Part shown: one piece after another, positions 1 through 64,000 of the stretch
How positions within the stretch are numbered: the stretch's first letter is position 1
How the letters are laid out: each line of letters starts with the position of its first letter
Origin: an uncultured Acidimicrobiia bacterium
Lineage (GTDB): Bacteria > Acidobacteriota > Terriglobia > Versatilivoradales > Versatilivoraceae
Length of the DNA: 64,000 nt
Reading direction: 5' to 3'
Assembly (NCBI GenBank): GCA_963786955.1
Contig: CAWBAT010000003.1
Coordinates: 288,001-352,000, forward strand
Notes under the pieces: model-generated
The model's input: the letters and a program-made list of their open reading frames with translations, nothing else
Told to the model about the DNA's origin: nothing
Database searches by the model: none
Translations under genes and position numbers: made by a program

Positions 1-545
1 ATCACGATTTTGAGGCGAGGTGACTTCATCTCGTCCAGTAATTGTCTTGCTTTAGCAGCCGAATCGATCACATTGGCGATTTCCGGTTCAATGCCCAGAA
101 TGACGTCGTGCCGCTCGGCAATTTCCAAAGCTTGGCTCATCGCGCGGTGCAATTCTTCCCAAGCCTGTGCCGAATCATTATCCGCGTGGCGGCGCCACAT
201 ATTTTCCGGGTCTTTTGTACCCGTGCAGAGAGTAATCACCTGCGTCCCCAGATGTCGGCAGGCTGCCGCCAGCATAGCCAGTCGGCGAATCCCTTCCGTC
301 CGCTTGCCAGGTTCCGGGTGGATCATGTTAAAGGTTCCGGAAACAGCGGCCATGACGACCCCTCGTGACTCGTGGGCCTGCTTGATCTCGGCAGCACATT
401 CCGGGGAAATCTCATCGGGCATGGAGGATGGCCCGGCACAGGCCATATTAAATTGGACACAATCCACACCAGCGGCCTTTACGGCGTCCAAGGTTTCTTC
501 GAGCGTAGGACGGACAAATGTTTTGGCGAAAATTCCAATTTGCAT
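1..545 (-). CDS. Sugar phosphate isomerase/epimerase (TIM barrel), truncated by window edge
   Basis: Absent from the ORF track. Reverse frame from ATG at 545 reads MQIGIFAKTF...GTFNMIHP...LCTGT...LGIEPEIANVIDS and overlaps the upstream gene's stop (TAATG). Confidence 0.8.
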   Translation of the reverse strand, partial: MQIGIFAKTFVRPTLEETLDAVKAAGVDCVQFNMACAGPSSMPDEISPECAAEIKQAHESRGVVMAAVSGTFNMIHPEPGKRTEGIRRLAMLAAACRHLGTQVITLCTGTKDPENMWRRHADNDSAQAWEELHRAMSQALEIAERHDVILGIEPEIANVIDSAAKARQLLDEMKSPRLKIV

Positions 546-1618
546 TACACCGCACCTGTGACAGCTGACAGCCGAATTTTTTCTCCGCTTTCGACGGAGC
601 GTGCAATAGCCACCATGGCTCGCATGGCGGCGACGCCATCATCAATCCTGGCGCCGTGCTGAGAGGCACCATTGAGAATGGTATCCGCAAAGCCTTCGAT
701 CTGTCGTTTGTAGGTGTACGCGTCTTCTCCCAGCGGCCGATGGAACTGGCCATCCTTGACAGAAAAACATTCCACGACGCTCGACAGGTGATACCACGGG
801 AGATAGAATTTGCCTTTAATGCTCCCCTTTTCTCCGTAGACCTGAAACGACTCCTCAAAGTCTCCACGCACAGGAATGGTCAGATCAAGATGACCCAGGC
901 ACCCGTTATCAAAGTCCGTTTCCACAAACCAGCAATAGGCACCAAACCGTTCTGAGAGGCGGGCTCGAACACTGGCAATCTCGCCACCCAAGAATCGGGC
1001 CGTGTCAACCAGGTGGCTTCCGTGCGTTAACATAAAATAGCGGCGCTTATCTGCTTTGGGGTCACCTGTAGGTTTTTTGGCAGAGGGGCTGAGCCTCGGG
1101 ATCGGTTGCAGATTATCCGTCATCGTGTATCGGTAAGTGGAATCGCAATAGTTCGACTTCATGGCCAGTAACTGGCCAATTTCATTCTTGATGAATTGTT
1201 GGGCGAAGGTGGCGCCTGGATCGAATCGCCGATTGTTTCCAACCTGAAACACGAGCTTGGATTCTGCGACACGACGGCGTAACTCCTCACACTCCTCAAT
1301 GGAAACCCCCAAAGGTTTTTCAACCAAAACATGTTTCCCCGCAGCAATAGCCTTAAGACAAAAAGGCACATGAAACTGGTCGGCTGTCGCAATCACAACA
1401 GCTTCTATTTGCGGGTCACCCAGCATCTCATCAAAGTCGCGATAGGTCACTTTCGGTTCGTGGATGGCGGACATCTTGTTGAGCAAGTCTTCAGCGACGT
1501 CACAGATCGCATACAGTTCTGCATTTCGAGACTTCCGGCAGGCATCAAAGTGGGCAAATTGAGAGATCGGGCCACAGCCCAGAATTCCGATTCTAAGAAG
1601 GCGAGAGTCTTTTTTCAT
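545..1618 (-). CDS. Gfo/Idh/MocA family oxidoreductase
   Basis: IGILGCG Rossmann motif, GKHVLVEKP motif, HGSH. Confidence 0.9.
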   Translation of the reverse strand: MKKDSRLLRIGILGCGPISQFAHFDACRKSRNAELYAICDVAEDLLNKMSAIHEPKVTYRDFDEMLGDPQIEAVVIATADQFHVPFCLKAIAAGKHVLVEKPLGVSIEECEELRRRVAESKLVFQVGNNRRFDPGATFAQQFIKNEIGQLLAMKSNYCDSTYRYTMTDNLQPIPRLSPSAKKPTGDPKADKRRYFMLTHGSHLVDTARFLGGEIASVRARLSERFGAYCWFVETDFDNGCLGHLDLTIPVRGDFEESFQVYGEKGSIKGKFYLPWYHLSSVVECFSVKDGQFHRPLGEDAYTYKRQIEGFADTILNGASQHGARIDDGVAAMRAMVAIARSVESGEKIRLSAVTGAV

Positions 1619-1801
1619 GATTTTTTCTTTCGGAATGACAAAAATGAGTTATTTAAGATTTGATACTGGCTATGATTGATGACTTCCTTATTTCAGCATT
1701 TCAGCTGGTTGAGCTAAATCGAAAATAGCCAATCGCAAATAACAGATACCATATGGCCGTTTAACGGGGGCGGACCAAGACTCCACTCCGGCTTCATGGC
1801 C

Positions 1802-3220
1802 CTATACCTCATATCTTTGCCGAAGTGCTTCTCGCAGCGCTTTCAACTGTTTACGATCTGCGACTTCAATTAACGCCTTAAGATGCTCATTCATCGGCAC
1901 ATCTCGCAGTTCACCGGTGCGATGGACCCCTAAAGCCTGTGTCATGGCTTCTGCGCCCACCTTGGGATCAGTTTTGCCGGCAGAATTCTTAATGGAGTTA
2001 ATCGCCGAACCGGCCAGATATAAGACGTTTCCGCTGATTCCGCGTCTCTCAGCATCGGCAAGGTTGAGAATAATATTCCCCTGATCGAGCCCACCGGCTC
2101 GGGCGATCATGGTCGGGTTAATTCCAGGCATGGGACGGGAGAGTATCTCTTCAGATGCTTCCCACTCCGCCCCATAGGGAAAGATGAACGGAGGACCATT
2201 TCGGACAGGAGCGGTTTGACGAAAATCAATCCCATCCAGTCTGGCCAGCAGGTCGATAATCTCGCGCCAGATGGACTTGGTCTTAACACCAATCCCCGCA
2301 TTATGACCGTAAATTGCTGGAGGTTTCTCCATGTGCTTGGTGGCTTCCCGGACCATCCGAACCGTTCCGCCAGCGAAAGTTTCACTAAACATGACACCAG
2401 TTGCCCCGGCTTCCAGCACAGCATGCAAACTTTCCAGGATTTCATGGGGAGAGCCGGAGATATGTGAAGCAAAGATCAGGCCCAGCCCCCCGCGCTTATC
2501 CTTTGCCTTTTGAATCGCAGCGGCAGCCTGGCGGGCTCTTTCGCGAACCGGCGAGTAGTCCAGATTGGGATAGAGGTTTTCATCTTCTTTTGCAAAAAGG
2601 AAGAGCGGACACACTGCTACCTCCTCCACCAGAGCACCGACTTCTTTTGGAATAATGCCTGCAGTCGGTTTCAAGATAGTGCCAAAAGCGGGTTGTTCGG
2701 GTTTGAAGCCTGTTAGTTTGCGGACTCCCTGCGGCCCATAAGCCGGTCCGGGAAAGGTACGAATCACTTTTTCCGGAATCTTGAGTGCGACGAGACGTGC
2801 ATCTTGGTTTTCATAAACGTCAAAGATAATGGCGCCGGCAATGGTATGAAGAATGTCACAAGATGTCAGGTTCCCGTCCGGATGAAGCAGCATCTTCAGC
2901 GGAAAGGCCATGTGGAGGAGACCGATACGACCCGTTGAGTCAAAGGCGTCAACCCCGGCCGCCCGAGCAGTGCATTCCTCTAGCAGAGAGCCTGCCGGCG
3001 GGTGTTTGATTCCGCTGGTTGCGTGGTAGCTGATCTCTTTGGCTGCCTGCTCCAGCTTTTGCGTTCGAAAGGCAAAAAAATAGCTGGCAACAATTTGATC
3101 CTCGAGGCTAGGTGGAGGGTTTTCTGCAAGCCTTCGGCTAACAACTTCCCGCAGCCGTTCTTCGCGGGCGTTGCCGTCATACCAAAGCATATCTAAGGTT
3201 TTTTGATCGAGTAGGTGCAT
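1802..3220 (-). CDS. RuBisCO-like protein (form IV, RLP)
   Basis: FPGPAYG, GTILKP, KEDEN carbamylation-type motif, GGL, LAGS. No small subunit or phosphoribulokinase nearby. Confidence 0.85.
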   Translation of the reverse strand: MHLLDQKTLDMLWYDGNAREERLREVVSRRLAENPPPSLEDQIVASYFFAFRTQKLEQAAKEISYHATSGIKHPPAGSLLEECTARAAGVDAFDSTGRIGLLHMAFPLKMLLHPDGNLTSCDILHTIAGAIIFDVYENQDARLVALKIPEKVIRTFPGPAYGPQGVRKLTGFKPEQPAFGTILKPTAGIIPKEVGALVEEVAVCPLFLFAKEDENLYPNLDYSPVRERARQAAAAIQKAKDKRGGLGLIFASHISGSPHEILESLHAVLEAGATGVMFSETFAGGTVRMVREATKHMEKPPAIYGHNAGIGVKTKSIWREIIDLLARLDGIDFRQTAPVRNGPPFIFPYGAEWEASEEILSRPMPGINPTMIARAGGLDQGNIILNLADAERRGISGNVLYLAGSAINSIKNSAGKTDPKVGAEAMTQALGVHRTGELRDVPMNEHLKALIEVADRKQLKALREALRQRYEV

Positions 3221-3463
3221 TTTCCCTTTCTGTAACTTTGCATTTGGCCAATAAGGTTCGGAGTTTGCCGGCTGACTCTTGCAGACTCAAAGCTGAAGTT
3301 CGAGAAGTTTCCGATAACAGCGAACCAATGAATACAGCCATGAGGTCTCCAGTCTCATGAAGACAAACCGCAAAATTCTATCACATTCGGACACGATTCG
3401 CCCACCCGATCAGAACCTTATGAGGTTGTGAGGGGGGTGAGAAAGCCCCAAGCTTTCAAAGTT

Positions 3464-3832
3464 GTAGGCCGGGTCACCGACCCGGTGCTGGAGATTGGAC
3501 AATTGTTGGTACCCCGGATTCAGTAACGGCGCAGTCTTTCAGATATCCAGCGGCCTGAAGGGCCGCCACAATCTGGCCCAGGGCAGAGTGGAGGGGTAAG
3601 GTCCCGCAGCGCCGCCCTGGGTTGAGATCCCAATGAATCATCGGCGCCCTGAAGGGCACGACAATCCGGACGAGAGATGTGTTGCACCCCTCCAGGGTGC
3701 CCTTTCGCGGGTGGCCCTTGACCCAGGGCGCTGTTCCGGGCTTCGCCCTCCACTTTGCCCTCGGCTATTTTATCTTGCCCTTTCAGGGCAGCGGAAATGT
3801 CCGATCTCCAGGTCCGGGTCACCGACCCGGTG
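3464..3832. repeat. REP-like palindrome cluster
   Basis: ccgggtcaccgacccgg at both ends with several internal (g)ccctgaagggc-type hairpins. Confidence 0.7.
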
Positions 3833-3994
3833 TTAGCGTGCCGTATTTGCGAAAAGCTGCACTAAGCATCAGGCGTTTTCCTGTGAAGACTCGGTTGAAA
3901 GTGTGGAGATTGCAAGACGTGAACCAATGATGCGGATACCAACCCTGTCATCAAATGATCTGGCCGTCGGAACGGAACTCTGGCAAAGCAGAAA

Positions 3995-4987
3995 CTAGCC
4001 TGGCACCGGGGCTTCTTCGCGGATGAATCGTTCATTCTTTAATTCAGCCCAGAAGGCTTGTGGAATGTTTTCTTCGAAGGCCTGAAAATTCTCCACAACC
4101 CGCTCTGGAACCCGAGTGCCCGGAATCAAACAAGTCACGGCGGGGTGAGCCAGTGCAAATTGGGTGGCGGCAGCCTTAAGCGAAACATGGTGACGAGCCG
4201 CGACTGCCTGAATGCCTCGTGCTCTTTCAAGGATTTCGGGCGAGGCATCCTCATAGTTGTACTTGGCGCCCGGACTCAAGTCGCTGGCGAGAATCCCGCT
4301 ATTATAGTGCCCGCCGAGCATGATTCCGATGTTCTTCTGCTGACACAAGGGAAATAGTTCGTCCAATGCCCCCTGCTCCAGCAGACTGTAACGGCCTGCC
4401 AGCAGAAAACAGTCAAAGTCTCCTTCGCGAGCGAAACGCGCCAGCATTTCACATTGGTTCATGCCGGCACTCACGCCGCGAATCACCTTTTGGCGGCGTA
4501 ATTCATCCAGTGCCGGATAAGCCCCCTGAATAGCCTCCTCCCAGTGGTCGTCAGGATCATGGATGTGGAGAATATCGATCCGGTCGAGTTTCAACCGCTG
4601 CAGACTCTCTTCAAAGGAGCGCATGACGCTATCATAGCTAAAATAAAATTTCGGGCGAACCGGAGGGGGACTGCCCCAGAAGGCGTCTTGACTTCGATCG
4701 CCATCCTCTACCGAAACCAGCAAACGTCCCACTTTTGAGGAAAGCACATAACGGTCCCGTGGAACTCCCTTCATTGCGTTGCCCAGGCGAACTTCGCTTT
4801 TCCCGTAGCCATAGAGTGGAGCCGTATCAAACAAGTTGATTCCGAGCCCTAACGCCTGTTGGACGACCGCCGTTGCCTGCTGATCAGGGATATCCCCGTA
4901 AAGGCCGCCCAGGGCAGCGCAGCCGAGTCCCAATCGAGTGACGGGCAATCCCGTTTTCCCCAATATTTTCTTGTCTGTTGGTTTCAT
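3995..4987 (-). CDS. Aldo/keto reductase (D-threo-aldose dehydrogenase-like)
   Basis: LGLGCA, DTAPLYG, SSKVGR, SLQRL, IHDPD motifs. Confidence 0.9.
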   Translation of the reverse strand: MKPTDKKILGKTGLPVTRLGLGCAALGGLYGDIPDQQATAVVQQALGLGINLFDTAPLYGYGKSEVRLGNAMKGVPRDRYVLSSKVGRLLVSVEDGDRSQDAFWGSPPPVRPKFYFSYDSVMRSFEESLQRLKLDRIDILHIHDPDDHWEEAIQGAYPALDELRRQKVIRGVSAGMNQCEMLARFAREGDFDCFLLAGRYSLLEQGALDELFPLCQQKNIGIMLGGHYNSGILASDLSPGAKYNYEDASPEILERARGIQAVAARHHVSLKAAATQFALAHPAVTCLIPGTRVPERVVENFQAFEENIPQAFWAELKNERFIREEAPVPG

Positions 4988-5035
4988 AACGAAAGTATCT
5001 TCTCCTGTTTTCTCACTGAATTCAAGATATGCACT

Positions 5036-5095
5036 GCGCCGGGTGGAGTCACCCGGCCTACAACGGTTGTAGGCCGCATGACCTCATGCGGCGGT
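5036..5095. repeat. GTAG-type REP doublet
   Basis: gccgggtggagtcacccggcctac followed by gtaggccgcatgacctcatgcggc. Confidence 0.65.
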
Positions 5096-5128
5096 TGGTG
5101 GTGTGAAATCCGGCTTCGCCCCTAGAAA

Positions 5129-5794
5129 TTAGAATCGTCCATATCGCTTGAACGCGTCTACGGGGTGGACTCCCTCGAGAATTGCTTTCCGCAGCAGATT
5201 TTCAGTGTGGATGACTTCCTCCGCCTTCGTGATCACCTCTTCAGCGATCGTTTGCGGAATGATAAGCACTCCGTCACGATCGCCTGATACATAGTCCCCT
5301 GGCTGAATCTCGACGGTCCCGATCTTAATCGGTGTTTTGTAGTCCACGAGCCGCCAGCGACCGACGATGTCCAGCGGGGTAGTATACCGGGAAAAGATAG
5401 GGAACCCGAGCTTGAGAATGTAATCCGTATCCCGCGCCCCCCCATCGATGACAGCTCCTCGCGCCCCTCTAAATTTCGCGGTCTCGCACGAGAGTTCCCC
5501 AATATGGGCGCAGGTGTTGTCGTTGGGTTGGCTGACAATGACATCGCCAGGGCGAAGATCGCCCAGCATCTTGAGAAAAGGAAGGAAGACAACTTCCGGA
5601 TCGGTACTGGCCACCAACTCACCCTGGACCGTCATCGCACGACCCGCCAGTGTCTGGCCGCGTTGAATGGCTTGAATGGAATGAGGTAAAACCTGGTTGG
5701 TAAATCCCATCTCATCCAGGATATCGCTGATAGCACCTGTGTACGGAATGGCCGCCAGTCGATCGACAAGGCTTTTTTTGTTTTCATGACTCAT
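5129..5794 (-). CDS. RraA family / HMG-aldolase-like protein
   Basis: ISDILD, IGEL, GAVIDGGARD, PGDY.GDRDGV motifs. Confidence 0.9.
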   Translation of the reverse strand: MSHENKKSLVDRLAAIPYTGAISDILDEMGFTNQVLPHSIQAIQRGQTLAGRAMTVQGELVASTDPEVVFLPFLKMLGDLRPGDVIVSQPNDNTCAHIGELSCETAKFRGARGAVIDGGARDTDYILKLGFPIFSRYTTPLDIVGRWRLVDYKTPIKIGTVEIQPGDYVSGDRDGVLIIPQTIAEEVITKAEEVIHTENLLRKAILEGVHPVDAFKRYGRF

Positions 5795-5919
5795 GAACTT
5801 AAGTCTCCTATTCGTGATTCTTCAAAAGGGTGAATGGTCATAGTCTCGCCATTGCACCTGTTATCGCGGTGTGCAAATCAGGGTGATAATTTCAGAGGCC
5901 GTTTCATGGGGCACTTCGC

Positions 5920-5964
5920 CCGTCACCCCGCCTTCGGCGCCCCTCTCCCCAATGGGAGAAGGGC
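5920..5964. repeat. REP hairpin (cctctccc...gggaga class)
   Basis: gccttcggc and ctctcccc-aat-gggaga hairpins; same class as the target of the IS110 at 60527. Confidence 0.6.
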
Positions 5965-6220
5965 TTGGGGATGAAGGGTGCGTCATTATGTTTTGTAATC
6001 CTCAATAGGTTGACCTCACTAACGTGAGAGCGGTTCGGGCTGTCTTCTCCATCACTACGAAATCCACATTGACAAAGTGTCATTTTATTTAGACTAATAG
6101 GATTCGCAAATGAAAATCGCCTGCAGTGGATTGGTAGCATGGGGCGCGGTTTTTGGTTTATTCAAGATTCTGAATAGGAAGCGGAGAAGGGAATGGCCAC
6201 ATGGCCGAGGGGAGAGCTGG

Positions 6221-7366
6221 ATGACGATCCGTTTGCGCGGGATCACCTGGAATCACACCCGTGGGTATTTGCCTATGGTCGCCACGGCGCAGCGATTTGC
6301 TGAAATCGTTCCGGGATTTGATGTCGCCTGGGAGAAGCGCCACCTGAAGAGTTTTAGCGAAGATCCGGTCGAAGGGCTGGCCGATGGATTTGATTTGCTG
6401 GTGGTGGATCATTCATCTCTTGGTGAAGTTGTCGAACGCGGCCTTTTGATTCCGCTGGATGAGCATTTACCCAAAGAGTTTCTGGACGATCAAGCGAAGC
6501 ATTCCGTTGGCAAGTCGCATGAGAGTTATCAATGGGAGGACCACCAGTGGGCCCTGGCGATTGATGCGGCCGCTCCGGTGAGTGCCCGACGCTCGGTTTT
6601 GCTCGAACAGTCAGGACTCACGGCCCCCAAGACTTGGAAGGAGCTGATCAATCTGGCTCGGCGAGGGTGGGTGGCCGTTCCAGGAACTCCCCTCGACTGC
6701 CTCTTAAATTTCTATATGCTCTGTTCCTCGCTGGGGGAAGACCCCTTCAGTCGGGGCGGGAATCTGGTCAGTCATTCCGTTGGCGTGCAAGCCCTCAGCC
6801 TGTTACGGGAACTGATGAATCTGTGTCCGGAAGTTTGTTACTCGTGGGACCCTGTTACCTTGTTTGAGGCGATGGCCTCTCATGACAATATTGGATACTG
6901 CCCTTTTGCAATTGGTTATGTGAATTATTCCCGCAATGGATATGCGAGTTATCGCCTCCAATTTGGAGACTTGGTGACGCTCGAGGAACAAGGGCCGCTC
7001 CGCAGTGCGCTGGGAGGAAAAGGGCTGGCGATTTCTTCGCGTTGCCAGCATCTTCAGGAAGCATTGGAATATGCCCGGTTCATTGCCAGTCCGTTATGCC
7101 AGCGCGGCCTCTACTTTGAAAGTGGAGGGCAACCGGGTCATCGCAAGGCATGGCTGGACAAGACCATAAATCTCGAGAGTCTTGATTTTTTCCAGAATAC
7201 CCTGGCGGCATTGGATCGGGCTTACCTGCGGCCGAGGTATAAAGGGTATCTTCAATTAGAGAGACACGCCGGCCTCATCGTTCAGGAACATTTGCGGGCC
7301 GGAGGGGACGCAGCGGAGGTTCTCAACAGCTTGCAAGGGCTGTACGAACGCTCCCGGGTGTCCTGA
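6221..7366 (+). CDS. ABC transporter carbohydrate-binding protein (orphan)
   Basis: LRGITWNHTRG, ALAIDAA, LGGKGLAIS. Probable start 6221 after a GGAG-like RBS. Confidence 0.8.
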   Translation: MTIRLRGITWNHTRGYLPMVATAQRFAEIVPGFDVAWEKRHLKSFSEDPVEGLADGFDLLVVDHSSLGEVVERGLLIPLDEHLPKEFLDDQAKHSVGKSHESYQWEDHQWALAIDAAAPVSARRSVLLEQSGLTAPKTWKELINLARRGWVAVPGTPLDCLLNFYMLCSSLGEDPFSRGGNLVSHSVGVQALSLLRELMNLCPEVCYSWDPVTLFEAMASHDNIGYCPFAIGYVNYSRNGYASYRLQFGDLVTLEEQGPLRSALGGKGLAISSRCQHLQEALEYARFIASPLCQRGLYFESGGQPGHRKAWLDKTINLESLDFFQNTLAALDRAYLRPRYKGYLQLERHAGLIVQEHLRAGGDAAEVLNSLQGLYERSRVS

Positions 7367-7452
7367 GGGAAAAAGGGTGACGCTGGTTTGACGCCAGACG
7401 ACGCAGTGAGCGATCACATGCGATCGCGTGTGGCGGGGAGGCAGCGGGCTAA

Positions 7453-7678
7453 CTAGTTTCTGTCCCGAAACTATATGATTGCATGAAGACACCCCTCCTC
7501 AGCTGAGGAGGGGATGTGGCGCGCAACGCCGCAGGGGTGGTGTGAGTTGCCGCAATACCGATACTGGCTTGGCCTCTCCAGGATTGTTCGAACCACCCCG
7601 CCGCGGCCTGTGGCTGCGGCTGCCCCTCCTTATCCAATGGAGGGGAGCCTTGTTGCCGAATTTAGCGACAGAAACTAG
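7453..7678. mobile_element. MITE-like element enclosing REP hairpins
   Basis: Terminal IR ctagtttctgtc / gacagaaactag with two internal cccctcct...ggagggg hairpins. Confidence 0.6.
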
Positions 7679-7786
7679 CTAGAATTCTTTTCATAGAAAG
7701 TCGGAAAAACAACTGAAGGCACCCATTTCTCCTAACATCAGGTTCCTGGAAGAACTGGAAGCAGTGCCGACTACTTTGGAGGTTTC

Positions 7787-10700
7787 ATGTCACGCAAGCC
7801 CGCCTTCTGGATCGTACTCGCCTTGATTTCCTTGTCGGGAATCTTCTTCACCTTTAAATATTTTTCGGAAGCTTTTCCCATCGTCACGCTCGACTTGAGC
7901 ATGGATCGAGCCGGCGCGCTCAAGTTGGCTGCAGATCTGACTGCCAAGTACCAATGGGGCCCTAAGGATTACTCTCCTGCCGCTTCCTTTGACCTTGATA
8001 GCGAGGTGCAAAACTACGTTGAACTGGAAGTCGGCGGGAGCAGAGCCTTTAAAGAGTTGCTAAAGGGGGGATTTTATTCTCCTTACCTGTGGCGGGTGCG
8101 TCATTTTAAGGAGGGCGATCCTAACGAAACCGTGATTCGTTTCACACCGGATGGCAAACCCTATGGTTTTCGCGAGAGACTGGCTGAAGATGCTCACGGC
8201 GCCAGTCTTTCCCCTGAAGAGGCCCGGATCATCGCGGAGAAGGCTGCCACTGAACAATGGCAAATCCTCCTCAACCAGTATGTGGCCGTAGAAACTTCAC
8301 AGGAAGAGCGGCCTGGAGGACGGCGCGATCACACTTTCGTTTACGAACGCCCGAATCAAAAAATGGGAGAAGGTCTGTATCGCTTGCGACTCGTGGTGGG
8401 AGGGGATCGTTTAACGGAATTGACGCACTTCATCAAGATCCCGGAGGCTTTTGAACGCCGTTACGAAGAGATGCGTTCAGCTAATGAAACCCTTGCCTCC
8501 GTCGCGCAATACTTGGTGTTGATTCTTTACCTTGGAGGGGGATGCGTCGTCGGACTCTTCTTTTTGCTTCGCCAACGCTGGGTCAGCTGGAAAAAACCTT
8601 TGGCTTGGGCTGCGTTTATTGCTTTCCTGAATTTACTGGGTGGTCTGAGCGCCTTGCCTTTGAGCTGGATGTCATACGAGACCGCACTTTCTGCGCGCGC
8701 TTTCTTGACTAAGGAGATTCTCTCTGAAATCGGCGGTTTTGCACTCTGGACAATGGTTCTTACCTTGACATTTATGGCGGCAGAGGGGTTGACCCGAAAA
8801 GCCTTCCCCCAGATGATCCAACTTTGGAAACTCTGGTCACCGGACACAACCAGCAGCTATTCGGTTTTAGGACGCACCCTTGGCGGATACCTGATCGTTG
8901 GTTTCGACTTTGCGTTTGTGGTGGCGATTTACTTTGTCACGACCCGGCATTTTGGATGGTGGACCCCTTCCGATGCACTGTTTGAGCCAAACTTGTTGGC
9001 AACTTATCTGCCGTGGCTATCGGGGGTAGCTCAATCCCTCCAGGCAGGGTTCTGGGAGGAATGTCTTTTCCGGGCCGTGCCCCTCGCTGGCGCAGCTCTC
9101 ATTGGACAACGGCTGGGCAAGAGAAATCTTTGTATCGTGATCGCATTTATCCTCCAAGCCCTGGTCTTTGGCGCCGGCCATGCCAATTATCCCAGCCAGC
9201 CAGCCTATGCACGGCTCGTTGAGTTGATCATTCCCTCCTTTGTCTTCGGAGGAATCTATCTGACCTACGGACTGCTGACTTCCATCATCTCTCATTTTGT
9301 TTTTGATGTGGTCTGGTTCTCCTTACCTCTCTTCATCTCCACGGCGAAGGGCATTTGGATCGATCGGGCAATTGTCATCCTGTTGACCCTCACTCCATTG
9401 TGGGTTGTTTTGCGGGCACGTCTTAAAAAGGGAGCCTGGGGGACTGTCCCGGAAGAGGCATACAATCGTGCCTGGAAGCCCAGTGAACAAAGGATCGAAA
9501 CGGGCGCAACTCGAGTGACCGAGATCACAGAACTTCGCCCTAGGGTCTCGTTGCGTTGGTTAATGGTTGGGGCATTGATTGGAATAGCCCTTTGGATTAC
9601 CAGCACAAATTTCAACCAAGATGGACCGTTTATTGCGGTAGGCCGCCGCTCCGCGGTAGAAATCGCGCGCCAGACCCTCGAGAAAAAAGGTGTTGTGCTG
9701 AATTCGGAATGGAAGGTTTACCCTTCGATTCGCGGCAATGTGGATTCCCAGGACCGATTTGTCTGGCAGACTGGCGGCCGGAAGATCTACCAGCAGCTAA
9801 TGGATCCCTATCTGCCGCCTCCTGGATGGAATGTACGATTTGCACGATTTAGTGGGGATGTCGCGAAACGGGCGGAAGAATACCACGTGGACATCGGAGC
9901 GAGCGGCGAAGTCATCCGCTTCCAGCATATCCTTCCGGAAAAAGCTCCGGGTGACAGTCTGCCAGAGGCTCAAGCTCGAGCGTTAGCTCATGAATCCTTA
10001 AGAGCGGCATTGCGGTTAGAGCCTGATGGGTTAAAAGAAATTTCCGCTGTGCCTGGCAAGCTTCCAGCTCGCACGGATTGGACTTTCACTTTTTCTGACC
10101 CGAAAAAATATCCTTTAAAGGAAGGCCAGGCTCGAACGGTTATCCTTCTGGCAGGAAAAGAATTGGCAGATGCTTATTTTTATATTTTCGTCCCGGAAGA
10201 GTGGGAACGACGGGAAACCGCCAGGTCGATACATTACGAGACCTGATCGTCATCTGCTGTTGGGCATTTCTCTTATTGGGGTTTTTAGTGGCCGGGATCA
10301 TGGCGATTGTGCAGTGGAGCCGTAGGAAATTTCCGGTTTCAACCTTTCTTTTCTTCTTTGCCGTTTCCGGTCTCGCCCATATCGTGAGCTTCGTCAATCA
10401 CTGGCCCGTCACCCTCTCGAACCTTTCTACCGCAGAGCCCGTGACCCATCAGCTATTTAAGACCATCACCGGCGGGCTTGTCAGCATCTTGCTGCAGTCT
10501 TCGTTCGTAGCGTTGGTAATGGGATATCTACAAACAAAGCTCTCGGAAAAGACCGGATTCGAGCCCGACACTGTTTGGATCCGGGGAGTCTCGGTGGCTT
10601 TGATTTTCTCAGGGCTGCTCGCTTTATTAAATCATTTTGGCGCGCCTTCGCTCGCCCCACGATTCGCAGATTACGGGCACTGGGGTACCTATGTTCCCCT

Positions 10701-11178
10701 GCTGGATAGTGCCTTGGGCGCGGTCACCGAATTGATCAATAGCATTGCCATGATCTTGCTTTACTTTGTGTTTGCGGATCGACTGTCTGCCAGTTGGTCA
10801 CGAAAGAAGCTGGTAGTTTTTTTCTTTTTCCTGATTTTGGGATTGTCTCTGGCGGGCTTGCAGGAAATTGAGAGCATCAAGTACTGGGCCTTTTCTGGTC
10901 TCCTCTCAGGATTATTGATGTGGGGAGCTTACGTTCTGGTCTTCCGATTTGGGCTGCTCAGCCTGGCTTTTTCAGTCGGGACGGTGATCGTTCTCGGAGC
11001 CATCAAGCAAGCAGTCTACCATCCATTCCCTCATGCAGTCCTAGCAGGCCTTGTGCAAATCATAACCGTTGGCGTGTTGAGCTACTATTGTGTCAAAAAA
11101 CTGGAAGGCCAGGGCAGCTCAACGAGGTGTCTGATTGAGCATCGGGTGGCGCACCCATTAGAAGGCCTTTGTCAATAG
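7787..11178 (+). CDS. Large CPBP (CAAX/Abi) family intramembrane metalloprotease; frameshift near 10240, 3' end runs into the IS
   Basis: WEECLFR, FGAGH, IISH motifs and many TM segments. ORFs 7787-10246 and 10201-11178 are joined. Confidence 0.8.
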
Positions 11179-11718
11179 AACAAACTACCCCTTGAGTGCG
11201 ACGTAGACTTTTTTGCAAAGGCTCCCTTGCCAGATTCCTTTCTCGATCTTCAGAGCTAGCGGCTCATCGAGGACCGTACGCTGTCTACCGGCGGCCTTAG
11301 CTGGGTCTACGGGCTAAATTCCTTAGCTTTCTCCAGCCATGATTCGAACTGGAGAAGGCGGAAGGATCTCGGCCGAGTTTTTGAACCACGCACCCAGGGT
11401 TTTCTTGCTTGAGGATCGGCTCGTATCGAGTCCGTCCATGCACCCATCAGGATCAAGGCTATCGAGGACCATTGGCCTCATTAGCCCCTGGCGCCGTGCG
11501 GCGCCCCAGAAAATCGTTGGTACCAGACCGTGTCCAATGGGCGTGACCGGGTCACAGAATCGGTGGTTCTCCAAGCCAACCGGCTTGGACCAGCGCCGGG
11601 CAGGCTCGCGGTCTGGGCGTGCTCGAAAACATCAGCCTATATCGGGACGGGGACTGTGTCCAATCAGACAGCTGGATTTACACCAGCGCCACCCAAGGCT
11701 CACAGCCCCCACCCAGCT
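11179..11718 (-). ncRNA. Predicted bridge/seek RNA region, copy 1
   Basis: Mirror of 14561-15100. Confidence 0.65.
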
Positions 11719-12738
11719 TTAGCTGCTGAACAAGCGGGTCGGTTCAAACCGCACCTGATCTCGCAGCACATAATAACAGGCCCGCGCCAGCTTGTGAGCC
11801 AGGGCCTTAATTGCCAGCGTCCGATTGACGGCGGCTGTTTTCCGTTCCACAAATCGTCGGGCTGACCCATACGACCGGGCCGCGTGGGTCGCTGCCTCCA
11901 CAAAGGCCCAGGCCAGATACCGGTTGCCGTTATGGCGGTTGTTCTCCCCTTTCTTCTTCTGGTTGCTCAACCGGGTGCTGGCGACACAGCGGCAGTAAGA
12001 GGCGTAATCACCGACTTGAGGGAATCGCCCGATGTCGCCGGTCTCCAGCCAGATGGTCAGGGCGAGAATTGGTCCCACCCCATAGACACTTTGCAACAAC
12101 TCAAAGGAGGCTTCCGGCTTGGCCTGGCTCTTGAGCTGTTTCTCAATGACCGCAATCTGTTTGTCCAGAGCCTGGATCACCAGCAGCGAACTCTCCACCG
12201 CCAGCCTCCGTTCCCGGTCGGGAAACAACTCCCGAACCTCGGCGACACTCAGCTGCCGAATCGGGGTGTCGGGACTGCGCCGTCCCTGGTGGCGACTCAA
12301 CAGATTGTTGACGTGCAATAACTGACTGGTGCATTGCCTCACCAGAAAACTGCGTTGTCGCAACAGATCTCTCAGTGGCCGCTGCCCAGCCGGGTAAATG
12401 TAGCCGGTTGGCAAAAGCTTCAGCCGCAGCATCTCCCCCAGCCAGCGCGCATCTGACTTGTCGTCACTGTACTTGAGCCCCTGGTACTGCTGCATCGCAT
12501 TCGGGTTGGCCAGCTTCACCGAGTAGCCCGCTTCCTTCAGTCCATCCACCAACCAGTACCAGTTGTAGGTCGACTCCACGGCCAGCTCCACAATCTGCTC
12601 TCGATACGGCTCTAGTTGCTCTAGCACCACCATCATCTCATTGGGCAACCGACACCGATGCACCACGATTCCTCCTTCGTCCAGCAGCACCAGATAACTG
12701 TTGTTGGCATGCAGATCGATTCCGCCATATAGTTTCAT
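11719..12738 (-). CDS. IS110 family DEDD recombinase/transposase
   Basis: GIDLH, VEST, KYSDDKSDA, GVGP motifs. Protein identical to 13541-14560. Confidence 0.95.
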   Translation of the reverse strand: MKLYGGIDLHANNSYLVLLDEGGIVVHRCRLPNEMMVVLEQLEPYREQIVELAVESTYNWYWLVDGLKEAGYSVKLANPNAMQQYQGLKYSDDKSDARWLGEMLRLKLLPTGYIYPAGQRPLRDLLRQRSFLVRQCTSQLLHVNNLLSRHQGRRSPDTPIRQLSVAEVRELFPDRERRLAVESSLLVIQALDKQIAVIEKQLKSQAKPEASFELLQSVYGVGPILALTIWLETGDIGRFPQVGDYASYCRCVASTRLSNQKKKGENNRHNGNRYLAWAFVEAATHAARSYGSARRFVERKTAAVNRTLAIKALAHKLARACYYVLRDQVRFEPTRLFSS

Positions 12739-12832
12739 CAGAGGTCTCCTTTCGGGATTAAGTTCGGTACTTAACCCTGAGTCTATCCCATTCGGATAGA
12801 CTCAGGAGGCCTTCTAGATGATTATCAGACAT

Positions 12833-13446
12833 GCGCAGTGTGCATGTCTGCGAGGAGAAAGAATGGTCATGGGTGCGCCACCCGGCGATTTCGGGAGTCA
12901 TCTACTATTGTTTTCTGCTATTGCCTGCTCCGAGGTTCTGGGCCCACTGGCAATTCTGGGGGGGCTTGTTATCTTTGTGCCTGTTGGAATATGTAAACTG
13001 CGTGGACGCAGACGTAGCAGGTAGCGCCGAGTTGATTTTCAACTCTGCGGCTATTTGACACCGGAGAGGAGAAAAGCCGCGGACCCGAAAGTCGGGTCCG
13101 CGCTACACTCGGGCAAAGCCGCGTCGCGGCGGCCTGTCTCTAGAATAGAGTGTTTGGCAAGGATCGCAGCTCCGTCAGGAGCGACCTGTTTGCAGCCATG
13201 CTCTGCGGGAAAATGGGGGGGCCGAGACCTGGAAAGCTGGTAGCCAAGATTGACGCGCTTTTTGCGGCTATCGGGGGCTTGTACTCAGGTTATTCGCTGT
13301 CCACGATTGACCGGCATAACGTGCCGGTCAATCGTGGCTACCCATATTCTATGCCTCTACTAACTGTAAACCCGAGGACTCCTGCATCAGCTGAAGAGCC
13401 ACTTTGTTGTTGAAACATTTATCTCACGCAGACATGCGCAAACCAC
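12833..13446. repeat. 614-bp REP-rich spacer between the IS copies
   Basis: Empty catgggtgcgccacccg arm (12868-12884), a GTAG REP pair (~13020-13106) and agctccgtcaggagcgacct (also at ~51630). Confidence 0.6.
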
Positions 13447-13540
13447 ATGTCTGATAATCATCTAGAAGGCCTCCTGAGTCTATCCGAATGGGATAGACTC
13501 AGGGTTAAGTACCGAACTTAATCCCGAAAGGAGACCTCTG

Positions 13541-14560
13541 ATGAAACTATATGGCGGAATCGATCTGCATGCCAACAACAGTTATCTGGTGCTGCTGGAC
13601 GAAGGAGGAATCGTGGTGCATCGGTGTCGGTTGCCCAATGAGATGATGGTGGTGCTAGAGCAACTAGAGCCGTATCGAGAGCAGATTGTGGAGCTGGCCG
13701 TGGAGTCGACCTACAACTGGTACTGGTTGGTGGATGGACTGAAGGAAGCGGGCTACTCGGTGAAGCTGGCCAACCCGAATGCGATGCAGCAGTACCAGGG
13801 GCTCAAGTACAGTGACGACAAGTCAGATGCGCGCTGGCTGGGGGAGATGCTGCGGCTGAAGCTTTTGCCAACCGGCTACATTTACCCGGCTGGGCAGCGG
13901 CCACTGAGAGATCTGTTGCGACAACGCAGTTTTCTGGTGAGGCAATGCACCAGTCAGTTATTGCACGTCAACAATCTGTTGAGTCGCCACCAGGGACGGC
14001 GCAGTCCCGACACCCCGATTCGGCAGCTGAGTGTCGCCGAGGTTCGGGAGTTGTTTCCCGACCGGGAACGGAGGCTGGCGGTGGAGAGTTCGCTGCTGGT
14101 GATCCAGGCTCTGGACAAACAGATTGCGGTCATTGAGAAACAGCTCAAGAGCCAGGCCAAGCCGGAAGCCTCCTTTGAGTTGTTGCAAAGTGTCTATGGG
14201 GTGGGACCAATTCTCGCCCTGACCATCTGGCTGGAGACCGGCGACATCGGGCGATTCCCTCAAGTCGGTGATTACGCCTCTTACTGCCGCTGTGTCGCCA
14301 GCACCCGGTTGAGCAACCAGAAGAAGAAAGGGGAGAACAACCGCCATAACGGCAACCGGTATCTGGCCTGGGCCTTTGTGGAGGCAGCGACCCACGCGGC
14401 CCGGTCGTATGGGTCAGCCCGACGATTTGTGGAACGGAAAACAGCCGCCGTCAATCGGACGCTGGCAATTAAGGCCCTGGCTCACAAGCTGGCGCGGGCC
14501 TGTTATTATGTGCTGCGAGATCAGGTGCGGTTTGAACCGACCCGCTTGTTCAGCAGCTAA
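13541..14560 (+). CDS. IS110 family DEDD recombinase/transposase
   Basis: Same protein as copy 1; AAGGAG RBS upstream. Confidence 0.95.
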   Translation: MKLYGGIDLHANNSYLVLLDEGGIVVHRCRLPNEMMVVLEQLEPYREQIVELAVESTYNWYWLVDGLKEAGYSVKLANPNAMQQYQGLKYSDDKSDARWLGEMLRLKLLPTGYIYPAGQRPLRDLLRQRSFLVRQCTSQLLHVNNLLSRHQGRRSPDTPIRQLSVAEVRELFPDRERRLAVESSLLVIQALDKQIAVIEKQLKSQAKPEASFELLQSVYGVGPILALTIWLETGDIGRFPQVGDYASYCRCVASTRLSNQKKKGENNRHNGNRYLAWAFVEAATHAARSYGSARRFVERKTAAVNRTLAIKALAHKLARACYYVLRDQVRFEPTRLFSS

Positions 14561-15100
14561 AGCTGGGTGGGGGCTGTGAGCCTTGGGTGGCGCTGGTGTA
14601 AATCCAGCTGTCTGATTGGACACAGTCCCCGTCCCGATATAGGCTGATGTTTTCGAGCACGCCCAGACCGCGAGCCTGCCCGGCGCTGGTCCAAGCCGGT
14701 TGGCTTGGAGAACCACCGATTCTGTGACCCGGTCACGCCCATTGGACACGGTCTGGTACCAACGATTTTCTGGGGCGCCGCACGGCGCCAGGGGCTAATG
14801 AGGCCAATGGTCCTCGATAGCCTTGATCCTGATGGGTGCATGGACGGACTCGATACGAGCCGATCCTCAAGCAAGAAAACCCTGGGTGCGTGGTTCAAAA
14901 ACTCGGCCGGGATCCTTCCGCCTTCTCCAGTTCGAATCATGGCTGGAGAAAGCTAAGGAATTTAGCCCGTAGACCCAGCTAAGGCCGCCGGTAGACAGCG
15001 TACGGTCCTCGATGAGCCGCTAGCTCTGAAGATCGAGAAAGGAATCTGGCAAGGGAGCCTTTGCAAAAAAGTCTACGTCGCACTCAAGGGGTAGTTTGTT
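14561..15100 (+). ncRNA. Predicted bridge/seek RNA region (3' non-coding region)
   Basis: Structured region containing a donor match tgtctgat (14609-14616) and a target match atgggtgc (14832-14839), each closely followed by TGGAC. Confidence 0.65.
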
Positions 15101-15175
15101 CTATTGACAAAGGCCTTCTAATGGGTGCGCCACCCGAGATTTACGGGAACACCAATCTTCAAATATGATAAGGCT

Positions 15176-15751
15176 TCATTTTCGACCAGCAGCGTCAATG
15201 CTATTGGTTGGATCTGCTCCCTCCAAGTGAAACATCGGCGGTCGGTCCATAGGTCGAAGGGACATCCTTCTCCAGCAGCCGCAAGTAAACCGTGAGTTGC
15301 GTTCGATGATGGGCTGTATGCAGGACTCGCGCCAGAAGATCCAAATTCTTTCCCTTTCCACATCAAAAAAACAAACTTTCTCGAGCCACCAAGGTTCTTC
15401 CTTAGCGGCGAGAAAATTCAATCGTGGCACTGCCAACTCCACCAGGCGGGAAGCAAAATCTCCCGGCGTTTCCTGGGCGAGTAGGATCTGAGCGGGAGCA
15501 GGTTCTGGAGAGTCTAAAAACTCTCCAAAAAATCGCCGCTCTGAGAGGAGTTGATGTTTCAGGATCTCGAGCACACTGCTGGATCGTGGATGTGGCTTAA
15601 AACTCAAATCATCTAAGGTGAACTTTCCCCAAACCGAGGCGACTTTATTTGTCTCACTGACATAGGTGTCCAGAAGATGCTGGAATTGCGGGGAAATGGC
15701 TGGGGGAATCTTCGAATCTGGAATTGAAATGGTGGAGTAACCCATAGACAT
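15176..15751 (-). CDS. DinB family protein (two compensating frameshifts near the C-terminus)
   Basis: FKPHPRS..ILKHQLLSE; the alternative frame gives VLHTAHHRTQLTVYLRLL. Confidence 0.75.
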   Translation of the reverse strand: MSMGYSTISIPDSKIPPAISPQFQHLLDTYVSETNKVASVWGKFTLDDLSFKPHPRSSSVLEILKHQLLSERRFFGEFLDSPEPAPAQILLAQETPGDFASRLVELAVPRLNFLAAKEEPWWLEKVCFFDVERERIWIFWRESCIQPIIERNSRFTCGCWRRMSLRPMDRPPMFHLEGADPTNSIDAAGRK

Positions 15752-16073
15752 TTATTATACCCCTGTAAAGATGACCAGAATGGCCCGTATACTGCGAAGC
15801 AAAAACTTCTTCATGCTAGCAACCCATGGCGAAACGTCAACCAAGGTACTATTGTCCCACCGCACATTGCGGCAATATATGTCGTGATTGCGTGCTCTCT
15901 TTCTACCCTCCAAGAACCCAGTGGGATCATAGCCTTGGGGCCTGTTTCAGGGTAAACAGTGGCTTCTGAATGTCCCCCATTTTATTGGACACAAATGATG
16001 CGAGATTATAGGATGTCGGCCTAATAATGAACCGCTCACTTGGAACGATCCGTCTTCGCAATAGGAAAAGGGA

Positions 16074-17429
16074 ATGAGTTCGGGAAACAGCTCTACTGTC
16101 AGTAGCCAGCGGAATGCTTTCGCACGTTTCTTTAAGTCTGAAGCAACGAGCAGCATCCTTCTTCTGTTGTGTACGATTGTCGCCCTCCTGTGGGCGAACT
16201 CTTCAAGATCCGAGCTGTATAGTCATATTCTCCAAACTAAGGTTGGGCTTTCATGGGGGGATTCGAAGTTTGCGTTGTCTCTGCACCACTGGATTAATGA
16301 CGGCTTGATGACCTTGTTCTTCTTCATCGTCGGTTTGGAAATCAAGCGAGAAATCGTGGTCGGCCAACTCTCATCTTTCAAGAAGGCCGTTCTCCCTGTC
16401 GCTGCGGCCGTAGGTGGCATGGTTGTGCCCGCGCTGATCTACCTGAGTCTCAACGCTGGAAGCGAAGGGGCTCGCGGATGGGGCATTGCCATGGCGACGG
16501 ATATTGCCTTTGCCATTGGAATTTTGTCCCTGCTGGGTTCGCGCGTCCCGGTGGGCCTCAAACTGTTTCTCACGGCTCTAGCCATTACGGACGACCTGGG
16601 AGCCGTTCTCGTGATCGCCGTGTTCTATACGGACCATATACGAGTAGGGGCACTGTTCGCCGCGGCTGTCTTTCTCGCTCTGCTGGTTGTCGCGCAACGG
16701 TTGGGAATCCGGCTTGCCTCTGTTTATGCGGTCCTGGCTATTGGTGTCTGGGTGGCGATTGTGATGTCCGGTGTGCATGCCACCGTGGCAGGGATTCTCG
16801 TCGCCATGGTTGTGCCGGTACGCCCACGCATTGAGCCCAAGAAATTCCTCAGCATTGCCCGTGACCGCATTGGAACCCTTGAAAACAATCTCGCATCTGA
16901 GAGCACGACTCTTGTTCGAGAGCAGATCGATGCCATCGAAACATTGCATATTGCCACGAAGGACGTGATCCCAGCTGGACTCTCATTTGAGCACTATCTC
17001 CATCCGGTGACGGCCTACGTCATCATCCCGTTATTCGCGCTCTTCAACGCCGGTGTAGCGGTCAACGCCGGTGTCGTCAGTGCGTTCGTCAATCCCGTCA
17101 GTCTCGGCGTTCTCATGGGTCTCTTCGTGGGTAAGCAGGTCGGGGTCACCCTTGCAAGTTGGATTGCGATTCGCCTTCGTGCAGCCGAAATGCCTCCGGG
17201 AGTCACTTGGGGACAGATCTATGGAGCGGCCATCTTGGCGGGAATTGGTTTTACGATGTCGCTTTTTGTCGCGGATCTCGCTTTTCCGAGCGGGACTCTG
17301 ATTGGCCCGGCCAAGCTGGGCATCCTGGCCGCTTCAACACTGGCTGGCGTTGCGGGATATGGAGTACTCCGCATCGCCTTACGGAAGGTGGCTAAGCCGG
17401 CCAATATGCCATCAAGCTCCCTTCACTAA
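16074..17429 (+). CDS. nhaA: Na+/H+ antiporter NhaA
   Basis: WINDGLM, GLEIKRE, ATDIAF, TDDLG, GIGFTMSLF. Confidence 0.95.
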   Translation: MSSGNSSTVSSQRNAFARFFKSEATSSILLLLCTIVALLWANSSRSELYSHILQTKVGLSWGDSKFALSLHHWINDGLMTLFFFIVGLEIKREIVVGQLSSFKKAVLPVAAAVGGMVVPALIYLSLNAGSEGARGWGIAMATDIAFAIGILSLLGSRVPVGLKLFLTALAITDDLGAVLVIAVFYTDHIRVGALFAAAVFLALLVVAQRLGIRLASVYAVLAIGVWVAIVMSGVHATVAGILVAMVVPVRPRIEPKKFLSIARDRIGTLENNLASESTTLVREQIDAIETLHIATKDVIPAGLSFEHYLHPVTAYVIIPLFALFNAGVAVNAGVVSAFVNPVSLGVLMGLFVGKQVGVTLASWIAIRLRAAEMPPGVTWGQIYGAAILAGIGFTMSLFVADLAFPSGTLIGPAKLGILAASTLAGVAGYGVLRIALRKVAKPANMPSSSLH

Positions 17430-17433
17430 ACTC

Positions 17434-18108
17434 TCACTTGACCAAACCACGTTTTCCCATCTCCTTGTAAATCGCCTTGGCGATCCCCGCCACAGCGTCT
17501 TCGATAGATTTTGGATTCGTGGTTTGAGTCACGCTGGTCCAGAGCAGTTTGTCATCCTTGATCGAGTAAATGGTTGTTTCCACTTGGTAAATCTTATCGG
17601 TGTAGACGTAACCCGGGTCATATAGGGACGACCAGGCCCAGCCATAATATCCCCAAAAAGTTCCATAATAGGGTGGATAGGCTCCGGGTACATAGGTGAC
17701 CTTGTCCTGAGCTCGAAGCAGGCGCATGACGACCGCTCCATCAAATCCTAACTGCTGGATTTTCTGTTTGGCCTGATCTTTATTGAGGAAATCTGATTCA
17801 TTAAGGACATTATAGGCTTGGAACGGATTGCCCTTTTTGATCTCAAAGGCCATGTAGTTTTCTACTATTTGACGATTCCCCGGGTCCTTGGCAATGCAAA
17901 TAGTCAAAATATGGTTAAAAGAATAATTTCCGATACCGGGAGCTGCCCAACTCTGAATCAGCTTGGTGCCAGCCCAAACTTCGGGGAGAACAGGGGTGGT
18001 CCCAAAAAGCATTAGAAACAAAACACACCGAACAAAGAACAGACGCACAGGAAACCTCCTATTTAAATAATGAATATTTCTTATCTCTTCTTCTATTTTG
18101 GATGACAT
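17434..18108 (-). CDS. Exported hypothetical protein (DUF4136-like)
   Basis: Hydrophobic N-terminal segment, Tyr/Gly-rich loop, VETTIY...KLLW. The true start may be downstream. Confidence 0.65.
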   Translation of the reverse strand: MSSKIEEEIRNIHYLNRRFPVRLFFVRCVLFLMLFGTTPVLPEVWAGTKLIQSWAAPGIGNYSFNHILTICIAKDPGNRQIVENYMAFEIKKGNPFQAYNVLNESDFLNKDQAKQKIQQLGFDGAVVMRLLRAQDKVTYVPGAYPPYYGTFWGYYGWAWSSLYDPGYVYTDKIYQVETTIYSIKDDKLLWTSVTQTTNPKSIEDAVAGIAKAIYKEMGKRGLVK

Positions 18109-18208
18109 TCGTGTCCACTCGTGAATTGGCTAGTTATTGTCGCAGAGTTGTCAAACACTGAAATGACCAGCCAGGATTTTAAGTATCCTGTTTTATGCAA
18201 TTCATCTC

Positions 18209-18413
18209 AACCACAAAGAGCACAGAGAGAGAGAGGCGTCAAACCTTGTGCTCTGAACGGTCACCCAAGAGCTAGTCTAAGGATGTCTCTCTCCTGTAGT
18301 TTGTCAAACCATTTGCGAACATTCGCCGTGGCGGTAGAACGGTGCTGGCCACGCTTTCATATCCACCATCAGCTCCCAGAGGTCTATGCGCTCTTTGCGT
18401 TCTTTGTGGTCAA
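18209..18413. repeat. ~205-bp repeat copy A with terminal inverted 9-mer arrays
   Basis: Near-identical to 18995-19206. Confidence 0.9.
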
Positions 18414-18422
18414 ATCAACCCC

Positions 18423-18516
18423 TGGTTCCGTCAACAAATAGAGTTCACGTTTGATCTCAGCTTTCAGCTCAGCCTCAGTGGGCAGATAGAGCTTGTAGCG
18501 GCTGGTAAAGATCTTC
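18423..18516 (-). pseudogene. C-terminal remnant of a YhcG/DUF1016 PD-(D/E)XK nuclease
   Basis: Reverse frame KIFTSRYKLYLPTEAELKAEIKRE resembles the typical DUF1016 C-terminus. Confidence 0.6.
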
Positions 18517-18577
18517 TGTCGTTGCGGTTTATGACATCACAACTACAAAGAACGGAAAGGATTCCTTGCCCTGCGAT

Positions 18578-18976
18578 CTAGGCGTTCTTTGAGGCTACCT
18601 TCCCCTCCGTCCAGACAAACTTACGGATTTGAAACTTGTAAGAGCCAAAGTTGATCAGGAGCCCGTGCTCTAGACGCGTCGACTTCAAATAGCCGAGAAT
18701 CTGTGCCTCGTGTTCGGATGCCAAGGCCTTGGCTGTCTTGAGTTCGACAATCAAGGTCCCTTCCACGATCAAATCTGCCAGGTACTCTCCGATCAGGGTG
18801 CTGTCTTCATCATAAACTTTGATGGGGAATTGCTGTTTCACATCGAGACCCGTCTTGCGAAGCCGATGAGCAAGAGCATTCTCATAGACTTTCTCCAGAT
18901 GCCCATGCCCGTGGTAGATATGAATGTCATAAGCCGTCTGCCGAACAAAATCGCACAATTGGTGAATGTCTTTCAA
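18578..18976 (-). CDS. GxxExxY protein (PD-(D/E)XK nuclease-like)
   Basis: GHLEKVY, ADLIVE..IVELK, AQILGYLK, GLLINFG. Probable TTG start at 18976 after GAGGTG. Confidence 0.9.
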   Translation of the reverse strand: MKDIHQLCDFVRQTAYDIHIYHGHGHLEKVYENALAHRLRKTGLDVKQQFPIKVYDEDSTLIGEYLADLIVEGTLIVELKTAKALASEHEAQILGYLKSTRLEHGLLINFGSYKFQIRKFVWTEGKVASKNA

Positions 18977-18994
18977 CCGACACCTCTTATTAAT

Positions 18995-19206
18995 AACCGC
19001 AAAGAACACAAAGAGCACAGAGAGAGAGGCGTCAAACCTTGTGCTCTGAACGGTCACCCAAGAGCTAGTCTAAGGATGTCTCTCTCCTGTAGTTTGTCAA
19101 CCCATTTGCGAACATTCGCTGTGGCGGTAGAACGGTGCTGGCCACGCTTTCATATTCACCATCAGCTCCCAGAGGTCTATGTGCTCTTTGGGTTCTTTGC
19201 GGTCAA
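18995..19206. repeat. ~210-bp repeat copy B
   Basis: Terminal IR accgcaaagaacacaaagagcacagaga / tctatgtgctctttgggttctttgcggt. Confidence 0.9.
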
Positions 19207-19262
19207 GTTCCCTCTGGTACGAATTCTCAAGATAAATTAATCACGAACAACCTATGAAAGGA

Positions 19263-20400
19263 TCAACTCTTCGCCCGAAATCGGGCCGGTGCAAACTCAT
19301 TGACCAGAGTGTGCTCCCGAGACTGTAAGATCATACTGGCTGCCAGCACTCCCACCGAATAGCTGACGGTCACTCCATGCCCGCCCAACCCCGCAACCCA
19401 GAAGAACCCCTCAAGCTTTGGATCCCAACCAATGACGAATCGTCGATCCGGGGCGAAAGTTCTCAGGCCGCACCAGGAATTACGAATGGGCAAGTCGGCC
19501 AACTTGGGAAAGTATTGTATCGTCTTGTGTGCCAATAGTTCTAATACAGCGGGGTCCTGTGTGGGAAGACCTGGTTTCTGGAGTGACTCATCGCAAGGGC
19601 TGAGGAGTAATCCACCGGATTCAGGGCGGAAATAGATTTCATGGGAAACATCCCAGACAATGGGCCAATCGGAAGAGACCCAATCGAGAGCATCGGTGAC
19701 GAATAGATGCCGTCGAAAAGGCGACAAGGAAATAGGAGTGGCACCAGCCAGAGTGCCGACCTCTCCGGCCCAGGCACCGGCTGCATCAACCAGTATGTCG
19801 GTTTCGAATTCGTGGGCTTCAGTTTGGACGGCGGCGACACGATTTCCCCGGGTAATGGATGGCCGTCTATTTTCTCGGAAAACCGCACCTCCGCCCCCAA
19901 GGCCATGGCTGCTCCGAGATACCCATGGATGAGAGCATGGATGTCAATGACTCCATCATTGGGACACCAGACTCCACCGACTGTGGGGGAGCCTTCCAGG
20001 ACAGGCACTTTCGCGATAATCTGATCCAGCGGCAACCATTCCACTTCAATGCCCGAACGTTTAGCCAGGAGAGCATCATTTTGAAGCTGCTTCGCACCCT
20101 CTCTCGTCTGCGAGCAGGAAAGACCCGGTTTGTTGGAACGCAGGTTTCTATAGGCCACGAATCGGGCAAATGGCGCAGAAAAGCCGCTCCTCCTCGGGCC
20201 ATTGCACTGGCGGGTTCCCCAGAGATGACTTGTCGAACCATGGCCGCATTCCGTCCGGAAGCATGCATTCCAGGAACGGCTTCCTGCTCCAAAACAATGA
20301 CATTGTTCATGCCCATCTGGGTCAAGTGATAGGCCGTGGCCGCACCCGCGAATCCTGCCCCACGATGACACAACGCTTTTGGGTCATCCCATGAACTCAT
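19263..20400 (-). CDS. FAD-dependent oxidoreductase (DAO/sarcosine oxidase-like), several frameshifts
   Basis: GAGFAG, ASGRNA, GLRTFAPD, GLGGHG spread over three ORFs. Confidence 0.8.
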
Positions 20401-20428
20401 ACAACCTTTACCTTTCAAGCCTCCAACT

Positions 20429-21266
20429 TCAAAGAATTCTCATGGAGGTCACCTTCGATTCAATGTTTCTTCTTGCCTTCTGACTTGCCTTGGGAACAAA
20501 TCGATAACCGACCCCGCGCACGGTCAGAAGGAATTTGGGTTTAGCAGGAATATCCTCAATATATCTGCGTAGCCTGACAATAAAGTTATCAATCGCGCGC
20601 GTATCCGTATCTTCATGCAATCCCCAGACCTCTTCAAGGATAGACTTGCGCGAGACCGTTTTCCCCAGGTGATGAACCAGGTGATGAAGCAAGCCTGCCT
20701 CCATTAAGGTTAACGGGATGATCCGGTTCCCCACTCGAATCTCCGGGATAGTAAAGTCAATCGTTTTTCCATCAAATTGAAACTGCTCCTGACCGGCTTC
20801 ACGTCCATACATGGACAGATTTCGGGAGAACTTTTTCCGAAGGGAGCCCCGTGGCATTTTCCTGGGCGGTCCTATCTAGATGGCTGCGCAAAAACCAGTG
20901 CTGACGGCGCAAGAGACCTCCCAATCTGGCCAGCAGGATGGTTAATTCAAAAGGCTTCGGCAAGTAATCATCAGCCCCCGCGGCGAAGCCCTGGAGTACG
21001 TCTTCCGGCCGCCCTCGGGCAGTCATGATGAGCACAGGAATAAAAAGCCCCGTTTTCCGAAGTTCGGAAACAACGGTGAATCCATCAATCCCGGGGAGCA
21101 TCACGTCGAGAAGAATCACATCAAAACGCTCGGGATTTGTCTTGATCGACTCTAGAGCTGTCTCGCCGTCTGCAGCGATTTCAACCTGATATCCTTCGGC
21201 TTCCAGGTTGAAACGCAATCCATTGGCAAGATGTTGTTCGTCTTCAACAATTAAAACCGCACTCAT
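20429..21266 (-). CDS. OmpR-family response regulator (frameshift ~20850)
   Basis: VEDE, LLDVMLP, GADDYLPKPF, TVRGVGY. Confidence 0.9.
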
Positions 21267-21407
21267 TGGATCTTATGTTTTTTCTCTCACGAACAAAAGG
21301 TCTGGAATAATTGGGTGGTACTTCGGGAACGGAAGTTGTTATGTTTCCAATTCGGCATTCCTTCCAACTCAGTGGGCGGGAAGGTAAAGTCCTGTCTCCC
21401 AGCTTGT

Positions 21408-22313
21408 TCATACTCTCGGTAGTTCGACTATAAAAGTACTTCCCATTCCAACGCCGGGGCTTTCAGCGAAAACCCGGCCTTTGTGTCGCTTGACAATGGA
21501 GCGGACGATGAAAAGACCTAAGCCAGTTCCTTTGATACGCTTCGATTCACGGCTGGTGACACGATGGAAGCGCTCTGAAGATACGCTTGAGTTGATCAGC
21601 TGGAATTCCAATGCCATTGTCGGTTAACTCGGATCACGGCATGGGTATTGTCGAGTGGGCCCGCCTCCACTGAGACTTGATTATTGTGCAGGGAATATTT
21701 GACGGCGTTATCTAACAGATTGGTGAGGACAGCTCGAAGTTCCTCGATGTCGCCCAGCACGACGGGGGGGTCTCCATCATCGGCCAATTCCTGATACACG
21801 AGAGATTTGTCATCGAGATGATATCGGGCTCGAGCCCAGTCGATACGCTCTTGAACCAGGGGGGCCGAGCGGGATTCGTTCTCGGTGGGCTGCCGTATTG
21901 CGATGAGTGAGCCTTCCGGCGCGCAACACCTGTTCGACAGTATGTAAGAGAAGGTCATTGTCGGCGAGCATGATATTGTAAAATTGTTGTCGCGTTTTCT
22001 CATCGACTTCGCGAGTCTTCAGGGTTTCCAGATAAAGGCGAATGGAGGTAATGGGTGTTTTCAGTTCATGGGTGACCGCGTTGATGAAACTGTCATGCTG
22101 CTCGTTGCGACGTATTTCCCTCACGAGGAATATCGTGTTGAGAATCAGACCGGCAATGATGGCGAAAAAAAAGATGATCCCCAGGACAAGAATCGCTACC
22201 TGCCGCCAATGCAGCACGGCCCACCCAACGTTAAGGGCGACCGCGAATGCGACCAGGCATGCCCCGAGGGCAATAAAGAAAATAATCGAACTTTTGCGAC
22301 TCGGCACTTGCAT
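21408..22313 (-). CDS. Sensor histidine kinase (frameshifted)
   Basis: Two TM segments, HELKTP H-box, NLLDNAVKYS, GTGLGL. Confidence 0.88.
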
Positions 22314-22446
22314 CCCCTTAATTCTAGGGGAAAGGGGGCTGGTGATCCTAACCGTAATATCAGAATCGATTTGAAATACTTTCAGGATTTTGACTAAGCT
22401 TTCCAAGAAAGGACCGACTAATCAACTTTCTTGAGCTCACAAACGG

Positions 22447-23695
22447 ATGCCTTCTAAGCCTGAATTAACCCATCTAGGAGAACGGCTGGCTGACCTTGGC
22501 TCACGCTTTGAAGAGAAGGCCAGGCCACGACCGGGTGAGGATGCCTCTACCCGAGGGCATGGACTTTTCAGGACTATCTATTGGAACCTTAAAGATTTGT
22601 TTACTCAGGGCGTCAGCAAAGAAGCCGTCCGGGATATGGTTCGCCGGGACGTGCGAGACACCTTTCGATTTTTCGCTCGAGATGTGGACTTCGTAGCGTT
22701 ACAGCGGTTGCCCTGGTATAAGAGATACTTTGTGACAGCCTGGAAATTTTTTCTGGTGCTCGCTTACCGTCTGAGTCCACCCCGCCGGATTGCTTTTGCT
22801 GATTGCGATGTTCGCTCTCCTGCTAGGCTGGGGTCCCGGCATAGGCGTCAACTCGGACGAGAATGGCACTCGCATTTCTCTGTTTGGTAATCCGGGCGGC
22901 GCCTATTGGCTGCTTTCCATTCTCATCTTCATTTCCTTGCTGTTTATGGAGCTGAAGGACAAACTGGACCTGAAGAGTGATCTCGAGATTGCCCGTGAAA
23001 TTCAGTTCGGCCTCATTCCCTCGAAACCGTTTGAGCAGGATCAGATTTCGATTCACTGCAGCATGCGTCCCGCGAACACCGTGGGTGGAGATTACTGTGA
23101 TATCGTTCATTTGGAAGAGCATCAAGTTGCTGTCGTACTAGGAGACGTTGCCGGGAAGGGCATGCCTGCTGCCCTTTTGATGGCTCTTCTTCAAGGGAGC
23201 TTGCGAACTCTGGTCACAGCTGGACTTCGCGGGAGCGAACTGATGACCAAGCTGAATCAGTATCTCTGCACGAGCATCCCGTCAAATAGCTTGATTACTC
23301 TCTTTTACGGGGAACTCAACACCGTGACCGGGGTCTTGCGTTTTGTCAACGCAGGCCACAACGCACCATTCGTGATTCGGAAACAGGGGGTGCTCGAACG
23401 GCTTCATTCCAATTCGGTCGTACTGGGAGTTCTGGAGAGTCCTGTATTTTTAGAATCTGAGACGACGATTGACTCCGGGGATCATTTATTACTATTTACC
23501 GATGGCATCACGGAAGCCTTCAATTTAGCTCAGGAAGAATATGGCGAAGCCAGATTAGGAGCTTTTCTTCAGCTAAATTCCAGGTTTTCCCAAGAGCAGT
23601 TGATTCAAGGTGTGTTGCAGGATGTCTTGGCTTTCTGCAAAGAGGTCAAACCAATTGACGATATGACAATGCTGTCAGCGAGACTAAAAGGTTAA
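22447..23695 (+). CDS. Membrane PP2C/SpoIIE-type phosphatase (frameshift ~22800)
   Basis: VGGDY, GDVAGKG, NAGH, TDGITEA, DDMT. Confidence 0.88.
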
Positions 23696-23848
23696 GGTGG
23701 AGCCAGGTCTCCTCCGGCGGTAAAATAGCATCTCCCCTCATTGGAGGGTGAATTGTGCGAAACCAAATTCCTTTGCAGTTAAGCTTAAAGTCCAACCAGC
23801 TGATGTCCGGGATCCAGTTGCGCGGGAGATACGATAAAATCCGAAAAG

Positions 23849-25301
23849 TTAGGCCAACATCTTGGGGACGACAGTGCCTTCCACATCGGTCAACCGGAAA
23901 TCCCTTCCCATGTGCCGGTAGGTCAGGCGGGTATGATCGAACCCAAGACATTGCATCATCGTCGCCTGCAGGTCATGAACGTGAACGGGGTCTTCGACAA
24001 TATTGAGACAGAATTCGTCGGTCTTCCCGACAACCTGCCCGCCTTTGACCCCACCACCCGCCAACCACATGCTGTAGGCATTGGGGTGATGATCGCGTCC
24101 TGCATTTTCAGTATCATCGGGTTTCCGGATTTCCACCATCGGAGTTCTGCCGAACTCTCCGCCCCATACAATCAACGTTTCATCCAGTAAACCTCTTTGC
24201 TTAAGGTCCTTGATGAGTGCAGCGGTTGGCTGATCGATCTTCTTGCAGCGCTTCGGAAGTTTCTTATTCAACTCCACATGGTCATCCCAACTGGCATCCA
24301 TCATCAGGATAAATCGGACCCCGCGTTCGATCATCCGACGCGCCAGTAGACAATTGGTGGCGTACTGTTTCAGATCATCATCAGGACTCGTCACGCCGTA
24401 CATATCGAGAATGCTCTTGGGCTCGTTCGCGAAACTGAGCAGATCGGGGGCTTCCATCTGCATCCGGAAGGCGAGCTCATAGGCTGAAATGCGGGAGGCA
24501 ATCTCCATGTCGCCGGTACTCAGATAGCGCTCATCATTAAGATCACGAATGGCGTTGAGAGCCAGCTTTTGGGAATCTGGATTGATCCCGGAAGGGTTGG
24601 ACAAGTAAAGGATCGGGTCTCCGCTATTGCGGAAAACCGTGCCCTGATAGTGGGATGGGAGAAATCCACTGGAGAAATTGCTGGCGCCTCCGCTGGTTCC
24701 AACGCCTGAGGTCAACACGACGAACCCGGGCAGGTTTTGAGATTCGCTCCCCAGCCCATAGACCGTCCAGGCACCCATCGTCGGGCGCCCGAACTGGATG
24801 GACCCGGTGAACAAGAGCAGCTGTCCGGGATGATGATTAAAGGCTTCCGTGTGCATGGAACGGACCAGGCAAATATCGTCCGCGCAGGATCCGAGTTGGG
24901 GCAAGCAGCTCGGAGAGTTCCACGCCGGATTTGCCATGAGGCTGAAACTTATAACGGCTGGCCATTACCGCAGCCGTCGGCTTGATGAAGGCCAGATTCA
25001 AGTCCTTGGTTAAGGAAGGGGGCAGGGATTGCCCATTGTATTTTTGCAAGGCGGGTTTCTCATCGAACAACTCGAACTGGCTCGGACCGCCCTTCCATGA
25101 ACATGAAGATGACATGTTTGGCCTTGGGCTGGAAAGTGAGGGATCTTTGGAGCCAGCGGATTGACGTTTGGAAGGGTGCTTGCGGCTGTCAGACCCTCCG
25201 CAGTCAATAAATCCGCTAACGCGAAAGATGCCTACACCCCCTGCGCAGTTCTGCAAGAAATTTCTTCGAGATTGAATTCGTCGGAACTGTTCCAAGTTCA
25301 T
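23849..25301 (-). CDS. DUF1501 family protein (frameshifted)
   Basis: SRRNFL, GGPSQ, GGEFGRTP, GRDHHP, DFRLTDV. Confidence 0.88.
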
Positions 25302-25306
25302 GGATA

Positions 25307-27928
25307 TTATTCCCTCGTTATAAATTCATCCAGATTCATGACAACGCGTCCTAAGCCCGCCCAGGCGGCGACTTCAACTTGCTCGGTTCCCGGGATGGGA
25401 TTCGGGGCCAGAATTTTTACGGCAGCGGGATCTTTCTCAAAAAGCACTCGTTGATCTTGATAAAAGCGAACTAGCCGATCATGCTCAGTCCTGCTTGGTT
25501 TTCGGTTCAGGCAGAATTCATAGACCGTGTCCAGGCGTCCCTCCCAGTTGTCCGGGCGCTTCCCTTAAGGTTCTTACTGCCAGCGATTGGGCGGCCTCGG
25601 TAAAGACGGGGTCATTCAGCAGATTCAGCGCCTGTAAGGGGGTATTGGAGCGGCGTCGTTCGAGTGGCGGCATTGTTAGCGTTCGGCTCATCAAAGTTGA
25701 CCAATTGCGGGTAGGGGGAGGTCCGTTGAAAATGGATATAGAGTCCGCGGCGATAACGATCTTTGCCTTGCGTCTCCTCCCACTTAGCATTTCCATAAGT
25801 GAGCTTGGTGACGCTTTCCGGCTGCGGAGGGCGGATGCTCGCGCCTCCGACCGTCGGATAGAGCAATCCACTGGCGGAGAGAGCGGCATCGCGGATGGCT
25901 TCCGCGCTGAGACGCAGGCGGTTTTGCCGGGCGAGCAGCGTGTTAGCGGGGTCCTTCTCTTTTAATTCCGGTCGGTCGTGGGATGATTGTCGATACGTTG
26001 CGGACATCACGATCAACTTGTGTGTCTGCTTTACACTCCAGCCACGGTCCATGAATTCGCTGGCCAGCCAGTCGAGCAACTCCGGGTGAGTCGGTTTGTC
26101 CCCTTGCAGGCCAAAATCATCCGATGTTCGAACAATTCCGCGACCGAAGAATTCCTGCCACATACGGTTTACGGCGACGCGTGCCGATAAAGGATTGTCG
26201 CGGGCTGACGATCCATTGCGACAATTTTAAACGCGGCGCTTGAGTCGATTTGGGAGGCGTGGGGAAAACTGCTGGAATTTCGGGCTGAACCTCAATCCCC
26301 GCTCTTCGGTAGTCTCCTCTGACGGCAATAAATGTCTTTGTGGACTCAGGATTCTGCGTGACAACATGAGCTTGGCTTAGTGAGGGGGATGTTTTTTCCA
26401 GATCCTGCAGCTTTTTCTGTAGATCCTTAAACTTTTCCCTCAACGGTTTGTCCTTGTCAGTCTCGGGTCCCGGGGACTGGACAAAGTAATCGGTTAGGTT
26501 ATCGTTTTCCTTCAGAGAGCGTTCACCGAGAGTTACGCCGCAGGATCGAGTCGACTGAGTCGATCATGGCTCGAATCGCAGTCACCTGGAAGTCCCAATC
26601 GAGATTCTTGCCAGGGGTGTCCATCGCCATGCGAAGTTTTTCTTCCCATCGCGCCTGAAGTTCAGGGGCACTAGAGTTCGGCGAGCAGCTCGTTCCTTTT
26701 CTTCCGGTATTCCGGTTGAGACTGGAGGTAGGGGCCCAATTCTCCGGCGACTGGGGCGTCAATCATCACGTCTTGGGTCTGATTCATGAACGCATACAGC
26801 TGGTAGAAGTCTTTCTGCGTGAGAGGATCATATTTGTGGTCATGGCACTGCGTGCAACCCACCGTCAGCCCAAGCCAAACAGTGCCAATGGTATTCGTGC
26901 GATCCACCAGCTCTTCGAATCGAGCCTCTTCACGCTTAACACCCGCTTCCCGGTTCTTTAACCCGTTGCGATTAAATCCGGTAGCCACTTTTTGCTCAAG
27001 CGTTGCATTAGGAAGTAAATCCCCCGCAATTTGTTCAACCGTAAACTGATTAAATGGCATATCTCGATTAAAGGCGTCAATCACGTATTGCCGCCAGCGC
27101 CACGCGTAAGGTCGAGGAAGATCTTTCTCGAATCCATCACTATCAGCGTATCGTGCCAGATCAAGCCATTGCCTGGCCCAGCGTTCGCCATAATGGGGAG
27201 AATCGAGCAGGCGATTGACCAGCCGCTCATAAGCGCCCGGCCGATTATCTATCAAAAAGGCACTGACCTCTTCCATGGTTGGAGGAAGTCCGATCAAGTC
27301 AAAACTAACGCGACGAATCAAAGTGATTTTGTCGGCTTCCGGACGAGGGAGCGATTCCTTCTGACTCTAACCTGGCCAATACAAATGAGTCGATGGGATT
27401 TCGTTATCCACGACTTGTCCCTTACCGTGGGTTCCTGCGGGCGGTGGACCGGCTGAAAGGACCAGTGCGATTTTCTTTCTGCCTGTGAAGGCTTTCGCGC
27501 AATCGCTCGGGTGGGGAGGTTCTCCGGCCAATGGTCCCCTGGTCGATCCAGGCTCTTAGAACGGCAATTTCGGAAGCTGTGAGCGAGTTCCCGGCTGGAG
27601 GCATCTTGAAACCCTCCTTGTCACTCGATACACGTTCGATTAACTTGCTCTGGGCGGCGTTGCCAGGCACTATAACAGGTCCTGAATAGCCGCCTTTGAG
27701 TGCATCTTCTTTCTTATCAAAGCGCAGCCCAACCATCTGGTTATCGGGACCATGACATTGGTAGCATTTTGTGTGAAAGATCGGCTCAATGTCTCTGGCA
27801 AAATCTGTCGTGTTTTCAAGGTTGGCAGGAGTGACTACAACTCCGGCAACCGTCGGGACAGCCCTCCAGAACAGGACCGTCATGAGAAGCATAATAAGGA
27901 GGGGAATGCGTGAGTATTGATAATTCAT
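25307..27928 (-). CDS. PSD1/planctomycete cytochrome c protein (DUF1549/DUF1553), multiple frameshifts
   Basis: [58 protein letters not shown]. Confidence 0.88.
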
Positions 27929-28194
27929 GTCCGGGTACCCTGAATGAAATCAATCAAATAACACAAGATTTTATGATAAACCACGAGCGCTCCGCGGACA
28001 AGATATACCTTCTCCAGATTCAGTTCTTCTTATCGACCCCAACCCGATATATTCTGTGATTTCATGAGACGAATGAATCATACTAAATAATTTGGTTTTT
28101 ATTGAGGCGGGAGAATATTCGGCTGAAAGCTGGGGGATCAATTCTTCCTCATTCAACTTTCGGTGATCTTCAAAATTGGGGAGAAAACAGAGAG

Positions 28195-28875
28195 ATGAAC
28201 CGGAGCACCGTCTTATTCGACCTGGATGGGACGCTCATAGATACCACCGAGCTGATCCTTCATTGCTTTGAACTTTCATGGAAAAAGGTATACGGGAGAA
28301 AATTGGATCGTCAGCGTTATCTTGCTACGATAGGAATTCCTTTACGCGAAGCGATGCGAATTCTCCTTAATGAGGAGCTTCAGGACCGAGGCAAATCGGA
28401 GTTCTGTTCCGACACACCTCTACTAGAAGCGTTGGTGCAGGAGTACCGAGCCTGCAATACAATCCATCACGACCACTTGGCAATGGCTTTTCCCGGAATC
28501 TCATCAACGGTATCCGAGCTCAAGAAGCGTGGTTACCAGATTGGGGTTGTTTCTTCAAAAACCAAAGAATTAGGGCTGAGGGGGATGAATCTTTTCGGAC
28601 TGGAAGATCTGATTGACGACGCTGTCTTCCTTGAAGACAGTGTTCGACATAAACCTCATCCGGAACCCTTGCTATTGGCACTCCAACGGTTCGGGATCTC
28701 TGAGAAACAGGCCGCCTACGTGGGAGACAGCCGGCATGATATGCAAGCTGGCAAGGCTGCCGGGATTTGGACCGTCGCGGCATTGTGGGGGCCCATCCCG
28801 CGAAAGGAACTTGAGCAGGAAAAACCCGATCAGTTGGCCGCAACTCCTTCCCAATTACTTGAAATCTTTACGTAA
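28195..28875 (+). CDS. HAD-IA hydrolase (PpaX-like)
   Basis: FDLDGTL, HKPHPEP, YVGDS..D. Confidence 0.9.
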   Translation: MNRSTVLFDLDGTLIDTTELILHCFELSWKKVYGRKLDRQRYLATIGIPLREAMRILLNEELQDRGKSEFCSDTPLLEALVQEYRACNTIHHDHLAMAFPGISSTVSELKKRGYQIGVVSSKTKELGLRGMNLFGLEDLIDDAVFLEDSVRHKPHPEPLLLALQRFGISEKQAAYVGDSRHDMQAGKAAGIWTVAALWGPIPRKELEQEKPDQLAATPSQLLEIFT

Positions 28876-29349
28876 ACAGGAATCGCTCGCCGAGCTCGCC
28901 TCACGGTAGGAAGCTTTGGCGAAACGCTTAGCACTTCATTTCAAAAATGAACTAAGGCAACTTCGAGCTGCCCGCGGGGAGACATTCAATGCCAAGCTCA
29001 GGATGTACGATCGGATTTTCCAAAGTGGAGATAGCTTATCCCTTGCCCGTGTCTATCTGTTATCAGTTATAGGGATTAGTAACACGACTTCAAGATTGAC
29101 TTTTCACATTTGCGTGAATAGTGTTTATCCGTTTCCGAACGGATATTATCCAACCGGAAGGCCGACAATCCGCAGGCTCCTCACGGCGCAATTCCTGATC
29201 GAGGGCCATGCACTCAGATGGAGTTGGCATCATCCGGCGAAGATCAAAGGCAGTCCTTCAGAATGCCTGATACAGGTGGTCGCGCTCCTGATCAGGAATG
29301 CCACTCTTCAGGCAGAGAATCAACCAATTTAGTAAGGAGAGAGATCAAT

Positions 29350-30513
29350 ATGCCTATGCGATTGCGGGTGATCGTGCTCGGCGCCGGTTTCGGGGGACTC
29401 GAGCTGACGACGATTCTTTCAGAGGCCTTCGGCGATGCAATCGACATCGTGCTTATCGACCGGAGCGAAGCGTTTGTCTTCGGCTTCTCTAAACTCGACG
29501 TCATGTTCGGACGGCGGATGCCAGCCGACGTGCGTCATCCCTACCGTGACATTGTCAAACCGGGCGTGCGGTTTCTGCAGTCCACGGTGCGGTACATCGA
29601 CCCAGCCGCGCGTCGTGTGGTGACTGACACTGGAACGTTTGAGGGGGACGTCCTGGTGGTGGCGCTCGGCGCCGACCTCGATCCGGCAGCCACTCCAGGG
29701 CTTGTGGAAGACGGCAACGAGTTCTACACGGTTGCGGGAGCGTTCGCATTGCGCGACGTGCTCCCGCGCTTCGAACGGGGCCCGGCCATCATCGGCGTGA
29801 CAGGGAAGTCGTTCAAGTGCCCTCCCGCCCCAAGTGAGGCTGCCCTGCTGCTGCACGATTACCTCACCGCTCGCGGGCGACGTGAGGCGACCGAAATCTC
29901 GGTCGTGATGCCCTTCGGGACGCCCATTCCCCCTTCGCCTGACACCTCGAAAGCGATTCTCGCTGCGTTCGCGGAGCGCGGCATCAGGTTTGTGAAGGAC
30001 AGCTTGGTGCAGGTGCTCGACCCGGGCAGGAAGGTGGCCGTGTTGAGCGACGGGACGGAGATGCCATACCAGTTGTTTCTCGGCGTGCCGGTGCATCGTG
30101 TGCCGCAGGTTGTCGTCGAGTCCAAGCTTGCCGCCGATGCCTATGGCTGGGTGCCGGTGAATAAGAAGACGCTGGAAACGAGCTTTCCCGGTGTCTACGC
30201 CATAGGCGACGTAAATGGCGTGGGCACACCCAAAGCGGGTGTGTTCGCTGAAGGCGCGGCGCGCGTCGTGGCAGCGGCGATCATCGCCCAGTCCCGCGGG
30301 GGCCCGTCACCCGGGCCCTACACCGGACAGGGCTCCTGCTATGTCGAGTTCGGACACGATTTGGTCGGGAGAGTTGACGTAGACTTCCTGACCGGTCCCA
30401 AACCCACGGGGACCTTCCAGGAGCCATCGGACGCACTGGTGGCCGAGAAGGCTTTGTTCGGATCGAGCCGGCTTCAGCGCTGGTTTGGGCATCCGTCGGC
30501 CACGGGCTGCTGA
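29350..30513 (+). CDS. FAD/NAD(P) oxidoreductase, sulfide:quinone oxidoreductase-like
   Basis: GAGFGG, KCPPAP, YAIGD, PKAG, CYVE. Confidence 0.8.
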   Translation: MPMRLRVIVLGAGFGGLELTTILSEAFGDAIDIVLIDRSEAFVFGFSKLDVMFGRRMPADVRHPYRDIVKPGVRFLQSTVRYIDPAARRVVTDTGTFEGDVLVVALGADLDPAATPGLVEDGNEFYTVAGAFALRDVLPRFERGPAIIGVTGKSFKCPPAPSEAALLLHDYLTARGRREATEISVVMPFGTPIPPSPDTSKAILAAFAERGIRFVKDSLVQVLDPGRKVAVLSDGTEMPYQLFLGVPVHRVPQVVVESKLAADAYGWVPVNKKTLETSFPGVYAIGDVNGVGTPKAGVFAEGAARVVAAAIIAQSRGGPSPGPYTGQGSCYVEFGHDLVGRVDVDFLTGPKPTGTFQEPSDALVAEKALFGSSRLQRWFGHPSATGC

Positions 30514-30591
30514 GCAGACGTTATCGAGGGGGTGGCTGGAGGCCTTCGTTCCGACCGCCGGTATCAATGCCCCCTCCCAGGTTCGTCAGAC

Positions 30592-31477
30592 TCAAATCCG
30601 AGAAAGGGGTTCTTCTTTCCCCCCCGTAAATAGTGAACGAAGCGCCGAGCTTGCCATTCGCCCCGCCGCGCGCATTTTGTCTCCCAACGTGAAGCTTTGC
30701 GCGCGGCCGTTCGCGCGGACGATCAGCACCGTGACGTCATCGCCAGACAGATTCTCTGGATATCTCTCGGCGATTTCGCCAAGCAGCATGTCAATCAATT
30801 CTTCAGGCTTAACGTCACCTAGCAATTTCAGAATACGCAGCACACCCTCCTCGCCGAGCTTTTCTCCATCGGCGTCGCTCGATTCAATCAGCGCGTCAGT
30901 ATACGTTAGTAAGCAATCGCCCGGCTCAAGTTCGACGTCGAAATGCTCGTATTCCGTGATGACTCAAGATTCCGAACGGCAAATTCGACGGCCCGGGCAA
31001 GCGAGGGGAATCTTCCTGACCCAGTAAGCTCCATTCTTGTTGGGAAGTCCGATAGAGAATCGGGCGAGGATGTCCCGCGTTGCACAGAATCAGCCTTCGG
31101 CTGGGAGCAAAAAACGTGCTGATGATCGCCGTGGCGAACGTTCCCTTTTTTGACAGGGCGGAGAATTGCTGATTCAACAAACGCACGAACTCCGCCTGAT
31201 CCCAACGATTGACAAATCGCCGCATCAGCATTCGGAGATCGGCGGCAATCGAGGCAACCGACGTTCCGTGCCCGGAGACGTCGGCCAGCAGCAAGCGGCT
31301 GATCCGGCCTGCCGCGCAGCTCGAGGCGTAGTAAACGTCGCCGCCGCGCTGTGCCTGTCCATGCGGCTTGCTGTAGACCCAGGCGTCCAGCCCGCCGAAG
31401 ACGACACCCCGGGTCGTCAGTTGGCTGCCGCCCCATACTTCCATGCATTTCATTTGTTGCTCGGGTGAATCGCTCAT
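30592..31477 (-). CDS. PP2C/SpoIIE-type phosphatase (frameshift ~30960)
   Basis: CMEVWGG, GGDV, ADVSGHG, NAGHP, YTDALIE, DDVT. Confidence 0.85.
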
Positions 31478-31855
31478 GGGGACATTATACGAGCCTTCGA
31501 GCCTCCAGCGCAATCCGCTGAGCGGCAAATAATCCGTCGAGAACGAACCCGGTGATTTCGCTGGAAATCCCACCGGTACTGTCTCCGCCGGAAGCAAATG
31601 AGACCGGTTCCTTTGGATTGGCCTGCATGGTCGGCCGTCCGGAAGCTACTTTTTTCTCGCAGATCATGCGGCTCGTAACTTCCGGTTACGCCGTGATCCG
31701 TCCAGTAGGTCAACATTCACCAACCCGATCTCGTATGCCAAGAAAATCGAAAGGACTGATACCGCCACAGCTTTTAGTCTCGCCTTCAGTGATGACCGCA
31801 ATTGGGCTCGGTCAAATTCCGGCTACGTTACATCGGAACAAGACTCAGACCTGTT

Positions 31856-31956
31856 CAACAGGCGAGCCCAATCCATTCCGATCCTCCCCTCTTAAACGAT
31901 GCAGTTGAGTCGAAATCTTAGGCCATATCAGAAGATGGGAAAAGGAAATTTGAGCG
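31856..31956 (-). mobile_element. Truncated IS left-end remnant (inverted partner of 36456-36558)
   Basis: ~100-bp inverted similarity; reads MDWARLL leftwards. Confidence 0.6.
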
Positions 31957-32506
31957 TGAAGGCGGGAAGCTGTAAGCGATGGCTTGTCAATTCGTTCGAG
32001 TTTTTGACCAAACGGGGGAAGAGATAGGTTAGCGCAAGTGAGGAAGTTGCAGAGTTGAGAATTCACTGGGCGTTTACCAACCATTCGAACCGGGGAATTA
32101 GTCAGTAGTTAAGAAGAATGACCCGGTGCAGTGTTATCGGTTGACGGTCTGGATTCCTGCCCCTCCTTTTAATAGTCGGCAACCTAATTTGGGGACCTAA
32201 TACGCTCCCGAAAGTCGTAGCGTTCTGTGGGGATTTGATCTGACCCAAGAAGAGCTTGTGCATCAGGGGTACTGTCAACTTGGCGTCGTTGAAGTGAGGT
32301 TGGAACGGTTTGTGGCTGACCTCCGAATTCATCAGGGGCAGGTTACCTCTTGCCAAACAAGGAAGGAGCGAGATCGTAAGAGGCGCGGTTGGCTGCTCCC
32401 CGCAGGTTTGACTTGGCTCACCTGGGGAGCGCAGTCACCGTTAGAATCGGTCAAAATATCAATTCGCCATGGACACCTTAAGCGGGAGTACTATGAGGAA
32501 GTTTCT

Positions 32507-35500
32507 TCATTTCGGCTCTTTACCTGCAATTTTGGTTGTCACGCTGGCCTCCTCTGAAAACGTTCCCGGCTGTCCCGCTTTGTCCACACCGCAAACTCGG
32601 TAATAGTAAGTCGTCCCAGGGGAGACTGTCTCGTCTGCCACGACTTGCCGGTCGTATTCGCGCAACTGCCGGTCAACGGTTTTGAAACCGTGGGGAGTGA
32701 CGTGCCGGAAGGTTTGCAGGGCATCGAGGGTCATCAGCAGATTTTTGTCGTCGGGCTTGAACCCAGGCAGTGTTCCGCGGTGAATGCGATACTGGACTAT
32801 GTCAGATTCCGGATTCGTGTAGAACCACAGCGCGGACAAATTGCTTGTGCCGACGGGAGAAACGCTAAAAGCATGCAATCCTTCAACTTTTACCGGAAGG
32901 CTATTTTTCACGCTGGAGCTCAAGGTCGTTACCTTTATGGCGTCCGAGGCCGAACCCACATTGTTCCAGCGGTCAGCTGCGACAATTTTGTAGTAGTAGG
33001 GGGTATCCGGCTCCAGTCGGTTTAGAAAGAGTCCAAAACCGTAGCGTGGCATGTCGGTGAAGGTCGTGGAGGTGGTTTGACCGACAAAGAAACGCGGGGA
33101 AGGCGTGTAATCCGGCATAGAGCTCCGATAGATGTCATAGCGGACGATATTGTCGCCCCCATCCTTCCACGTCAGTTCCACCCGCATGTCTGCAGCAGCG
33201 CGTACCGTAACTCCCTGCACAGTTTGGGGTGCACCGTCGCATACGATGCGCAGGGTCTTAACCCCGTACCGACCGATGGAAAAAATAATGCGGTTACCAT
33301 TCTGAACCGAAAGCGGAACCGGACGGTCCACTTCCAAGAGGGACGTCTCTATGGCAGACTTAATTGTCTTGAGGAATGGCAGGGTGATCGTGACTTCGCT
33401 TTTTTTGCCTGCCAGTTCATTAAAGCGGAAGATCAGCCCCTTTCCGTTTGCCTCGGCCGGTTTGATGGTTGAGACGGCGATGTTAGGCTGATCAATCTCC
33501 AGGAAGGAAGCCTCGCCGGCTGGAAGTGTCCCCTTGCGCTTAGCGGAGAGCAAGCGTGCCGTCAAAGGGTGCGAAACGTCATCACCGAATAGAAACGCAC
33601 CACCTTGCTGCCAGTCTCCTTCGTGGCTCTGCACTGACCACGACAACCTGTAAGGTCCGCCGCGCTGATCAACCGGTATGTTTGTCCCGAACCAATTGTT
33701 CATCGGGTAGAGGAAGACATGGCTGTTCTCCACCTTTTTAAGGATGGATTCGTTGCGCCACGTTTCGCTGTGGCGCGGAGCCCCGTATTCGACCAGGCCG
33801 CATTCTCGTGTCCCCACCGTTACGCCAAAACGCCCGTTGGAAAGGTCCGTGAAATGCTGAATGCCATAGAAGCTAGTGGTAGAACCACCACTCTGGTCCG
33901 AAATTGGTTCCACCACCGCTCCCGCAAGCTCATGCTGGATCTGAAATTGGGGAACGTTTAGAGGGATGGCGAAAAAGACCGATTCCTTCCCCACGTTATT
34001 GCCTTTCTTATAATCCTGGAAGGTTCGGCCTGAGGGTGATTTCTGCAGGTCGTTAATAATGTCAATGCGCTTGAGAGCCTTGTAGAGGATCACCTGTTGG
34101 CGGATGCCTGTAATGCCGTTTCCTTTCACGTTTGACGTCATGACCGCTGCGATGGGACCGGAGGCCCGAGAAAGCTCCGCTGATTCGATGCGGTACCAGC
34201 CAGTGGCCTTATCGGAATTGCCCTCGTAGTGATACAGGTACTCATTCAACTGCCAGGTTGCCTTCGGGTCAACCAGTTCCACACGAAGCTGCTTCTCCCA
34301 GATACTGGCGATGGCGCCATTTTTGGGGTTGAAGGAGACCTTGTAATATTCGTTCTCCAGTGTTGTATCAGTAGTGGTCAAGTCCTCTGAAACGCCTGTC
34401 TGCTCGACCTCTCCTTTTATGACGCGGAAGGTCTTATAGCCGAGAGACGGAACATCTTTCGCAATAAATAAGATACGCCCGTCAGGCATCCGCTGGCAGG
34501 GCGCCCTCTCGCCGCTGATGTTGTCCACAACATGGAAAGGCCAGACCAATCCCACGGGGTCCACTTCGACAATATCTGTTCGCTTTCGGGTAAGAGAGTT
34601 ATACACAATAAGCGTTGTGCCCTGTGGGGTGGGTATCATCTGGTCCAAGCCTGCGAACACCGCCAACGATGCCCGCTCGGAGACGGCTCGGGCTTCTTCG
34701 ACAAGGGCTCGGTGCATGGAGCGTTCAGTTTCGTAATAGCATTCCAGTGCGGACTTTTCATTCTTCAACGTGGGAGGAGCTTGCACACTTCCTTCGGAAT
34801 ATGCCTCCATCGTGTGTTCGGCGTAGACCAGCAGGAGATGATATGCCTGCGATAGTTCCAGGCTGCTGGTGACCTTCGCACCTAAAGCTGCCGCAAGCGC
34901 ACCGAACTTTTCTGTGTCTGGAACTGCGCTTCCGATGATTCGCGACAATGAAGTCGCCTCAAAATCTGCATAGTGCTGGTCAGACCATGAGTTCGGAGCG
35001 TCTTTGTCGAATACGTATATCTTTTCCTTGTCCAGTTGGGATGCAAGATCATTGACATACATTGTCATTGTTGCACTGATCACCCTCGGATAACTCCATT
35101 TCTGATTCCAGGCGCGGATAAGTGGTGAATTGTCGAATACGGGGAGGCTGAAATCCCAGCATTCCCGCGAAAGAAGGGAACTGCTGGACCACTTTGCCTG
35201 CTCTATTCCTCCCAACCAATCGGGAATTTTAAGTAAACCGTTTCGGATGTCGGTCAACCATGTTGACTGCTCCATGCTCTGCAGCCAGCCCGCAATGTAT
35301 GGTTCCGTGAGACCCCTCAGGTCACCGCGGTGCTCGGAACAATGGTAATGTTGCGTGAGAAAGAGCGGCATATGCCCTTTGTCGCCGTCAGGCGACATCC
35401 AGTAATAGGCCGGATTCGCTGATGCAGGACGCATCTGATCTTCCAGGTTATTACGGCCGTGGTAGAAATAAGGGATGCCTGCTTCCTTCAGATAGGTTGG

Positions 35501-36334
35501 CAGGGAACGCGGAAAACCTTCAACGTCGTTTAACAAAGCTGTTGATTGAGGTGGGATGCCCAACATGTCGACGATGGTACGATTGGGAGTGTAGAACAGA
35601 CGGGCCATCAACTCTCGATTCAGCATCTCGGCGGAAACGGAGGAATGTAAAGCACCTAACTCAATACGTCCTTCCCGGATACGCCGAGTCAGTTCCTCTA
35701 CCTTTTCGCGGCTGTTACTTCGGATCCATTGCGCCAGCGGCTCGGAGGTCTCCACCGTCCAACGGAACTGGCTGTCTTTCTCCCAATCGTCTGTCTTGCT
35801 GCAATATTCCAATGCTAAGTCGATCCCCATCTCGCGCACGTCACGCCGCATCAGATGGAAATAGTCGGCATACCCCATGTCGTGATGGGAATAGGCCACA
35901 TTATAGATCTTCCATTTCTTCTGCGGCTGCAGGGTTAGCATTGTAGAGGCGACAACCTGATTAGCACTTTTCTCGACGACCTCGATGGTCGTTTCCGTCG
36001 GTTGGAAGATATCCGGCACTAGCACTGACTTCACTGATTTCCCCGGCTTGACCTTCCCGAGTGGTTGTTTGAGTGCAGCTTGATTCCTAAAGATGATACG
36101 TGCCTCTGCTTCGAACGGGACTGCGCCGGTATTTTCCAACTCGAGGTCCACCTGCTGCTGCAGTGGCTCACCTTCTTTCACCTTAGGGAAAAAGGGCGTC
36201 GGGTTGACCTGCACAAGCCTGACTCCCTCGTCCGCGAGAACTATTGCAACCACGAAGAATAATAAGGGTGACAAGCACGACGTACGCCCTAACAGACGGA
36301 GTAGGAAGCGGAATAGGTTCGATGAGTTCTTCAT
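32507..36334 (-). CDS. Secreted GH38-like (alpha-mannosidase-like) glycoside hydrolase with C-terminal FN3-like domains
   Basis: Signal peptide, SHHDMGY, FRWTVE, EHT, LENEYY, KPAE..GLIFRFNE, YYYKIVAAD. Confidence 0.8.
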   Translation of the reverse strand: MKNSSNLFRFLLRLLGRTSCLSPLLFFVVAIVLADEGVRLVQVNPTPFFPKVKEGEPLQQQVDLELENTGAVPFEAEARIIFRNQAALKQPLGKVKPGKSVKSVLVPDIFQPTETTIEVVEKSANQVVASTMLTLQPQKKWKIYNVAYSHHDMGYADYFHLMRRDVREMGIDLALEYCSKTDDWEKDSQFRWTVETSEPLAQWIRSNSREKVEELTRRIREGRIELGALHSSVSAEMLNRELMARLFYTPNRTIVDMLGIPPQSTALLNDVEGFPRSLPTYLKEAGIPYFYHGRNNLEDQMRPASANPAYYWMSPDGDKGHMPLFLTQHYHCSEHRGDLRGLTEPYIAGWLQSMEQSTWLTDIRNGLLKIPDWLGGIEQAKWSSSSLLSRECWDFSLPVFDNSPLIRAWNQKWSYPRVISATMTMYVNDLASQLDKEKIYVFDKDAPNSWSDQHYADFEATSLSRIIGSAVPDTEKFGALAAALGAKVTSSLELSQAYHLLLVYAEHTMEAYSEGSVQAPPTLKNEKSALECYYETERSMHRALVEEARAVSERASLAVFAGLDQMIPTPQGTTLIVYNSLTRKRTDIVEVDPVGLVWPFHVVDNISGERAPCQRMPDGRILFIAKDVPSLGYKTFRVIKGEVEQTGVSEDLTTTDTTLENEYYKVSFNPKNGAIASIWEKQLRVELVDPKATWQLNEYLYHYEGNSDKATGWYRIESAELSRASGPIAAVMTSNVKGNGITGIRQQVILYKALKRIDIINDLQKSPSGRTFQDYKKGNNVGKESVFFAIPLNVPQFQIQHELAGAVVEPISDQSGGSTTSFYGIQHFTDLSNGRFGVTVGTRECGLVEYGAPRHSETWRNESILKKVENSHVFLYPMNNWFGTNIPVDQRGGPYRLSWSVQSHEGDWQQGGAFLFGDDVSHPLTARLLSAKRKGTLPAGEASFLEIDQPNIAVSTIKPAEANGKGLIFRFNELAGKKSEVTITLPFLKTIKSAIETSLLEVDRPVPLSVQNGNRIIFSIGRYGVKTLRIVCDGAPQTVQGVTVRAAADMRVELTWKDGGDNIVRYDIYRSSMPDYTPSPRFFVGQTTSTTFTDMPRYGFGLFLNRLEPDTPYYYKIVAADRWNNVGSASDAIKVTTLSSSVKNSLPVKVEGLHAFSVSPVGTSNLSALWFYTNPESDIVQYRIHRGTLPGFKPDDKNLLMTLDALQTFRHVTPHGFKTVDRQLREYDRQVVADETVSPGTTYYYRVCGVDKAGQPGTFSEEASVTTKIAGKEPK

Positions 36335-36455
36335 TTTTTCTCCTTGTTTTCCGGTTAGCCTCGGTTAATCGTAAGTTTCCGGTGGGCGTGCGTGCGTCTT
36401 TCGAAAGCGGGAGCAAGCAATATTGACTTGCATAGCTTACACTCCGCCCTCTTCT

Positions 36456-36576
36456 CACTCAATTGACCTTTTCTCATCTTCTGATACGGCCCAAGAATTT
36501 CACCGCAACTGCATCGTTTGAGAGTGGGAGGATCGGAATGGATTGGGCTCGCCTGTTGGCTTACATCACTGGAACG
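36456..36576 (+). mobile_element. Truncated IS left end with the start of an integrase-core transposase
   Basis: ATG at 36538 gives MDWARLLAYITGT, which I recall as the N-terminus of a widespread rve-type transposase. No continuation. Confidence 0.55.
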
Positions 36577-36639
36577 CGATCTGGGCCTCGAGTGAGTTTT
36601 TTGGCCACTCGCCGCACCCGGTCTAGCTCGCAGCCTTTC

Positions 36640-37770
36640 TTATTCGGAGGTGGGTTTGCTTGTTCTTGTCGGCTTTGGTTGGGGTTCGTAAGAGCAGAAG
36701 GGGTCCGAGGCAAGCGGGTTGCCGGTGGCTTCAAAGGCCCGCGCGCGTGATCCGCCGCACAGGGCGGTGTACTCGCAAACTCCGCAACGCCCCTCAAAAT
36801 GGGCTGGATCGTGCAGCGACCGGAAGAGAGGCGCATTCCGATAGATCTCGGCAACACGGTCCTTGCGAACGTTTCCGGCAACCAAGGGCAAAAAGCCAGC
36901 CGGGCAAATGTCACCGGTATTAGAAACAAACATGATCCCGTGCCCGTCGCGGATTCCGAAGCCGCGGTTGGCTCCACTACGCTTGATTTGCTCGCCGGTC
37001 AGACCCTCCGCGCGGAGCCGCTCGAGCGCCACCCGGCGGTAGGACGGAGCTTCCGTGGTGGCGACAATGAAGGCAGCGGCGCGCGACGTTTCGTAAATCC
37101 AGCCCATGAGCTTCTCGCCTTCCTCTGGTGTGAGCGGTTGCAGCACTTTTCCGCGACCGATCGAAATCAGGAAAAACAGGCTCCAGCGGGCGACGCCAAA
37201 AGGTTTGAGGAGTTCGTAAATGGCGGGCACGTCGCCCGCGGTTTCCGCTGCCGCCAGGGTGTTCACCTGCAGCGGTATTTCAAGTTCCTGGGCCCATTGC
37301 ATCGCCTCTACTGTGCGGTCGAAGGTACCGAGGACGCCGCGGATCGAGTCGTGACGTTCAGCCGTGGAGCCATCCAGACTGAGACCCAGGCCTTCTACGG
37401 AATGCTCCTTCAGCCGCACGAGCACGTTGCGGGTGAGTGCCGGCGTGGCAGCTGGTGTGATAGAAACCCCGATCCCGAGTCTGTGCGCTTCGTCGATCAA
37501 TTCAAAAAGGTCGGCCCGAGCGAGCGGATCTCCTCCGGTGAGGATTAACTGCGGCAGCGGGTCGCCAAACTCCAAAATTTGACGCAGAAACTCGATGCCC
37601 TCTTCGAAGGTGAGTTCCATGGGGTGCGGTTCCGGCACTGCCTCAGCACGACAGTGGCGGCACGCCAGCGCACAAGCCTGAGTCATTTCCCAATAGATGT
37701 TCAAGGGCGTCTGCGCGTAATCCCGCGGCGCCTGGTGTGAAGATTTTCCGGAGTGGAGTAGTTGTGACAT
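36640..37770 (-). CDS. Radical SAM/SPASM protein (TIGR04053-like)
   Basis: CALACRHC, LTGGDP, GRCGVCEY..CGGSRARA..DPFC. Confidence 0.9.
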   Translation of the reverse strand: MSQLLHSGKSSHQAPRDYAQTPLNIYWEMTQACALACRHCRAEAVPEPHPMELTFEEGIEFLRQILEFGDPLPQLILTGGDPLARADLFELIDEAHRLGIGVSITPAATPALTRNVLVRLKEHSVEGLGLSLDGSTAERHDSIRGVLGTFDRTVEAMQWAQELEIPLQVNTLAAAETAGDVPAIYELLKPFGVARWSLFFLISIGRGKVLQPLTPEEGEKLMGWIYETSRAAAFIVATTEAPSYRRVALERLRAEGLTGEQIKRSGANRGFGIRDGHGIMFVSNTGDICPAGFLPLVAGNVRKDRVAEIYRNAPLFRSLHDPAHFEGRCGVCEYTALCGGSRARAFEATGNPLASDPFCSYEPQPKPTRTSKPTSE

Positions 37771-38209
37771 AGACTAAACGGCAACTGACCCGCGACCCGC
37801 GCAAACTTCCAGCGGAATAGAGTCCAAGCCTGAGATAGCCACTTCAAGCCTTGTTCGTCTTTCGCTAGAACCCCAATGTGAGGCGAACCCTTTGGATATC
37901 AGAATAGCTATCGCGATGGATTGAAAGTTCTTCATCCCGCTGGAGCAGTCGACTCGGCAATCTTTGCAACCGGCAACACAACCCTTCCTTTGTTCTGCTT
38001 CTTAAGGCGGTCTCTGTGTTCTCTTTCATGGAACAACACCTGTATAGCCAAAAAACTCGAACAAATTGACATGCCCCAGCGGTATTGTCAAGTTGAAGGA
38101 ACCCGAGCAGCCTGGGTAGATGAAAAGCAACCCGCCCATTTATCACGGATACCGATTTTCCCCTGATATTATCAGCCATGCCGTTTGATTTTGCCACCGA
38201 TTTTGCCTA

Positions 38210-38606
38210 GGCTTCCGAGATGTTGAGGATCTTCTGGTCGGGCGTGGGGTCATCGTCAGCTACGAAACCATCTGCCAGTTGTGTTGCAAGTTCGGTGCCA
38301 AATACGCTCGGAAACTCAGACAACAACAGGGTTGCTTGGGCGATACGTAGCACCTGGACAAACTGTTCGCGAAGATCCAGGGTCAGCGACAGTATCTGTG
38401 GCGGGCTGTCGACCAGGATGGCGACGTGATCGATATTTTCGTCCAACCCCATCCTGATCAGCCTGCCGCCCAACGATTCTTTCGTAAGCTATTGAAAGGT
38501 CAGGAAAGGGAACCCTGGCGACTGGTCACTGATAAGCTGAGGAGCTATGAGGCAGCGCACCGCGCTATCAAGCCTTCTGTCGAGCACGACACCGAACGCT
38601 GGGCCG
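38210..38606 (+). pseudogene. IS6 family transposase fragment
   Basis: FRDVEDLL..VSYETI.., in-frame stop, YLWRAVDQDGDVIDI..AAQRFFRKLL..VTDKLRSY, then truncated. Confidence 0.85.
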
Positions 38607-38870
38607 TCAGTCGGCTTCCGCCCCATACTTCTACCCTTCCGCGATTCATTGAGCACCAGCCAGTAGTGCCGCAGCGCCTCACCGACGGAACCGCTGTATT
38701 CAGTGAGGTCTTTGCTGAGCACGAATTGTACACACTCCCTGGCACGGCTAAATTCTACGTTGAGCCGCTGGGCTTTGATTCTGTCCTCCTCTTCGAGGCC
38801 GACTTCCTTCAAGACCTTGATGAATACGCCCCACAGTCAGTCATCCTCCTTCGTTGCGACCATCGAGGTG
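38607..38870 (-). pseudogene. Superfamily-1 helicase C-terminal fragment
   Basis: QRLNVEFSRARE resembles helicase motif VI (RLNVAxSRA); no N-terminal part. Confidence 0.5.
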
Positions 38871-38909
38871 GATCCTGCCCCCACAACGCACATTTGGTGG
38901 TCGACGCAA

Positions 38910-41201
38910 TCACTCGACACGCAGTCTGACGAGAGCGCAACCACGCCGAAGCGCAACTTTCATCCGAATGACGTTGCCTTTCGTGCTGAACTCGCCAGGA
39001 CTCCATGCCGTCTCCCCGGGATAAATGAGTTCGCAACGAAGCTTCTTCCCGGCCGATATCTCCGGAATCCCGCGCACCGTCACTACGGCACTCGGCGTTG
39101 TACCCGCCAAGGTTACGGGAACCAGGTATCCACCCGGAACCTGAAAGAGATTCACTTTGGCGCTATCGCCCGCGACGCTGACGGCATGCGGAAGTAGGAT
39201 CCATTTCCTGCCGCGCATCGCCTCAAACATGGGCCCGTAGTCGAGGTAGAAGCGATCTGCGATGGGGCTGGGCATGATGGCATGGTCACTTTGAGGAAAC
39301 GGGGCCATGGGAAACAGGCCCAGGTAGACATACTTCTGCAGGAATGCGTCGGCTTCCGGATTGGGATTGTCCTTCCCGAAAACCCAGAAGGTTCCGCTCC
39401 CTTTCCCTGCCGCGGCGCGCTGCTCGGCCAGTTGTTTGAGAGTGTACTCACCGAACACCCAGGCAATCGCCGGCTTCGAGACGCCCAACATTGCCGTGGT
39501 ATTCAGGTTGCCGCCATAGTGCGCGAGCTCGGAGAAAAGTCCGTCCACATGGCGAAGAATGTCGAGGCGAGCAACGATGGGATTGACGAAGATTGCCTGC
39601 CCGGCCTCATGCTCAATCGGGTCGAGTTTTCCCATGAAGTCATTCCATGAGACATACAGCGAGCGCGCCGGGCCGTTGTACCACGTCACTCCGTCATCCC
39701 GCCGATAATTGTAAAGTCGCATCCAGTCCAACCGGTCAAAACAGAGGCCCGCGGAGTCTGGGACTTTTTGAATCAGCTTTCGAGCTTGATCCAGCAGAAA
39801 ATCCTGCCAGGAGGGTTCGCCCCAGTCAAGGACTACGTTGCCGTACGCCGCCCGGCAATAAGGATCCGATTGTTGTGGCCCTCCGGGCGTCGGCACCTCG
39901 TTCTCGGGACGGTAGATCAGTGAGTCTGCGAACTTGGCGTGGAGCAGATCATTGGGGTCCTTCCACAGGGCCGCATCCGACTGCGCCTTGCGCGGCGCCG
40001 GCGGATAAACGATGTTTTTGCCGAATTCAGCTGCGTTGAAGTAGTTCAGGACGTCGAAGCCCATTTCCCGCATGCGGCGCGAATAGCCGGCCATCTGCGG
40101 GATCGACGCGGTGGGACCCAGATCGATGGGAGGAGACTCCGACTTCGGGTACCCACGGGGCCATGGCTCGTCATCGGCCACCGGCGGGATGAACACTCCC
40201 TGATAGGGAAAATCGAAGCTTGCTTTCCAATTCACGGTAAAGGCCATCCGCTTGAACTTGGCGACGTCGAGGGGGCCTTCGTAACTGGCGTAGGCTGCGG
40301 TTCCCCCCAGCCGGTGCGCGCTCTCGAGCGGCGGATTGAAGTATTGCGGATAACGCGTCGTCATCCAGCGCATTCCACCGCGCCAGTCGCCTTCGTGGGA
40401 CAGGAAGTCCATGGCAATTCGCACCGGCTTGCCTTCCGAGATGCGCCGGAACAAGCGCGAGAATTTGAGGTCCCCGCTTGCGGAAGTCTTAAGCGTCATC
40501 TCGATCGTGACATCCTCGGGTGAAAGGGCCAGAGTCAATCCGATGTCACGTTTGGGGTCGATGACAGTCGCCAGGGGAATACAAAACACATCACGGAAAG
40601 GCTCTGGGACCCCTAGCCTCGGTCTTTCGGGCCTGTAATATGCAGCGCCATACCAGAATTTTCTGTTCGGGAAATCCGTCGGCACGAAGGGATCTTGCCA
40701 GCTCAAGTCCGAGACCCAGGCCGGCTCGACGTCCTCGTCTGGCCGCGTGTCGCCCCAAGTGGTCCAAAACTTCCTCGTGTTCGAGTTGGGAAACTGGAGT
40801 CGAGTCTCGATGGCCGTGCTCCAGGAGTCTCCCTGGCCTTCAATCTCGATTTCCCAGCGTATCGAGTCCGGGGTGGGAGCGACGCGTTCAACCAGACGGA
40901 TTTCGCGTTGCTTTCCCCCGGAATCACAGAGCAGTCGCTTCGTAAACCGTACTGCTCCGTCCCTGTCGCGCGAGCTTTCCACTTTGCCCCCAACCCGGCA
41001 TCCGGCAAGCGCCGTCTCGCCGAGGACGTTCCACTTGGTCTTTTTCATTCCCAGAACAGCGCCAACAATCTTGCCGTCTTGCGACAGTTCCAATGTGAGG
41101 CCCGAAGAATGGAGGACATAATCCGACGACGCCATGAGGGGGAATGTCGCGCCACTCAATGTCAGAGCGATGATGGCAATAACAAGGCAAAGGGTCTTCA
41201 T
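38910..41201 (-). CDS. Secreted hypothetical protein, possibly glycoside hydrolase-like
   Basis: 763 aa, signal peptide, AAGGAGGAG RBS, GLCFDRLD motif. Confidence 0.7.
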   Translation of the reverse strand: MKTLCLVIAIIALTLSGATFPLMASSDYVLHSSGLTLELSQDGKIVGAVLGMKKTKWNVLGETALAGCRVGGKVESSRDRDGAVRFTKRLLCDSGGKQREIRLVERVAPTPDSIRWEIEIEGQGDSWSTAIETRLQFPNSNTRKFWTTWGDTRPDEDVEPAWVSDLSWQDPFVPTDFPNRKFWYGAAYYRPERPRLGVPEPFRDVFCIPLATVIDPKRDIGLTLALSPEDVTIEMTLKTSASGDLKFSRLFRRISEGKPVRIAMDFLSHEGDWRGGMRWMTTRYPQYFNPPLESAHRLGGTAAYASYEGPLDVAKFKRMAFTVNWKASFDFPYQGVFIPPVADDEPWPRGYPKSESPPIDLGPTASIPQMAGYSRRMREMGFDVLNYFNAAEFGKNIVYPPAPRKAQSDAALWKDPNDLLHAKFADSLIYRPENEVPTPGGPQQSDPYCRAAYGNVVLDWGEPSWQDFLLDQARKLIQKVPDSAGLCFDRLDWMRLYNYRRDDGVTWYNGPARSLYVSWNDFMGKLDPIEHEAGQAIFVNPIVARLDILRHVDGLFSELAHYGGNLNTTAMLGVSKPAIAWVFGEYTLKQLAEQRAAAGKGSGTFWVFGKDNPNPEADAFLQKYVYLGLFPMAPFPQSDHAIMPSPIADRFYLDYGPMFEAMRGRKWILLPHAVSVAGDSAKVNLFQVPGGYLVPVTLAGTTPSAVVTVRGIPEISAGKKLRCELIYPGETAWSPGEFSTKGNVIRMKVALRRGCALVRLRVE

Positions 41202-41479
41202 AGGCTCCTCCTTGTCAATGAAAGGTAAACTTATTTGTATCACTGATAAACTGATAACTGATAAGAAATCGCTTTTCAGGCGGCACGGGCACACGCCCGT
41301 TCAGACCGGCTGAAACAGCGCTTTCATTGAGAAGAGAGTGCCATGGGGTGGGTGACGAAGGCAAGGATGAAGGCAAACGTCCTCTGCGGGTGAGCCGGGT
41401 CCTCTCGCAGGGGACGTGATCGAGTCTGAAACTGGCGGCAAGAGACAAACCGGTCCCGTGCGCCTTCTCCACCTGGTGA

Positions 41480-42330
41480 TGCTCAAGTAACGCCCGAATT
41501 TAGGATTAAGGGATCTCAAGAAGATTTTCTTGGGGGGACTTTTCTTTCCGCAGTCCAAAACAAGGCATTGGTCAGTAATCGACGGAAGGAGAGGATTGTC
41601 AAAATCCTCTGGTGAGCCGAGCGATGTGTAAAAGATGCGGTCTCCTTTGTAGACCCTCGTCCAGGCAGAAGGCTGGCTGCTTTGAGGTGTGGAACCGACC
41701 ATGAGTAAATTGGTATCGGAAGCGAGCGGGGCTGTCCTGTACAAACTTGAGCCGGAGATAATTTTCGTGACTCCTTCCAGGGCAGGATGATTTTGGAGAG
41801 CCTTCGACCGGGCTTACCGTTTGCTTGAATTCCAATCCAAAGTGTCCCTGATAGTTGCCGCCTAAGACCATCTTATCAAACTCTGGCCACCCCTGTAGCC
41901 CATGGCTTGCTGTTCTCACGGCAACTAAGGGTTTTCCTGAATCGAGGCATTGTTTGATTTGAGCCAGTTGGTCTTCTGGAATGGTTACTCTACGTGTAAA
42001 GAGGAGAATCACGTCTGCATGGTCAATAGAGTCTAATCCTGGCAGGTCGCTAAATTCTCCGAATTGATTTAACTGACCCCGAGCCTGAATCAGAACACAT
42101 TGAACATTGTATTGAGATTCCAAAAAATGTTTAAAGGCACTCAGGGATAGGTCGGAATGATACTCGTTCGAACCGGATATCAAACAAACTCGAAGAGGCG
42201 TCTCGCCTGCGTTTGGATCAGCGTAAGACGAAAAAAGAGCGGATAAGCCAATGAATAGGCATAGTGGCAACTCAATCAAGAATGCAGCGAAGAAGGAGCG
42301 GAAAGCTCTTTGAATCTTGTGCAGGGCAAA
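41480..42330 (-). CDS. ThuA-like domain protein (frameshifted, boundaries approximate)
   Basis: ISGSNEY, FTRR, VRTASH, LGGNYQGH, RIFYTSLG..DF. Confidence 0.75.
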
Positions 42331-42404
42331 ATCTCCTTTGGATGGGAATAGCCCTATCAATTCCGAAGGTGTGCAGGAATTTGAGTTCGGTATTGCTCTA
42401 CGAA

Positions 42405-42546
42405 TGTCCCCCTTGGTCAAGGGAGACTTTAGGGGGTAAGGTAGGGCGGTCTCGCTGAGACCGCCGACTCCAGTTTGGGCATGGCGGCGCGCGCGGCGTG
42501 CGCGCCCTACCAGAGCCCCCTTGCCCCCTCCTTACCAAGGAGGGGA
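42405..42546. repeat. Nested REP cluster
   Basis: gtagggcggtctcgctgagaccgcc...cgccctac between ccccttggtcaaggg and cctccttaccaaggagg hairpins. Confidence 0.65.
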
Positions 42547-42580
42547 ACAAAAATCGAATTTTTTCATGGCTTATCCTCCG

Positions 42581-43903
42581 TCAAGGGGGAGAAGAACGTT
42601 TTAAAGCAAAGGTCAAGCTACCGGCCACTGCGTAACACGAGGCGATGAGAAAAATCACCCCCGTGAACGAGATTCCGAAACTCAACATGTTTCCGATCAA
42701 CGTAGGTCCCAAGAATCCACCAAGTGCGGTGAAACAATTGATGAAGCCGACGGCTGCTGCTGCGGCACTTTCACTCAGACTCATTGTGGTCAAGACCCAA
42801 TAAGAAGGGATGAACCCATAGATAAAGAAACTGGTCATACAAAGTAAGATCAACAGCCAGCCAAAAGACAAGGAAGGGATTGCGGTTAGAATAAAAAAAC
42901 AGCCGCCGAGAATCAATGGGAGTGCCGTGTGCCAGTATCGTTCCTGCAATCTGTCGGAAGACCAGCTGAACAGGAGCAATGAAACGATTCCCATGGCAAA
43001 AGGAAGCCCTGACACGATCGAGGCCATTTGCGCTGAATAGCCGGAAGCTTTCTGCACTGTGCTGGGAAGCCATAAATAGAATCCTTGGCCGCCTATGTTA
43101 ATGAAGAAAGTCATGAGCGAAAGCACAATGACGGGGCGCTGGCGAAAGGCCTGAAAAACGGTTAATTTTGCCAAGGCCCGCTTCTTCTTTTTTTCTTCTT
43201 CCAGTTCTCGATTGACCCACCCTATTTCCTCAGGAGTAAGCCAGTTGGCCTGATGCGGACGATCCGTCAAGTAGTATAAAGTCATAACGCCGAGAACCAT
43301 CGCTGGGATTCCTTCCAGGAGAAATACCCAACGCCAACCCGGAAGTCCAAACCAACTCAGCTTGAGGATGAGCCCCGAAATGGGGCCCCCAAAGGCGAGG
43401 GAAACGGGAATGGCCATGACGAATCGAGCCATGGCGCGCCCCCGATACTTGCTGGGAAACCATTGATTTAAGTAAACGATGACCCCGGGGAAAAAACCGG
43501 CCTCGGCAACCCCCAACACAAAACGGGCCACGTAAAAATGCGTCGCGGTATGGATGAAGCCGGTCAACGTCGTGCACAAACCCCAACTCAATAGGATTCG
43601 AGCAAACCATCGTCTGGCGCCCCATTTCTGAACGATCAGGCCTCCCGGGATCTCCAGCAATAAGTACCCAGCAAAGAACAGGCCAGCGCCAAAACCGTAA
43701 ACGGCTTCGGAAAACCCCAGCTGCTTCGACATCTCCAACTTAGCGTAGGCTACATTGGCTCGATCCAGGAAGGCGACAACATAAAGAATGAAGACGAATG
43801 GGAGAATACGCCTCCGGATCTTTCGCATCGCGGTCGATTCAACCGAGCCGGATGCTTGGAAAGAATTCAGGTTTGAGGGACTCGCACTTTTTTCATGAGT
43901 CAT
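42581..43903 (-). CDS. MFS transporter, ACS family
   Basis: AFLDRANV, LEIPG, GVAEAGFFPG, GWRWVFLLEG. Confidence 0.9.
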   Translation of the reverse strand: MTHEKSASPSNLNSFQASGSVESTAMRKIRRRILPFVFILYVVAFLDRANVAYAKLEMSKQLGFSEAVYGFGAGLFFAGYLLLEIPGGLIVQKWGARRWFARILLSWGLCTTLTGFIHTATHFYVARFVLGVAEAGFFPGVIVYLNQWFPSKYRGRAMARFVMAIPVSLAFGGPISGLILKLSWFGLPGWRWVFLLEGIPAMVLGVMTLYYLTDRPHQANWLTPEEIGWVNRELEEEKKKKRALAKLTVFQAFRQRPVIVLSLMTFFINIGGQGFYLWLPSTVQKASGYSAQMASIVSGLPFAMGIVSLLLFSWSSDRLQERYWHTALPLILGGCFFILTAIPSLSFGWLLILLCMTSFFIYGFIPSYWVLTTMSLSESAAAAAVGFINCFTALGGFLGPTLIGNMLSFGISFTGVIFLIASCYAVAGSLTFALKRSSPP

Positions 43904-44070
43904 AGGGTCAGGGATCTGCAGTTCTCCAGGAGCGTTTCGAAAGGCTGTCCTGCATTTTAAATAGATTCGTTCTCTTGAAAGGCCTGATCCTATACCGAAT
44001 GGAAATCGAAATGAAGAACTGTTTCTGTCAGAAAAGAGGAGGTTTTTGTCAGTTTGGGCCTAGAGTTCTT

Positions 44071-44874
44071 CTACTGTGAATTCATATTCCAAATCTCCTC
44101 GTCGGTATAGAGCGGGATTGGGCGGAGCGAAAGCCCTCCGTCCACCACGATGTCGGAGCCGGTTGTATAACTGCTCAGACGATCTGAAAGCAGCAATACC
44201 GCCGCGGCCCCAATTTCTCTTGTGTCACCAAAACGGCGGAGAGGGATTTGAGATTTCAGAGTGGCCTCAATGTGAGGGGCGATGCCCGAAGTCAACCGAG
44301 TCGGGTAATGACCCGGAGTGATCTGATTGACCCGGATTCCAAACGGGGCGAGCTCAATCGCGAGAGTTTCCATATACATCTTTAGGCCCATTTTTGAGAT
44401 TCGATAAATGGACTCCCGGTAGCTTGGACAAAATCTTACCGTGGAATTGACGATCAGGATGCTTCCAGACCGTCTCGGAATTAAGTGACGACTGACTTCT
44501 CGGCAAGCCCACACACAGGAAGCCAAATTGGTATTGATCGTCAGATAAAAGGCTTCTTCCGTAATCTCAGTTGCGGGCTGGTGTCGTGCTATGGCCGCAT
44601 TGTTTACGAACAAGTCCAGTTCCCCCAGCAACTCGATCGCCTGGCGCACCATCTCCACAGCCTGGGATGGGTCACTGACATCGGCCTGAATAAAAACTGC
44701 CTTGCCGCTCAACTTCTGGAGCTCTGCCATCGCGTCAGGCGCCGGATCGAGTGCTGCTACCGCCAACTGGACTCCTTCTTCCGCAAGCGCTCTGGCAATA
44801 CCCAATCCAATTCCCATGTTGCCACCTGTGATCAAACATTTCTTGCCTCTCAATTCGGGGTCCATATTTTCCAC
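44071..44874 (-). CDS. SDR family oxidoreductase
   Basis: TGGNMGIG, NNA, YRISK, VDGG. Confidence 0.92.
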   Translation of the reverse strand: MENMDPELRGKKCLITGGNMGIGLGIARALAEEGVQLAVAALDPAPDAMAELQKLSGKAVFIQADVSDPSQAVEMVRQAIELLGELDLFVNNAAIARHQPATEITEEAFYLTINTNLASCVWACREVSRHLIPRRSGSILIVNSTVRFCPSYRESIYRISKMGLKMYMETLAIELAPFGIRVNQITPGHYPTRLTSGIAPHIEATLKSQIPLRRFGDTREIGAAAVLLLSDRLSSYTTGSDIVVDGGLSLRPIPLYTDEEIWNMNSQ

Positions 44875-44945
44875 CCTTCGTTCAATTCGGCAACGCGGAT
44901 CTGGTAGAGAGAATCAACCGGTGCGGCGATTTCTTGCGACGACTC

Positions 44946-45052
44946 TAGTATTAAGTTGAGGAAGTCGGTGTTGTAGCTGGCCCCGCTGGGGCCGGCCGGG
45001 GTCAACGTCCCCGGCTACAGCAATTACCGCAAATTTGTGCAACTCAGCACCA
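44946..45052. repeat. REP-containing MITE-like unit (inverted relative of 47429-47548)
   Basis: gccggggtcaacgtccccggctac core with imperfect terminal IR. Confidence 0.6.
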
Positions 45053-45121
45053 AAGCAAAAGTAAAATAGTAGTTAATCTGGCATAACAAGCAAAAGGCGT
45101 CAAGCGCATGGACAGTCTGTG

Positions 45122-45291
45122 CGTAATGCGTTAGTTACGGGGGGAAATCTGTAAGGGCAAGGCATTCGGTGACGATTTGAGATTGTCGCTTCTGTAGAGG
45201 CTGAGTGGGTAGGGACGGACCGCCGGGCCGTCCGCGGCGCGCTCGGCGAGCGCGCCCTACCAGAAATTCCCCCGATAACTAACGCATTACG
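45122..45291. mobile_element. MITE-like element with ~30-bp terminal IRs
   Basis: cgtaatgcgttagttacggggggaaatctg / cagaaattcccccgataactaacgcattacg with an internal GTAG REP doublet. Confidence 0.7.
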
Positions 45292-45373
45292 TCTCTGTTG
45301 GGCTCAAGTTTGCCAGTGGTCGAGTCGCCCTTCGGGCTGTGTCTATTGAAACGCGGCCGTTCCAGTTAAACGC

Positions 45374-45402
45374 TTGACCGGGATTTTGTCGCTGGATACA
45401 AT
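45374..45402 (+). promoter_or_regulatory. Sigma70-type promoter
   Basis: TTGACC-17 bp-TACAAT, about 80 bp upstream of the ADH gene. Confidence 0.6.
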
Positions 45403-45479
45403 TGCCGACATTGAAAGAGAGCACCCGATCCCCACGCTCGACTTGATTACCAAAGAGCTGAATTCAGAGGTTTGAGGGC

Positions 45480-46506
45480 ATGAAGGCCGCAGTAATGCAT
45501 TCTGTGAAAGCTCCTTTGGTCATCGAGGACGTTCCTGTGCCTAAAATTGGCCCCAGGGAAGTCTTGGTGGAAACCCGCACCAGCGGGATTTGTGGAACCG
45601 ACCTGCATATTCTGGAAGGACACGGTTACGTCCCCCAGTTGCCTCATATCCTCGGGCATGAGCCCGCAGGAGTGGTCGCCGAAATCGGCAGCGAAGTCAG
45701 TGGATTTCAACTTGGCGATCGCGTTGTCCCCCATCTTTTCTTCAGTTGTGATCGTTGTTACTTCTGCCGGGTTGGCCGTCACCAGCAGTGTGTCGAACTG
45801 AAAGGGATTCTGGGTGTGCTCTGTAATGGAGCGTTTGCCGAGTTTTTTAAAGTGCCCGCCGCAAATCTGTTTCATCTTCCAGCGGAAGTGCCTTTCGATG
45901 CGGGTGGGTTAGCGGCGGATGCTGTGGTGACTGGACTTCATGCCGTGAAGCGAGCGAATCCCTTGGTTGGGACGTCCGCACTGGTCTACGGCGCAGGAGG
46001 CGTCGGGCAAATCTTAATTCAACTCCTTGGCGCCGGAGGAGTCCGGGTGGTGGCCATAGACCGGTCTCTCGAAAAACTGCAGCTAGCCAAAGATATGGGG
46101 GCGGCTCTCGCTCTGGATGTTCATGATGAAAAAACGGGCCTGACGATTCAGGAGTTCAGTGGCAGCTCCGGGGTGCAGTGTGCTTTTGATTGTGTAGGGA
46201 CTGCTCAATCGATGAGAGATTGCGCTCGCTCATGTCATGAAGGGGGGACGCATCGTAGTTATCGGCGAAGAGCCAGAATTTCCAGGCATTGAAACAACGG
46301 AGATTGCTCAGCGCGAACTGGAAATCATTGGCTCGCGAAACGGGACCAGGCAAGACATGGTTGAAGTCCTTGCGTTGCTGAAATCCGGTATCATCAAACC
46401 CTATGTGGCTGCTCGATTTCGTTTGCAGGAGATCAACACGGCGTTTGAATTTATGCGGTACCCAATCCTTGGGTCGAGTGGTGGTTGTTGTAAAAGAGTA
46501 ATTTGA
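45480..46506 (+). CDS. Zn-dependent alcohol dehydrogenase (frameshift ~46230)
   Basis: ICGTDLH, GHE, C-C-C-C structural Zn site, GAGGVG. Confidence 0.9.
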
Positions 46507-46548
46507 AGCGTTATGCCATTGTGATGAATTTAATGAGGTGAACAAGAG

Positions 46549-47421
46549 ATGGAAAAGTTAGTCATTACCATAACCTGCGATTCCACCATGTCATATCCGC
46601 GGAATCCGTATAACCCGAATGGAGTGGAGGCTCTGGCCGAAGAATACGTTCGATCCGTCAATGTCGGAGCTGCAATCTGCCATCTCCACGGCCCTTATTT
46701 CCTGGATGAAAAGATTCGCCCGGATGGAACCAAATTGTCAGATCTCGACTTGCCGGGGTGGCAGCGCTTAAAGGATCTGATTACGAACCGGTGCAAGCCG
46801 GTGATTCAGTATGGAATCGCGAATGGACGCTTCCCCCAACGTGTCGAGCTGATGAAGCAGAGACCCGACATGATGTCGATTTGTTTCAACGCTCATGACG
46901 AATGTTTTCAGCCGGATCCTAAATATCCTCCCGTGGAGCTTTACGGAATCCATGACCGCGAAGAGCTTGAGAAGTATTGCCGGTTTACCCGGGAAAATGG
47001 TGTGAAGCCGGAAGTTGAATCGTTTCATTACGGCGGGATTTGGAACGCACGCCGCTTTATCGACATGGGCCTTTTGGATACACCAGTTTGGACCACTTTT
47101 TTCCTGGGTTGGCCGGGAGGTTGCTGGACGCCCCCAACGGTTGAGGCCATGCAGTATATGCATCATCACAAGCCGGCGGACTTTAACTACAGCGTGAGTG
47201 TCATGGATCCTCCGACGCAGTGGCAGGTGCTGACCCAGTCCATTCTGCTAGGCGGACATGTCCGCGTGGGAATGGAAGACAACCCTTATTTGGACCTCAA
47301 GGGGACTCTGGCAAAAAGCAATGCCGAGCTAGTTGAGAAGATCGTACGGATCTCCAGGGAATTGGGCCGCGACATCGCTTCACCGGAGGAAGCGCGAAAG
47401 ATTACAGGTTTGACCGTTTAG
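46549..47421 (+). CDS. Beta-keto acid cleavage enzyme family (BKACE/DUF849)
   Basis: GAAICHLH, KPEVE, GGHVRVGMEDN, SNAELV. Confidence 0.9.
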   Translation: MEKLVITITCDSTMSYPRNPYNPNGVEALAEEYVRSVNVGAAICHLHGPYFLDEKIRPDGTKLSDLDLPGWQRLKDLITNRCKPVIQYGIANGRFPQRVELMKQRPDMMSICFNAHDECFQPDPKYPPVELYGIHDREELEKYCRFTRENGVKPEVESFHYGGIWNARRFIDMGLLDTPVWTTFFLGWPGGCWTPPTVEAMQYMHHHKPADFNYSVSVMDPPTQWQVLTQSILLGGHVRVGMEDNPYLDLKGTLAKSNAELVEKIVRISRELGRDIASPEEARKITGLTV

Positions 47422-47428
47422 TCCGCGC

Positions 47429-47633
47429 TGGTGTTAAGTGTCACAAATTCGTAGTAATTGTTGTAGCCGGGGTCGTTGACCCCGGCCAGGGCCGGCCTCA
47501 TCGAGGCCGGCTACAGCTAAGAATGATTCTCGAGGTTTCACAGCACATGGTAGGGCGGTCTCGTTGAGACCGCCGCAAACGTTCGTTGTAGCCGGGGTCG
47601 TTGACCCCGGCCAGGGACGGCCTCATCGAGGCC
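47429..47633. repeat. REP cluster
   Basis: gtagccggggtcgttgaccccggc twice, plus gtagggcggtctcgttgagaccgcc. Confidence 0.7.
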
Positions 47634-47838
47634 GTGGTTGGACGGGAGAAGGCGGGCACCTTGGTAGATCGCCTTCTTGGCGTCCTTGGCGTTTCGTTCT
47701 TCCGTTCACCGGGGAAGCGAGAAAGTTAGCGCTTATAGGTCAACGGCCCCGGCCGACCCCAGTGGCGCATAACAAAAATCCCTTACTAACTATGCAGTTT
47801 CTGAACCAGCAATGGTCTTGATGTGACAAGGAGATTCA

Positions 47839-48612
47839 ATGCAGCGGAACACGGTAAAGGAAAATTTAAAGAAAGGTTTATCTGTTTTTGGGACGTCCCT
47901 GACAGACTGCAGGGATCCAGAGTTTGCGACGTTACTGCATGCCGCCGGATTGGATTTCTTCTTTGTGGATATGGAACATTCTCCAACCACCTACAGTGAG
48001 ATCCAGGGACTCTGCCGGGCTGGGCGGGCTGCGGGCATTCTTCCCATGGTGCGTGTTCCGCAAAACGAGTCTTTCTTGATCACTCGAGCGCTGGATGTAG
48101 GCGCCATGGGTTTGGTGGTGCCACGAGTTCACTCTCCCGCGGAGGCTCGCTCGGCAGTTGGATACATGAAGTACATGCCCGTGGGCAGGCGTGGTTTCGG
48201 GATGCGCAGCATCATAACCGATTACCAGTGGACCAATGCTCGTGAGGAAATGGATTCAGCCAACCAGGAGACCATGGCTGTACTGCAAATCGAAAGCAAA
48301 GAAGGCTTGGAATCCGTTGAAGAGATCGCCGCGATTCCAGGGGTGGATGCACTGATGATCGGGCCCTATGACCTGACCATCTCGATGGGCATCGCTGAGG
48401 AGTTCCGCAACCCGGTTTTTTGGAAGGCGGTAGATCGCGTCATTCAAGCGTGTAACCAAGCTGGCATAGCGGCCGGTGTTCAATTTGGAAGTATGGAGTT
48501 CTTACGCGAATGTCAAAAGCGCGGCGTCCGGTTCTTGCTCTATTCCAATGACGTGACGGTGTTGCTCGAAGGTTACAGGCAAGCCATGGCTTTGTTGAGA
48601 CAGGGATTTTGA
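47839..48612 (+). CDS. HpcH/HpaI family aldolase
   Basis: DMEH, MVRVP, ALDVGA, QIES, IGPYDL. Confidence 0.9.
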   Translation: MQRNTVKENLKKGLSVFGTSLTDCRDPEFATLLHAAGLDFFFVDMEHSPTTYSEIQGLCRAGRAAGILPMVRVPQNESFLITRALDVGAMGLVVPRVHSPAEARSAVGYMKYMPVGRRGFGMRSIITDYQWTNAREEMDSANQETMAVLQIESKEGLESVEEIAAIPGVDALMIGPYDLTISMGIAEEFRNPVFWKAVDRVIQACNQAGIAAGVQFGSMEFLRECQKRGVRFLLYSNDVTVLLEGYRQAMALLRQGF

Positions 48613-48663
48613 TCTTTTGAGGTTTTCATCAAGAAACCCGTTGTAGTCGATAGTGATTTTTAA

Positions 48664-48848
48664 GTAGCGGACCTGAGTCCCCCTTTGAAGGGATTCCGCT
48701 CGGGCGGGGATGTAAAGGGTCTGCGGCTTTTTGTGGTGGCCGGAAACGAACTGCCGCAGAGGCGGAAAGCGCCTCTGCGCTACCGCACAGTCCCCCTTTG
48801 AAGGGGGTGCCGCATTGCGGCAGGGGATGTAAAGGATCTGCGGCTTTT
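48664..48848. repeat. REP cluster with a ~55-bp direct repeat
   Basis: agtccccctttgaaggg...ggggatgtaaagg.tctgcggcttt occurs twice. Confidence 0.65.
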
Positions 48849-48853
48849 AGCTT

Positions 48854-49651
48854 GTGGTCGGGAGAACGCCGAAACTATTGAGCACTGAGCGCAGTATCCT
48901 ATTTAGCTTTGCGCATCCAGACGACGAGAGTTTTCTCGTTGCAGGAATAGCTTGCAAATACGCTAGCCAGGGAGCGCGCCTGTCTCTATCTATGGCCACT
49001 CTAGGCCAGGCTGGCAAAACCGGCAATCCTCCCGTCTGCGCCGCAGCTGAACTGCCCAGAGTCAGAGAGGCAGAGCTGCATAAGGCAGTTAGTATCCTTG
49101 GCATCTCGCATCTGCGCTTGTTGGGTTATCAAGACAAAGAATTGGCTGCAGCGCACCCCGAAGAAATCCGCCGTAAGTTGGTGCACGAGATCCGGCTGCA
49201 TCAGCCTCAAATTGTCATAACCTTTGATCCGAACGGGGCGAACCTGCATCCGGACCACATCGCCGTCAGTCGTTTTACGATGGATGCCTGCTCGGCGGCC
49301 GCTGACCCGCGCTGGTTCCCGGAAGAAGGGAATGCACACCAGGTAGCGCGGGTTCTCTGGACTCCCCCCGTTTATTTCTGGGAGGTTCTGCGGTCTGGCA
49401 AGGCGGCTGAGAAACCTGGCATCGACTTTTTGATTGACATCCAACCCTGGACGCAACGTAAAACAGAGGCGCTGCGAGCCCACCGCAGTCAGCATCTGTC
49501 TATCAATCGAATCTTCTTTAACTCCACAGACACCAACCTGTTGCTGAGTGCGGAAATCTTTCGGCAAGCCTGGGGGCCGCCACTTTCCCAGAGACCATTG
49601 GATGACCTGTTTGCTGGTATCGAGACGAACCAGTCGATACACGCCGTCTGA
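48854..49651 (+). CDS. PIG-L family deacetylase
   Basis: AHPDDE, REAEL, HPDH, HRSQ. Confidence 0.9.
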   Translation: MVGRTPKLLSTERSILFSFAHPDDESFLVAGIACKYASQGARLSLSMATLGQAGKTGNPPVCAAAELPRVREAELHKAVSILGISHLRLLGYQDKELAAAHPEEIRRKLVHEIRLHQPQIVITFDPNGANLHPDHIAVSRFTMDACSAAADPRWFPEEGNAHQVARVLWTPPVYFWEVLRSGKAAEKPGIDFLIDIQPWTQRKTEALRAHRSQHLSINRIFFNSTDTNLLLSAEIFRQAWGPPLSQRPLDDLFAGIETNQSIHAV

Positions 49652-49746
49652 GCCCACAATCATTGAGCTGCATTCGGCATGGAGAAATTGAGTCCTAGCC
49701 GCTCGATCTTCGGTTTTCCTCGCAAATAATTCGGGATCGTCGGATC

Positions 49747-50124
49747 TTATTTGTTCAAGCTGCTGCCCGTCAGGGTTTTGAGAAAGGCACGCAGGGCATT
49801 CTTTTCCTCTGCTATAAGGGAGAGGGGACCGATGTCGGGGTCGAGTTCAGGATTAGAATTTTCGCCGCCATCATAGAAATTCAGCACCTCTTCCAGACTC
49901 TTGAAGCTGCCGTCGTGCATGTAGGGCGCTGTCAGTTTGATATCGCGCAGCGCGCCGTTCCGCGGCTGATGGCAATCCGAACAGGCCAGGCTTTTGTCGG
50001 ACGAAAGCCGTTTGTCGAAATAGAGCTTCCGCCCCAGCGCGACCTTTTCTTCTGTCAAAGGATTCTCCGTTGGAGCCAGCAAACCGCAGTCGAGGCCGAG
50101 AGGGATTTGGATCACGAGAAACAA
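49747..50124 (-). pseudogene. Cytochrome c peroxidase/MauG-like gene with an internal deletion
   Basis: LGRKLYFDKRLS..CSDCH fused directly to LRDIKLTAPYMHDGS; the second haem motif is missing. Confidence 0.75.
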
Positions 50125-50413
50125 GACGATCGCATCTATTTATGGATAGCTTCGCCTTGCGCCAGCGTCTTCTGTCACGACGAGCCCAGGTAGTCACGAT
50201 CACGAGTTTTTTCCGTGATCGTGGGCTTTTTGGCTCGAGTAGAGGAACCTTGTGAAGCTCAAAACGGCAGTTGAAACCCAGACACAGAGAGAGAGCGGCC
50301 GGCATGCCCCAATCTGTTGACTTGCTCTCTCATTATTTATTTTTTAAGGGATGACACTTTTCCCCTGTGTCAAGCGTTCTTGGCTTGGTCCCCTTGAGAA
50401 TTTTATTGCTTTG

Positions 50414-50764
50414 TTACCGCTTGCGCACACCGCGGTCTGAGACCACGAACAGGTGCCCGGATAAGTCGCTCTCTAAGAGCAGTGGCAAATGCTGGAGAAC
50501 AAATGAGAGTACAATGTTTCTGCCACTGCTGGGAGGTCGAAATAGAATGATCCCAGAATACCGGGCTGGGGGGAAAGACTGGATGTTTGCAACACCTTTA
50601 TCCAGGGTCAGAAAGGTCCGCTTTTCTTTCAGTGCTTCTGCCAGGACAGTCGAATCAGGTGCTCCAGTAAGCCCTTCATCCTGAACCGTGTCAGCTTCGT
50701 AGCCTAAAGAACGAAGCTGTGATGCAATTTCCGAGGGCAGATTCTCATCAATCTTGAACTTCAT
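50414..50764 (-). CDS. DUF5615 PIN-like toxin
   Basis: MKFKIDENL, LTLDK, overlapping the antitoxin stop. Confidence 0.85.
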   Translation of the reverse strand: MKFKIDENLPSEIASQLRSLGYEADTVQDEGLTGAPDSTVLAEALKEKRTFLTLDKGVANIQSFPPARYSGIILFRPPSSGRNIVLSFVLQHLPLLLESDLSGHLFVVSDRGVRKR

Positions 50765-50997
50765 TCGGCACGCAGAGGGAGCAGACTTTCTTCATGGGCC
50801 AGTTCAGCCGCATAGGCAATGGCCGCGTCAATGTGCTCTGGCCGAAGGGAAGGGTAGCTCTTAAGAATTTCCTCGCGCGTTGCCCCTTCAGCCATGCTAT
50901 CGAGGATGTTCGTGACCAGCACCCGAGTGCCCCTGGCACAAAGCTGTCCGCTGCAAATAACCGGATTACTCACGAGGTAATCTCGCCATTGAATCAT
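50761..50997 (-). CDS. DUF433 antitoxin
   Basis: GTRV.V..IL..EEIL..YPSL..I.AAIAYA. Confidence 0.9.
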   Translation of the reverse strand: MIQWRDYLVSNPVICSGQLCARGTRVLVTNILDSMAEGATREEILKSYPSLRPEHIDAAIAYAAELAHEESLLPLRAE

Positions 50998-51389
50998 GCG
51001 AACCCTCCGATTTCTTCGCCTTTCTTCGTTTCCCGCCGATTAAACCCCACAAATATAAACTCGAAAAACTCCAATCGTCGTACTACTCAAACCTGTATCA
51101 TATCTCGATGCTCCTTAAGCCGCATCAACATTTCTTTCTAGTCCCGCCCCATAGTTTCTCGCTCGTGCTCAGGCGGTTCAGACGAAGGCCTATCAGGCCT
51201 TGTACTGGATGGTGGGGTTGATGGTGTATCCAGAGCAGCGCCCGTTGAGTGGCGTACCGAATTAAACGATCTATCGTCATAGTCACTCAATGAATAGATA
51301 TTACTTTTTCCCGTGGTTTTCTAAGGAGTTGCATAGTCCCGTAGCGAAGAGGCAGATTGCGCCTCTCTGGCATTTGTGAAAACCGCGGC

Positions 51390-51700
51390 TGTAGCCGGCC
51401 TCGGTGAGGCTCTGGCTTGCAGGCAAATACATCGAGAAGTTTGGTTGAGCCTACAGGTCGCTCCTCTGGAGCTTTCAAGACCGATGGCCCCTGCTTACTT
51501 ACTATATACCGGAGGCTCCTAACGGAGCCAACGGCTTGTTGAAAGGTTGAAGGTGGCGAAAATTTCGTCGATGATAAAGCCGCGGAGCGGCGATCTGTGT
51601 ATAGAACCTGATGTTCGTTAAAGAACAGAGCTCCGTCAGGAGCGACCTGTATGTAGTATCCGGCGACGATCGGTCCCGAGAGCTCCAGAGGAGCGACCCG
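51390..51700. repeat. REP cluster (agctcc...ggagcgacc class)
   Basis: Copies at ~51455 (inverted), ~51630 and ~51680. Confidence 0.6.
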
Positions 51701-51804
51701 TGAGTACGGATCCCGCTTTTCGATGCATATCGGGCAAACTAGAATCTTGGAAGCCACGATCAATGCGCTTTTGGCATTGGTCGTAGTTTTTTTCAAGTGC
51801 CGCC

Positions 51805-51839
51805 AAAAGCCCCCGGTCAGCGTCTATCGCTGACCGGGG
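51805..51839 (-). terminator. Intrinsic terminator
   Basis: 12-bp GC stem ccccggtcagcg / cgctgaccgggg followed by TTTT on the minus strand. Confidence 0.7.
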
Positions 51840-52084
51840 ATAATTGAATGGGGGTCATGACTACTTCGTCTTGTGAATCACGATGCTCCCTCCAGAGATA
51901 GCTTGCGGCTCTGCCGTGTTGAGGTCAGTGGACTGGCCGCGCTGGTTGTCGTAAACGACCTTGCCGTAGTTAGGAGAAGAGGGATCGATGTCGGAAATCT
52001 TGATACGGAACAAGGAATTGGTTCTGCAAACATCGGCTTCGCCACTGAAATCTTAAGCGTTATATGCATTTGTGTTACCAATCT

Positions 52085-55000
52085 CTACTTGGTCGTTCCA
52101 CTCAAGTCTACGGTTTGCGGGCTCCCGCCCCCGTCATCTTCAAATGCTAAGGTAGCGCTCTTGGCCCCAGTGGATGTGGGAAGAAGCGTCAAGGTCACGA
52201 TACAACCTGATCCTGGAACCAGCGTTGCAGGGCAGTTGTTCGACTGCGAGAACTCGGCCGCATTGATCCCAGTAATTGATATATTTGCCAGGTTAACCGG
52301 GACACTGCCGCTCACATTGGTGACGGTGAGGATTTTCTGTTTGCTATTGCCAATTGAAACACTTCCGAAGTTGAGCTTGCTGTTGGACAGCTGGACAATC
52401 GTGCCGGTACCGGTCAATGAAACGGTCTGTGTTCCCACATTGTCGATGATAACCAGTGAACCGGTTCGCGTGTTTGGTGCGGTCGGGCTGAAGACAACAT
52501 TTGCCACACAACTGGCGCTTACGGCAAGGGTGGTGCCACAGTTATGACTCACGGCAAAGTCACCGGTCGTTGTGATGCTTAGGGTGTCTGGGATGCTTCC
52601 TTTGTTCTGGAGCGTGACTTTCTGGAGGGCACTGGTAGTTCCAACAACCTGCGCGGTAGTGAAGTCCAGACTCAGCGGAGAGACACTGAGTTGCTGGCCA
52701 ACCCCGCTCAAGCCGATCGTGTGAGGACTACCAAACGCACTGTCCACAATGCTGATTACGGCCGTGCGGGGCCCGGTAGCTGCAGGACGGAAGGTGACCG
52801 TGAAGGTACAACTGGCGGTGGGTGATAATGATGCGCTACAAGTGGTGGATTGTGCAAAATCCGAGGCGTTGGTTCCCCCCAGCGTGATGCTGCTGAAGGT
52901 GAGCGTAGCCGTACCGGAGTTGGTCAGCGTCAAGGTCTGAGCGACGCTGGTCTTGGTCACGAGTTGATATCCAAAATCTAGGCTATTAGCGGAAAGGCTG
53001 ACGAGGGGAGCAATGCCGTTCCCTGACAAAGAGACGTTGTGCGGGCTTCCGGCAGCGTTACTGATGATAGCTAGCGCCCCAGCCCGCGTCCCCATGGCTG
53101 TCGGAGTAAACGTGACATTGATGCTGCAATTGGCCCCCGCTGCCAGTGTGGCTGGACTTATTGGGCAATTGCTAGTACGGGCAAAGTCGCCGCTGGGGGT
53201 GATGCCCATAATGCTCAGTGGAGCGTTGCCTGTGTTGGATAATGTCACCACCTGAGCGCCACTCGAAATCCGACTAACTGATCTGCAAATGTGATCGCAC
53301 CGGGTGAAAGGCCAACAACAGGAGCTGAAGCCGCTTGAGTCGTGGCGGAGATTTCAGCGGAATATTCGCTGATCACCGTGTTTTGGTTGTTGCTATTCGG
53401 ATCGGTGATGGTTCGAACCAGAAAGTAATAGACGGTGCCATCGTTGAGCCCATTGACGGTCAGTCCGCTGGCCGATTTGTTCGAGGTCGATCCCGCGGTG
53501 GTGTATGGCCCGCTGCTGGTGGTACTTTTTAGCACCTCATAACGACCGGCATCGCCGATGTAGATGATAGGGGTCCAGGATGAGCGACCAATGAGGTCGT
53601 GGGCGATCCGGCCGCAACTTCTGCCGGCGCGACGGTCTGGGTGCTCTGCCAGTCGCCACCGCTCTGCTTCGAGTCCAAAAATGCCGACAGCCCAGCGTCA
53701 TTGCTGTACAGCGCGTTCCAACGAAACTCGAGACCGCTCAAAGCCGTTAGATTACTGAGCGACGCCGGGATGTTACCGCTGAGTTGGTTGGAATTGAGGT
53801 AGAGGATCTCAAGGCTGGCCAGGTTGCCGATTTGGGATGGGATATTCCCTGTGAGTTGGTTATGGGTGAGTCCCAAATGTTTGAGATGCGACAGATTGCC
53901 CAAACTGGCCGGAATGGCGCCGCTCAGATGGTTGCCGCTGAGAAAGAGGCTCTGCAGCTGGGCCAAGCCGCCTAATTGCGAGGGAATTGTCCCGGTCAAC
54001 TGGTTAGTCGACAGGTTTAAGAGCGTGAGGCTCGAAAGATTGCCCACGCTTGTAGGTATATTGCCGTTGAGCTGGTTTTGCCGGAGTTCAAGGATCTGCA
54101 AGCTGCCAAGGCTGCCGAGTTCAGAAGGAATCGTCCCTGTGAGCTGGTTGTTAGACAGATCCAACCTTGTAACATTCAACAGATTTCAATCCACAACAGG
54201 AACGGTGCCACTCAGCTGGTTGCTTTCGAGCCAGAGGATTCGCAGTTGTGCAAGATTGCTGAGTTGAGATGGAATTGTTCCGCCAAGTGGGTTGTTTAAG
54301 AGGAGAAGGCTCTGCAATTGGGCAAGATTCCCAAGTTCTCCGGGGATATTGCCGGTGAGTTGGTTAAGGGACAAATTCAGGCTTGTCAGATTCGACAGAC
54401 TACCGAGGCTGGCTGGAATGCTTCCGCTCAACTGGTTCCCGTTTAAGGAAAGAGACTGCAGGCTGCCAAGAGTACCAACAGACGGAGGGATTGATCCGTT
54501 CAACCCAGGTTCCCCAAGCTCAGCCGAGTTACGGCTGTCTGACCGGCGTTGCACACAACTCCAAACCACGTGCATTCGGTTCCTGGCACTCCCAGCCAGT
54601 TAGTCTTGTTAGTCCAGTTCGCTCCACTGGTGCTGTTGTAAAGGTCGATGAGGGCTTGGCGTTCCGGTGAAGAGATGACAATGATGCCATTGCCGCTTAA
54701 GCCAACCGTGTGCGGGCTGCCTGAGGCGTTACTGCTGATGGTTAGAGTTCCCGTGCGTGCGCCGATGACCGTGGGGCTGAACGTAACATCAATCGTGCAA
54801 CTGGTCTCGGCAGCAAGAGTGGCCGGGCTGATCGGGCAGTTCGTCGTCCGGGCGAAATCTCCGCTGGTCGCTATGCTCGCAATAGGCAACGGCGCTGTGC
54901 TTGTGTTTGACAGCGTCACCGTTTGCCCAGGGCTGGCGAGCCAACCGGCAGGTCCAGAAATGTCAGGCTCGTGGGTGAAACACTCGCCGTGGGCAGAAGT

Positions 55001-58000
55001 CCTGTGCCTGTGAGGGGAATCGTGTGTGGACTGTCAAAGACGTTATTGTAGAGAATCAAGGTAGCCGTTCGGCCACCATCTGCGCTGGGCGTGAATGCCA
55101 CACTCATCACACAACTGTCGCCTGGGAGCACCGCCGTGCCCCAGCAGGTGTTTGTTTCAATGGAAAAGTCATTCGAGTTTGAGCCACTCAGCAGCGTCGC
55201 GCCCATAACAAAAGGACCAGGCCCAGTGTTGATGATCGTGAAGGATTGGGCCGTACTCGTGGTCCCAACAAATTGGCTCCCAAAGGTTAAACTTTGGTTG
55301 CCGAGGCTTGGGCTCAAGATCGGAGAAATCGAGACGGCCAGACTGTAATCAACTCCGGCTGCGATGATGGTTGCGCCGCTTAGGCCAGGGATCTCGAGTG
55401 GAATGGAACTGTTGGCATTGCCATTATTGCCCAACTGGCCAAACGTATTTCGACCCCAGGCCCAGCCTGAACCATCTGCTTTCAGTGCCACACTGTGGCT
55501 CCCGCCTGCGGCGATGGCCACTGCACTGGTTAGGCCGCTCACTTGAACTGGTGTGGTGCGGTTTGTCAGCGTGCCGTCGCCCAACTTGCCGTTGCCATTG
55601 TTGCCCCAGGCCCATACCGTTCCATCGGACTTCAAGGCCATACTGTGGAATGAACCTGCGGCAATGGTAAGCACGCCGGTCAAACCGCTCACCTGCACCG
55701 GCACGCTGCTGCTGGCAGTCGTTCCGTTGCCCAGCTGGCCCGAGTATAAAGCCCCCAGGCCCATACCGTACCGTCGGACATCAGAGCAAGGCTGTGAGAA
55801 CTTCCACCGGCCACCTCCACCACGCCCGCTAAACTGGTGACTTGCACCGGCACAGTGCTAAAGGTGGTTGTTCCGTTGCCCAACTGGCCGCTGCCGTTTT
55901 GTCCAAAAGACCACAGGGTCCCGTCCGCTTTCACCGCAAGGCTATGGAAGTCTCCCGCAGCCACGGCAATCACTTGGCTCAAACTGCTGACCTGGAGAGG
56001 AGTGGTGGTGTATTGCAGGTTTCCCAGGCCGAGCTGCCCAATGGCATTGCTGCCCCAAGCCCAGAGTGTGCCGTCGCTCCTGGCAGCCAAACTATGGTTG
56101 TGGCCCGCAGCGATTCGGCTCGCGTTCGTAAGCGTCGATACCTGGACAGGAACCGTGCGAGTTGCGAGTGTGCCGTCCCCAACTCTCCATTTCCGCTTTT
56201 TCCCCAAGACCAGACCGTGCCATCAACCTTCAGTGCCAGGCTATGCGTGGTCTTGCCTGCAAGCGCCAGCACCTGATGCAGACCACTCACCTGCACCGGG
56301 GTGCGGCTTAGGGCCGTTGTGCCGTTGCCCAACTGGCCGTTGCCGTTCTCTCCCCAAGCCAGCAGCGAAGCAGTCGCGCCGATTCCGTTCAGGCTCACAC
56401 TGTGCGGGCTGCCTGCTGCGTTATCGGTGATCGTCAAGCTCGCGCTCCGGCTACCCGCATCCGGGGTGCAAACTGAACCACGATGGTGGTGTAGTTCCCC
56501 TGCGGCACGGTGATGGGCAGCGGCAGTGAGCCAAAGCGAAAGTCTGCCGGGTCGGCGCCCGCCAGCGCCAGGCTCGAAATTACCAGTGACCCGTTGCCGC
56601 TGTTAGCAATAGTGAGCGTTTGTGTAGCGCCTGCAGGACCCACCGGCTGCATGCCGAAGTCAAAGCCAGCCGCACTCAGGCTGGCCACTGGGAAAACAAC
56701 CCCGTTGCCACTCAGGCTCACCGTGTGTGGGCTGCCCGGCGCATTGCTCGCAATGCTGACCGTGCCGGAGCGGGAGCCTGACGCGACAGGATGAACGTGA
56801 CATTGACGCTGCAACTGGCCGTGGCGGCCAGGCTCGCACCGCAGTTGTTGGTCTGGAAGTCCCCGCTTGCAGATATGCTTGTAATATTCAGGGCCACATT
56901 GCCCGTGTTGGTAAGCGTGAAGGTTCGGGCGGTGGAAGTCGACCCACAGGAGTGTCGGGAAAGATGAGCGCTGCCGGCGACAAACTCACGGCTGGAGCTG
57001 GCGCTACCTGCGTTGTGGCCGAGACTTCGGCGGAAGGTTCGCTGGTCACCATGTTCGGGTTGTTGCCGTGCGAATCGGTGACGGTCCGCACCACAAGATA
57101 GTAGGGCGTGGAGGGATTCAGGCCATTCAGAAGGAGACTGGAAGCGAACTTGTCCGTGGTGAAACCTGCCAGCGTATAGGGCCCACCGCTTGTCAGGCTA
57201 GTCCACACTTGATACCGGCCGGTATTCTGAGTATAGGCAATGCGAGCCCAGGAAACCAGAATTGAAGTGCTGGATTGTGCCGCCGCCTGAATGCTTGTAG
57301 GCGCAACGGTCTGGTAGCTTTGCCAGTTTCCGCCACTCTGCTTTGAGTTGAGAAAGGAAATCAGCGAGCCGTCAGTGGAATAGAGGGCGTTCCAGCGGAA
57401 GTCTGCTCCGTTCAGCGAAACCAGACCGGCCAAGCTGCTGGGGATGGGGCCACCAAGTTGATTACCACTCAAGCTAAGGTATTGCAGGCTCGTTAAGCTA
57501 GCGAGTTCGGCCGGAATCGCGCCGGTGAGCCGGTTGCTCCCGAGATACAGAGACCTTAAGTTCGCCAAATTGCCCAGGCCGGCGGAATGCTCCCGCTTAG
57601 GGGATTGTTCACCAAGTAAAGAGTTTGCAGGTTTGTTAAATTACCCAATTCACCCGGAATGGCGCCGGTAATCTGGCTGTTGTAGAGGTACAGATACCTT
57701 AGGTTCGCCAAACTGCCCAGGGTGGTGGGAATGCTCCCGCTGAGTGGATTGCTCCCTAACTCAAGGTACTGCAGGTTTGCTAAATTACCCAGTTCGGCTG
57801 GTATAGGGCCTGTGAGCTGGTTGCTATTGAGAACCAGATTGACCAACTTCGATAAACCGCCCAGGCTGGTGGGAATATTCCCACTGAGTTGATTGTTCGG
57901 TAAGTAAAGGGTTTGCAGGTTCGTCAAATTGGCCAGTTCAGGCGGAAGCGTGCCCGTGAGCTGGTTGTTGTAGAGGTTGAGTTGCCTCAGTTCGTCATGC

Positions 58001-59219
58001 TGCCCAAGCTGCTGGGAATGGCTCCGCCCAGCGGATTATTTCCCAAGTCAACGTATTGCAGGTTCGTCAGACTACTCAGTACGGCCGGAATTCCGCCGCT
58101 GAGTTGATTGCCCGATAAGTAAAGGGTTTGCAGGTTCGTCAGACTACTCAGTACGGCGGGAATGCCGCCGCTGAGTTGATTGCCCGATAAGTAAAGGTAT
58201 TGCAGGTTCGTCAAATTAGCCAGTTCGGGCGGAAGGGTGCCCGTGAGCTGATTATTGTAGAGGTAGAGATACCTCAAGTTCGCCATGCTGCCCAGGCTGC
58301 TGGGAATGGTTCCCCCCAGTGGATTACTACCCAAGTCAAGGTATTGCAGGTTCGTCAGACTACTCAGTACGGCCGGAATGCCGCCGCTGAGTTGATTGCC
58401 CGATAAGTGAAGGGTTTGCAGGTTGGTCAAATTAGCCAGTTCGGGCGGAAGGGTGCCCGTGAGCTGGTTATTGTAGAGGTAGAGATACCTCAAGTTCGTC
58501 ATGCTGCCCAAGCTGCTGGGAATGGCTCCGCCCAGCGGATTACTACCCAAGTCAAGGGTTTGCAGGTTCGTCAGACTACTCAGTACGGCCGGAATGCCGC
58601 CGCTGAGTTGATTGCCCGATAAGTAAAGGTATTGCAGGTTCGTCAAATTAGCCAGTTCGGGCGGAAGGGTGCCCGTGAGCTGGTTATTGTAGAGGTAGAG
58701 ATACCTCAAGTTCGTCATGCTGCCCAGGCTGCTGGGAATGGTTCCCCCCAGCCGATTACTACCCAAGTCAAGGTATTGCAGGTTCGTCAGACTACTCAGT
58801 ACGGCCGGAATGCCGCCGCTGAGTTGATTGCCCCATAAGTGAAGGGTTTGCAGGTTGGTCAAACTAGTCAGCACGGCCGCCGGAATGCCGCCAGTGAGTT
58901 GATTGCTCCTTAAGTAAAGGTATTGCAGATTCGTTAAATTACCCAGGCTAGTGGGAATTGAACCTGCAAGACGGTTCCCTGACAGGTTCAACTGCACGAC
59001 AGCAGTCTGGGTTCCGTTGCACGATACACCATACCAGGTGCACTCCGTTCCGGCCGCGCCGAGCCAATTGGTCTTGTAGTTCCAATTGGCGCCGCTCGTT
59101 CCGTTGTAAATGTCGATCAAGGCTTGCCGCTCGAGCGCTGAGACTGCACCCCGCAGAGCCGGTGGAGAAGCCAGACTGATCAACAGAGGGAGCAGTAGAA
59201 ATAGAAAACGAGAACCCAT
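52085..59219 (-). CDS. Giant exported LRR / FN3 / ASH(Ig-like) / RCC1-repeat protein (~2370 aa, split by frameshifts)
   Basis: Signal peptide MGSRFLFLLL, two LRR N-caps (ERQALID..W..CTW.GV.C), 24-aa LRRs, WG.N..GQLG.G RCC1 repeats, TLTN.G.A.L ASH repeats. Continuous across about nine ORFs. Confidence 0.85.
57914..58860 (-). repeat. 216-bp near-perfect tandem repeat (three LRRs per unit)
   Basis: Unit starts at 58201, 58417, 58633 and 58849; a 287-bp unit starts at 57914. Confidence 0.9.
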
Positions 59220-60689
59220 TTTAAATTGGCTGGTGAGTCTTCGTTGGTTTACAAGAGAGCTCTCTTGGTAAATACTCGGATGTCTTTTCATCTCACTGTT
59301 CTCCTGGTGATCTCTCCAAATGGCTTCCCAATATTTGAAACTTGCTTGATAACGACCCGCTCGGCTGATGAATTCCTTATGGAGTCTGGGATTCAAGGGT
59401 CTGGTCGTGGCTCCCCTTCAAACCATCGTCATCCTCATATGGGGGTGTCTCCCACTCTTTCTCAGAAATACTTCATTTTTCTTCTTCTACTCACTAATGC
59501 GAGAAAAGCGAAGTCAGGGGGCCCAAAGAAAACAATTTTTTTTGCTTGATACATCCATTAAAATTCTTGATTCGCGCAACGTCGTATACAGATAAAGAGT
59601 CGAATCCGAGGTTTTTGTGACATCGTTCCGTCGTTTTTCTTTTAGGGCCTCTAGATTTCGCATCGTCGAGCTCGAATACTCAGTGCTCAGTTTCACGGAT
59701 ACCGTCACATATGTTCGCCAGTGAGCGCGCGCTCCCGCCTGCGTTTAAGCGTGCTTCGGAGCGCCCGCTCCACCCCACTCCGTTGGCAGCTCGAAGCTGT
59801 GTTACCTTATTTCTGAAATGGAGAACCATGTTGCAGAAGTTCGTCCTGTAGCCGGACACGCGTCAGTTGGCGGAAGACTGGCCGGGGGTCAGCGATCCCG
59901 GGTAAGACATTTGGGCATAATTTGGGAGTCGGCCCTTGGCTACTTAGATCAAGCTTGTTCATGGTTTATCCCTCCATGCGATCAGAGTGGGCAACCTATG
60001 TCTGCAGCGAATCACGGAATTGTCATGATTCTGTGATATTGTCTGAAGGCTGCGTGGTCATATCTCATCCATCGAATCCGAGATCAGCGATTCTCGGCCA
60101 CAACTAGCTTCTCCTTCGCGGTTAGTGTTATTACACGGACATCTTGTTCACTTTTCCTAAATGGACTTTGGTAGCGCAGACCTGATTTCTAGGTCTGCGG
60201 TATCTAATCTTAATGACTCCTAATGTGATTTTCCTTTTCGATCCCACTGTAATTGGAATGGTTGTGAAGTGCTTGAAGGAGAGGTCAAGAATGTGTGGGG
60301 TTCTCGTGGAGTTTGTATCCTACGCTGCGAAAGGTGAGGATTCATTGGGGGTGATCCGGTACCGTCTCGATTTACTTGCGTGACGTGGTCACGTGCGAAT
60401 TGACGATGGAAGCGCTTTTCTGGGCGATTGCTGTCCCCCGATGTGGCTACATGCTTGCTGAGTGTGGAAAGGCAGCTAACCGTTGGGAGCGTGGAGGTTC
60501 CCCTCACCTGGTCCTGACGGATCACCCTTATAGTCGGTACAACAGGGTTGCCCGAGGATGAGTATATGAATAGCCGTCGTAGCGTTTCTTCTTTTTTGCC
60601 TCTTTTTTCTTTCTTTGTGGAAGCTGTGGATTTTGTGCAAAAGCCATGAAGGCCAACAGAACCATACCCCTCGTTGAGGGAATTGGGAT

Positions 60690-60860
60690 TAAATGGAGGG
60701 GTTGTCACCCGCCATCCTCCCGTTACGAACAAACCACCCGATCGTGCGACGATCAGGGAGAGACTTTCGAACGGGAGGGGGCTGGAGCTGAAACGCATTC
60801 TCAGAGGCTGCCCCGAGAGGACTCCCCTATAAGGGTTGCGCGGGCCCCAGCTGGCGAGGT
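60690..60860 (+). ncRNA. Bridge RNA (target-binding and donor-binding loops)
   Basis: Guides accaccc 60733-60739, gggagag 60756-60762, ctcagagg 60800-60807 and ctataag 60827-60833 lie within two stem-loops. RNA ends are approximate. Confidence 0.8.
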
Positions 60861-60892
60861 TCCTTCTCTTTATCCTAGAACGGGAGGAGATC

Positions 60893-62169
60893 ATGAGTTC
60901 TGATTCTGAAATTGCTGCCTTCATTGGTTTAGATTGGGCCGACCAACAACATGTCATTTGTCTGCGGGCGGCCGGCTCTGGTCAGGTCGAATCTCTAGTG
61001 GTGGACCAAAAACCGGAAAGCCTGCAAGCTTGGATCCAGCAATTGCGACTGCGATTTGGGGGCCGCCCGGTAGCCATCATCCTGGAGCAATCGCGGGGCG
61101 CCTTGTTGTATGCCTTGATGGACGTGGACTTCTTGCGGCTCTATCCAGTCAACCCTCTAACCTTGGCCAAGTTTCGCAAAGCCCTCTATCCCAGTGGCGC
61201 CAAGGATGATCCCACCGATGCCGCGCTCTTGCTGGAACTGCTGGAGAAGCATCGGGAGCGCCTCCGCGTTTGGGTTCCCGACGACCCCGACACCCGCTGC
61301 CTGCGCCTGCTCAGCGAAGCGCGACGCAAGCTGGTCAACCAGAAGACCGCTCTGACCAACGAGGTCACCAGCCTGTTGAAAGGCTATTTCCCTCAAGCCT
61401 TGTCCTGGGCGGGAGATCCCGACACCTTGCGGGCTTGTGATTTTCTGCAAAAGTGGTCCAGTCTGGATCAGCTGCGCCGGAGTTCCAGGACCACTCTGGA
61501 GAAATTTTACCGCCATCACGGTTGCCCCTCGGGCCGGTCGATCGACTCACTGCTGGAAGAAATTCGCCAGGCTCAACCCCTGACGCGAGACCCCGCCGTC
61601 ACCCGGGCCTCAGCCCTGATGGTGCAGGCCTTGATGCGCCAGGTTCGGGACCTGATCGAATCGATCTCCCAATTTAACCAACAAATCAAAGAGCTGTTTG
61701 AAAAGCATCCCGACTACGATGTGTTCCACAGTTTCCCCGGGGCCGGGCCGGCTTTGGGCCCCCGCCTCCTGACTTTGTTCGGATCGGATCGGAACCGTTT
61801 TCACTTGGCCTGCGAAGTACAGCTCTTGTGGGCATCGCCCCAGTCACCGAAAAAAGCGGCAAGTCCCATCGGGTCCATTGGCGGTGGGCTTGTCCGAAAT
61901 TCTTGCGCCAAAGCGTCCAGGAATTCTCGGAACAGTCGATTCGCCGTTCCCTGTGGGCGCGGACCTGCTATGACCGCCTCCGCGCGGCCGGCAAGTCTCA
62001 TCACGCGGCCCTGCGCGCCCTGGGCTACAAATGGCTTCGGATCATGTTCCGCTGTTGGAAGGAGCATACACCATACGACGAACAATATTACCTGGCTACC
62101 TTGCGGCATCGTGGGTCTCCCCTGGGAGAAGCATTGTCCCTCACAACCACGGAGACCATTTGTGAATAA
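60893..62169 (+). CDS. IS110 family DEDD recombinase (frameshift ~61828)
   Basis: IGLDWA, LEQ, KDDPTDA, FPGAGP; second frame GIAPVTEKSGKS. GGGAGGAG RBS. Confidence 0.92.
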
Positions 62170-62642
62170 ATTGTCATTTTCCTGTGCAAATAATAGTTGA
62201 CTTATCACCTCAGAGGTCTCTCCCGCGTTTGGGAGAGGGAAGCCGAAAAGTTGAAAAAGTGTGGTTTAGGTCGCTGGGAAATCAGCGAGCGGTGAGATCG
62301 GTTTTGATCTTGGGCAGAAAGTGTTCCACCACCCAGATGCATGCGGCATCGAACCCCCTGTTTGGAAGGCGATGTGTTGAGCGTCGAAACTGGCATATTG
62401 GACACGAAAATCTTTGGCATCCTCCAAGAAGACCTCTTCCTCCGCGGTCTCGATGGAACACCGGTAAACCCATTGCTCGTGTCTTCCTTTCTTGTAGAAG
62501 AAGTGCCGGGAATCATTGTCCAGGGCCAAACTTGGTGTTATTTCCTTCCTAATCACTCTTTCGTTTCCTTTTTTCACACCTTTGCTAAAGAAGTGGGGGA
62601 GATTAGCTTTCACCAAAACTACTGGAGGATGACAATTCTACT

Positions 62643-64000
62643 TCAAAAACTATACTTCAACCCAAACTGAATCTGACGCGCTGGATTGGATCCGTAAATG
62701 CGACCAAAATTCGGCGAGTCGAAATTGGTGTCTGGGTCGTAGAGGTTGACATTGTTGAACGCGTTAAAGAACTCCGCTCGAAACTGGATACGATGGCGCT
62801 CCTTGATGGTGAAGTTCTTAAAAAGCCCTAGCGTCCAGTACTGGTATCCAGGACCGATGATGATGTTCCTCCCGGCATTCCCGAAAGTATAAGGAGCTGG
62901 CTCGGAAAAAACTGATGTGTCAAACCAGCGATCCGCCGTGGGATTACTAATATTGGGATTCCCATTCACATTCGGCCGCTGGGTGACATTACGTGCGCCG
63001 ATGTTGGCGATATCCCGGTAGGTGAATACCCCAACCGGCGCCCCGGAACCGGCTGTCACGATTCCGTTGAACTGCCAGCCGCCCAGGATTTGGTTGGTAC
63101 CTGCTTTCATGTCTGTGCCGAATTTCTTGCCCTTTCCGACTGGAAGTTCGTAGACGAAGCTCATGGCAAAGATGTTCTTGTGGTGGAAATACGATAGCGC
63201 TCGGTCGCACTCGATACAGGCAGGATCCTGTGGCGAGCTGCTCAGCGAGAACCCGTCTCCTCCCGTATCGATATTGCGGCTGAAGGTGTAGGTGCCCATG
63301 AAAGCCAACCCATCCGAAAAGCGCTTTTCCGCCTTCAACTGCAATCCGTTGTAAATGGAGCTGGCAATGTCTGTCATCAAGCTGGTCGCTCCCAGATTGG
63401 TAAACGGCCGGCGTGACTGGACATCTCCCGGTCCCGGAGGCGCCGTGTTGGCATTGGCAAAAACCGAGGCTTTGGAACCCTTGGTGCCGACATATCCGGC
63501 TTCCAAAATGATATTCCCGGCAACCTGTCTCTGCACATGGACGTTCCACTGCTGCATATAACTCACCCGGCGATTGCGGTCCGCAATGTGCTGGGCATCC
63601 GGTGGGACATTTGTGCCAGGGCCCGTCGAGATGTCCGATGAGAAGGTTGTCTTCAAAGGGGAATTGATGACTGTTTGATTTAAGTTAGTCAGGGCCTCAC
63701 TGATGGCGAACGGCCAGTTCCCGCGAATCCCCTGAGCTTCCCACAGGAAGTTGGTGTTGTAAAACTTTCCGTAGCCGGCTCGAATCGTCGTCTTGGGGTT
63801 CAAGAGATAAGATACCCCGAAGCGAGGAGCCCAGTTGTTCTTATCCGGAGAAATGACCGTGGGGAAAGTGTTCGGTGGCTCTGCGGTGATGGGGTTGGTA
63901 GCTGCCCAGATGTAGTTTCCGGTATCGAGGTCGAAAGAACCCAACCGGTTGTCCCGATCTCGAGGCCACTGGGTATAGTCATAGCGCAACCCCACGTTCA
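62643..64000 (-). CDS. TonB-dependent receptor (Oar-like), C-terminal part
   Basis: GLRYDY, NWAPRFG, FGNAGRN, FRAEFFNAFN, ARQIQFGLKYSF. Confidence 0.92.
   Translation of the reverse strand, partial: NVGLRYDYTQWPRDRDNRLGSFDLDTGNYIWAATNPITAEPPNTFPTVISPDKNNWAPRFGVSYLLNPKTTIRAGYGKFYNTNFLWEAQGIRGNWPFAISEALTNLNQTVINSPLKTTFSSDISTGPGTNVPPDAQHIADRNRRVSYMQQWNVHVQRQVAGNIILEAGYVGTKGSKASVFANANTAPPGPGDVQSRRPFTNLGATSLMTDIASSIYNGLQLKAEKRFSDGLAFMGTYTFSRNIDTGGDGFSLSSSPQDPACIECDRALSYFHHKNIFAMSFVYELPVGKGKKFGTDMKAGTNQILGGWQFNGIVTAGSGAPVGVFTYRDIANIGARNVTQRPNVNGNPNISNPTADRWFDTSVFSEPAPYTFGNAGRNIIIGPGYQYWTLGLFKNFTIKERHRIQFRAEFFNAFNNVNLYDPDTNFDSPNFGRIYGSNPARQIQFGLKYSF

Follow-up and report, generated by a model that had tools for sequence, protein, structure and literature searches.

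A conserved RNA in the right end of an IS1111-group insertion sequence that probably reads both the insertion site and the ends of the element

Examination of positions 14561-15125 of the window (the whole stretch of 64,000 nt that was analysed) revealed the right non-coding end of an insertion sequence of the IS1111 group. We consider it probable that the first ~330 nt of this end (14565-14892), which are conserved and structured, constitute one bridge/seek RNA in which loop 1 binds the target and the rest forms a multi-branched donor-binding domain. The boundaries of the element, its copies, its conservation, helices with compensatory changes, and the co-variation of guides with DNA were all seen directly. 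The pattern goes beyond chance, since 48 non-redundant homologous elements show these modules again, and with compensatory changes. A guide RNA that reads both an insertion site and the element's own ends is of a known kind, here unusually well resolved, and a long right end is ordinary for this clade.

The element and its transposase

The gene preceding the region (13541-14560, plus strand) encodes a transposase/recombinase of 339 aa with two Pfam domains: an N-terminal DEDD (RuvC-like) domain (DEDD_Tnp_IS110, PF01548; residues 6-149, E 1.4e-13, 51.4 bits for a cut-off of 29) and a C-terminal Transposase_20 domain (PF02371; residues 213-296, E 1.5e-13, 51.4 bits for a cut-off of 21.3). The C-terminal motif of the window protein reads ...CRCVASTRLSNQKKKG, with SNG and, in a few cases, TNG in the homologues inspected. 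Beside the conserved S(t)G with which Siddiquee et al. (2024) end the motif G-P----S(t)G, the Ser appears to be kept and is followed by Asn where that motif has Gly. Relatives of the transposase in genome contigs numbered 538, of which the best 80 are 48-70% identical to it; the top match of a tblastn search of plasmids is 51.5% identical and is annotated merely as "IS110 family transposase". A search of E. coli genomes for ISEc11-like DNA gave no match.

The element is 1,674 bp long (13454-15127, counting one core), and its genome contains three near-identical copies, two within the window and one on contig C4. The second copy in the window is inverted (11152-12825, minus strand); together the two copies make up repeat arms of 1711 nt, separated by a gap of 574 nt, and the only difference between them is at position 14911, in the variable tail. 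All three copies occupy the same place in the same orientation, within the 3' arm of a REP-like palindrome, at the common site CGCAGACATG(C)-N7-9-CATGTC|TG|CGCCACCC, and CGCCACCC is identical beside each of them. There is no long target duplication, and TG alone is common to both junctions of the three copies; we therefore assigned it as the core (13452-13453 at the left junction and 15126-27 at the right, plus strand). In the homologues L044, L050, L061 and L075, both junctions have C as their first core base. None of the 70 GCGCCACCC sites in the whole genome is a perfect site left unoccupied, and the five related IS-free sites lack CT and would thus be mismatched to the left-flank guide described below.

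Two other placements of the boundary were considered and rejected. A core of GT had been drawn from five IS-free REP-like sites, but these are not true pre-insertion sites, the homologues share only TG(A) at both junctions, and it is the T that changes to C at both junctions of homologues. The sequence ATGGGTG(A/C)CCCC as a part of the IS was rejected because the loop 1 guide of the homologues pairs with the bases that follow TG.

The left end (13454-13540, plus strand, 87 nt) opens with ATAATCAT, the first donor bases, and also carries a -10-like GATAAT (13453-58), a 13-bp hairpin (13473-503) and a ribosome-binding site; its TGATAATCATCTAG is kept among homologues. The right terminus (15104-15127, plus strand) comprises a -35-like TTGACA (15104-09), the final IS bases ATGGG (15121-25) and the core TG, and across homologues TTGAC lies at a constant distance from the element end. 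Joining the two ends yields the predicted circle junction ...CTAATGGG-TG-ATAATCATC..., in which TTGACA-17 nt-GATAAT is, on a reading of the sequence, a candidate junction promoter. Assignment to the IS1111 group is supported by the sub-terminal inverted repeats of the 7-17 bp class, which are set in from the ends (TAGAAGGCC, 13463-71, 9 nt inside the left end; GGCCTTCTA, 15112-20, 5 nt inside the right) and are seen as a pair in homologues too, and from the longer non-coding side being downstream of tnp, with 565 nt after the stop codon (14561-15125) versus 87 nt upstream of the gene.

An earlier note on this DNA had reported about 560 nt after the stop codon, in agreement with our measurement, with a quoted end (15100) that falls 25 nt short of the IS end; every string that it quoted was found where it had been placed. 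That this length is special to the element did not survive comparison with homologues, since the right ends of 59 of these range from 295 to 671 nt (median 452). The final part of the region before the right terminus is a variable tail (14893-15103, plus strand) that has no conserved structure and includes partial repeats of 14809-30 (D6, D7). Between this tail and that of the closest homologue, L011, 118 of 257 aligned columns are identical, mostly in the final ~75 nt. No Rfam 15 model matched positions 10000-16500 at E up to 1, which says merely that no curated model fits.

Loop 1 and the target site

Loop 1 (14565-14635, plus strand) is assigned to target binding by the conservation of its stem and the pairing of its guides. 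The layout that had been proposed for this module is present in all of its parts: a stem (14565-78/14621-35), GAGCC (14578-82), ttgggtggc (14583-91), an inner hairpin (14592-608, with gctgg/ccagc at 14592-96/14604-08), tgtctgat (14609-16) and TGGAC (14617-21). In homologues 9 of 9 stem pairs have changed on both sides, and the CC in GAGCC is paired to the GG in UUGGAC.

The right-target guide UUGGGUGGCG (14583-92) pairs with the right target flank CGCCACCCGA (15128-15137, plus strand) through nine Watson-Crick pairs and one wobble in 10 nt. The pairing of ttgggtggc with donor gccttctaa, as first suggested, is possible (six Watson-Crick pairs, two wobbles and one mismatch), but the right flank fits better. 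The opposite strand of the loop, 14609-16, is composed of the left-target guide UGUC, the core UG and the handshake AU, and so corresponds to left flank, core and the two IS bases that come first; the equation of tgtctgat with the donor right of the core was accordingly right for the last two bases, the others being left flank and core. A reading of the target of the bridge RNA or seekRNA type is thus found, in that 14583-92 pairs with 15128-37 and 14609-14 equals the left flank plus core.

Homologues point the same way, many of their flanks being those of single copies from metagenome bins. In 11 of 43 elements the right guide matches its own flank without a break over 7 or more bases counted from the core, versus 3.6% with foreign flanks, and the left-flank guide agrees at 5/6 bases or more in 8 of 39 elements, versus 4.0%. 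Positional co-variation of the loop 1 guide, scored strictly, is further evidence; a scan that allowed wobble pairs was uninformative. The core and handshake are identical to the left end in 38/39 elements, including all six with left ends other than TGAT.

Probable guides for the ends of the element

A third guide-like segment, GCCUUGAUCCU-GAUGGG-UG-CA-UGG (14820-14843, plus strand), is identified by its identity to, and co-variation with, the right junction. Its AUGGG (14832-36) is a copy of the last IS bases, the following UG (14837-38) is the core, and C(A) (14839-40) represents the first flank base or bases as a handshake, so that 10 of 11 bases are identical to 15118-28. The same relationship appears in the list of repeats, where CTGATGGGTGC (14829) matches CTAATGGGTGC at the true right end (15118). 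The string ATGGGTGC occurs seven times in the window (2.31 +/- 1.45 expected; 0/100 shuffles reached seven), and four of the seven occurrences lie within or edge the two IS copies; one is at 12869. A match of atgggtgc at 14832 (followed by a and by TGGAC, 14841-45) to the target had been noted previously: a real guide-like segment does lie there (14831-40), and what it reads is the right end of the donor plus one target base.

The donor-guide 25-mer is present in 68 of the 74 loci scanned. In a sample of 59 loci plus the window, letters that depart from the consensus are shared by RNA and junction in 2/2 cases at LD-4, 5/5 at LD-2 (A, C and T), 1/1 at LD-1 and 5/6 at RT+1. At the second handshake position, RT+2, the match holds in 2/6 variant elements and the window is itself mismatched (A versus G), and in 10 elements the DNA has C or G in place of the core T and the RNA still has U, a wobble at best. 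Co-variation with the right end, by segments that carry handshake bases, supports the predicted reading of the donor by this RNA.

The candidate guide for the left end is strand J, ACGAUUUUCU (14762-14771, plus strand), which may alternatively pair with 14874-79. Its ACGAUUUU (14762-69) makes 6/8 Watson-Crick pairs with ATAATCAT at 13454-61, with mismatches that are constant at +2 and +7. Among 13 elements with a variant left end, the element's own left end pairs better than the consensus in 10 and worse in 3. The left-end guide makes just 3-4 of 8 pairs in 10 elements with the left end TGATAATCATATAG (those named are L021, L025, L027, L039, L041, L048, L068, L077 and L078). We regard the case for strand J as a guide for the left end of the IS as suggestive.

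Long-range helices

The strands on either side of these guides are joined by helices, most of them long-range. Strand A (14653-14662, plus strand) consists of A1, UCGAG (14653-57), which pairs with 14849-53, and A2, CACGC (14658-62), which pairs with 14888-92. Strands B (14844-53) and C (14856-62), which together span 14844-14862 on the plus strand, form either a local B:C hairpin or, through B and A1, a long-range helix, and the segment 14874-14892 (plus strand) supplies E7a, AGAAAAC (14874-80), as a partner for J and E7b, GCGUG (14888-92), as a partner for A2, in both cases on the basis of compensatory changes and the fold. Pairs changed on both sides number 7/7 for A:B, 5/5 for A2:E7b (91.4% paired), 5/7 for J:E7a and 7/10 for B:C. 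Between J and the donor-end guide are a conserved hairpin (14774-14789, plus strand), GGCGCC/GGCGCC with CUGG and AGGGG as flanks, in which 5/5 pairs have changed on both sides and 93.3% are paired, and a variable hairpin (14795-14819, plus strand) that differs in length and sequence in every homologue and keeps only its closing GGC/GCC.

In the alignment of 49 RNAs 89.5% of cells are paired, versus 72.2 +/- 0.6 in shuffled alignments (0/500 as high), a comparison in which kin sequences may exceed shuffles without any structure; the same pairing slid along the alignment gives at most 43.7%. In an analysis of duplex energies with segments anchored on alignment columns, none of 2000 permutations did better than the RNAs' own partners for any of the five pairings, and three controls gave 65, 699 and 1814 of 2000. 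An unconstrained fold of the window RNA contains A2:E7b, J:E7a and B:C. A:B and B:C are mutually exclusive, as are J:E7a and the pairing of J with DNA.

These helices account for further matches listed in the earlier note. The string tgggtgcg (14883-90), which had been matched to the target and which recurs as a repeat (TGGGTGCATGG and TGGGTGCGTGG, 14833/14883), is the strand of an RNA helix with 14658-62, and the motif is independent of homologue flanks; ctaatg (14795-800), matched to the donor, lies in the hairpin that has no conserved sequence. We also rejected a resemblance of the E7 region to the left flank (9/38 versus 7.5%), which we attribute to A-rich composition.

The loop 2 arm

Module 2 (14663-14756, plus strand), marked by stem changes and by the repeats D1 and D9, was described as a repetition of the module 1 scaffold, and so it proved: GAGCCT, GGCGCTGGT and ATTGGACAC all recur with different inserts, and the two modules share the repeats D9 (14589/14682, 100%) and D1 (14615/14741, 92%). 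Like loop 1, the arm is built on GAGCC...GGCGCUGG...AUUGGAC; its 5' strand (14677-84) is variable, and GAUUCUGUGA is found at 14718-27. Whether the module is conserved had been made a decisive question, and the alignment and co-variation check on homologues showed that the stem is kept through compensatory changes (ccagaccg/cggtctgg, 14663-70/14749-56; 9/9 pairs changed on both sides and 92.9% of cells paired). We place loop 2 as one arm of a multi-branched, probably donor-binding, domain that is held by long-range helices.

We found no DNA partner for the loop 2 strands among the flanks and ends of the window element and homologues, and no left-flank guide in module 2. Runs of 7 or more matches between the 5' strand and the flank occur in 2 of 43 elements (2.9% for foreign flanks), a free search gave runs of 6 or more in 9 of 44 (11.3% for foreign flanks), and the 3' strand GGAUCUGUGA is conserved and follows no left flank. 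Pairing of the 3' strand with UUGAUCC of the donor segment was rejected for want of compensatory changes, and pairing of the loop 2 strands with the left end, the sub-terminal repeats or one another was rejected for want of a consistent match. One homologue, L043, lacks the loop 2 arm; because it is the sole full copy in its own genome, it permits no inference on the need for the arm. A 476-nt match near L043 is the 3' remnant of another copy, and it does have the loop 2 arm.

The proposal of an expanded RNA with an extra loop thus holds as far as architecture is concerned, the RNA part being far longer than a two-loop seekRNA and having more than two simple loops. The proposed second target is not supported: module 2 has no left-flank guide, its 5' strand matches the flank weakly, and we saw no sign that the element uses another target.

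A model for the RNA and alternative explanations

In the model that we favor, the active element inserts into the 3' arm of a REP-like palindrome, at ...CATGTC|TG|CGCCACCC, and the RNA (14565-14892) would be made as one molecule, transcribed with the transposase gene or after it, and bound by the recombinase. The 5' strand of loop 1 would pair with the top strand of the right flank, and its 3' strand, in the sense of left flank, core and the two initial bases of the left end, would include a handshake as in IS621. GAUGGG-UG-C (14831-39), whose sense is that of the last IS bases, core and initial flank base, would have the bottom strand as its partner at the right end; at the left end, the probable partner of ACGAUUUU (14762-69) is the top strand. 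With its loop 1-like scaffold, the loop 2 arm probably seats the second recombinase dimer, and the long-range helices would gather the strands of the donor domain. The remaining 235 nt would be a variable spacer, then the -35 half of the junction promoter, then the sub-terminal repeat.

We also considered, as a rather unlikely elaboration, that the RNA is a bridge RNA of three modules that can switch between two conformations. With A:B closed, the left-end and right-end guides would be open in the junction beside a second recombinase-binding arm, whose 5' strand would here read the start of the target flank; in the fold with B:C, J:E7a and A2:E7b, the left-end guide would be masked by downstream sequence. 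Which fold forms would depend on the order of transcription or on 3' processing around 14855-14870. Such a switch, if true, could part excision from insertion or restrict activity to RNA made from the circle.

Alternatively, modules 2 and 3 might be additional guide modules, for a second target, for a separate excision guide or for several processed guide RNAs. Loop 2 repeats the entire scaffold of loop 1, its 5' strand varies among close relatives as a guide would, and the 3-5 bases of that strand beside the hairpin track the start of the right flank (CGC, CGT, CCA, ACA and ACC types); in L018 the flank match of loop 2 exceeds that of loop 1 (9 versus 7), and in L028 it is 8. Two exclusive folds could also separate two reactions, and a truncated target-loop RNA is reported in a preprint to work together with the bridge RNA of an IS110 element (10.1101/2025.10.25.684509). 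We nevertheless judge this explanation unlikely, given that the loop 2 5' strand matches its flank at the rates reported above, that the conserved 3' strand does not follow the flank, that all three genome copies occupy one type of site, and that the third module reads the right end of the IS itself, as every bridge RNA needs to do. Quite unlikely, in our assessment, is that loop 1 is the only guide, with the other conservation serving, for example, the stability or processing of the mRNA 3' end and with 14820-43 acting as a pseudo right end at the DNA level. The segment does resemble the right end with 4 extra bases, the tail has partial repeats of 14809-30, and ISPpu9 is described with repeated end boxes and several kinds of circle in the part of PMC12288879 on which we draw. 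For ISEc11, the short form of the seekRNA (70-100 nt, loop 1 only) is stated to be sufficient for transposition and the role of the long form to be unknown (PMC11187229, in the part considered). Against this, neither the window nor the homologues have a left-end-like box after 14838, neither a shortened form nor a solitary piece of the IS occurs in the genome (the only matches being the three full copies and a 31-nt palindrome), and the IS lacks any complement of ATGGGTGC by which both sites could be read. Moreover, the five helices around 14820-43 have compensatory changes, which argues for selection on RNA, and the layout of a flank-sense strand, core and two partner bases mirrors the 3' strand of loop 1. 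A small protein is highly implausible: an 83-aa frame (14705-14956, plus strand) and a 127-aa frame (14557-14940, minus strand) are both open, but neither has a Pfam family at E up to 0.1, and homologues differ by hairpin-sized indels of many lengths and vary in paired columns.

Relatives 90-99% alike are represented by contigs from RNA libraries. Those of one run span 14515-14776 and 14810-15063, and two further runs contributed 14210-14769 and 14435-14731; such contigs reveal neither ends nor strand, may derive from carried-over DNA, and are uninformative where they do not cover. We rejected an RNA end at 14769-14776, as suggested by two contigs from two studies, because other loose-ended contigs stop there, where the hairpin loop varies.

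Comparison with known systems

Among the closest known systems are the IS1111 elements for which seekRNAs have been described (ISEc11, ISPa11, ISKpn4 and ISPst6; Siddiquee et al. 2024, PMC11187229). As far as the consulted part of that report extends, the shared features are a 339-aa transposase (in ISEc11), a long non-coding region downstream of tnp from which the RNA comes, sub-terminal inverted repeats, a single place of insertion in a folded or REP-like target, a top-strand match 5' of the bottom-strand match that meets it at the insertion point (here in loop 1), and the formation of a promoter by end joining, which here is read from the bases alone. Those seekRNAs have short forms of 82-96 nt and long forms of 148-172 nt, whereas the conserved structure here is ~330 nt long. 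The donor-end guide begins 271 nt past the stop codon; in the same part of PMC11187229 no donor-reading segment is named, and what binds the IS ends is stated as not known. The view that IS1111 RNAs are described with two loops was incomplete in this respect, since Durrant et al. (2024, PMC11208160), in the portion considered, noted donor nucleotides of IS1111 elements in a multi-loop. Own-end recognition by IS1111-type elements thus stands as unknown in one source (PMC11187229) and is sketched as a "multi-loop" in the other (PMC11208160), so far as the parts consulted go. The clade provides a worked natural example, in which substitutions that arose independently in several lineages support a right-end guide with a handshake base. 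Concrete designs for making the donor side of IS1111-type recombinases programmable follow from it, and the two exclusive folds are a testable idea on how excision and insertion might be kept apart. At the level of genome annotation the result is routine: a new IS1111-group element in three copies, in REP-like palindromes.

ISPpu9 of Pseudomonas putida KT2440 (Pares-Guillen et al. 2025, PMC12288879) also belongs to the IS110 family, has a REP target, and has a right-end-like sequence repeated internally, downstream of tnp. It is of the IS110 group, and in the consulted portion of that paper its inner and outer boxes flank a self-mobile sRNA gene and its circles have no junction promoter. The present element differs from it in having no left-end-like box after the inner copy and no solo module in the genome.

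The RNA of IS621 is about 177 nt long. IS621 and the present element have in common their family, protein domains and a REP target, and, in the parts considered of the IS621 reports (PMC11208160, PMC11208158, PMC13626964), one RNA likewise serves target and donor, reads both strands and has a 2-nt core. The guide-adjacent handshake bases that match the other DNA partner are as described for IS621 (Durrant et al. 2024; Hiraizumi et al. 2024, 2026), handshake guides being set out in PMC11208158. The core is TG here and CT in IS621. The IS621 RNA lies upstream of its gene and has two simple internal loops, whereas the RNA here lies downstream with the order of the guides reversed, and, unlike those of IS621, its predicted donor guides are in the junction strands of a multi-branched domain with a second loop 1-like arm.

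The element, its copies and its insertion site

The region under study (14561-15125) is the right non-coding end of an IS1111-group insertion sequence (13454-15127) of 1,674 bp, which has 87 nt upstream of its gene, 565 nt downstream, and sub-terminal inverted repeats of 9 bp (13463-71 and 15112-20). The gene (13541-14560) encodes a 339-aa protein with both IS110-family transposase domains. An inverted repeat of 1711 nt (11142-12852 / 13427-15137) reveals a second copy 574 nt apart, differing from the first at a single base (14911), and a third copy is present on contig C4. Judged by its sequence, the element shows the group-defining IS1111 features that were checked, except for Ser-Asn instead of Ser-Gly: in the catalytic-region motif LSNQKKKG (residues ~255-262, window 14303-14326) an Asn, rather than a Gly, comes after the conserved Ser. 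The homologues inspected have SNG or, in a few cases, TNG in this motif, for which the pertinent part of PMC11187229 gives SG or TG.

Comparison of the flanks of the three copies placed the left junction at ...CGCAGACATG(C)-N7-9-CATGTC/TG/ATAATC and the right junction at ...GGCCTTCTAATGGG/TG/CGCCACCC, where TG is the core between flank and IS. These junctions imply that, before insertion, the site formed a perfect palindrome, CGCAGACATG...CATGTCTGCG, with CCACCC after it; the element occupies the 3' arm of that palindrome. A core GT, first read from five IS-free look-alike sites, was ruled out because TG(A) alone is common to both junctions in homologues; in four homologous elements the core T is replaced by C at both junctions. 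The look-alike sites in the source genome (C6 ~285556, C4 ~784757, C8 ~530015 and C7 ~12434 on the minus strand; C8 ~530077 on the plus strand) read CATGT--GCG (CATGT--GCGCCACCC or near), without the CT that perfects the palindrome in the three occupied sites, and would therefore be mismatched to the left-flank guide. Among the 70 GCGCCACCC sites of the genome, no free perfect target site was found.

A lone 17-mer at 12869-12885, ATGGG TG CGCCACCCG, equals the right junction sequence and has no adjoining IS end. A gap of 16 nt separates it from the palindrome arm beside which the inverted copy has its left end; an earlier insertion into the opposite arm of this palindrome may have left it behind. 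A perfect 13-bp hairpin, CCTGAGTCTATCC / GGATAGACTCAGG (13473-13503; 12776-12806 in the other copy), separates the left sub-terminal repeat from the ribosome-binding site, with a hairpin of other sequence at the equivalent place in homologues. The hairpin may control read-through or translation.

Long right ends among homologues

A homologue scan with one genome per species gave 538 relatives, of which we kept the best 80 (48-70% identity) and, before analysis, removed five whose match contains a stop and one located at the edge of its contig, leaving 74 loci. A 25-mer around GATGGGTGAC is present in 68 of these, 130-431 nt downstream of the stop codon; it is absent in L058, L070 and L085, in L047 and L088 (just 311 and 236 nt of downstream sequence, respectively), and in L026, where an insertion interrupts it. 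The L026 insertion, of ~32 nt, splits the donor-guide segment midway, separating GATG from what follows, ~280-330 nt past the stop codon, and that copy may be disabled. In the 59 usable loci with a placed right junction, right ends measure 295-671 nt (median 452). The element is thus not exceptional in the length of its right end, contrary to what the earlier note supposed: members of this clade have long right ends as a rule, and at 565 nt the window's is among the longer ones.

The conserved layout consists of loop 1, a variable hairpin, loop 2, GUACCAACGGUUUUCUGGGGC-hairpin-GCCAGGGG and a variable hairpin, followed by GCCUUGAUCCUGAUGGGUGACUGGUGCG, a hairpin, GAAAAC.CGGGYGCG, a variable tail and the right terminus. 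The strings quoted in the earlier note were all found in place. A repeat search returned the scaffold repeats GGCGCTGGT (14589 / 14682) and ATTGGACAC (14615 / 14741), as well as the pairs CTGATGGGTGC (14829) with CTAATGGGTGC (15118) and TGGGTGCATGG (14833) with TGGGTGCGTGG (14883); ATGGGTGC occurs 7 times in the window versus 2.31 +/- 1.45 expected. At the right junction of L024 (approximately 4476-4517), 21 nt, CTAATGGGTGACCCCTAACTC, are duplicated in tandem.

Loop 1 is the predicted target-binding loop

Matches to and co-variation with the flanks identify loop 1 (14565-14635) as the loop that binds the target. Its strand UUGGGUGGCG (14583-92) in the window forms 9 Watson-Crick pairs and one wobble with CGCCACCCGA (15128-37), and UGUC-UG-AU (14609-16) repeats the final four left-flank bases, the core and the initial two IS bases. 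The 5' strand matches its own right flank in a run of at least 7 nt outward from the core in 11 of 43 homologues, versus 3.6% when foreign flanks are used; over the six positions preceding the core, agreement with the own left flank at five or more is seen in 8 of 39, versus 4.0%. In 38 of 39 elements the core and two further bases reproduce the element's own left end, every one of the six with a non-TGAT left end among them, and per-column co-variation singles out the same columns. The earlier note's pairing assignments were wrong: the ttgggtggc strand reads the right flank, not the donor.

Guides for the donor ends

The segment GAUGGG-UG-C(A) at 14831-40 has the same sense as CTAATGGG-TG-CG at the right junction. 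Across the 59 loci and the window, non-consensus letters in the last IS bases are always identical in RNA segment and junction: at the second base before the core in 5 of 5 cases (A in L017, L061 and L075; C in L018; T in L033), at the first in 1 of 1 and at the fourth in 2 of 2. Agreement extends to the first flank base in 5 of 6 (C in the window, L011, L057, L059 and L062) and to the second in just 2 of 6, with the window disagreeing. Ten elements have C or G in place of the core T in their DNA, with U kept in the RNA. Given this co-variation, and since no complementary copy of the motif was found within the element, the segment is best read as a bottom-strand guide with the architecture of the loop 1 3' strand. 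The match proposed here was thus a real guide, but one reading the donor right end rather than the target. Two other proposed matches fell away: tgggtgcg (14883-90), offered for the target, overlaps helix strand E7b, where GGGYGCG occurs whatever the flank, and ctaatg (14795), offered for the donor, lies within a hairpin without sequence conservation.

A guide for the IS left end is suggested, and only suggested, by ACGAUUUU (14762-69), which can pair with ATAATCAT (13454-61) at 6 of 8 places. Among 13 variant left ends, the own end is paired better than the consensus in 10 and worse in 3. Two mismatches are constant, pairing is poor (3-4 of 8) where the left end reads TGATAATCATATAG, and the strand is also engaged in helix J:E7a.

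Loop 2 and the multi-branched donor domain

RNAalifold was run on the window together with 48 loci (49 sequences, chosen from 55 by leaving out near-identical ones). It returned the loop 1 and loop 2 stems, small CC:GG helices within both loops, one conserved hairpin, and a long-range helix (A:B) joining the strand directly before loop 2 (A1, 14653-57; A2, 14658-62) with that directly after the donor guide (B, 14844-53). Changes on both sides were counted in 9 of 9 pairs of each loop stem and 7 of 7 of the long-range helix; overall, 89.5% of cells are paired, versus 72.2% shuffled and at most 43.7% slid. Three further helices that we proposed are borne out as well: J:E7a (14766-71 / 14874-79; 5 of 7 pairs changed on both sides, 80.2% paired), A2:E7b (14658-62 / 14888-92; 5 of 5, 91.4%) and a local hairpin of B with C (14856-62; 7 of 10, 75.2%). 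Own-partner duplex energies of these three were each better than all 2000 permutations, figures that overstate significance because the elements are related; three control pairings in the same test gave 65, 699 and 1814 of 2000.

A1 and C are mutually exclusive partners of B. The predicted fold of the window RNA up to 14895 contains A2:E7b, J:E7a and B:C unaided (-143.3 kcal/mol), and that of the RNA cut at 14855 takes the form with A:B. These predicted and co-varying helices would place the loop 2 arm (14663-14756) inside a multi-branched domain; with the conserved loop 1, they bear out the earlier suggestion of more than two loops. The loop 2 3' strand is conserved and its 5' strand variable, only a few hairpin-adjacent bases following the right flank; a free search of the flanks and ends of the homologous elements found no DNA partner for loop 2.

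Two natural deletion forms are known: L043:4017-4620 lacks the whole arm, deleted between GCCTTG and GGCTTG, and in L069:3210-3500 loops 1 and 2 are fused at their similar hairpins. As L043 is the sole full copy in its genome, neither form tells whether the arm is dispensable. That genome also holds several solo element 3' parts without a transposase gene, including C1:1247281-1247756, 2116626-2116975 and 1355486-1355693; one solo part, L093, is what is left of the 3' side of a different copy and has a loop 2 arm of its own.

Tail, terminus and expression

The tail (14893-15103) is weakly conserved, with 118 of 257 aligned columns identical to L011, mainly near the end. TTGACA at the terminus (15104-09), joined to the left end, gives TTGACA-17 nt-GATAAT, a putative junction promoter of the kind known on joined ends in the IS110 family from parts of PMC11187229 and PMC12288879. 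RNA-library contigs of relatives (90-99% alike; four runs) cover 14210-14776 and 14810-15063, and prove neither transcription nor ends; that of one relative begins at 14515. A promoter-like site (14481-14509, CTCACA-17-TATTAT, the second hexamer being preceded by TG) lies within the end of the transposase gene, where it overlaps a conserved protein motif, and we therefore draw no conclusion from it.

Comparison with known systems

The relevant portion of PMC11187229 gives seekRNA lengths of 82-96 nt and 148-172 nt; for ISEc11 it reports that a short seekRNA is sufficient and states that the binder of the IS ends is not known. Our search of the article literature on IS1111-type guide RNAs and recombinases listed no structural or biochemical work on the donor domain of such an element. 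The present element offers useful detail on donor recognition, together with a pair of mutually exclusive predicted folds. The guide order of loop 1 is that described for IS1111 seekRNAs in the corresponding part of Siddiquee et al. (PMC11187229), and its two extra bases resemble in behaviour the handshake guides of IS621, as portrayed in part of PMC11208158.

Follow-up and report, generated by a model that had tools for sequence, protein, structure and literature searches.

What are the short tandem arrays beside a GxxExxY gene to the protein that the gene encodes: sites on which it acts, parts of an RNA, sites for some other factor, or by-products of a local duplication? The question is raised by positions 18209..19206 of the window (the whole 64,000-nt stretch of DNA analyzed), where the initial annotation had placed such a gene together with two hairpin-ended direct repeats, an observation that was confirmed. 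We know of no function or substrate for GxxExxY, a very large orphan family; the conserved, clade-specific DNA motif adjoining the gene provides a concrete candidate substrate, and so makes the family testable.

Layout of the locus and its protein

The features are listed below by window position; those without a direction are marked unstranded.

18210..18229, unstranded: left arm of copy A, a 9-mer array one unit short relative to copy B (inverted repeat, alignment)
18230..18390, unstranded: core (loop) of copy A, 98% identical to the copy B core
18391..18410, unstranded: right arm of copy A, a 9-mer array
18414..18515, minus strand: DUF1016/YhcG (PD-(D/E)XK) remnant, last ~34 codons (translation; match to a C-terminus)
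18537..18594, unstranded: mini-hairpin with arms 18537-18559 and 18572-18594 and a 12-nt loop, of the same unit family
18578..18976, minus strand: GxxExxY PD-(D/E)XK gene, 132 aa, TTG start (profile matches, conserved residues)
18983..18988, minus strand: Shine-Dalgarno-like AAGAGG, 6 nt ahead of the TTG (read from the sequence)
18996..19023, unstranded: gene-proximal arm of copy B, three 9-mers, CAAAGAACA CAAAGAGCA CAGAGA
19024..19175, unstranded: core of copy B, 152 nt, lineage-restricted
19176..19206, unstranded: distal arm of copy B, a 9-mer array, with the end of the direct repeat

The direct repeats, described at first as ~205 bp long with hairpin ends, span 18213-18413 (copy A) and 19006-19206 (copy B); they are 201 nt long, 95% identical without gaps (96% over 202 nt by BLAST), and end on both sides in inverted arrays, the 9-bp unit being CA[R]AGA followed by three spacer bases. 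The arms of copy B (18996-19023 and 19176-19203) are 28 nt each, 93% complementary and 152 nt apart, and those of copy A (18210-18229 and 18391-18410) are 20 nt each and 85% complementary. This agrees with the ~28-bp inverted repeat reported for copy B, and the alignment likewise makes the left arm of copy A shorter than that of copy B by one 9-nt unit. With up to 2 mismatches allowed, CARAGARNNCARAGARNNCARAGA matched the window 3 times, always in an arm of copy A or B, and 100 shuffles gave 0 matches. The core, estimated at ~150 nt with inner complementarity, is 152 nt long, and the GAGAGAGG/CCUCUCUC inner stem was found in the folded repeats. Folding gave a branched palindrome on both strands, at -86.7 kcal/mol (z -4.9) for the gene-sense strand and -87.1 kcal/mol (z -5.9) for the opposite one.

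Along the gene direction, the order is copy B with its 152-nt loop, the ribosome-binding site and gene, the mini-hairpin with its 12-nt loop, the DUF1016/YhcG remnant, and copy A, the hairpin module at this locus being array, loop, inverted array. The real start codon is the TTG at 18976-18974, with AAGAGG ahead of it, so that copy B ends 19 nt before the gene, where ~18 bp had been given. The whole block would be an insertion between two co-oriented host genes. A scan of 18100-19300 found one promoter-like and two terminator-like sites, not above shuffles. Two features had escaped the initial annotation: the mini-hairpin at the stop codon, whose right arm contains the last 6 codons of the gene and its TAG stop, and the 18414-18515 spacer, which holds the DUF1016/YhcG remnant, which matches the C-terminus of a 380-aa ORF at another locus (L037; DUF1016_N plus YhcG_C).

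The GxxExxY assignment stood, with TIGR04256 (E 8e-35, 119.7 bits, cut-off 35) and PF13366 (PDDEXK_3; E 7e-32, 110.8 bits, cut-off 22) both matched above their cut-offs; PDDEXK_3 was the sole Pfam family above cut-off, NitrOD5 being one extra match below it. Among 44 sequences, G26, E29, Y32, D69 and E79 never vary, and at least 90% keep K81 (numbering of a 133-aa reference, window:18578-18979), and the query has them all. The AF2 model (pLDDT 92) gave Foldseek matches to Cas4 SSO0001 (E 5e-4), RecB-type nuclease domains, lambda exonuclease and Hjc resolvase, and on this model the protein is confidently predicted to be a minimal PD-(D/E)XK fold with its D...ExK residues intact. A sequence search of the PDB found no solved relative, and a homodimer prediction (score 0.00) decided neither way. 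The gene is under purifying selection, with dN/dS 0.27 against the sister genome G002 (dS 0.13).

The family is large (9,895 cluster representatives at 50% identity, E up to 0.001) and is present in 109 of the 301 genomes sampled from the phylum. By record titles, proteins 67-92% identical to this one come from Verrucomicrobia, Acidobacteria, Chloroflexi, Nitrospiraceae, Pirellulales, Hydrogenedentota and others. Only 8 of 72,556 plasmid records carry a family member, all below 60% identity and called non-mobilizable, and in viral contigs GxxExxY was not convincingly found, with one weak partial match. Long open frames running through some GxxExxY matches (432 aa at locus L144) were rejected as fusions; they are an overlap artefact, an alternative frame of the neighbor.

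Association and conservation of the arrays

The initial annotation had proposed that the arrays be tested for enrichment near GxxExxY genes, and they are strongly enriched in the genome itself, in close relatives of the protein from different phyla, and in sampled genomes of the home phylum. In the genome itself, the inverted match between upstream and downstream flanks exceeds the 99th percentile of 498 control ORFs in 6 of the 13 full-length GxxExxY genes (left after removal of 7 short or fragmentary matches) and in 6 of 8 four-helix-bundle genes. At the studied locus this gene-centered score is 11, i.e., the control 99th percentile, and the arms adjoining the gene face outward, giving hairpin-gene-hairpin instead of array-gene-inverted array. 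Inverted repeats with periodic arms lie within 500 bp of a GxxExxY or four-helix gene at 15 of 31 loci, compared with 4 of 203 for non-periodic arms. Such proximity applies to no more than 0.67% of the genome.

For close relatives of the protein, a period-9 array lies within 200 nt of the gene at 59 of 74 loci (80 related loci minus 6 with short flanks) versus 63 of 3000 random 200-nt segments; the search used a single protein, so that the 80 loci represent one protein clade. The strict detector found no array at 15 of the 74, in some of which arrays are visible by eye, and an upstream array alone at 22. Tandem array-gene-array-gene arrangements also occur among the related loci. When 30 further genomes from the phylum were sampled, 27 of their 30 GxxExxY loci scored at least 13, versus 3 of 498 controls. 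The association of arrays with these genes is thus established. It extends to units of different kinds: paralogues in the genome bear differing units and periods (CACGGAGA, CGCCAAGAA, CGCNAATGAA, CACGGGGGA), and the most similar unit is found at the closest paralogue (64% aa identity). Over short times, a match between arrays and protein clades would be expected from linkage by itself.

Array conservation is established too. Median identities to 71 relatives from many phyla were 75% for the protein, 69% for the nucleotide sequence and 42% for third codon positions, compared with 82% for the best 28-nt arm; arm identity was at least 80% in 44 of the 71, the background 99th percentile being 61%. 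The arrays are the conserved part, far above silent sites. Within paired arms, position 3 of the unit was mismatched in 31 of 62 comparisons and each of the other five positions in 1-4 of 62; this variable position shows no co-variation between arms, a pattern more in keeping with repeated binding sites than with a stem under selection.

The 152-nt core, on the other hand, looks neutral: the cores of copies A and B are 98% alike and 86% alike to the sister species, which is about the silent-site divergence (dS 0.13). Searches for DNA or translated similarity matched it neither to GxxExxY genes nor to any of the 80 related loci (bar L050 of the sister genome) nor to the rest of the genome; a core-only BLAST detected it in 2 of the 31 family genomes, one of them the present genome (G000), and small ORFs within it are not conserved among G000, G008 and G016. 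The 205-bp element has two copies in the genome by BLAST, both at this locus, and the three-unit 9-mer pattern matches the genome 7 times with up to 1 mismatch allowed, including 3 matches here. With the arrays enriched near GxxExxY genes and the repeat count so low, the suspicion that the repeat was just a common MITE inserted twice falls away.

Presence, absence and replacement of cassettes

Comparison of orthologous sites supports the view that gene and arrays behave as a discrete, movable unit. Presence and absence is established by G001, of the same genus, which has 166 bp at the site where G000 has ~1.3 kb, i.e., an empty site. Replacement is seen at C5:600240-600968 of G000, where G002 has a different cassette and array type between conserved flanks, the proteins of the swapped cassettes being ~30% identical (by eye); this swap site was not found in G001. 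Discrete boundaries are evident in the L006 cassette, which recurs elsewhere at 81% (G002) and 70% (G001) identity, with homology stopping at the outer array ends, and internal deletion in a gene-less hairpin of G000 that differs from a full G002 cassette by ~290 bp. Less tidy cases also occur: the G000 site orthologous to G002 L134 still holds one array and other repeats, and at L007 flank homology ends ~180 nt before the cassette. Some cassettes are inserted inside operons, e.g., between nuoJ and nuoK.

The initial annotation had advised looking for empty alleles; G001 supplies one, but not a clean one, as the sites compared among relatives yielded neither exact junctions nor a target-site duplication. 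Copies inside the genome are diverged and therefore give no sign of recent bursts. A nuclease-driven mobile or repeat-spreading system had likewise been suggested, and the data favor its first half, a movable unit of gene and arrays, over its second, since the 205-bp element has two copies and a neutral-looking core. The one-sided arrays (22 of 74) are not needed by a two-ended cut-and-paste element, and count against the cassette explanation given below.

Explanations and known systems

The best explanation, to which we give an even chance, is that the locus is one of a widespread class of small selfish cassettes, in which a GxxExxY nuclease gene is accompanied by clade-specific motif arrays serving as its sites. 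The arrays would most likely be cis-acting sites read unit by unit by a protein, most plausibly an oligomer of the encoded nuclease, and would mark the ends of the cassette for cutting, copying or recombination; the 152-nt core would be passenger filler, and gene-less hairpins decay products or non-autonomous derivatives. That the encoded protein binds the units and cuts there is inferred, and likewise the cassette's way of moving. Gene and motif arrays travelling together are apparently an undescribed kind of selfish DNA cassette. A search of open-access papers turned up no description of GxxExxY array cassettes. One passage mentioning GxxExxY had a subject other than repeats, PDDEXK_3/PF13366 occurs in a table row (PMC3424549), and among the papers listed for PDDEXK with repeat arrays and for S23p/TIGR02436 nothing on such cassettes appeared beyond a paper on an intervening sequence (IVS) of Coxiella.

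The Coxiella burnetii 23S IVS, as that paper describes it, is 428 nt long and has a 28-bp terminal inverted-repeat stem, tandem GACAGAT heptamers before the S23p start, and excision by RNase III (PMC4990558). It resembles the present cassette in having a small ORF (~120-135 aa) of uncharacterized function in an element of ~0.45 kb, ~28-bp terminal inverted arms, and tandem short repeats adjoining the ORF (here three 9-mers); its heptamer copy number varies between strains, and it is viewed in the same text as selfish and horizontally acquired (PMC4990558). The likeness is extended by S23p-family genes outside rRNA, which bear inverted 7-8-nt arrays here and also in 28 of 30 further genomes from the phylum. 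The differences are that the ORF here is a GxxExxY PD-(D/E)XK protein rather than an S23p four-helix bundle (TIGR02436), that the unit is 9 bp rather than 7 bp, that the site lies between DUF4136-like and FAD-oxidoreductase genes rather than in 23S rRNA helix 25 or 45, and that hairpin modules flank the gene, where the IVS has one stem around its ORF.

This resemblance is the main point in favor of an RNA-level explanation, in which the arms form an RNA stem bracketing the cassette in a host transcript, an RNase III cut trims the insert or releases or stabilizes the mRNA, the purine-rich upstream array is a translation leader, and movement of the DNA is due to other factors. Such an explanation, which is unlikely on balance, would also suit the position of the upstream array, which ends 1-18 nt ahead of the start codon in most relatives, the strong folding of the 205-nt element, and two RNA-library contigs, 18876-19133 (spanning the gene 5' end and core) and 18495-18789, which being contigs are weak evidence. 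Selection on an RNA stem is nevertheless hard to see in the arms: among 40 valid arm pairs, some sharing an arm, sense-strand mismatches were G-U in 43 cases, A-C in 64 and other in 55, so that G-U is not in excess, and the variable position is uncorrelated between arms. Nor does a stem need tandem units or a clade-specific period, and the partner arm is missing at 22 of 74 loci. Rfam at a permissive threshold gave zero matches in 17000-20500, and both neighbors are co-oriented with the gene in 32 of 69 loci, roughly what is usual as judged by a crude ORF method. The structured RNA of the initial annotation was accordingly not borne out, there being no Rfam match, no G-U excess and no arm co-variation.

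It is less probable that the arrays serve a recombinase or DNA-binding protein acting in trans, from the host or elsewhere, or that they are left behind by rounds of staggered cutting and fill-in, with GxxExxY merely as cargo or as an addiction or defence gene; we regard this as quite improbable. In its favor, two unrelated small gene families, GxxExxY and the four-helix bundle, share the layout; intergenic regions of an EPS cluster in this genome (strings at C5:160-266 kb) and in G002 hold strings of arrays of many families with no GxxExxY or four-helix gene nearby; and the tandem arrangements and one-sided arrays resemble integron cassettes. The long gene-less strings are not accounted for by the simple cassette picture either. 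Against a trans-acting factor, each protein clade retains the same unit and period from phylum to phylum, a profile search of the cassette and its two immediate neighbors (one matching only DUF4136, below the Pfam cut-off, the other a FAD-dependent oxidoreductase), with the next genes out viewed by eye, found no integrase or transposase, and PADLOC and PHROGs had no match for the cassette.

For the 205-bp pair only, a reading in which the copies merely arose by duplication in place or by gene conversion between recombination-prone arrays, and have no function themselves, is compatible with the best explanation of the whole cassette and fits the two copies, their divergence, and G002, which lacks window 18220-18534 (copy A and the DUF1016/YhcG remnant) with a breakpoint falling within similar array sequence, but deserves little credence given a diverged homologue of the whole element at the same position beside a GxxExxY remnant in G008 (another genus), the element alone in G016, a 96% identical copy in a different context on an environmental RNA-library contig, and a short-loop hairpin at the matching place upstream of the gene in relatives from other phyla.

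If the favored reading holds and the arrays are the nuclease's sites, they would represent a new nuclease-and-repeat partnership beside REP/RAYT and would offer an explanation of why 23S rRNA intervening sequences carry tandem heptamers, which so far lack one. A broader proposal, possible yet still doubtful, is that GxxExxY and S23p four-helix genes are two cargo classes of one large, undescribed superfamily of array-bracketed selfish cassettes, of which the 23S IVS would be the rRNA-resident special case. Each protein would read its own tandem motif (period 7-8 bp in bundle proteins and 8-10 bp in nucleases), cassettes would replace one another at shared sites, and spent arrays would pile up as ordered multi-family strings, such as those of the EPS cluster, that may serve as landing pads or protein sinks.

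The analogy to REP/RAYT drawn in the initial annotation is a fair picture of the layout, not of membership. REP/REPIN and RAYT (TnpA-REP, Y1 HUH) reportedly form 'REPtrons', said to have been treated by Nunvar 2010, Bertels and Rainey 2011 and Ton-Hoang 2012. As there, a single-copy-type gene is flanked by cognate inverted short repeats, single or as hairpin doublets, gene-less hairpin relatives lie elsewhere in the genome, and the repeat type goes with the gene clade. The encoded protein is PD-(D/E)XK, not a Y1 HUH tyrosine transposase, and the cassette is therefore not a REP/RAYT member; its units are tandem, non-palindromic and 7-10 bp long, whereas REPs are single imperfect palindromes, and copies are few (2 of the 205-bp element, 7 of the three-unit pattern) compared with tens to hundreds of dispersed REP/REPIN.

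Likewise, the 205-bp element is MITE-like in being small and non-coding, with 28-bp terminal inverted repeats and ends common to a gene-carrying relative, and the gene-less hairpin formed by internal deletion of a full cassette resembles a MITE-type derivative; unlike a MITE, it has two copies only, no target-site duplication recognizable at its ends, a core without similarity to the gene, and a 'transposase' that is not a known one. Whatever their origin, the cassettes create hairpins and recombination-prone repeats, which is relevant to genome annotation and assembly. Like integron cassettes with their attC sites, the present cassettes are small ORFs lacking a promoter, and each has a structured site that forms an imperfect palindrome. 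They also share with integron cassettes tandem occurrence and the replacement of one cassette by another at a shared site, but have no integrase or attI nearby and are scattered singly along the chromosome, and the site here is a tandem motif array specific to the clade of the cargo.

Anatomy of the locus and the encoded protein

As the initial annotation had it, a GxxExxY gene (TIGR04256, E 8e-35; PF13366, E 7e-32) lies between two hairpin-ended direct repeats, copies A and B, with arms made of 9-mer runs. The copies measure 201 bp and are 95% identical ungapped (96% by BLAST). The close spacing between copy B and the start codon also stands, the distance from the TTG start being 19 nt rather than ~18; AAGAGG lies six bases before this start.

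Features of the locus (window coordinates)
18210-18229 and 18391-18410: inverted arms of copy A, 20 nt each, 85% complementary
18213-18413, plus-strand reading: copy A, direct repeat, 201 bp
18414-18515, minus strand: remnant (last ~34 codons) of a DUF1016/YhcG gene, between the mini-hairpin and copy A
18537-18559 and 18572-18594: arms of a mini-hairpin of the same 9-mer unit family, directly after the GxxExxY gene
Start TTG at 18976, minus strand: GxxExxY gene, between copies A and B
18996-19023 and 19176-19203: inverted arms of copy B, 28 nt each, 93% complementary, 152 nt apart
19006-19206, plus-strand reading: copy B, direct repeat, 201 bp

In gene orientation, the successive parts are copy B (array, core, inverted array), ribosome site, gene, array-loop-inverted array, DUF1016/YhcG remnant, and copy A (array, core, inverted array). 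The left arm of copy A is one unit shorter than that of copy B. The three-unit pattern CARAGARNNCARAGARNNCARAGA, searched for with at most two mismatches, has three matches in the window, all in the arms of copies A and B, and none in 100 control shuffles. Each copy folds as a branched palindrome (z = -4.9 and -5.9 on the two strands), and the right arm of the mini-hairpin contains the last six codons (VASKNA) and TAG stop of the GxxExxY ORF, window 18578-18594 being array sequence. The block is flanked by two co-oriented host genes, one for a FAD-dependent oxidoreductase and one DUF4136-like (a match below the Pfam cut-off). The oxidoreductase gene (DAO family; 19263-20418, minus strand) is spread over three reading frames; its orthologue in the sister species G002 is an intact 377-aa ORF.

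The GxxExxY protein is modelled, with a confident prediction (pLDDT 92, pTM 0.84), as a minimal PD-(D/E)XK fold, for which the closest matches among solved structures are Cas4 SSO0001 (E 5e-4), RecB-type nuclease domains, lambda exonuclease and the Hjc Holliday-junction resolvase. Residues G26, E29, Y32, D69, E79, Q93, G106 and N110 are invariant in 44 sequences, K81 is nearly so, and dN/dS against G002 is 0.27. The family has 9,895 representatives at E ≤0.001, 2,007 at 1e-10 and 70 at 1e-30; plasmids seldom carry it, and viral contigs gave no convincing match. Some relatives of 250-269 aa with two matched stretches (P0028, P0064, P0087, P0126) are tandem two-domain GxxExxY proteins, and many other protein-library matches are truncated fragments.

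Arrays are a property of the GxxExxY gene family

The association of arrays with the family was tested from genes to repeats and back. From genes to repeats, the best inverted match between the 160 nt upstream and the 220 nt downstream was compared with that of 498 control ORFs. In the source genome (G000), 6 of the 13 full-length GxxExxY genes (seven short or fragment matches being excluded) and 6 of the 8 four-helix-bundle (TIGR02436/S23p) genes exceeded the control 99th percentile; the locus under study, whose gene-proximal arms point outwards, scores 11, equal to that percentile. Across 30 other genomes of the phylum, scores of at least 13 were reached by 27/30 GxxExxY loci, versus 3/498 controls, with estimated periods of 8-11, most commonly 9; so did 28 of 30 four-helix-bundle loci from other genomes of the phylum, with periods of 7 (21 loci) or 8 (6 loci). 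GxxExxY matches occurred in 109 of 301 sampled genomes of the phylum and four-helix-bundle matches in 77 of 151, tallies that include the unpublished genome G089 and, for the second, also G065; the scored loci come from other genomes. From repeats to genes, the 31 G000 loci with periodic-arm inverted repeats included 8 no further than 500 bp from a GxxExxY match and 7 close to a four-helix-bundle match, as against 4 of 203 non-periodic-arm loci within 500 bp of either; no more than 0.67% of the genome is within this distance of such genes. Paralogues within G000 differ in unit and period, for example CACGGAGA, CACAAAGG/CACGAAGA, CGCCAAGAA, AACGGAGAT, CGCNAATGAA and CACGGGGGA.

Among relatives of the protein, a scan of one genome per species gave 80 loci encoding proteins 67-92% identical, whose record titles name mostly Verrucomicrobia, with Acidobacteria, Chloroflexi (including Oscillochloris trichoides DG6), Nitrospiraceae, Pirellulales, Hydrogenedentota and others. 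Arrays were called in the 200 nt next to the gene by a strict criterion of three units and at least 72% self-match; of 74 loci having sufficient flank, 59 carried one, versus 63 of 3000 random 200-nt segments, and the period was 9 in all arrays but one. Enrichment of arrays beside GxxExxY genes, for which a test had been proposed at the outset, is borne out in G000, in the sample of the phylum and in these relatives. Median identities over 71 loci were 75% for amino acids, 69% for nucleotides, 42% for third positions and 82% for the best 28-nt arm, the last reaching at least 80% in 44/71 (background 99th percentile, 61%). Of the 74 loci, 22 had an array on the upstream side alone, 15 had none that was detected, 7 had the order array-gene-inverted array, 7 had an upstream hairpin, and the rest were mixed; hairpin-gene-hairpin, the layout of the locus under study, is one of the recurrent forms. 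Hairpin loops are 16-30 nt in most relatives, versus 152 nt here. In many relatives the preceding gene's stop codon either opens the upstream array or immediately precedes it.

Mobility of the cassette and origin of its core

Gene and arrays together behave, in comparisons of sites between genomes, as a discrete, movable unit. Empty alleles were sought: in the congener G001, whose flanking genes are ~70-74% identical, the two host genes are separated by 166 bp and no cassette, but among the sites compared there was no clean empty/filled pair showing exact junctions or target duplication. At G000 C5:600240-600968 and the same G002 site, different cassettes lie between the same conserved flanks (upstream gene's stop codon to GGCGGGGCC...), with proteins ~30% identical (by eye) and arrays CACGGGGGA in one and CGCGAATGAA in the other. 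G002 and G001 carry the cassette of G000 C9:233412, at 81% and 70% identity respectively, in another genomic setting; the alignable stretch begins at the outer edge of one array and extends slightly beyond the second. One ~290-bp internal deletion, removing most of the ORF, separates the full G002 cassette L133 from a gene-less hairpin at G000 C6:874073-874270. In several Verrucomicrobia loci (L078, L100, L101, L104, L108, L109, L123) a cassette of the same clade, its single array upstream and leaving no space for a promoter, lies between nuoJ and nuoK of complex I; the neighbours are Pfam-confirmed for L100 only (Oxidored_q3, Oxidored_q2). Array ends often read TTTAACC...GGTTAAA, a sequence that could belong to the repeat or represent a TTAA-type target.

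Window 47482-47797 (G000 C3:335482-335797) is orthologous to the full G002 GxxExxY cassette L134 and keeps one CGCCAAG-type array beside copies of another palindromic repeat; it looks like a decayed cassette.

The repeat is no common MITE inserted twice, the G000 genome (5.65 Mb, 93% complete) holding only these two copies of the 205-bp element. BLAST with the core alone gave matches in 2 of 31 family genomes, twice in G000 and once in G002; as DNA or in translation, it showed no similarity to GxxExxY genes, to the 80 related loci other than the sister-genome locus L050, or to the rest of G000. More diverged homologues of the whole element occur in two other genera, in one (G008) at the same position, beside the beginning of a GxxExxY gene that is otherwise largely deleted, and in the other (G016) alone. 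The core is 86% identical to that of G002, a difference close to that at silent sites of the neighbouring gene (dS 0.13); because of this and its lack of likeness to anything else, we read the 152 nt as unconstrained filler. The cores of copies A and B are 98% alike, and copy A would be either a recent duplicate of B or homogenised with it. In G002, with flanks ~88-92% identical, copy B, the gene and the mini-hairpin are present and window 18220-18534 (copy A and the DUF1016/YhcG remnant) is absent, the junction falling inside two similar ~29-nt stretches that include array sequence; this reflects either loss in G002 or gain in G000.

Contigs from public runs, which indicate presence in a library and not transcription, cover parts of the locus. 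One metatranscriptome contig, with 11 differences, spans 18876-19133 and so takes in the 5' end of the gene, the proximal arm and half the core; 18495-18789 is covered by two contigs of a second metatranscriptome. In a third library the whole 205-nt element is present at 96% identity, with another arm before it instead of the gene, and in a DNA run the arms are joined by 21 nt where the core would be.

Proposed role of the arrays

Arm-pair mismatches, counted over 40 valid pairs (one further pair, a run of N, was excluded), comprised 43 that are G-U in sense RNA, 64 that are G-U in antisense and 55 others. Within the unit C-A-R-A-G-A, the third position was mismatched between paired arms in 31/62 cases and each of the other five in 1-4/62, as expected if the third position varied independently between arms. 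Both arms are thus arrays of one motif whose variable position does not keep its pairing between arms, and for this reason repeated protein binding sites fit better than a selected RNA or DNA stem: the arrays would be kept for sequence, not pairing, and a stem may also form. The initial annotation had offered cis sites or a structured RNA; these counts favour the former and suit an RNA stem less well.

We propose that the arrays are cis sites whose units the encoded nuclease, probably in oligomeric form, would recognise one by one, and that they would set the cassette ends used in cutting, copying or recombination. Both the hairpin modules and the gene-less hairpins would be rearranged or decayed forms of the cassette, and the 152-nt core passenger DNA. 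Binding, cleavage and the way of moving are what we infer, and we put this explanation as a whole at roughly even chances.

The main rival, an RNA-based explanation modelled on 23S rRNA intervening sequences (IVSs), seems to us unlikely. The Coxiella IVS (PMC4990558) has the same anatomy as the present locus: its terminal stem measures 28 bp, GACAGAT heptamers are repeated in tandem ahead of the S23p start, and RNase III excises it. S23p-family genes outside rRNA carry 7-8-bp arrays that tie GxxExxY cassettes to IVSs. The RNA-based explanation leaves the tandem units, the clade-specific periods, the one-sided arrays and the absent co-variation between arms unaccounted for. The cassette, as proposed here with cis-acting arrays, would work like IVSs and like REP/RAYT, the analogy first drawn, but belongs to neither: it encodes no Y1 transposase, its repeats are not high-copy single palindromes, and it does not lie in rRNA. 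The cassette is rated a selfish element; no description of GxxExxY cassettes was found in the open-access full-text literature.

Other repeats were seen in the window and genome. Two inverted copies of a 1,692-bp element (window 11142-12833 and 13446-15137), 100% identical and 612 bp apart, each encode a 339-aa IS110-family transposase (DEDD_Tnp_IS110 and Transposase_20). Short palindromic REP-like repeats unrelated to the periodic arrays, such as GTAGGGGCGAAGCATCCG hairpins, GCCGGGGTCGTTGACCCCGGC and TGTAGCGGCGCTCTATGAGCGCCG, recur many times in G000. At ~160-266 kb of G000 contig C5 (e.g., C5:248873-249752; L172-L174), back-to-back arrays fill the intergenic stretches of an exopolysaccharide cluster with genes for Wzx, epimerases and Wzc-like and Wza-like proteins, at a density of 36 per 30 kb versus 130 per Mb genome-wide. 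These strings combine 7-, 9- and 10-mer unit families in one orientation throughout, with a super-repeat of ~370 bp, and include the CGCAAAGAA type of the locus under study and types that flank other GxxExxY or four-helix-bundle genes; neither gene occurs near them. Similar strings are present on G002 contig C20.

Follow-up and report, generated by a model that had tools for sequence, protein, structure and literature searches.

Positions 60527-62219 of the window (the whole 64-kb stretch of DNA analysed here) form an IS110-group insertion sequence of ~1.69 kb with CT at both junctions. We consider it very probable that this IS110-group element couples a DEDD/serine recombinase with a bridge RNA of ~153 nt, which lies in its left end and contains two internal loops. 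The evidence supports, as its natural targets, the 5' shoulders of CTCTCCC...GGGAGAG hairpins, which make up a small REP-like repeat family. The element belongs to the kind of system described in 2024, and the concept is unchanged; what it offers is a clean, naturally covarying bridge-RNA clade, in which the right target guide is 7 nt long and the right donor guide contiguous. This makes it useful as an additional orthologue for tool mining. The features are summarized in Table 1.

Table 1. Features of the element and its flanks (window positions)
Feature	Position	Strand	Basis
Left target flank GGATCACC, part of REP-like element	60519..60526	+	Sequence; paralogous REP-like sites
CT core, left junction	60527..60528	+	CT at the edges of each of the three copies
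Left non-coding end, 364 nt	60529..60892	+	Sequence
Element tip TATAGT, putative -10 half of junction promoter	60529-60534	+	Sequence
Cassette	60571..60642	+	Sequence; comparison with relatives and metagenome loci
NAN-type triplets of cassette	~60571-60584	+	Sequence
Homopyrimidine mirror repeat: arm, spacer GCCTC, arm	60585-60597, 60598-60602, 60603-60616	+	Sequence
DnaA-box-like 9-mers TGTGGA/TGTGCAAAA	60616-60642	+	Sequence
Predicted bridge RNA	60708..60860	+	Covariance-model match over all 157 model positions
Target-binding loop	60716..60778	+	Closing stem kept in centroid fold; consensus structure
Target-loop closing stem CTCCCGTT / AACGGGAG	60717-60724 / 60770-60777	+	Pairing
Left target guide ACCACCC	60733-60739	+	6/7 to ATCACC+C
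Inner hairpin of target loop	60740-60754	+	GATCGT (60740-60745) pairs with ACGATC (60749-60754)
Right target guide GGGAGAG	60756-60762	+	Exact reverse complement of CT+CTCCC
Target-loop handshake bases (predicted)	60763-60764	+	Sequence
Donor-binding loop, stem GGGGCTGG/CCCCAGC	60778..60851	+	7/7 stem pairs with compensatory change
Left donor guide CTCAGAGG	60800-60807	+	Sequence
Right donor guide CTATAAG	60827-60833	+	Exact reverse complement of CT+TATAG
Donor-loop handshake bases (predicted)	60834-60835	+	Sequence
Recombinase, N-terminal 311 codons: DEDD RuvC-like domain and coiled coil	60893..61825	+	PF01548, E 3.5e-27; NF033542
Private -1 frameshift of window copy	61826..61829	+	Comparison with sister copies and runs X1, X3
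Recombinase, C-terminal 113 codons, other frame: Tnp domain with conserved Ser-Gly	61828..62169	+	PF02371 (weak); NF033542
Right non-coding end, 48 nt	62170..62217	+	Sequence
TTGACT, putative -35 half of junction promoter	62197-62202	+	Sequence
Right tip / left donor CTCAGAGGT	62209-62217	+	Sequence
CT core, right junction	62218-62219	+	Sequence
Right flank CTCCCGC	62220-62226	+	Sequence
CT core and right target, hairpin CTCTCCC-GCGTTT-GGGAGAG	62218..62237	+	Element sits in 5' shoulder of hairpin

Edges, copies and target sites

The genome contains three near-identical full copies of the element (98-100% identity). An earlier note on this DNA had quoted target, donor and guide strings, each of which is present at the place given, and had regarded copies with other ends as evidence against its reading; all three copies keep identical CT...CT edges, and their flanks differ from one another. 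Comparison of these flanks with uninterrupted paralogous sites (C6:776144 for copy 3; C7:86677, minus strand, among those for copy 2) reveals precise, CT-bounded insertions with no further duplication.

Each of the three copies occupies the 5' shoulder of a CTCTCCC...GGGAGAG hairpin. The pattern CTCTCCC-N3-40-GGGAGAG recurs at 42 loci in the genome, with ~4 expected from motif counts, and these loci are mostly extragenic, the median longest spanning open frame being 118 aa vs 379 aa at 400 random places. The hairpin is thus repeated, palindromic and largely outside genes, as expected of a REP-type element, with a copy number that is low for a REP family. The claim that the element is aimed at a host REP therefore stands as far as the hairpin shoulder is concerned and needs softening in the name, the loci being far fewer than classical REPs. 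A genome-wide search for a perfect unoccupied target found none, and the best free sites match 5 of the 7 left positions.

Structure of the bridge RNA

The structure does not emerge from one sequence alone: the single-sequence fold has a z of only -1.51 and the donor loop falls outside the minimum free energy (MFE) structure. In this fold of 60690-60860, which had been suggested as a check, the target-loop closing stem does appear in the centroid. A second suggested check was a covariance model from homologues. The model matches at G000:C3:348708-348860 with 128.7 bits (E 2.7e-28), and the RNAalifold consensus of 11 relatives has 36 pairs, 23 of them compensatory. In 13 distinct metagenome RNAs kept out of sample, paired cells amount to 93.3%, vs 26-45% with partners slid; compensatory change is found at 22 of the 36 pairs, and the observed values were reached in 0 of 500 shuffles. 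Helix 1, the outer helix around both loops, shows compensatory change at five of its six pairs. Rfam assigned no family within 59500-63000, its sole match (Six3os1_3, E 0.34) being at chance level.

As in the IS110 group, the left non-coding end is longer than the right one and holds the structured RNA, whose two internal loops pair with target and donor, core included. An element of the IS1111 group or seekRNA type, with its guide RNA in the right end, would have the same protein family, but with only 48 nt in the right end vs 364 nt in the left, and with both loops of the structured RNA in the latter, we give this alternative almost no weight.

Covariation of guides with flanks and ends

The left guide of the window family matches its own three sites at 6, 5 and 5 of 8 positions, the weakest values in the data set, and in the whole 64-kb window the guide strings ACCACCC, GGGAGAG and CTATAAG occur 4, 7 and 2 times, respectively; CTCAGAGG occurs twice, both times within the element. 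The match of guides to flanks is beyond chance because cognate matches among the relatives far exceed non-cognate ones, not because of this single copy. The left guide agrees at a minimum of 7 of its 8 positions in 14/22 cognate sites and in 10/454 (2.2%) non-cognate pairs, and the right guide at a minimum of 6 of its 7 in 16/17 cognate sites and 17/339 (5.0%) non-cognate pairs, the cognate sites not all being independent, as several share one RNA. The 7-nt right guides (CT plus 5) read in the earlier note are upheld by these 16 sites. They are nevertheless not new as such, since a right target guide longer than that of IS621 is already stated for some IS110 orthologues in the part consulted of Durrant et al. 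2024 (PMC11208160).

Among the relatives, all four guides change in step with flanks and ends, and the covariation of guides with flanks spans ~13 distinct guide sets. For example, the left donor guide tracks the right end across relatives (CTCAGAGG, CTCAGATG, CTCAGACA, CTCAGATA), and locus L038 pairs a tip CT-ATAG with a guide CTATAG. Together with the compensatory consensus structure, this covariation bears out the IS621-like bridge-RNA layout that had been proposed. It also suggests that the system would be programmable, judging from what nature has already varied. The alternative that protein-DNA contacts alone recognise ends and target, with loop/flank matches being coincidence or carried target remnants, draws on the modest left-guide match of the window family (5-6 of 8) and on nothing else; it is highly improbable in view of the ~13 covarying guide sets and of guides lying in unpaired loops framed by compensatory helices.

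The matches also extend past the right guides. The right target guide plus two further bases, GGGAGAGAC (60756-60764), is reverse-complementary to 62216-62224; likewise the right donor guide plus two further bases, CTATAAGGG (60827-60835), to 60525-60533. In both loops the two bases 3' of the right guide lengthen the match to the post-insertion junctions and fit handshake positions, so that handshake bases are predicted after both. All relatives retain the A that follows the right target guide, as well as the T ending the left donor.

Recombinase gene and state of the family

The PF01548 match covers profile positions 1-155 of 155, and the recombinase alignment shows conserved D, E and DxxD columns. 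The PF02371 domain with its Ser-Gly is also present, but in the window copy it lies past the -1 shift near 61829. The recombinase is distant from the IS621 protein: phmmer with the half protein found no match among solved structures, and the IS621 recombinase 8wt6 was reached by the clade profile only (E 1.6e-15), which also matches ISCro4 9t56 (E 1.3e-13). The GxD, KxDxxDA and Ser-Gly motifs align with IS621, the first stretch weakly.

As assembled, the gene is broken in all three copies: copy 1, in the window, by the -1 near 61829, copy 2 by a +G near 61146 and copy 3 by several indels. At 61826-61829, one extra C, with C for T at 61826, is found both in the sister copies and in the contigs of runs X1 and X3. 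Because the -1 frameshift is private to it, the window copy is either decayed or mis-assembled. Four sequencing runs were compared as assembled contigs, in which uncovered parts are uninformative. The X1 contig has the +C at 61829 and is without the +G near 61146; the X3 contig (96% alike, 60500-61863) shows just two gaps against the window copy, and these correspond to no indel of the sister copies.

It is a serious possibility, if a somewhat doubtful one, that the RNA is read correctly and the family is dead here, leaving three pseudogene copies of past activity, none moving today. Every copy is broken by an indel, or indels, of its own, some of them outside homopolymers; copy 3 has also lost a single C from its left target guide, and no perfect free target is left in the genome. 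However, the copies are 98-100% alike, copies 1 and 2 have one break each at different places, and contigs of the other runs (X1, X3) read through both break positions. Long-read indel errors in the repeat are possible as well, given that the assembly comprises 9 contigs for 5.65 Mb. Moreover, the genome carries another IS110-type element, distinct from this one (locus L024, C4:27.1-29 kb), whose 433-codon gene is open.

Predicted junction promoter and proposed mechanism

TTGACT and TATAGT stand at opposite ends of the element and are joined, with a 17-nt spacing (TTGACT-N17-TATAGT), only in a circle; the corresponding halves in relatives read TTGACA-N17-TATAGG. A promoter is thus predicted at the circle junction. 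A promoter scan of the linear sequence found none, as is to be expected of a promoter formed only in the circle.

By analogy with IS621, the element would excise as a circle, whose joined right and left ends would build the TTGACT-N17-TATAGT promoter and drive both bridge RNA and recombinase. The donor loop would then pair with the circle junction CTCAGAGGT-CT-TATAG and the target loop with (A)CCACC-CT-CTCCC, and the recombinase would exchange strands at the CT core. Transcription, formation of an RNA-protein complex and present-day activity are presumed on the same analogy. One RNA library yielded a 500-nt contig (95% alike) over 60695-61194, which is a weak hint at most; such contigs give no RNA ends or levels.

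Comparison with known systems

In the parts consulted of the two reports on IS621 of E. coli (Durrant et al. 2024, PMC11208160; Hiraizumi et al. 2024, PMC11208158), the likeness to the present element is extensive. Both have a recombinase with DEDD RuvC-like and Tnp(Ser) domains, and in both the RNA occupies the longer left end and has its target loop ahead of the donor loop. The left guides repeat the top strand, the right guides are its complement, and each of the four pairings takes in the CT core. In both, too, handshake bases (predicted here) follow each right guide, a promoter (also predicted here) is rebuilt at the circle junction, and insertion is into palindromic repeats. According to the same parts, the right target guide has 4 nt in IS621 vs 7 nt here, the right donor guide is discontiguous in IS621 and contiguous here (CTATAAG), and the left end measures 191 nt vs 364 nt, the extra ~180 nt holding a hairpin and a mirror-repeat cassette. 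According to the part consulted of Durrant et al. 2024 (PMC11208160), 85.7% of IS110 group elements are predicted to have a bridge RNA. The IS1111 group and seekRNA share the recombinase family and the RNA-guided logic, whereas their RNA is placed in the right end and their subterminal inverted repeats are long (PMC11208160, same part); neither is seen here.

A scan of genome collections gave only 6 relatives, an order-level search gave matches in 5/31 genomes and the RNA model matched in 3/151 genomes of the phylum, the own genome being included in both of the latter counts. The records of the named relatives are labelled as Terriglobia, Bryobacteraceae and Acidimicrobiia MAGs. The clade may already stand in the orthologue lists that supplement the bridge-RNA papers. 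Other REP-targeting IS110 elements, among them ISPpu9 and ISPpu10 of Pseudomonas putida, likewise insert at one REP position, as far as the sources consulted in part describe them; they differ in host phylum, and the repeat family here is small (42 hairpin loci) and of a different sequence. On REP-targeting IS110 elements, a 2006 work by Tobes and Pareja is reportedly cited.

A mirror-repeat cassette in the left end

The cassette upstream of the bridge RNA, an unexpected feature and the one of potential wider importance, combines a mirror repeat (arms of 13/14 nt around a 5-nt spacer) with triplets on one side and DnaA-box-like sites on the other. The same cassette occurs within the non-coding ends of IS110 elements and, in metagenomes, of IS21, IS3 and IS481-like ones, always with its triplet side toward the nearest terminus, 57-280 nt off. 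In the own genome it is confined to IS110-type copies, and the exact pattern was found in 1/401 sampled genomes of the phylum, namely this one. Rfam gave no match for 13 cassette loci. In the literature searched, no description of the cassette was found and its sequence strings match no paper; for mirror repeat, H-DNA, triplex or polypyrimidine, there was no IS110 paper among the matches listed.

Three readings of the cassette were rejected. It is not a coding sequence, as the arms vary by +2 in total (5/5 vs 6/6) and the frame is not kept. Nor is it a shared insertion target beside the elements, for the likeness of copies runs past the mirror repeat and then ends: near-identical IS21 copies on 5 contigs are alike for 196-205 nt beyond it, and divergence sets in at 87-88 nt for IS481-like copies and at 279-280 nt for a pair of IS3 elements. 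The cassette therefore lies inside the IS21, IS481-like and IS3 elements. Lastly, it does not fit a basal unwinding system, which consists of DnaA box(es), a spacer of <=16 bp and at least three NAN trios (Pelliciari et al. 2021, PMC8287927, in the part consulted); here the mirror repeat sets boxes and triplets 31-33 bp apart. DnaA-box-like 9-mers and NAN triplets are common to both, and the origin system lies in oriC whereas the cassette lies in insertion-sequence ends (same part of PMC8287927).

Homopurine/homopyrimidine mirror repeats are the H-DNA motif and form a triplex under supercoiling, as set out in the part consulted of PMC11667243; the cassette has such a repeat, and a triplex is putative here. 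We tentatively propose, while holding it to be unlikely, that the ~70 nt at 60571-60642 are a non-coding, portable module of insertion-sequence ends that acts at the DNA level, forming a triplex (H-DNA) and/or serving in DnaA-dependent unwinding or in coupling to replication, and that insertion sequences able to form circles have exchanged. Its conservation and sharing point to a role in host interaction or DNA structure at insertion-sequence ends that is undescribed in the literature searched. The cassette is more conserved than the adjoining transposase genes and is common to four unrelated transposase families. The T-runs of the two arms are equal in 71/72 distinct contexts, and the variant arms in L024 and L038 are still mirrored. 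NAN triplets at the cassette loci were recognised by eye, and DnaA-box-like sites are enriched, with 20 in 45 cassette loci vs 0 in a control stretch.

Architecture of the element and its recombinase

The element at 60527-62219 belongs to the bridge-RNA IS110 kind, of which it is an ordinary and well-readable example aimed at a small family of REP-like hairpins, and it shows every sequence-readable feature that defines an IS110-group bridge-RNA element. The earlier note gave its flank, CT, tip and right-flank strings exactly; its observation is confirmed and its interpretation is supported. It had also called the element a new orthologue. The element is a new member, but its kind is known, since descriptions of bridge RNAs date from 2024 and PMC11208160 already states that they are predicted in 85.7% of IS110-group elements, that some orthologues have a longer right target guide, and that REPs are among the targets of this group. 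The clade itself may already be catalogued in the published orthologue lists (supplements).

Features of the element and insertion sites of its three copies
Feature	Position or length	Strand	Remarks
Left target flank GGATCACC	60519-60526	+	followed by CT, then element tip TATAGT
Left non-coding end	364 nt	+	precedes recombinase gene
Recombinase, first 311 codons	60893-61825	+	PF01548 (DEDD RuvC-like domain), E 3.5e-27
Recombinase, last 113 codons	61828-62169	+	Tnp domain, different frame
Right non-coding end	48 nt	+	after recombinase gene
Right tip CTCAGAGGT		+	followed by CT, then right flank CTCCCGC
Insertion site, window copy			GGATCACC-CT-CTCCCGC
Insertion site, sister copy			CTCCCATC-CT-CTCCCCC
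Insertion site, sister copy			TGGCCACC-CT-CTCCCCA

Aligned to eight relatives whose genes are open, the two recombinase pieces make up the whole protein minus about 2 residues at the break, and the D, E, DxxD and Ser-Gly columns are conserved. The 311-codon part also matches the NCBIfam 'IS110 family RNA-guided transposase'. Solved structures searched with the half protein alone gave no match; a clade profile found the IS621 recombinase 8wt6 (E 1.6e-15) and ISCro4 9t56 (E 1.3e-13).

The element has three full copies in the own genome (9 contigs, 5.65 Mb), with identities of 100, 99 and 98%, as well as two diverged relatives. The assembled sequences of the full copies each break the reading frame in a different way: the window copy's gene by one frameshift, a C missing near 61829; copy 2 by an additional G near 61146; and copy 3 by several indels, with one C of the left guide missing as well. 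In contigs of the sequencing runs X1 (the best holder and a possible source) and X3 (a 96% variant spanning 60500-61863), the C at 61829 is present and the other indels are absent, which shows that an intact reading of the gene exists in the population. These are contigs with the sister copies as a possible origin, and they do not establish mis-assembly of copy 1. A T at 60588, within the mirror repeat described below, is present in X1, X2 and X3, all likewise contigs, and missing from the window copy.

No sigma-70-like promoter was found in the linear element sequence. When the right end is joined to the left end, TTGACT-17 nt-TATAGT is formed, and joined ends of relatives give TTGACA-17 nt-TATAGG; the same arrangement is described for IS621 in PMC11208160 and PMC11208158.

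Bridge RNA

The earlier note had recognized the IS621 bridge RNA layout with a CT core in the left non-coding end, and this is borne out by a conserved two-loop structure whose guides match the element's own flanks and tips. The structure is decided by the relatives, because the fold of the window sequence alone is not distinctive: its z of -1.51 is not telling, and only the first-loop stem, kept in the centroid, withstood this check. The relatives (44-69% protein identity) came from the own genome, related genomes and named MAG contigs, and their left ends can be aligned. RNAalifold returned an outer helix, a target-loop helix and a donor-loop helix, the latter two each with an inner hairpin, and compensatory changes in 23/36 pairs. 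One small helix within the donor loop, which shows no covariation, may be spurious.

A covariance model built on 11 of these relatives, as the earlier note had suggested, recovers the three copies, the second element and one truncated relic in the own genome, is matched over its full length in 2 of 150 further genomes sampled from the phylum, and matches 14 of 80 metagenome loci that were fetched by a separate criterion. In the 13 distinct sequences from these 14 loci, 93.3% of cells pair, versus 26-45% with partners slid by 1-3 columns, both-sided changes occur in 22/36 pairs, and 0/500 shuffles reach the observed values, all figures being favoured by the fitting of the alignment to the model.

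Several smaller observations concern this RNA. The string AACGGGAGG is present twice, at 60770-60778, where it forms the 3' side of the stem of the target loop, and at 60879-60887, where it is the ribosome-binding region with the ATG 6 nt further on, so the 5' strand CCTCCCGTT (60716-60724) could pair with either; by eye, this doubling is not seen in relatives, and it may be chance. A soil metatranscriptome library (run X19) has a 500-nt contig, 95% alike, over 60695-61194, which takes in the bridge RNA together with the gene's first 300 nt; the contig may stem from DNA carry-over. In the relative L022 (G003:C12, ~2730-2900), another bridge-RNA-like stretch, incomplete and made up of a target-loop stem and a donor loop, lies directly downstream of the recombinase gene, which suggests tandem or nested copies.

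Guides and their covariation with flanks and tips

In every element, the left flank plus C recurs on the 5' side of the first loop, whose 3' side is the reverse complement of CT with five bases of the flank; the second loop has the right tip on its 5' side, and its 3' side reads as CT and the left tip in reverse complement. Each site was scored against its own element's loop and against loops of unrelated elements, with every offset allowed in both cases and non-cognate pairs dropped when their loops differed at no more than 3/16 positions. The left flank (7 nt + C) matched at 7/8 or better in 14/22 cognate sites versus 10/454 non-cognate pairs, and the right flank (CT + 5) at 6/7 or better in 16/17 versus 17/339; the scored sites are non-independent (one RNA is common to the three window copies, and L020/L009/L025, L099/L118 and L041/L090 form further groups), with about 13 distinct guide sets. 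The 7-nt right guides of the earlier note thus hold, and the sole right-flank miss is L094 (4/7). Five metagenome loci, mostly cut-off contigs, yielded no site or one of two, as no loop, tip or right end was found by patterns (L081, L095, L085, L082 and L091 for the left side).

The three window-family copies, whose divergence from the guides would have counted against the reading, have the same CT edges and match 7/7 on the right; on the left they match 6, 5 and 5 of 8, the weakest in the set. The donor guides CTCAGAGG, CTCAGATG, CTCAGACA and CTCAGATA agree with the right tips of the elements that carry them, and in L038, with tip CT-ATAG, the loop has CTATAG; the donor guides, too, covary with the element ends. 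By eye, L037 fits its own right flank only with two G-U pairs. Two bases 3' of each right guide extend the match into the post-insertion junctions, the same role as that of the IS621 'handshake' guides in PMC11208158.

Guides also differ between families. The second IS110-type element of the own genome (L024, C4:27.1-29 kb) has an open 433-codon gene and guides unlike those of the window family (ACTTGCC-C and AGCCCAG), and L021 (C8:261.3-262.4 kb) is a 5'-truncated IS110-type relic with a donor loop and without a target loop. L038 (G114:C77, reverse strand, ~1340-1410 and 1501-1575) has two tandem target-binding-loop modules whose left guides, TTCCCACCC and TTCCCGCCCC, are unlike; of these, the first agrees with the left flank of L038, CTCCCACC-CT, and the second could be a spare or a second target specificity.

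Insertion into a REP-like hairpin

Outside the CT...CT edges, the three copies have nothing in common. C6:776144 is an uninterrupted paralogue of the whole copy 3 site (...GGCCACC-CT-CTCCCCAAGGGAGAG..., wider context identical), and several uninterrupted paralogues of the copy 2 site lie on C7, C5 and C6; together with the CT edges, these show that insertion is precise, with one CT per side. Copy 2 sits within a larger repeat of at least 5 copies (C4:199491-201400; C5:453000-453250; C6:650550-650800; C7:86500-86760), in which two different long hairpins, ~160 nt apart, stand beside a conserved GCCGCCCTGGGTCAGC stretch.

All three insertions are in the 5' shoulder of a CTCTCCC...GGGAGAG hairpin, which has 84 matches over both strands of the own genome, i.e., 42 loci (20 of them in a 20-nt form), against a chance expectation of ~4 calculated from genome counts. 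Many loci also have in common CCCCTCACC on the upstream side, or its complement on the downstream side, and another small hairpin. The longest open frame across hairpin loci has a median of 118 aa versus 379 aa at 400 random places, and a frame of at least 150 aa spans 26% of the loci versus 82% of the random places. Being repeated and mostly outside long frames, the hairpin can fairly be called 'REP-like', and its family is small. The proposed aim at a host REP therefore stands as regards a repeated, extragenic-type hairpin; no unoccupied site with a full guide match was found in the own genome. Judged from the loose ends of X2 contigs, the element there occupies another such hairpin, CT-CTCCC-ACAA-GGGGAGAG.

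A mirror-repeat cassette common to several transposon families

All close relatives have a cassette between tip and RNA, a stretch for which the 191-nt left end of IS621 has no room. In the window it occupies 60571-60642, and it is present at loci L040-L119 as well. It consists of NAN-type triplets (TAG, CAG etc.), a homopyrimidine mirror repeat (T3CT3CT5-6, 5-nt spacer, T5-6CT3CT3), then two or three TGTGGA-type 9-mers. Symmetry is retained in variant arms (CTCT3CT6 / T6CT3CTC in L024; T5CT3CT2CT7 / T7CT2CT3CT5 in L038). A metagenome scan, whose pattern permitted unequal arms, found at least 119 contigs; among the matches listed, T-runs in 72 distinct contexts were 5/5 in 41, 6/6 in 30 and unequal in 1. 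This retained symmetry points to a triplex-type structure, which the cassette may form.

Of the 80 fetched loci, only 14 have the window's type of bridge RNA. Transposases were classed by tblastn, taking the nearest one within 900 nt, with six adjacent open frames (checked against Pfam, except the L072 rve frame) and the window's IS110 half as queries: IS21 IstB at 15/80 loci, IS110 at 12 (2 more farther off), IS3 (rve + HTH_21) at 11, IS481-like at 7, other rve at 2, and none near at 33, many of which are at the ends of contigs. The mirror repeat follows the last gene in the DDE families, with its purine strand in gene sense, and in IS110 it precedes the gene with its pyrimidine strand in gene sense, so that in all of them the triplet side faces the nearest terminus. 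Past the mirror repeat, near-identical IS21 copies on five contigs are alike for 196-205 nt before diverging; divergence begins after 87-88 nt in IS481-like copies (seven contigs) and after 279-280 nt in an IS3 pair, which places the cassette inside these elements. It is likewise inside the ends of the IS110 elements. Two different IS21 elements have only 230 nt in common around the cassette (86% identity). IS3, IS21 and IS110 all pass via circular or junction forms.

Among 45 non-identical loci, TGTGNAWAA (reverse of the DnaA-box consensus) has 20 matches in the 150 nt after the repeat, 16 of them in one 10-nt bin, and 0 in a control stretch. An origin unwinding system was considered and rejected: the spacer between box and trios, at most 16 bp in PMC8287927, is longer than that here. 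Rfam returned no family for the cassette, and no description of it was found in the literature searched; its exact pattern is absent from 400 other sampled genomes of the phylum, and in the own genome it occurs only in the IS110-type copies. The cassette merits separate follow-up. At L081 and L095, the cassette form preceded by TTTCCACAGG is 1.1-1.5 kb ahead of an IS110 bridge RNA; it probably belongs to the end of another element adjacent to an IS110 copy.
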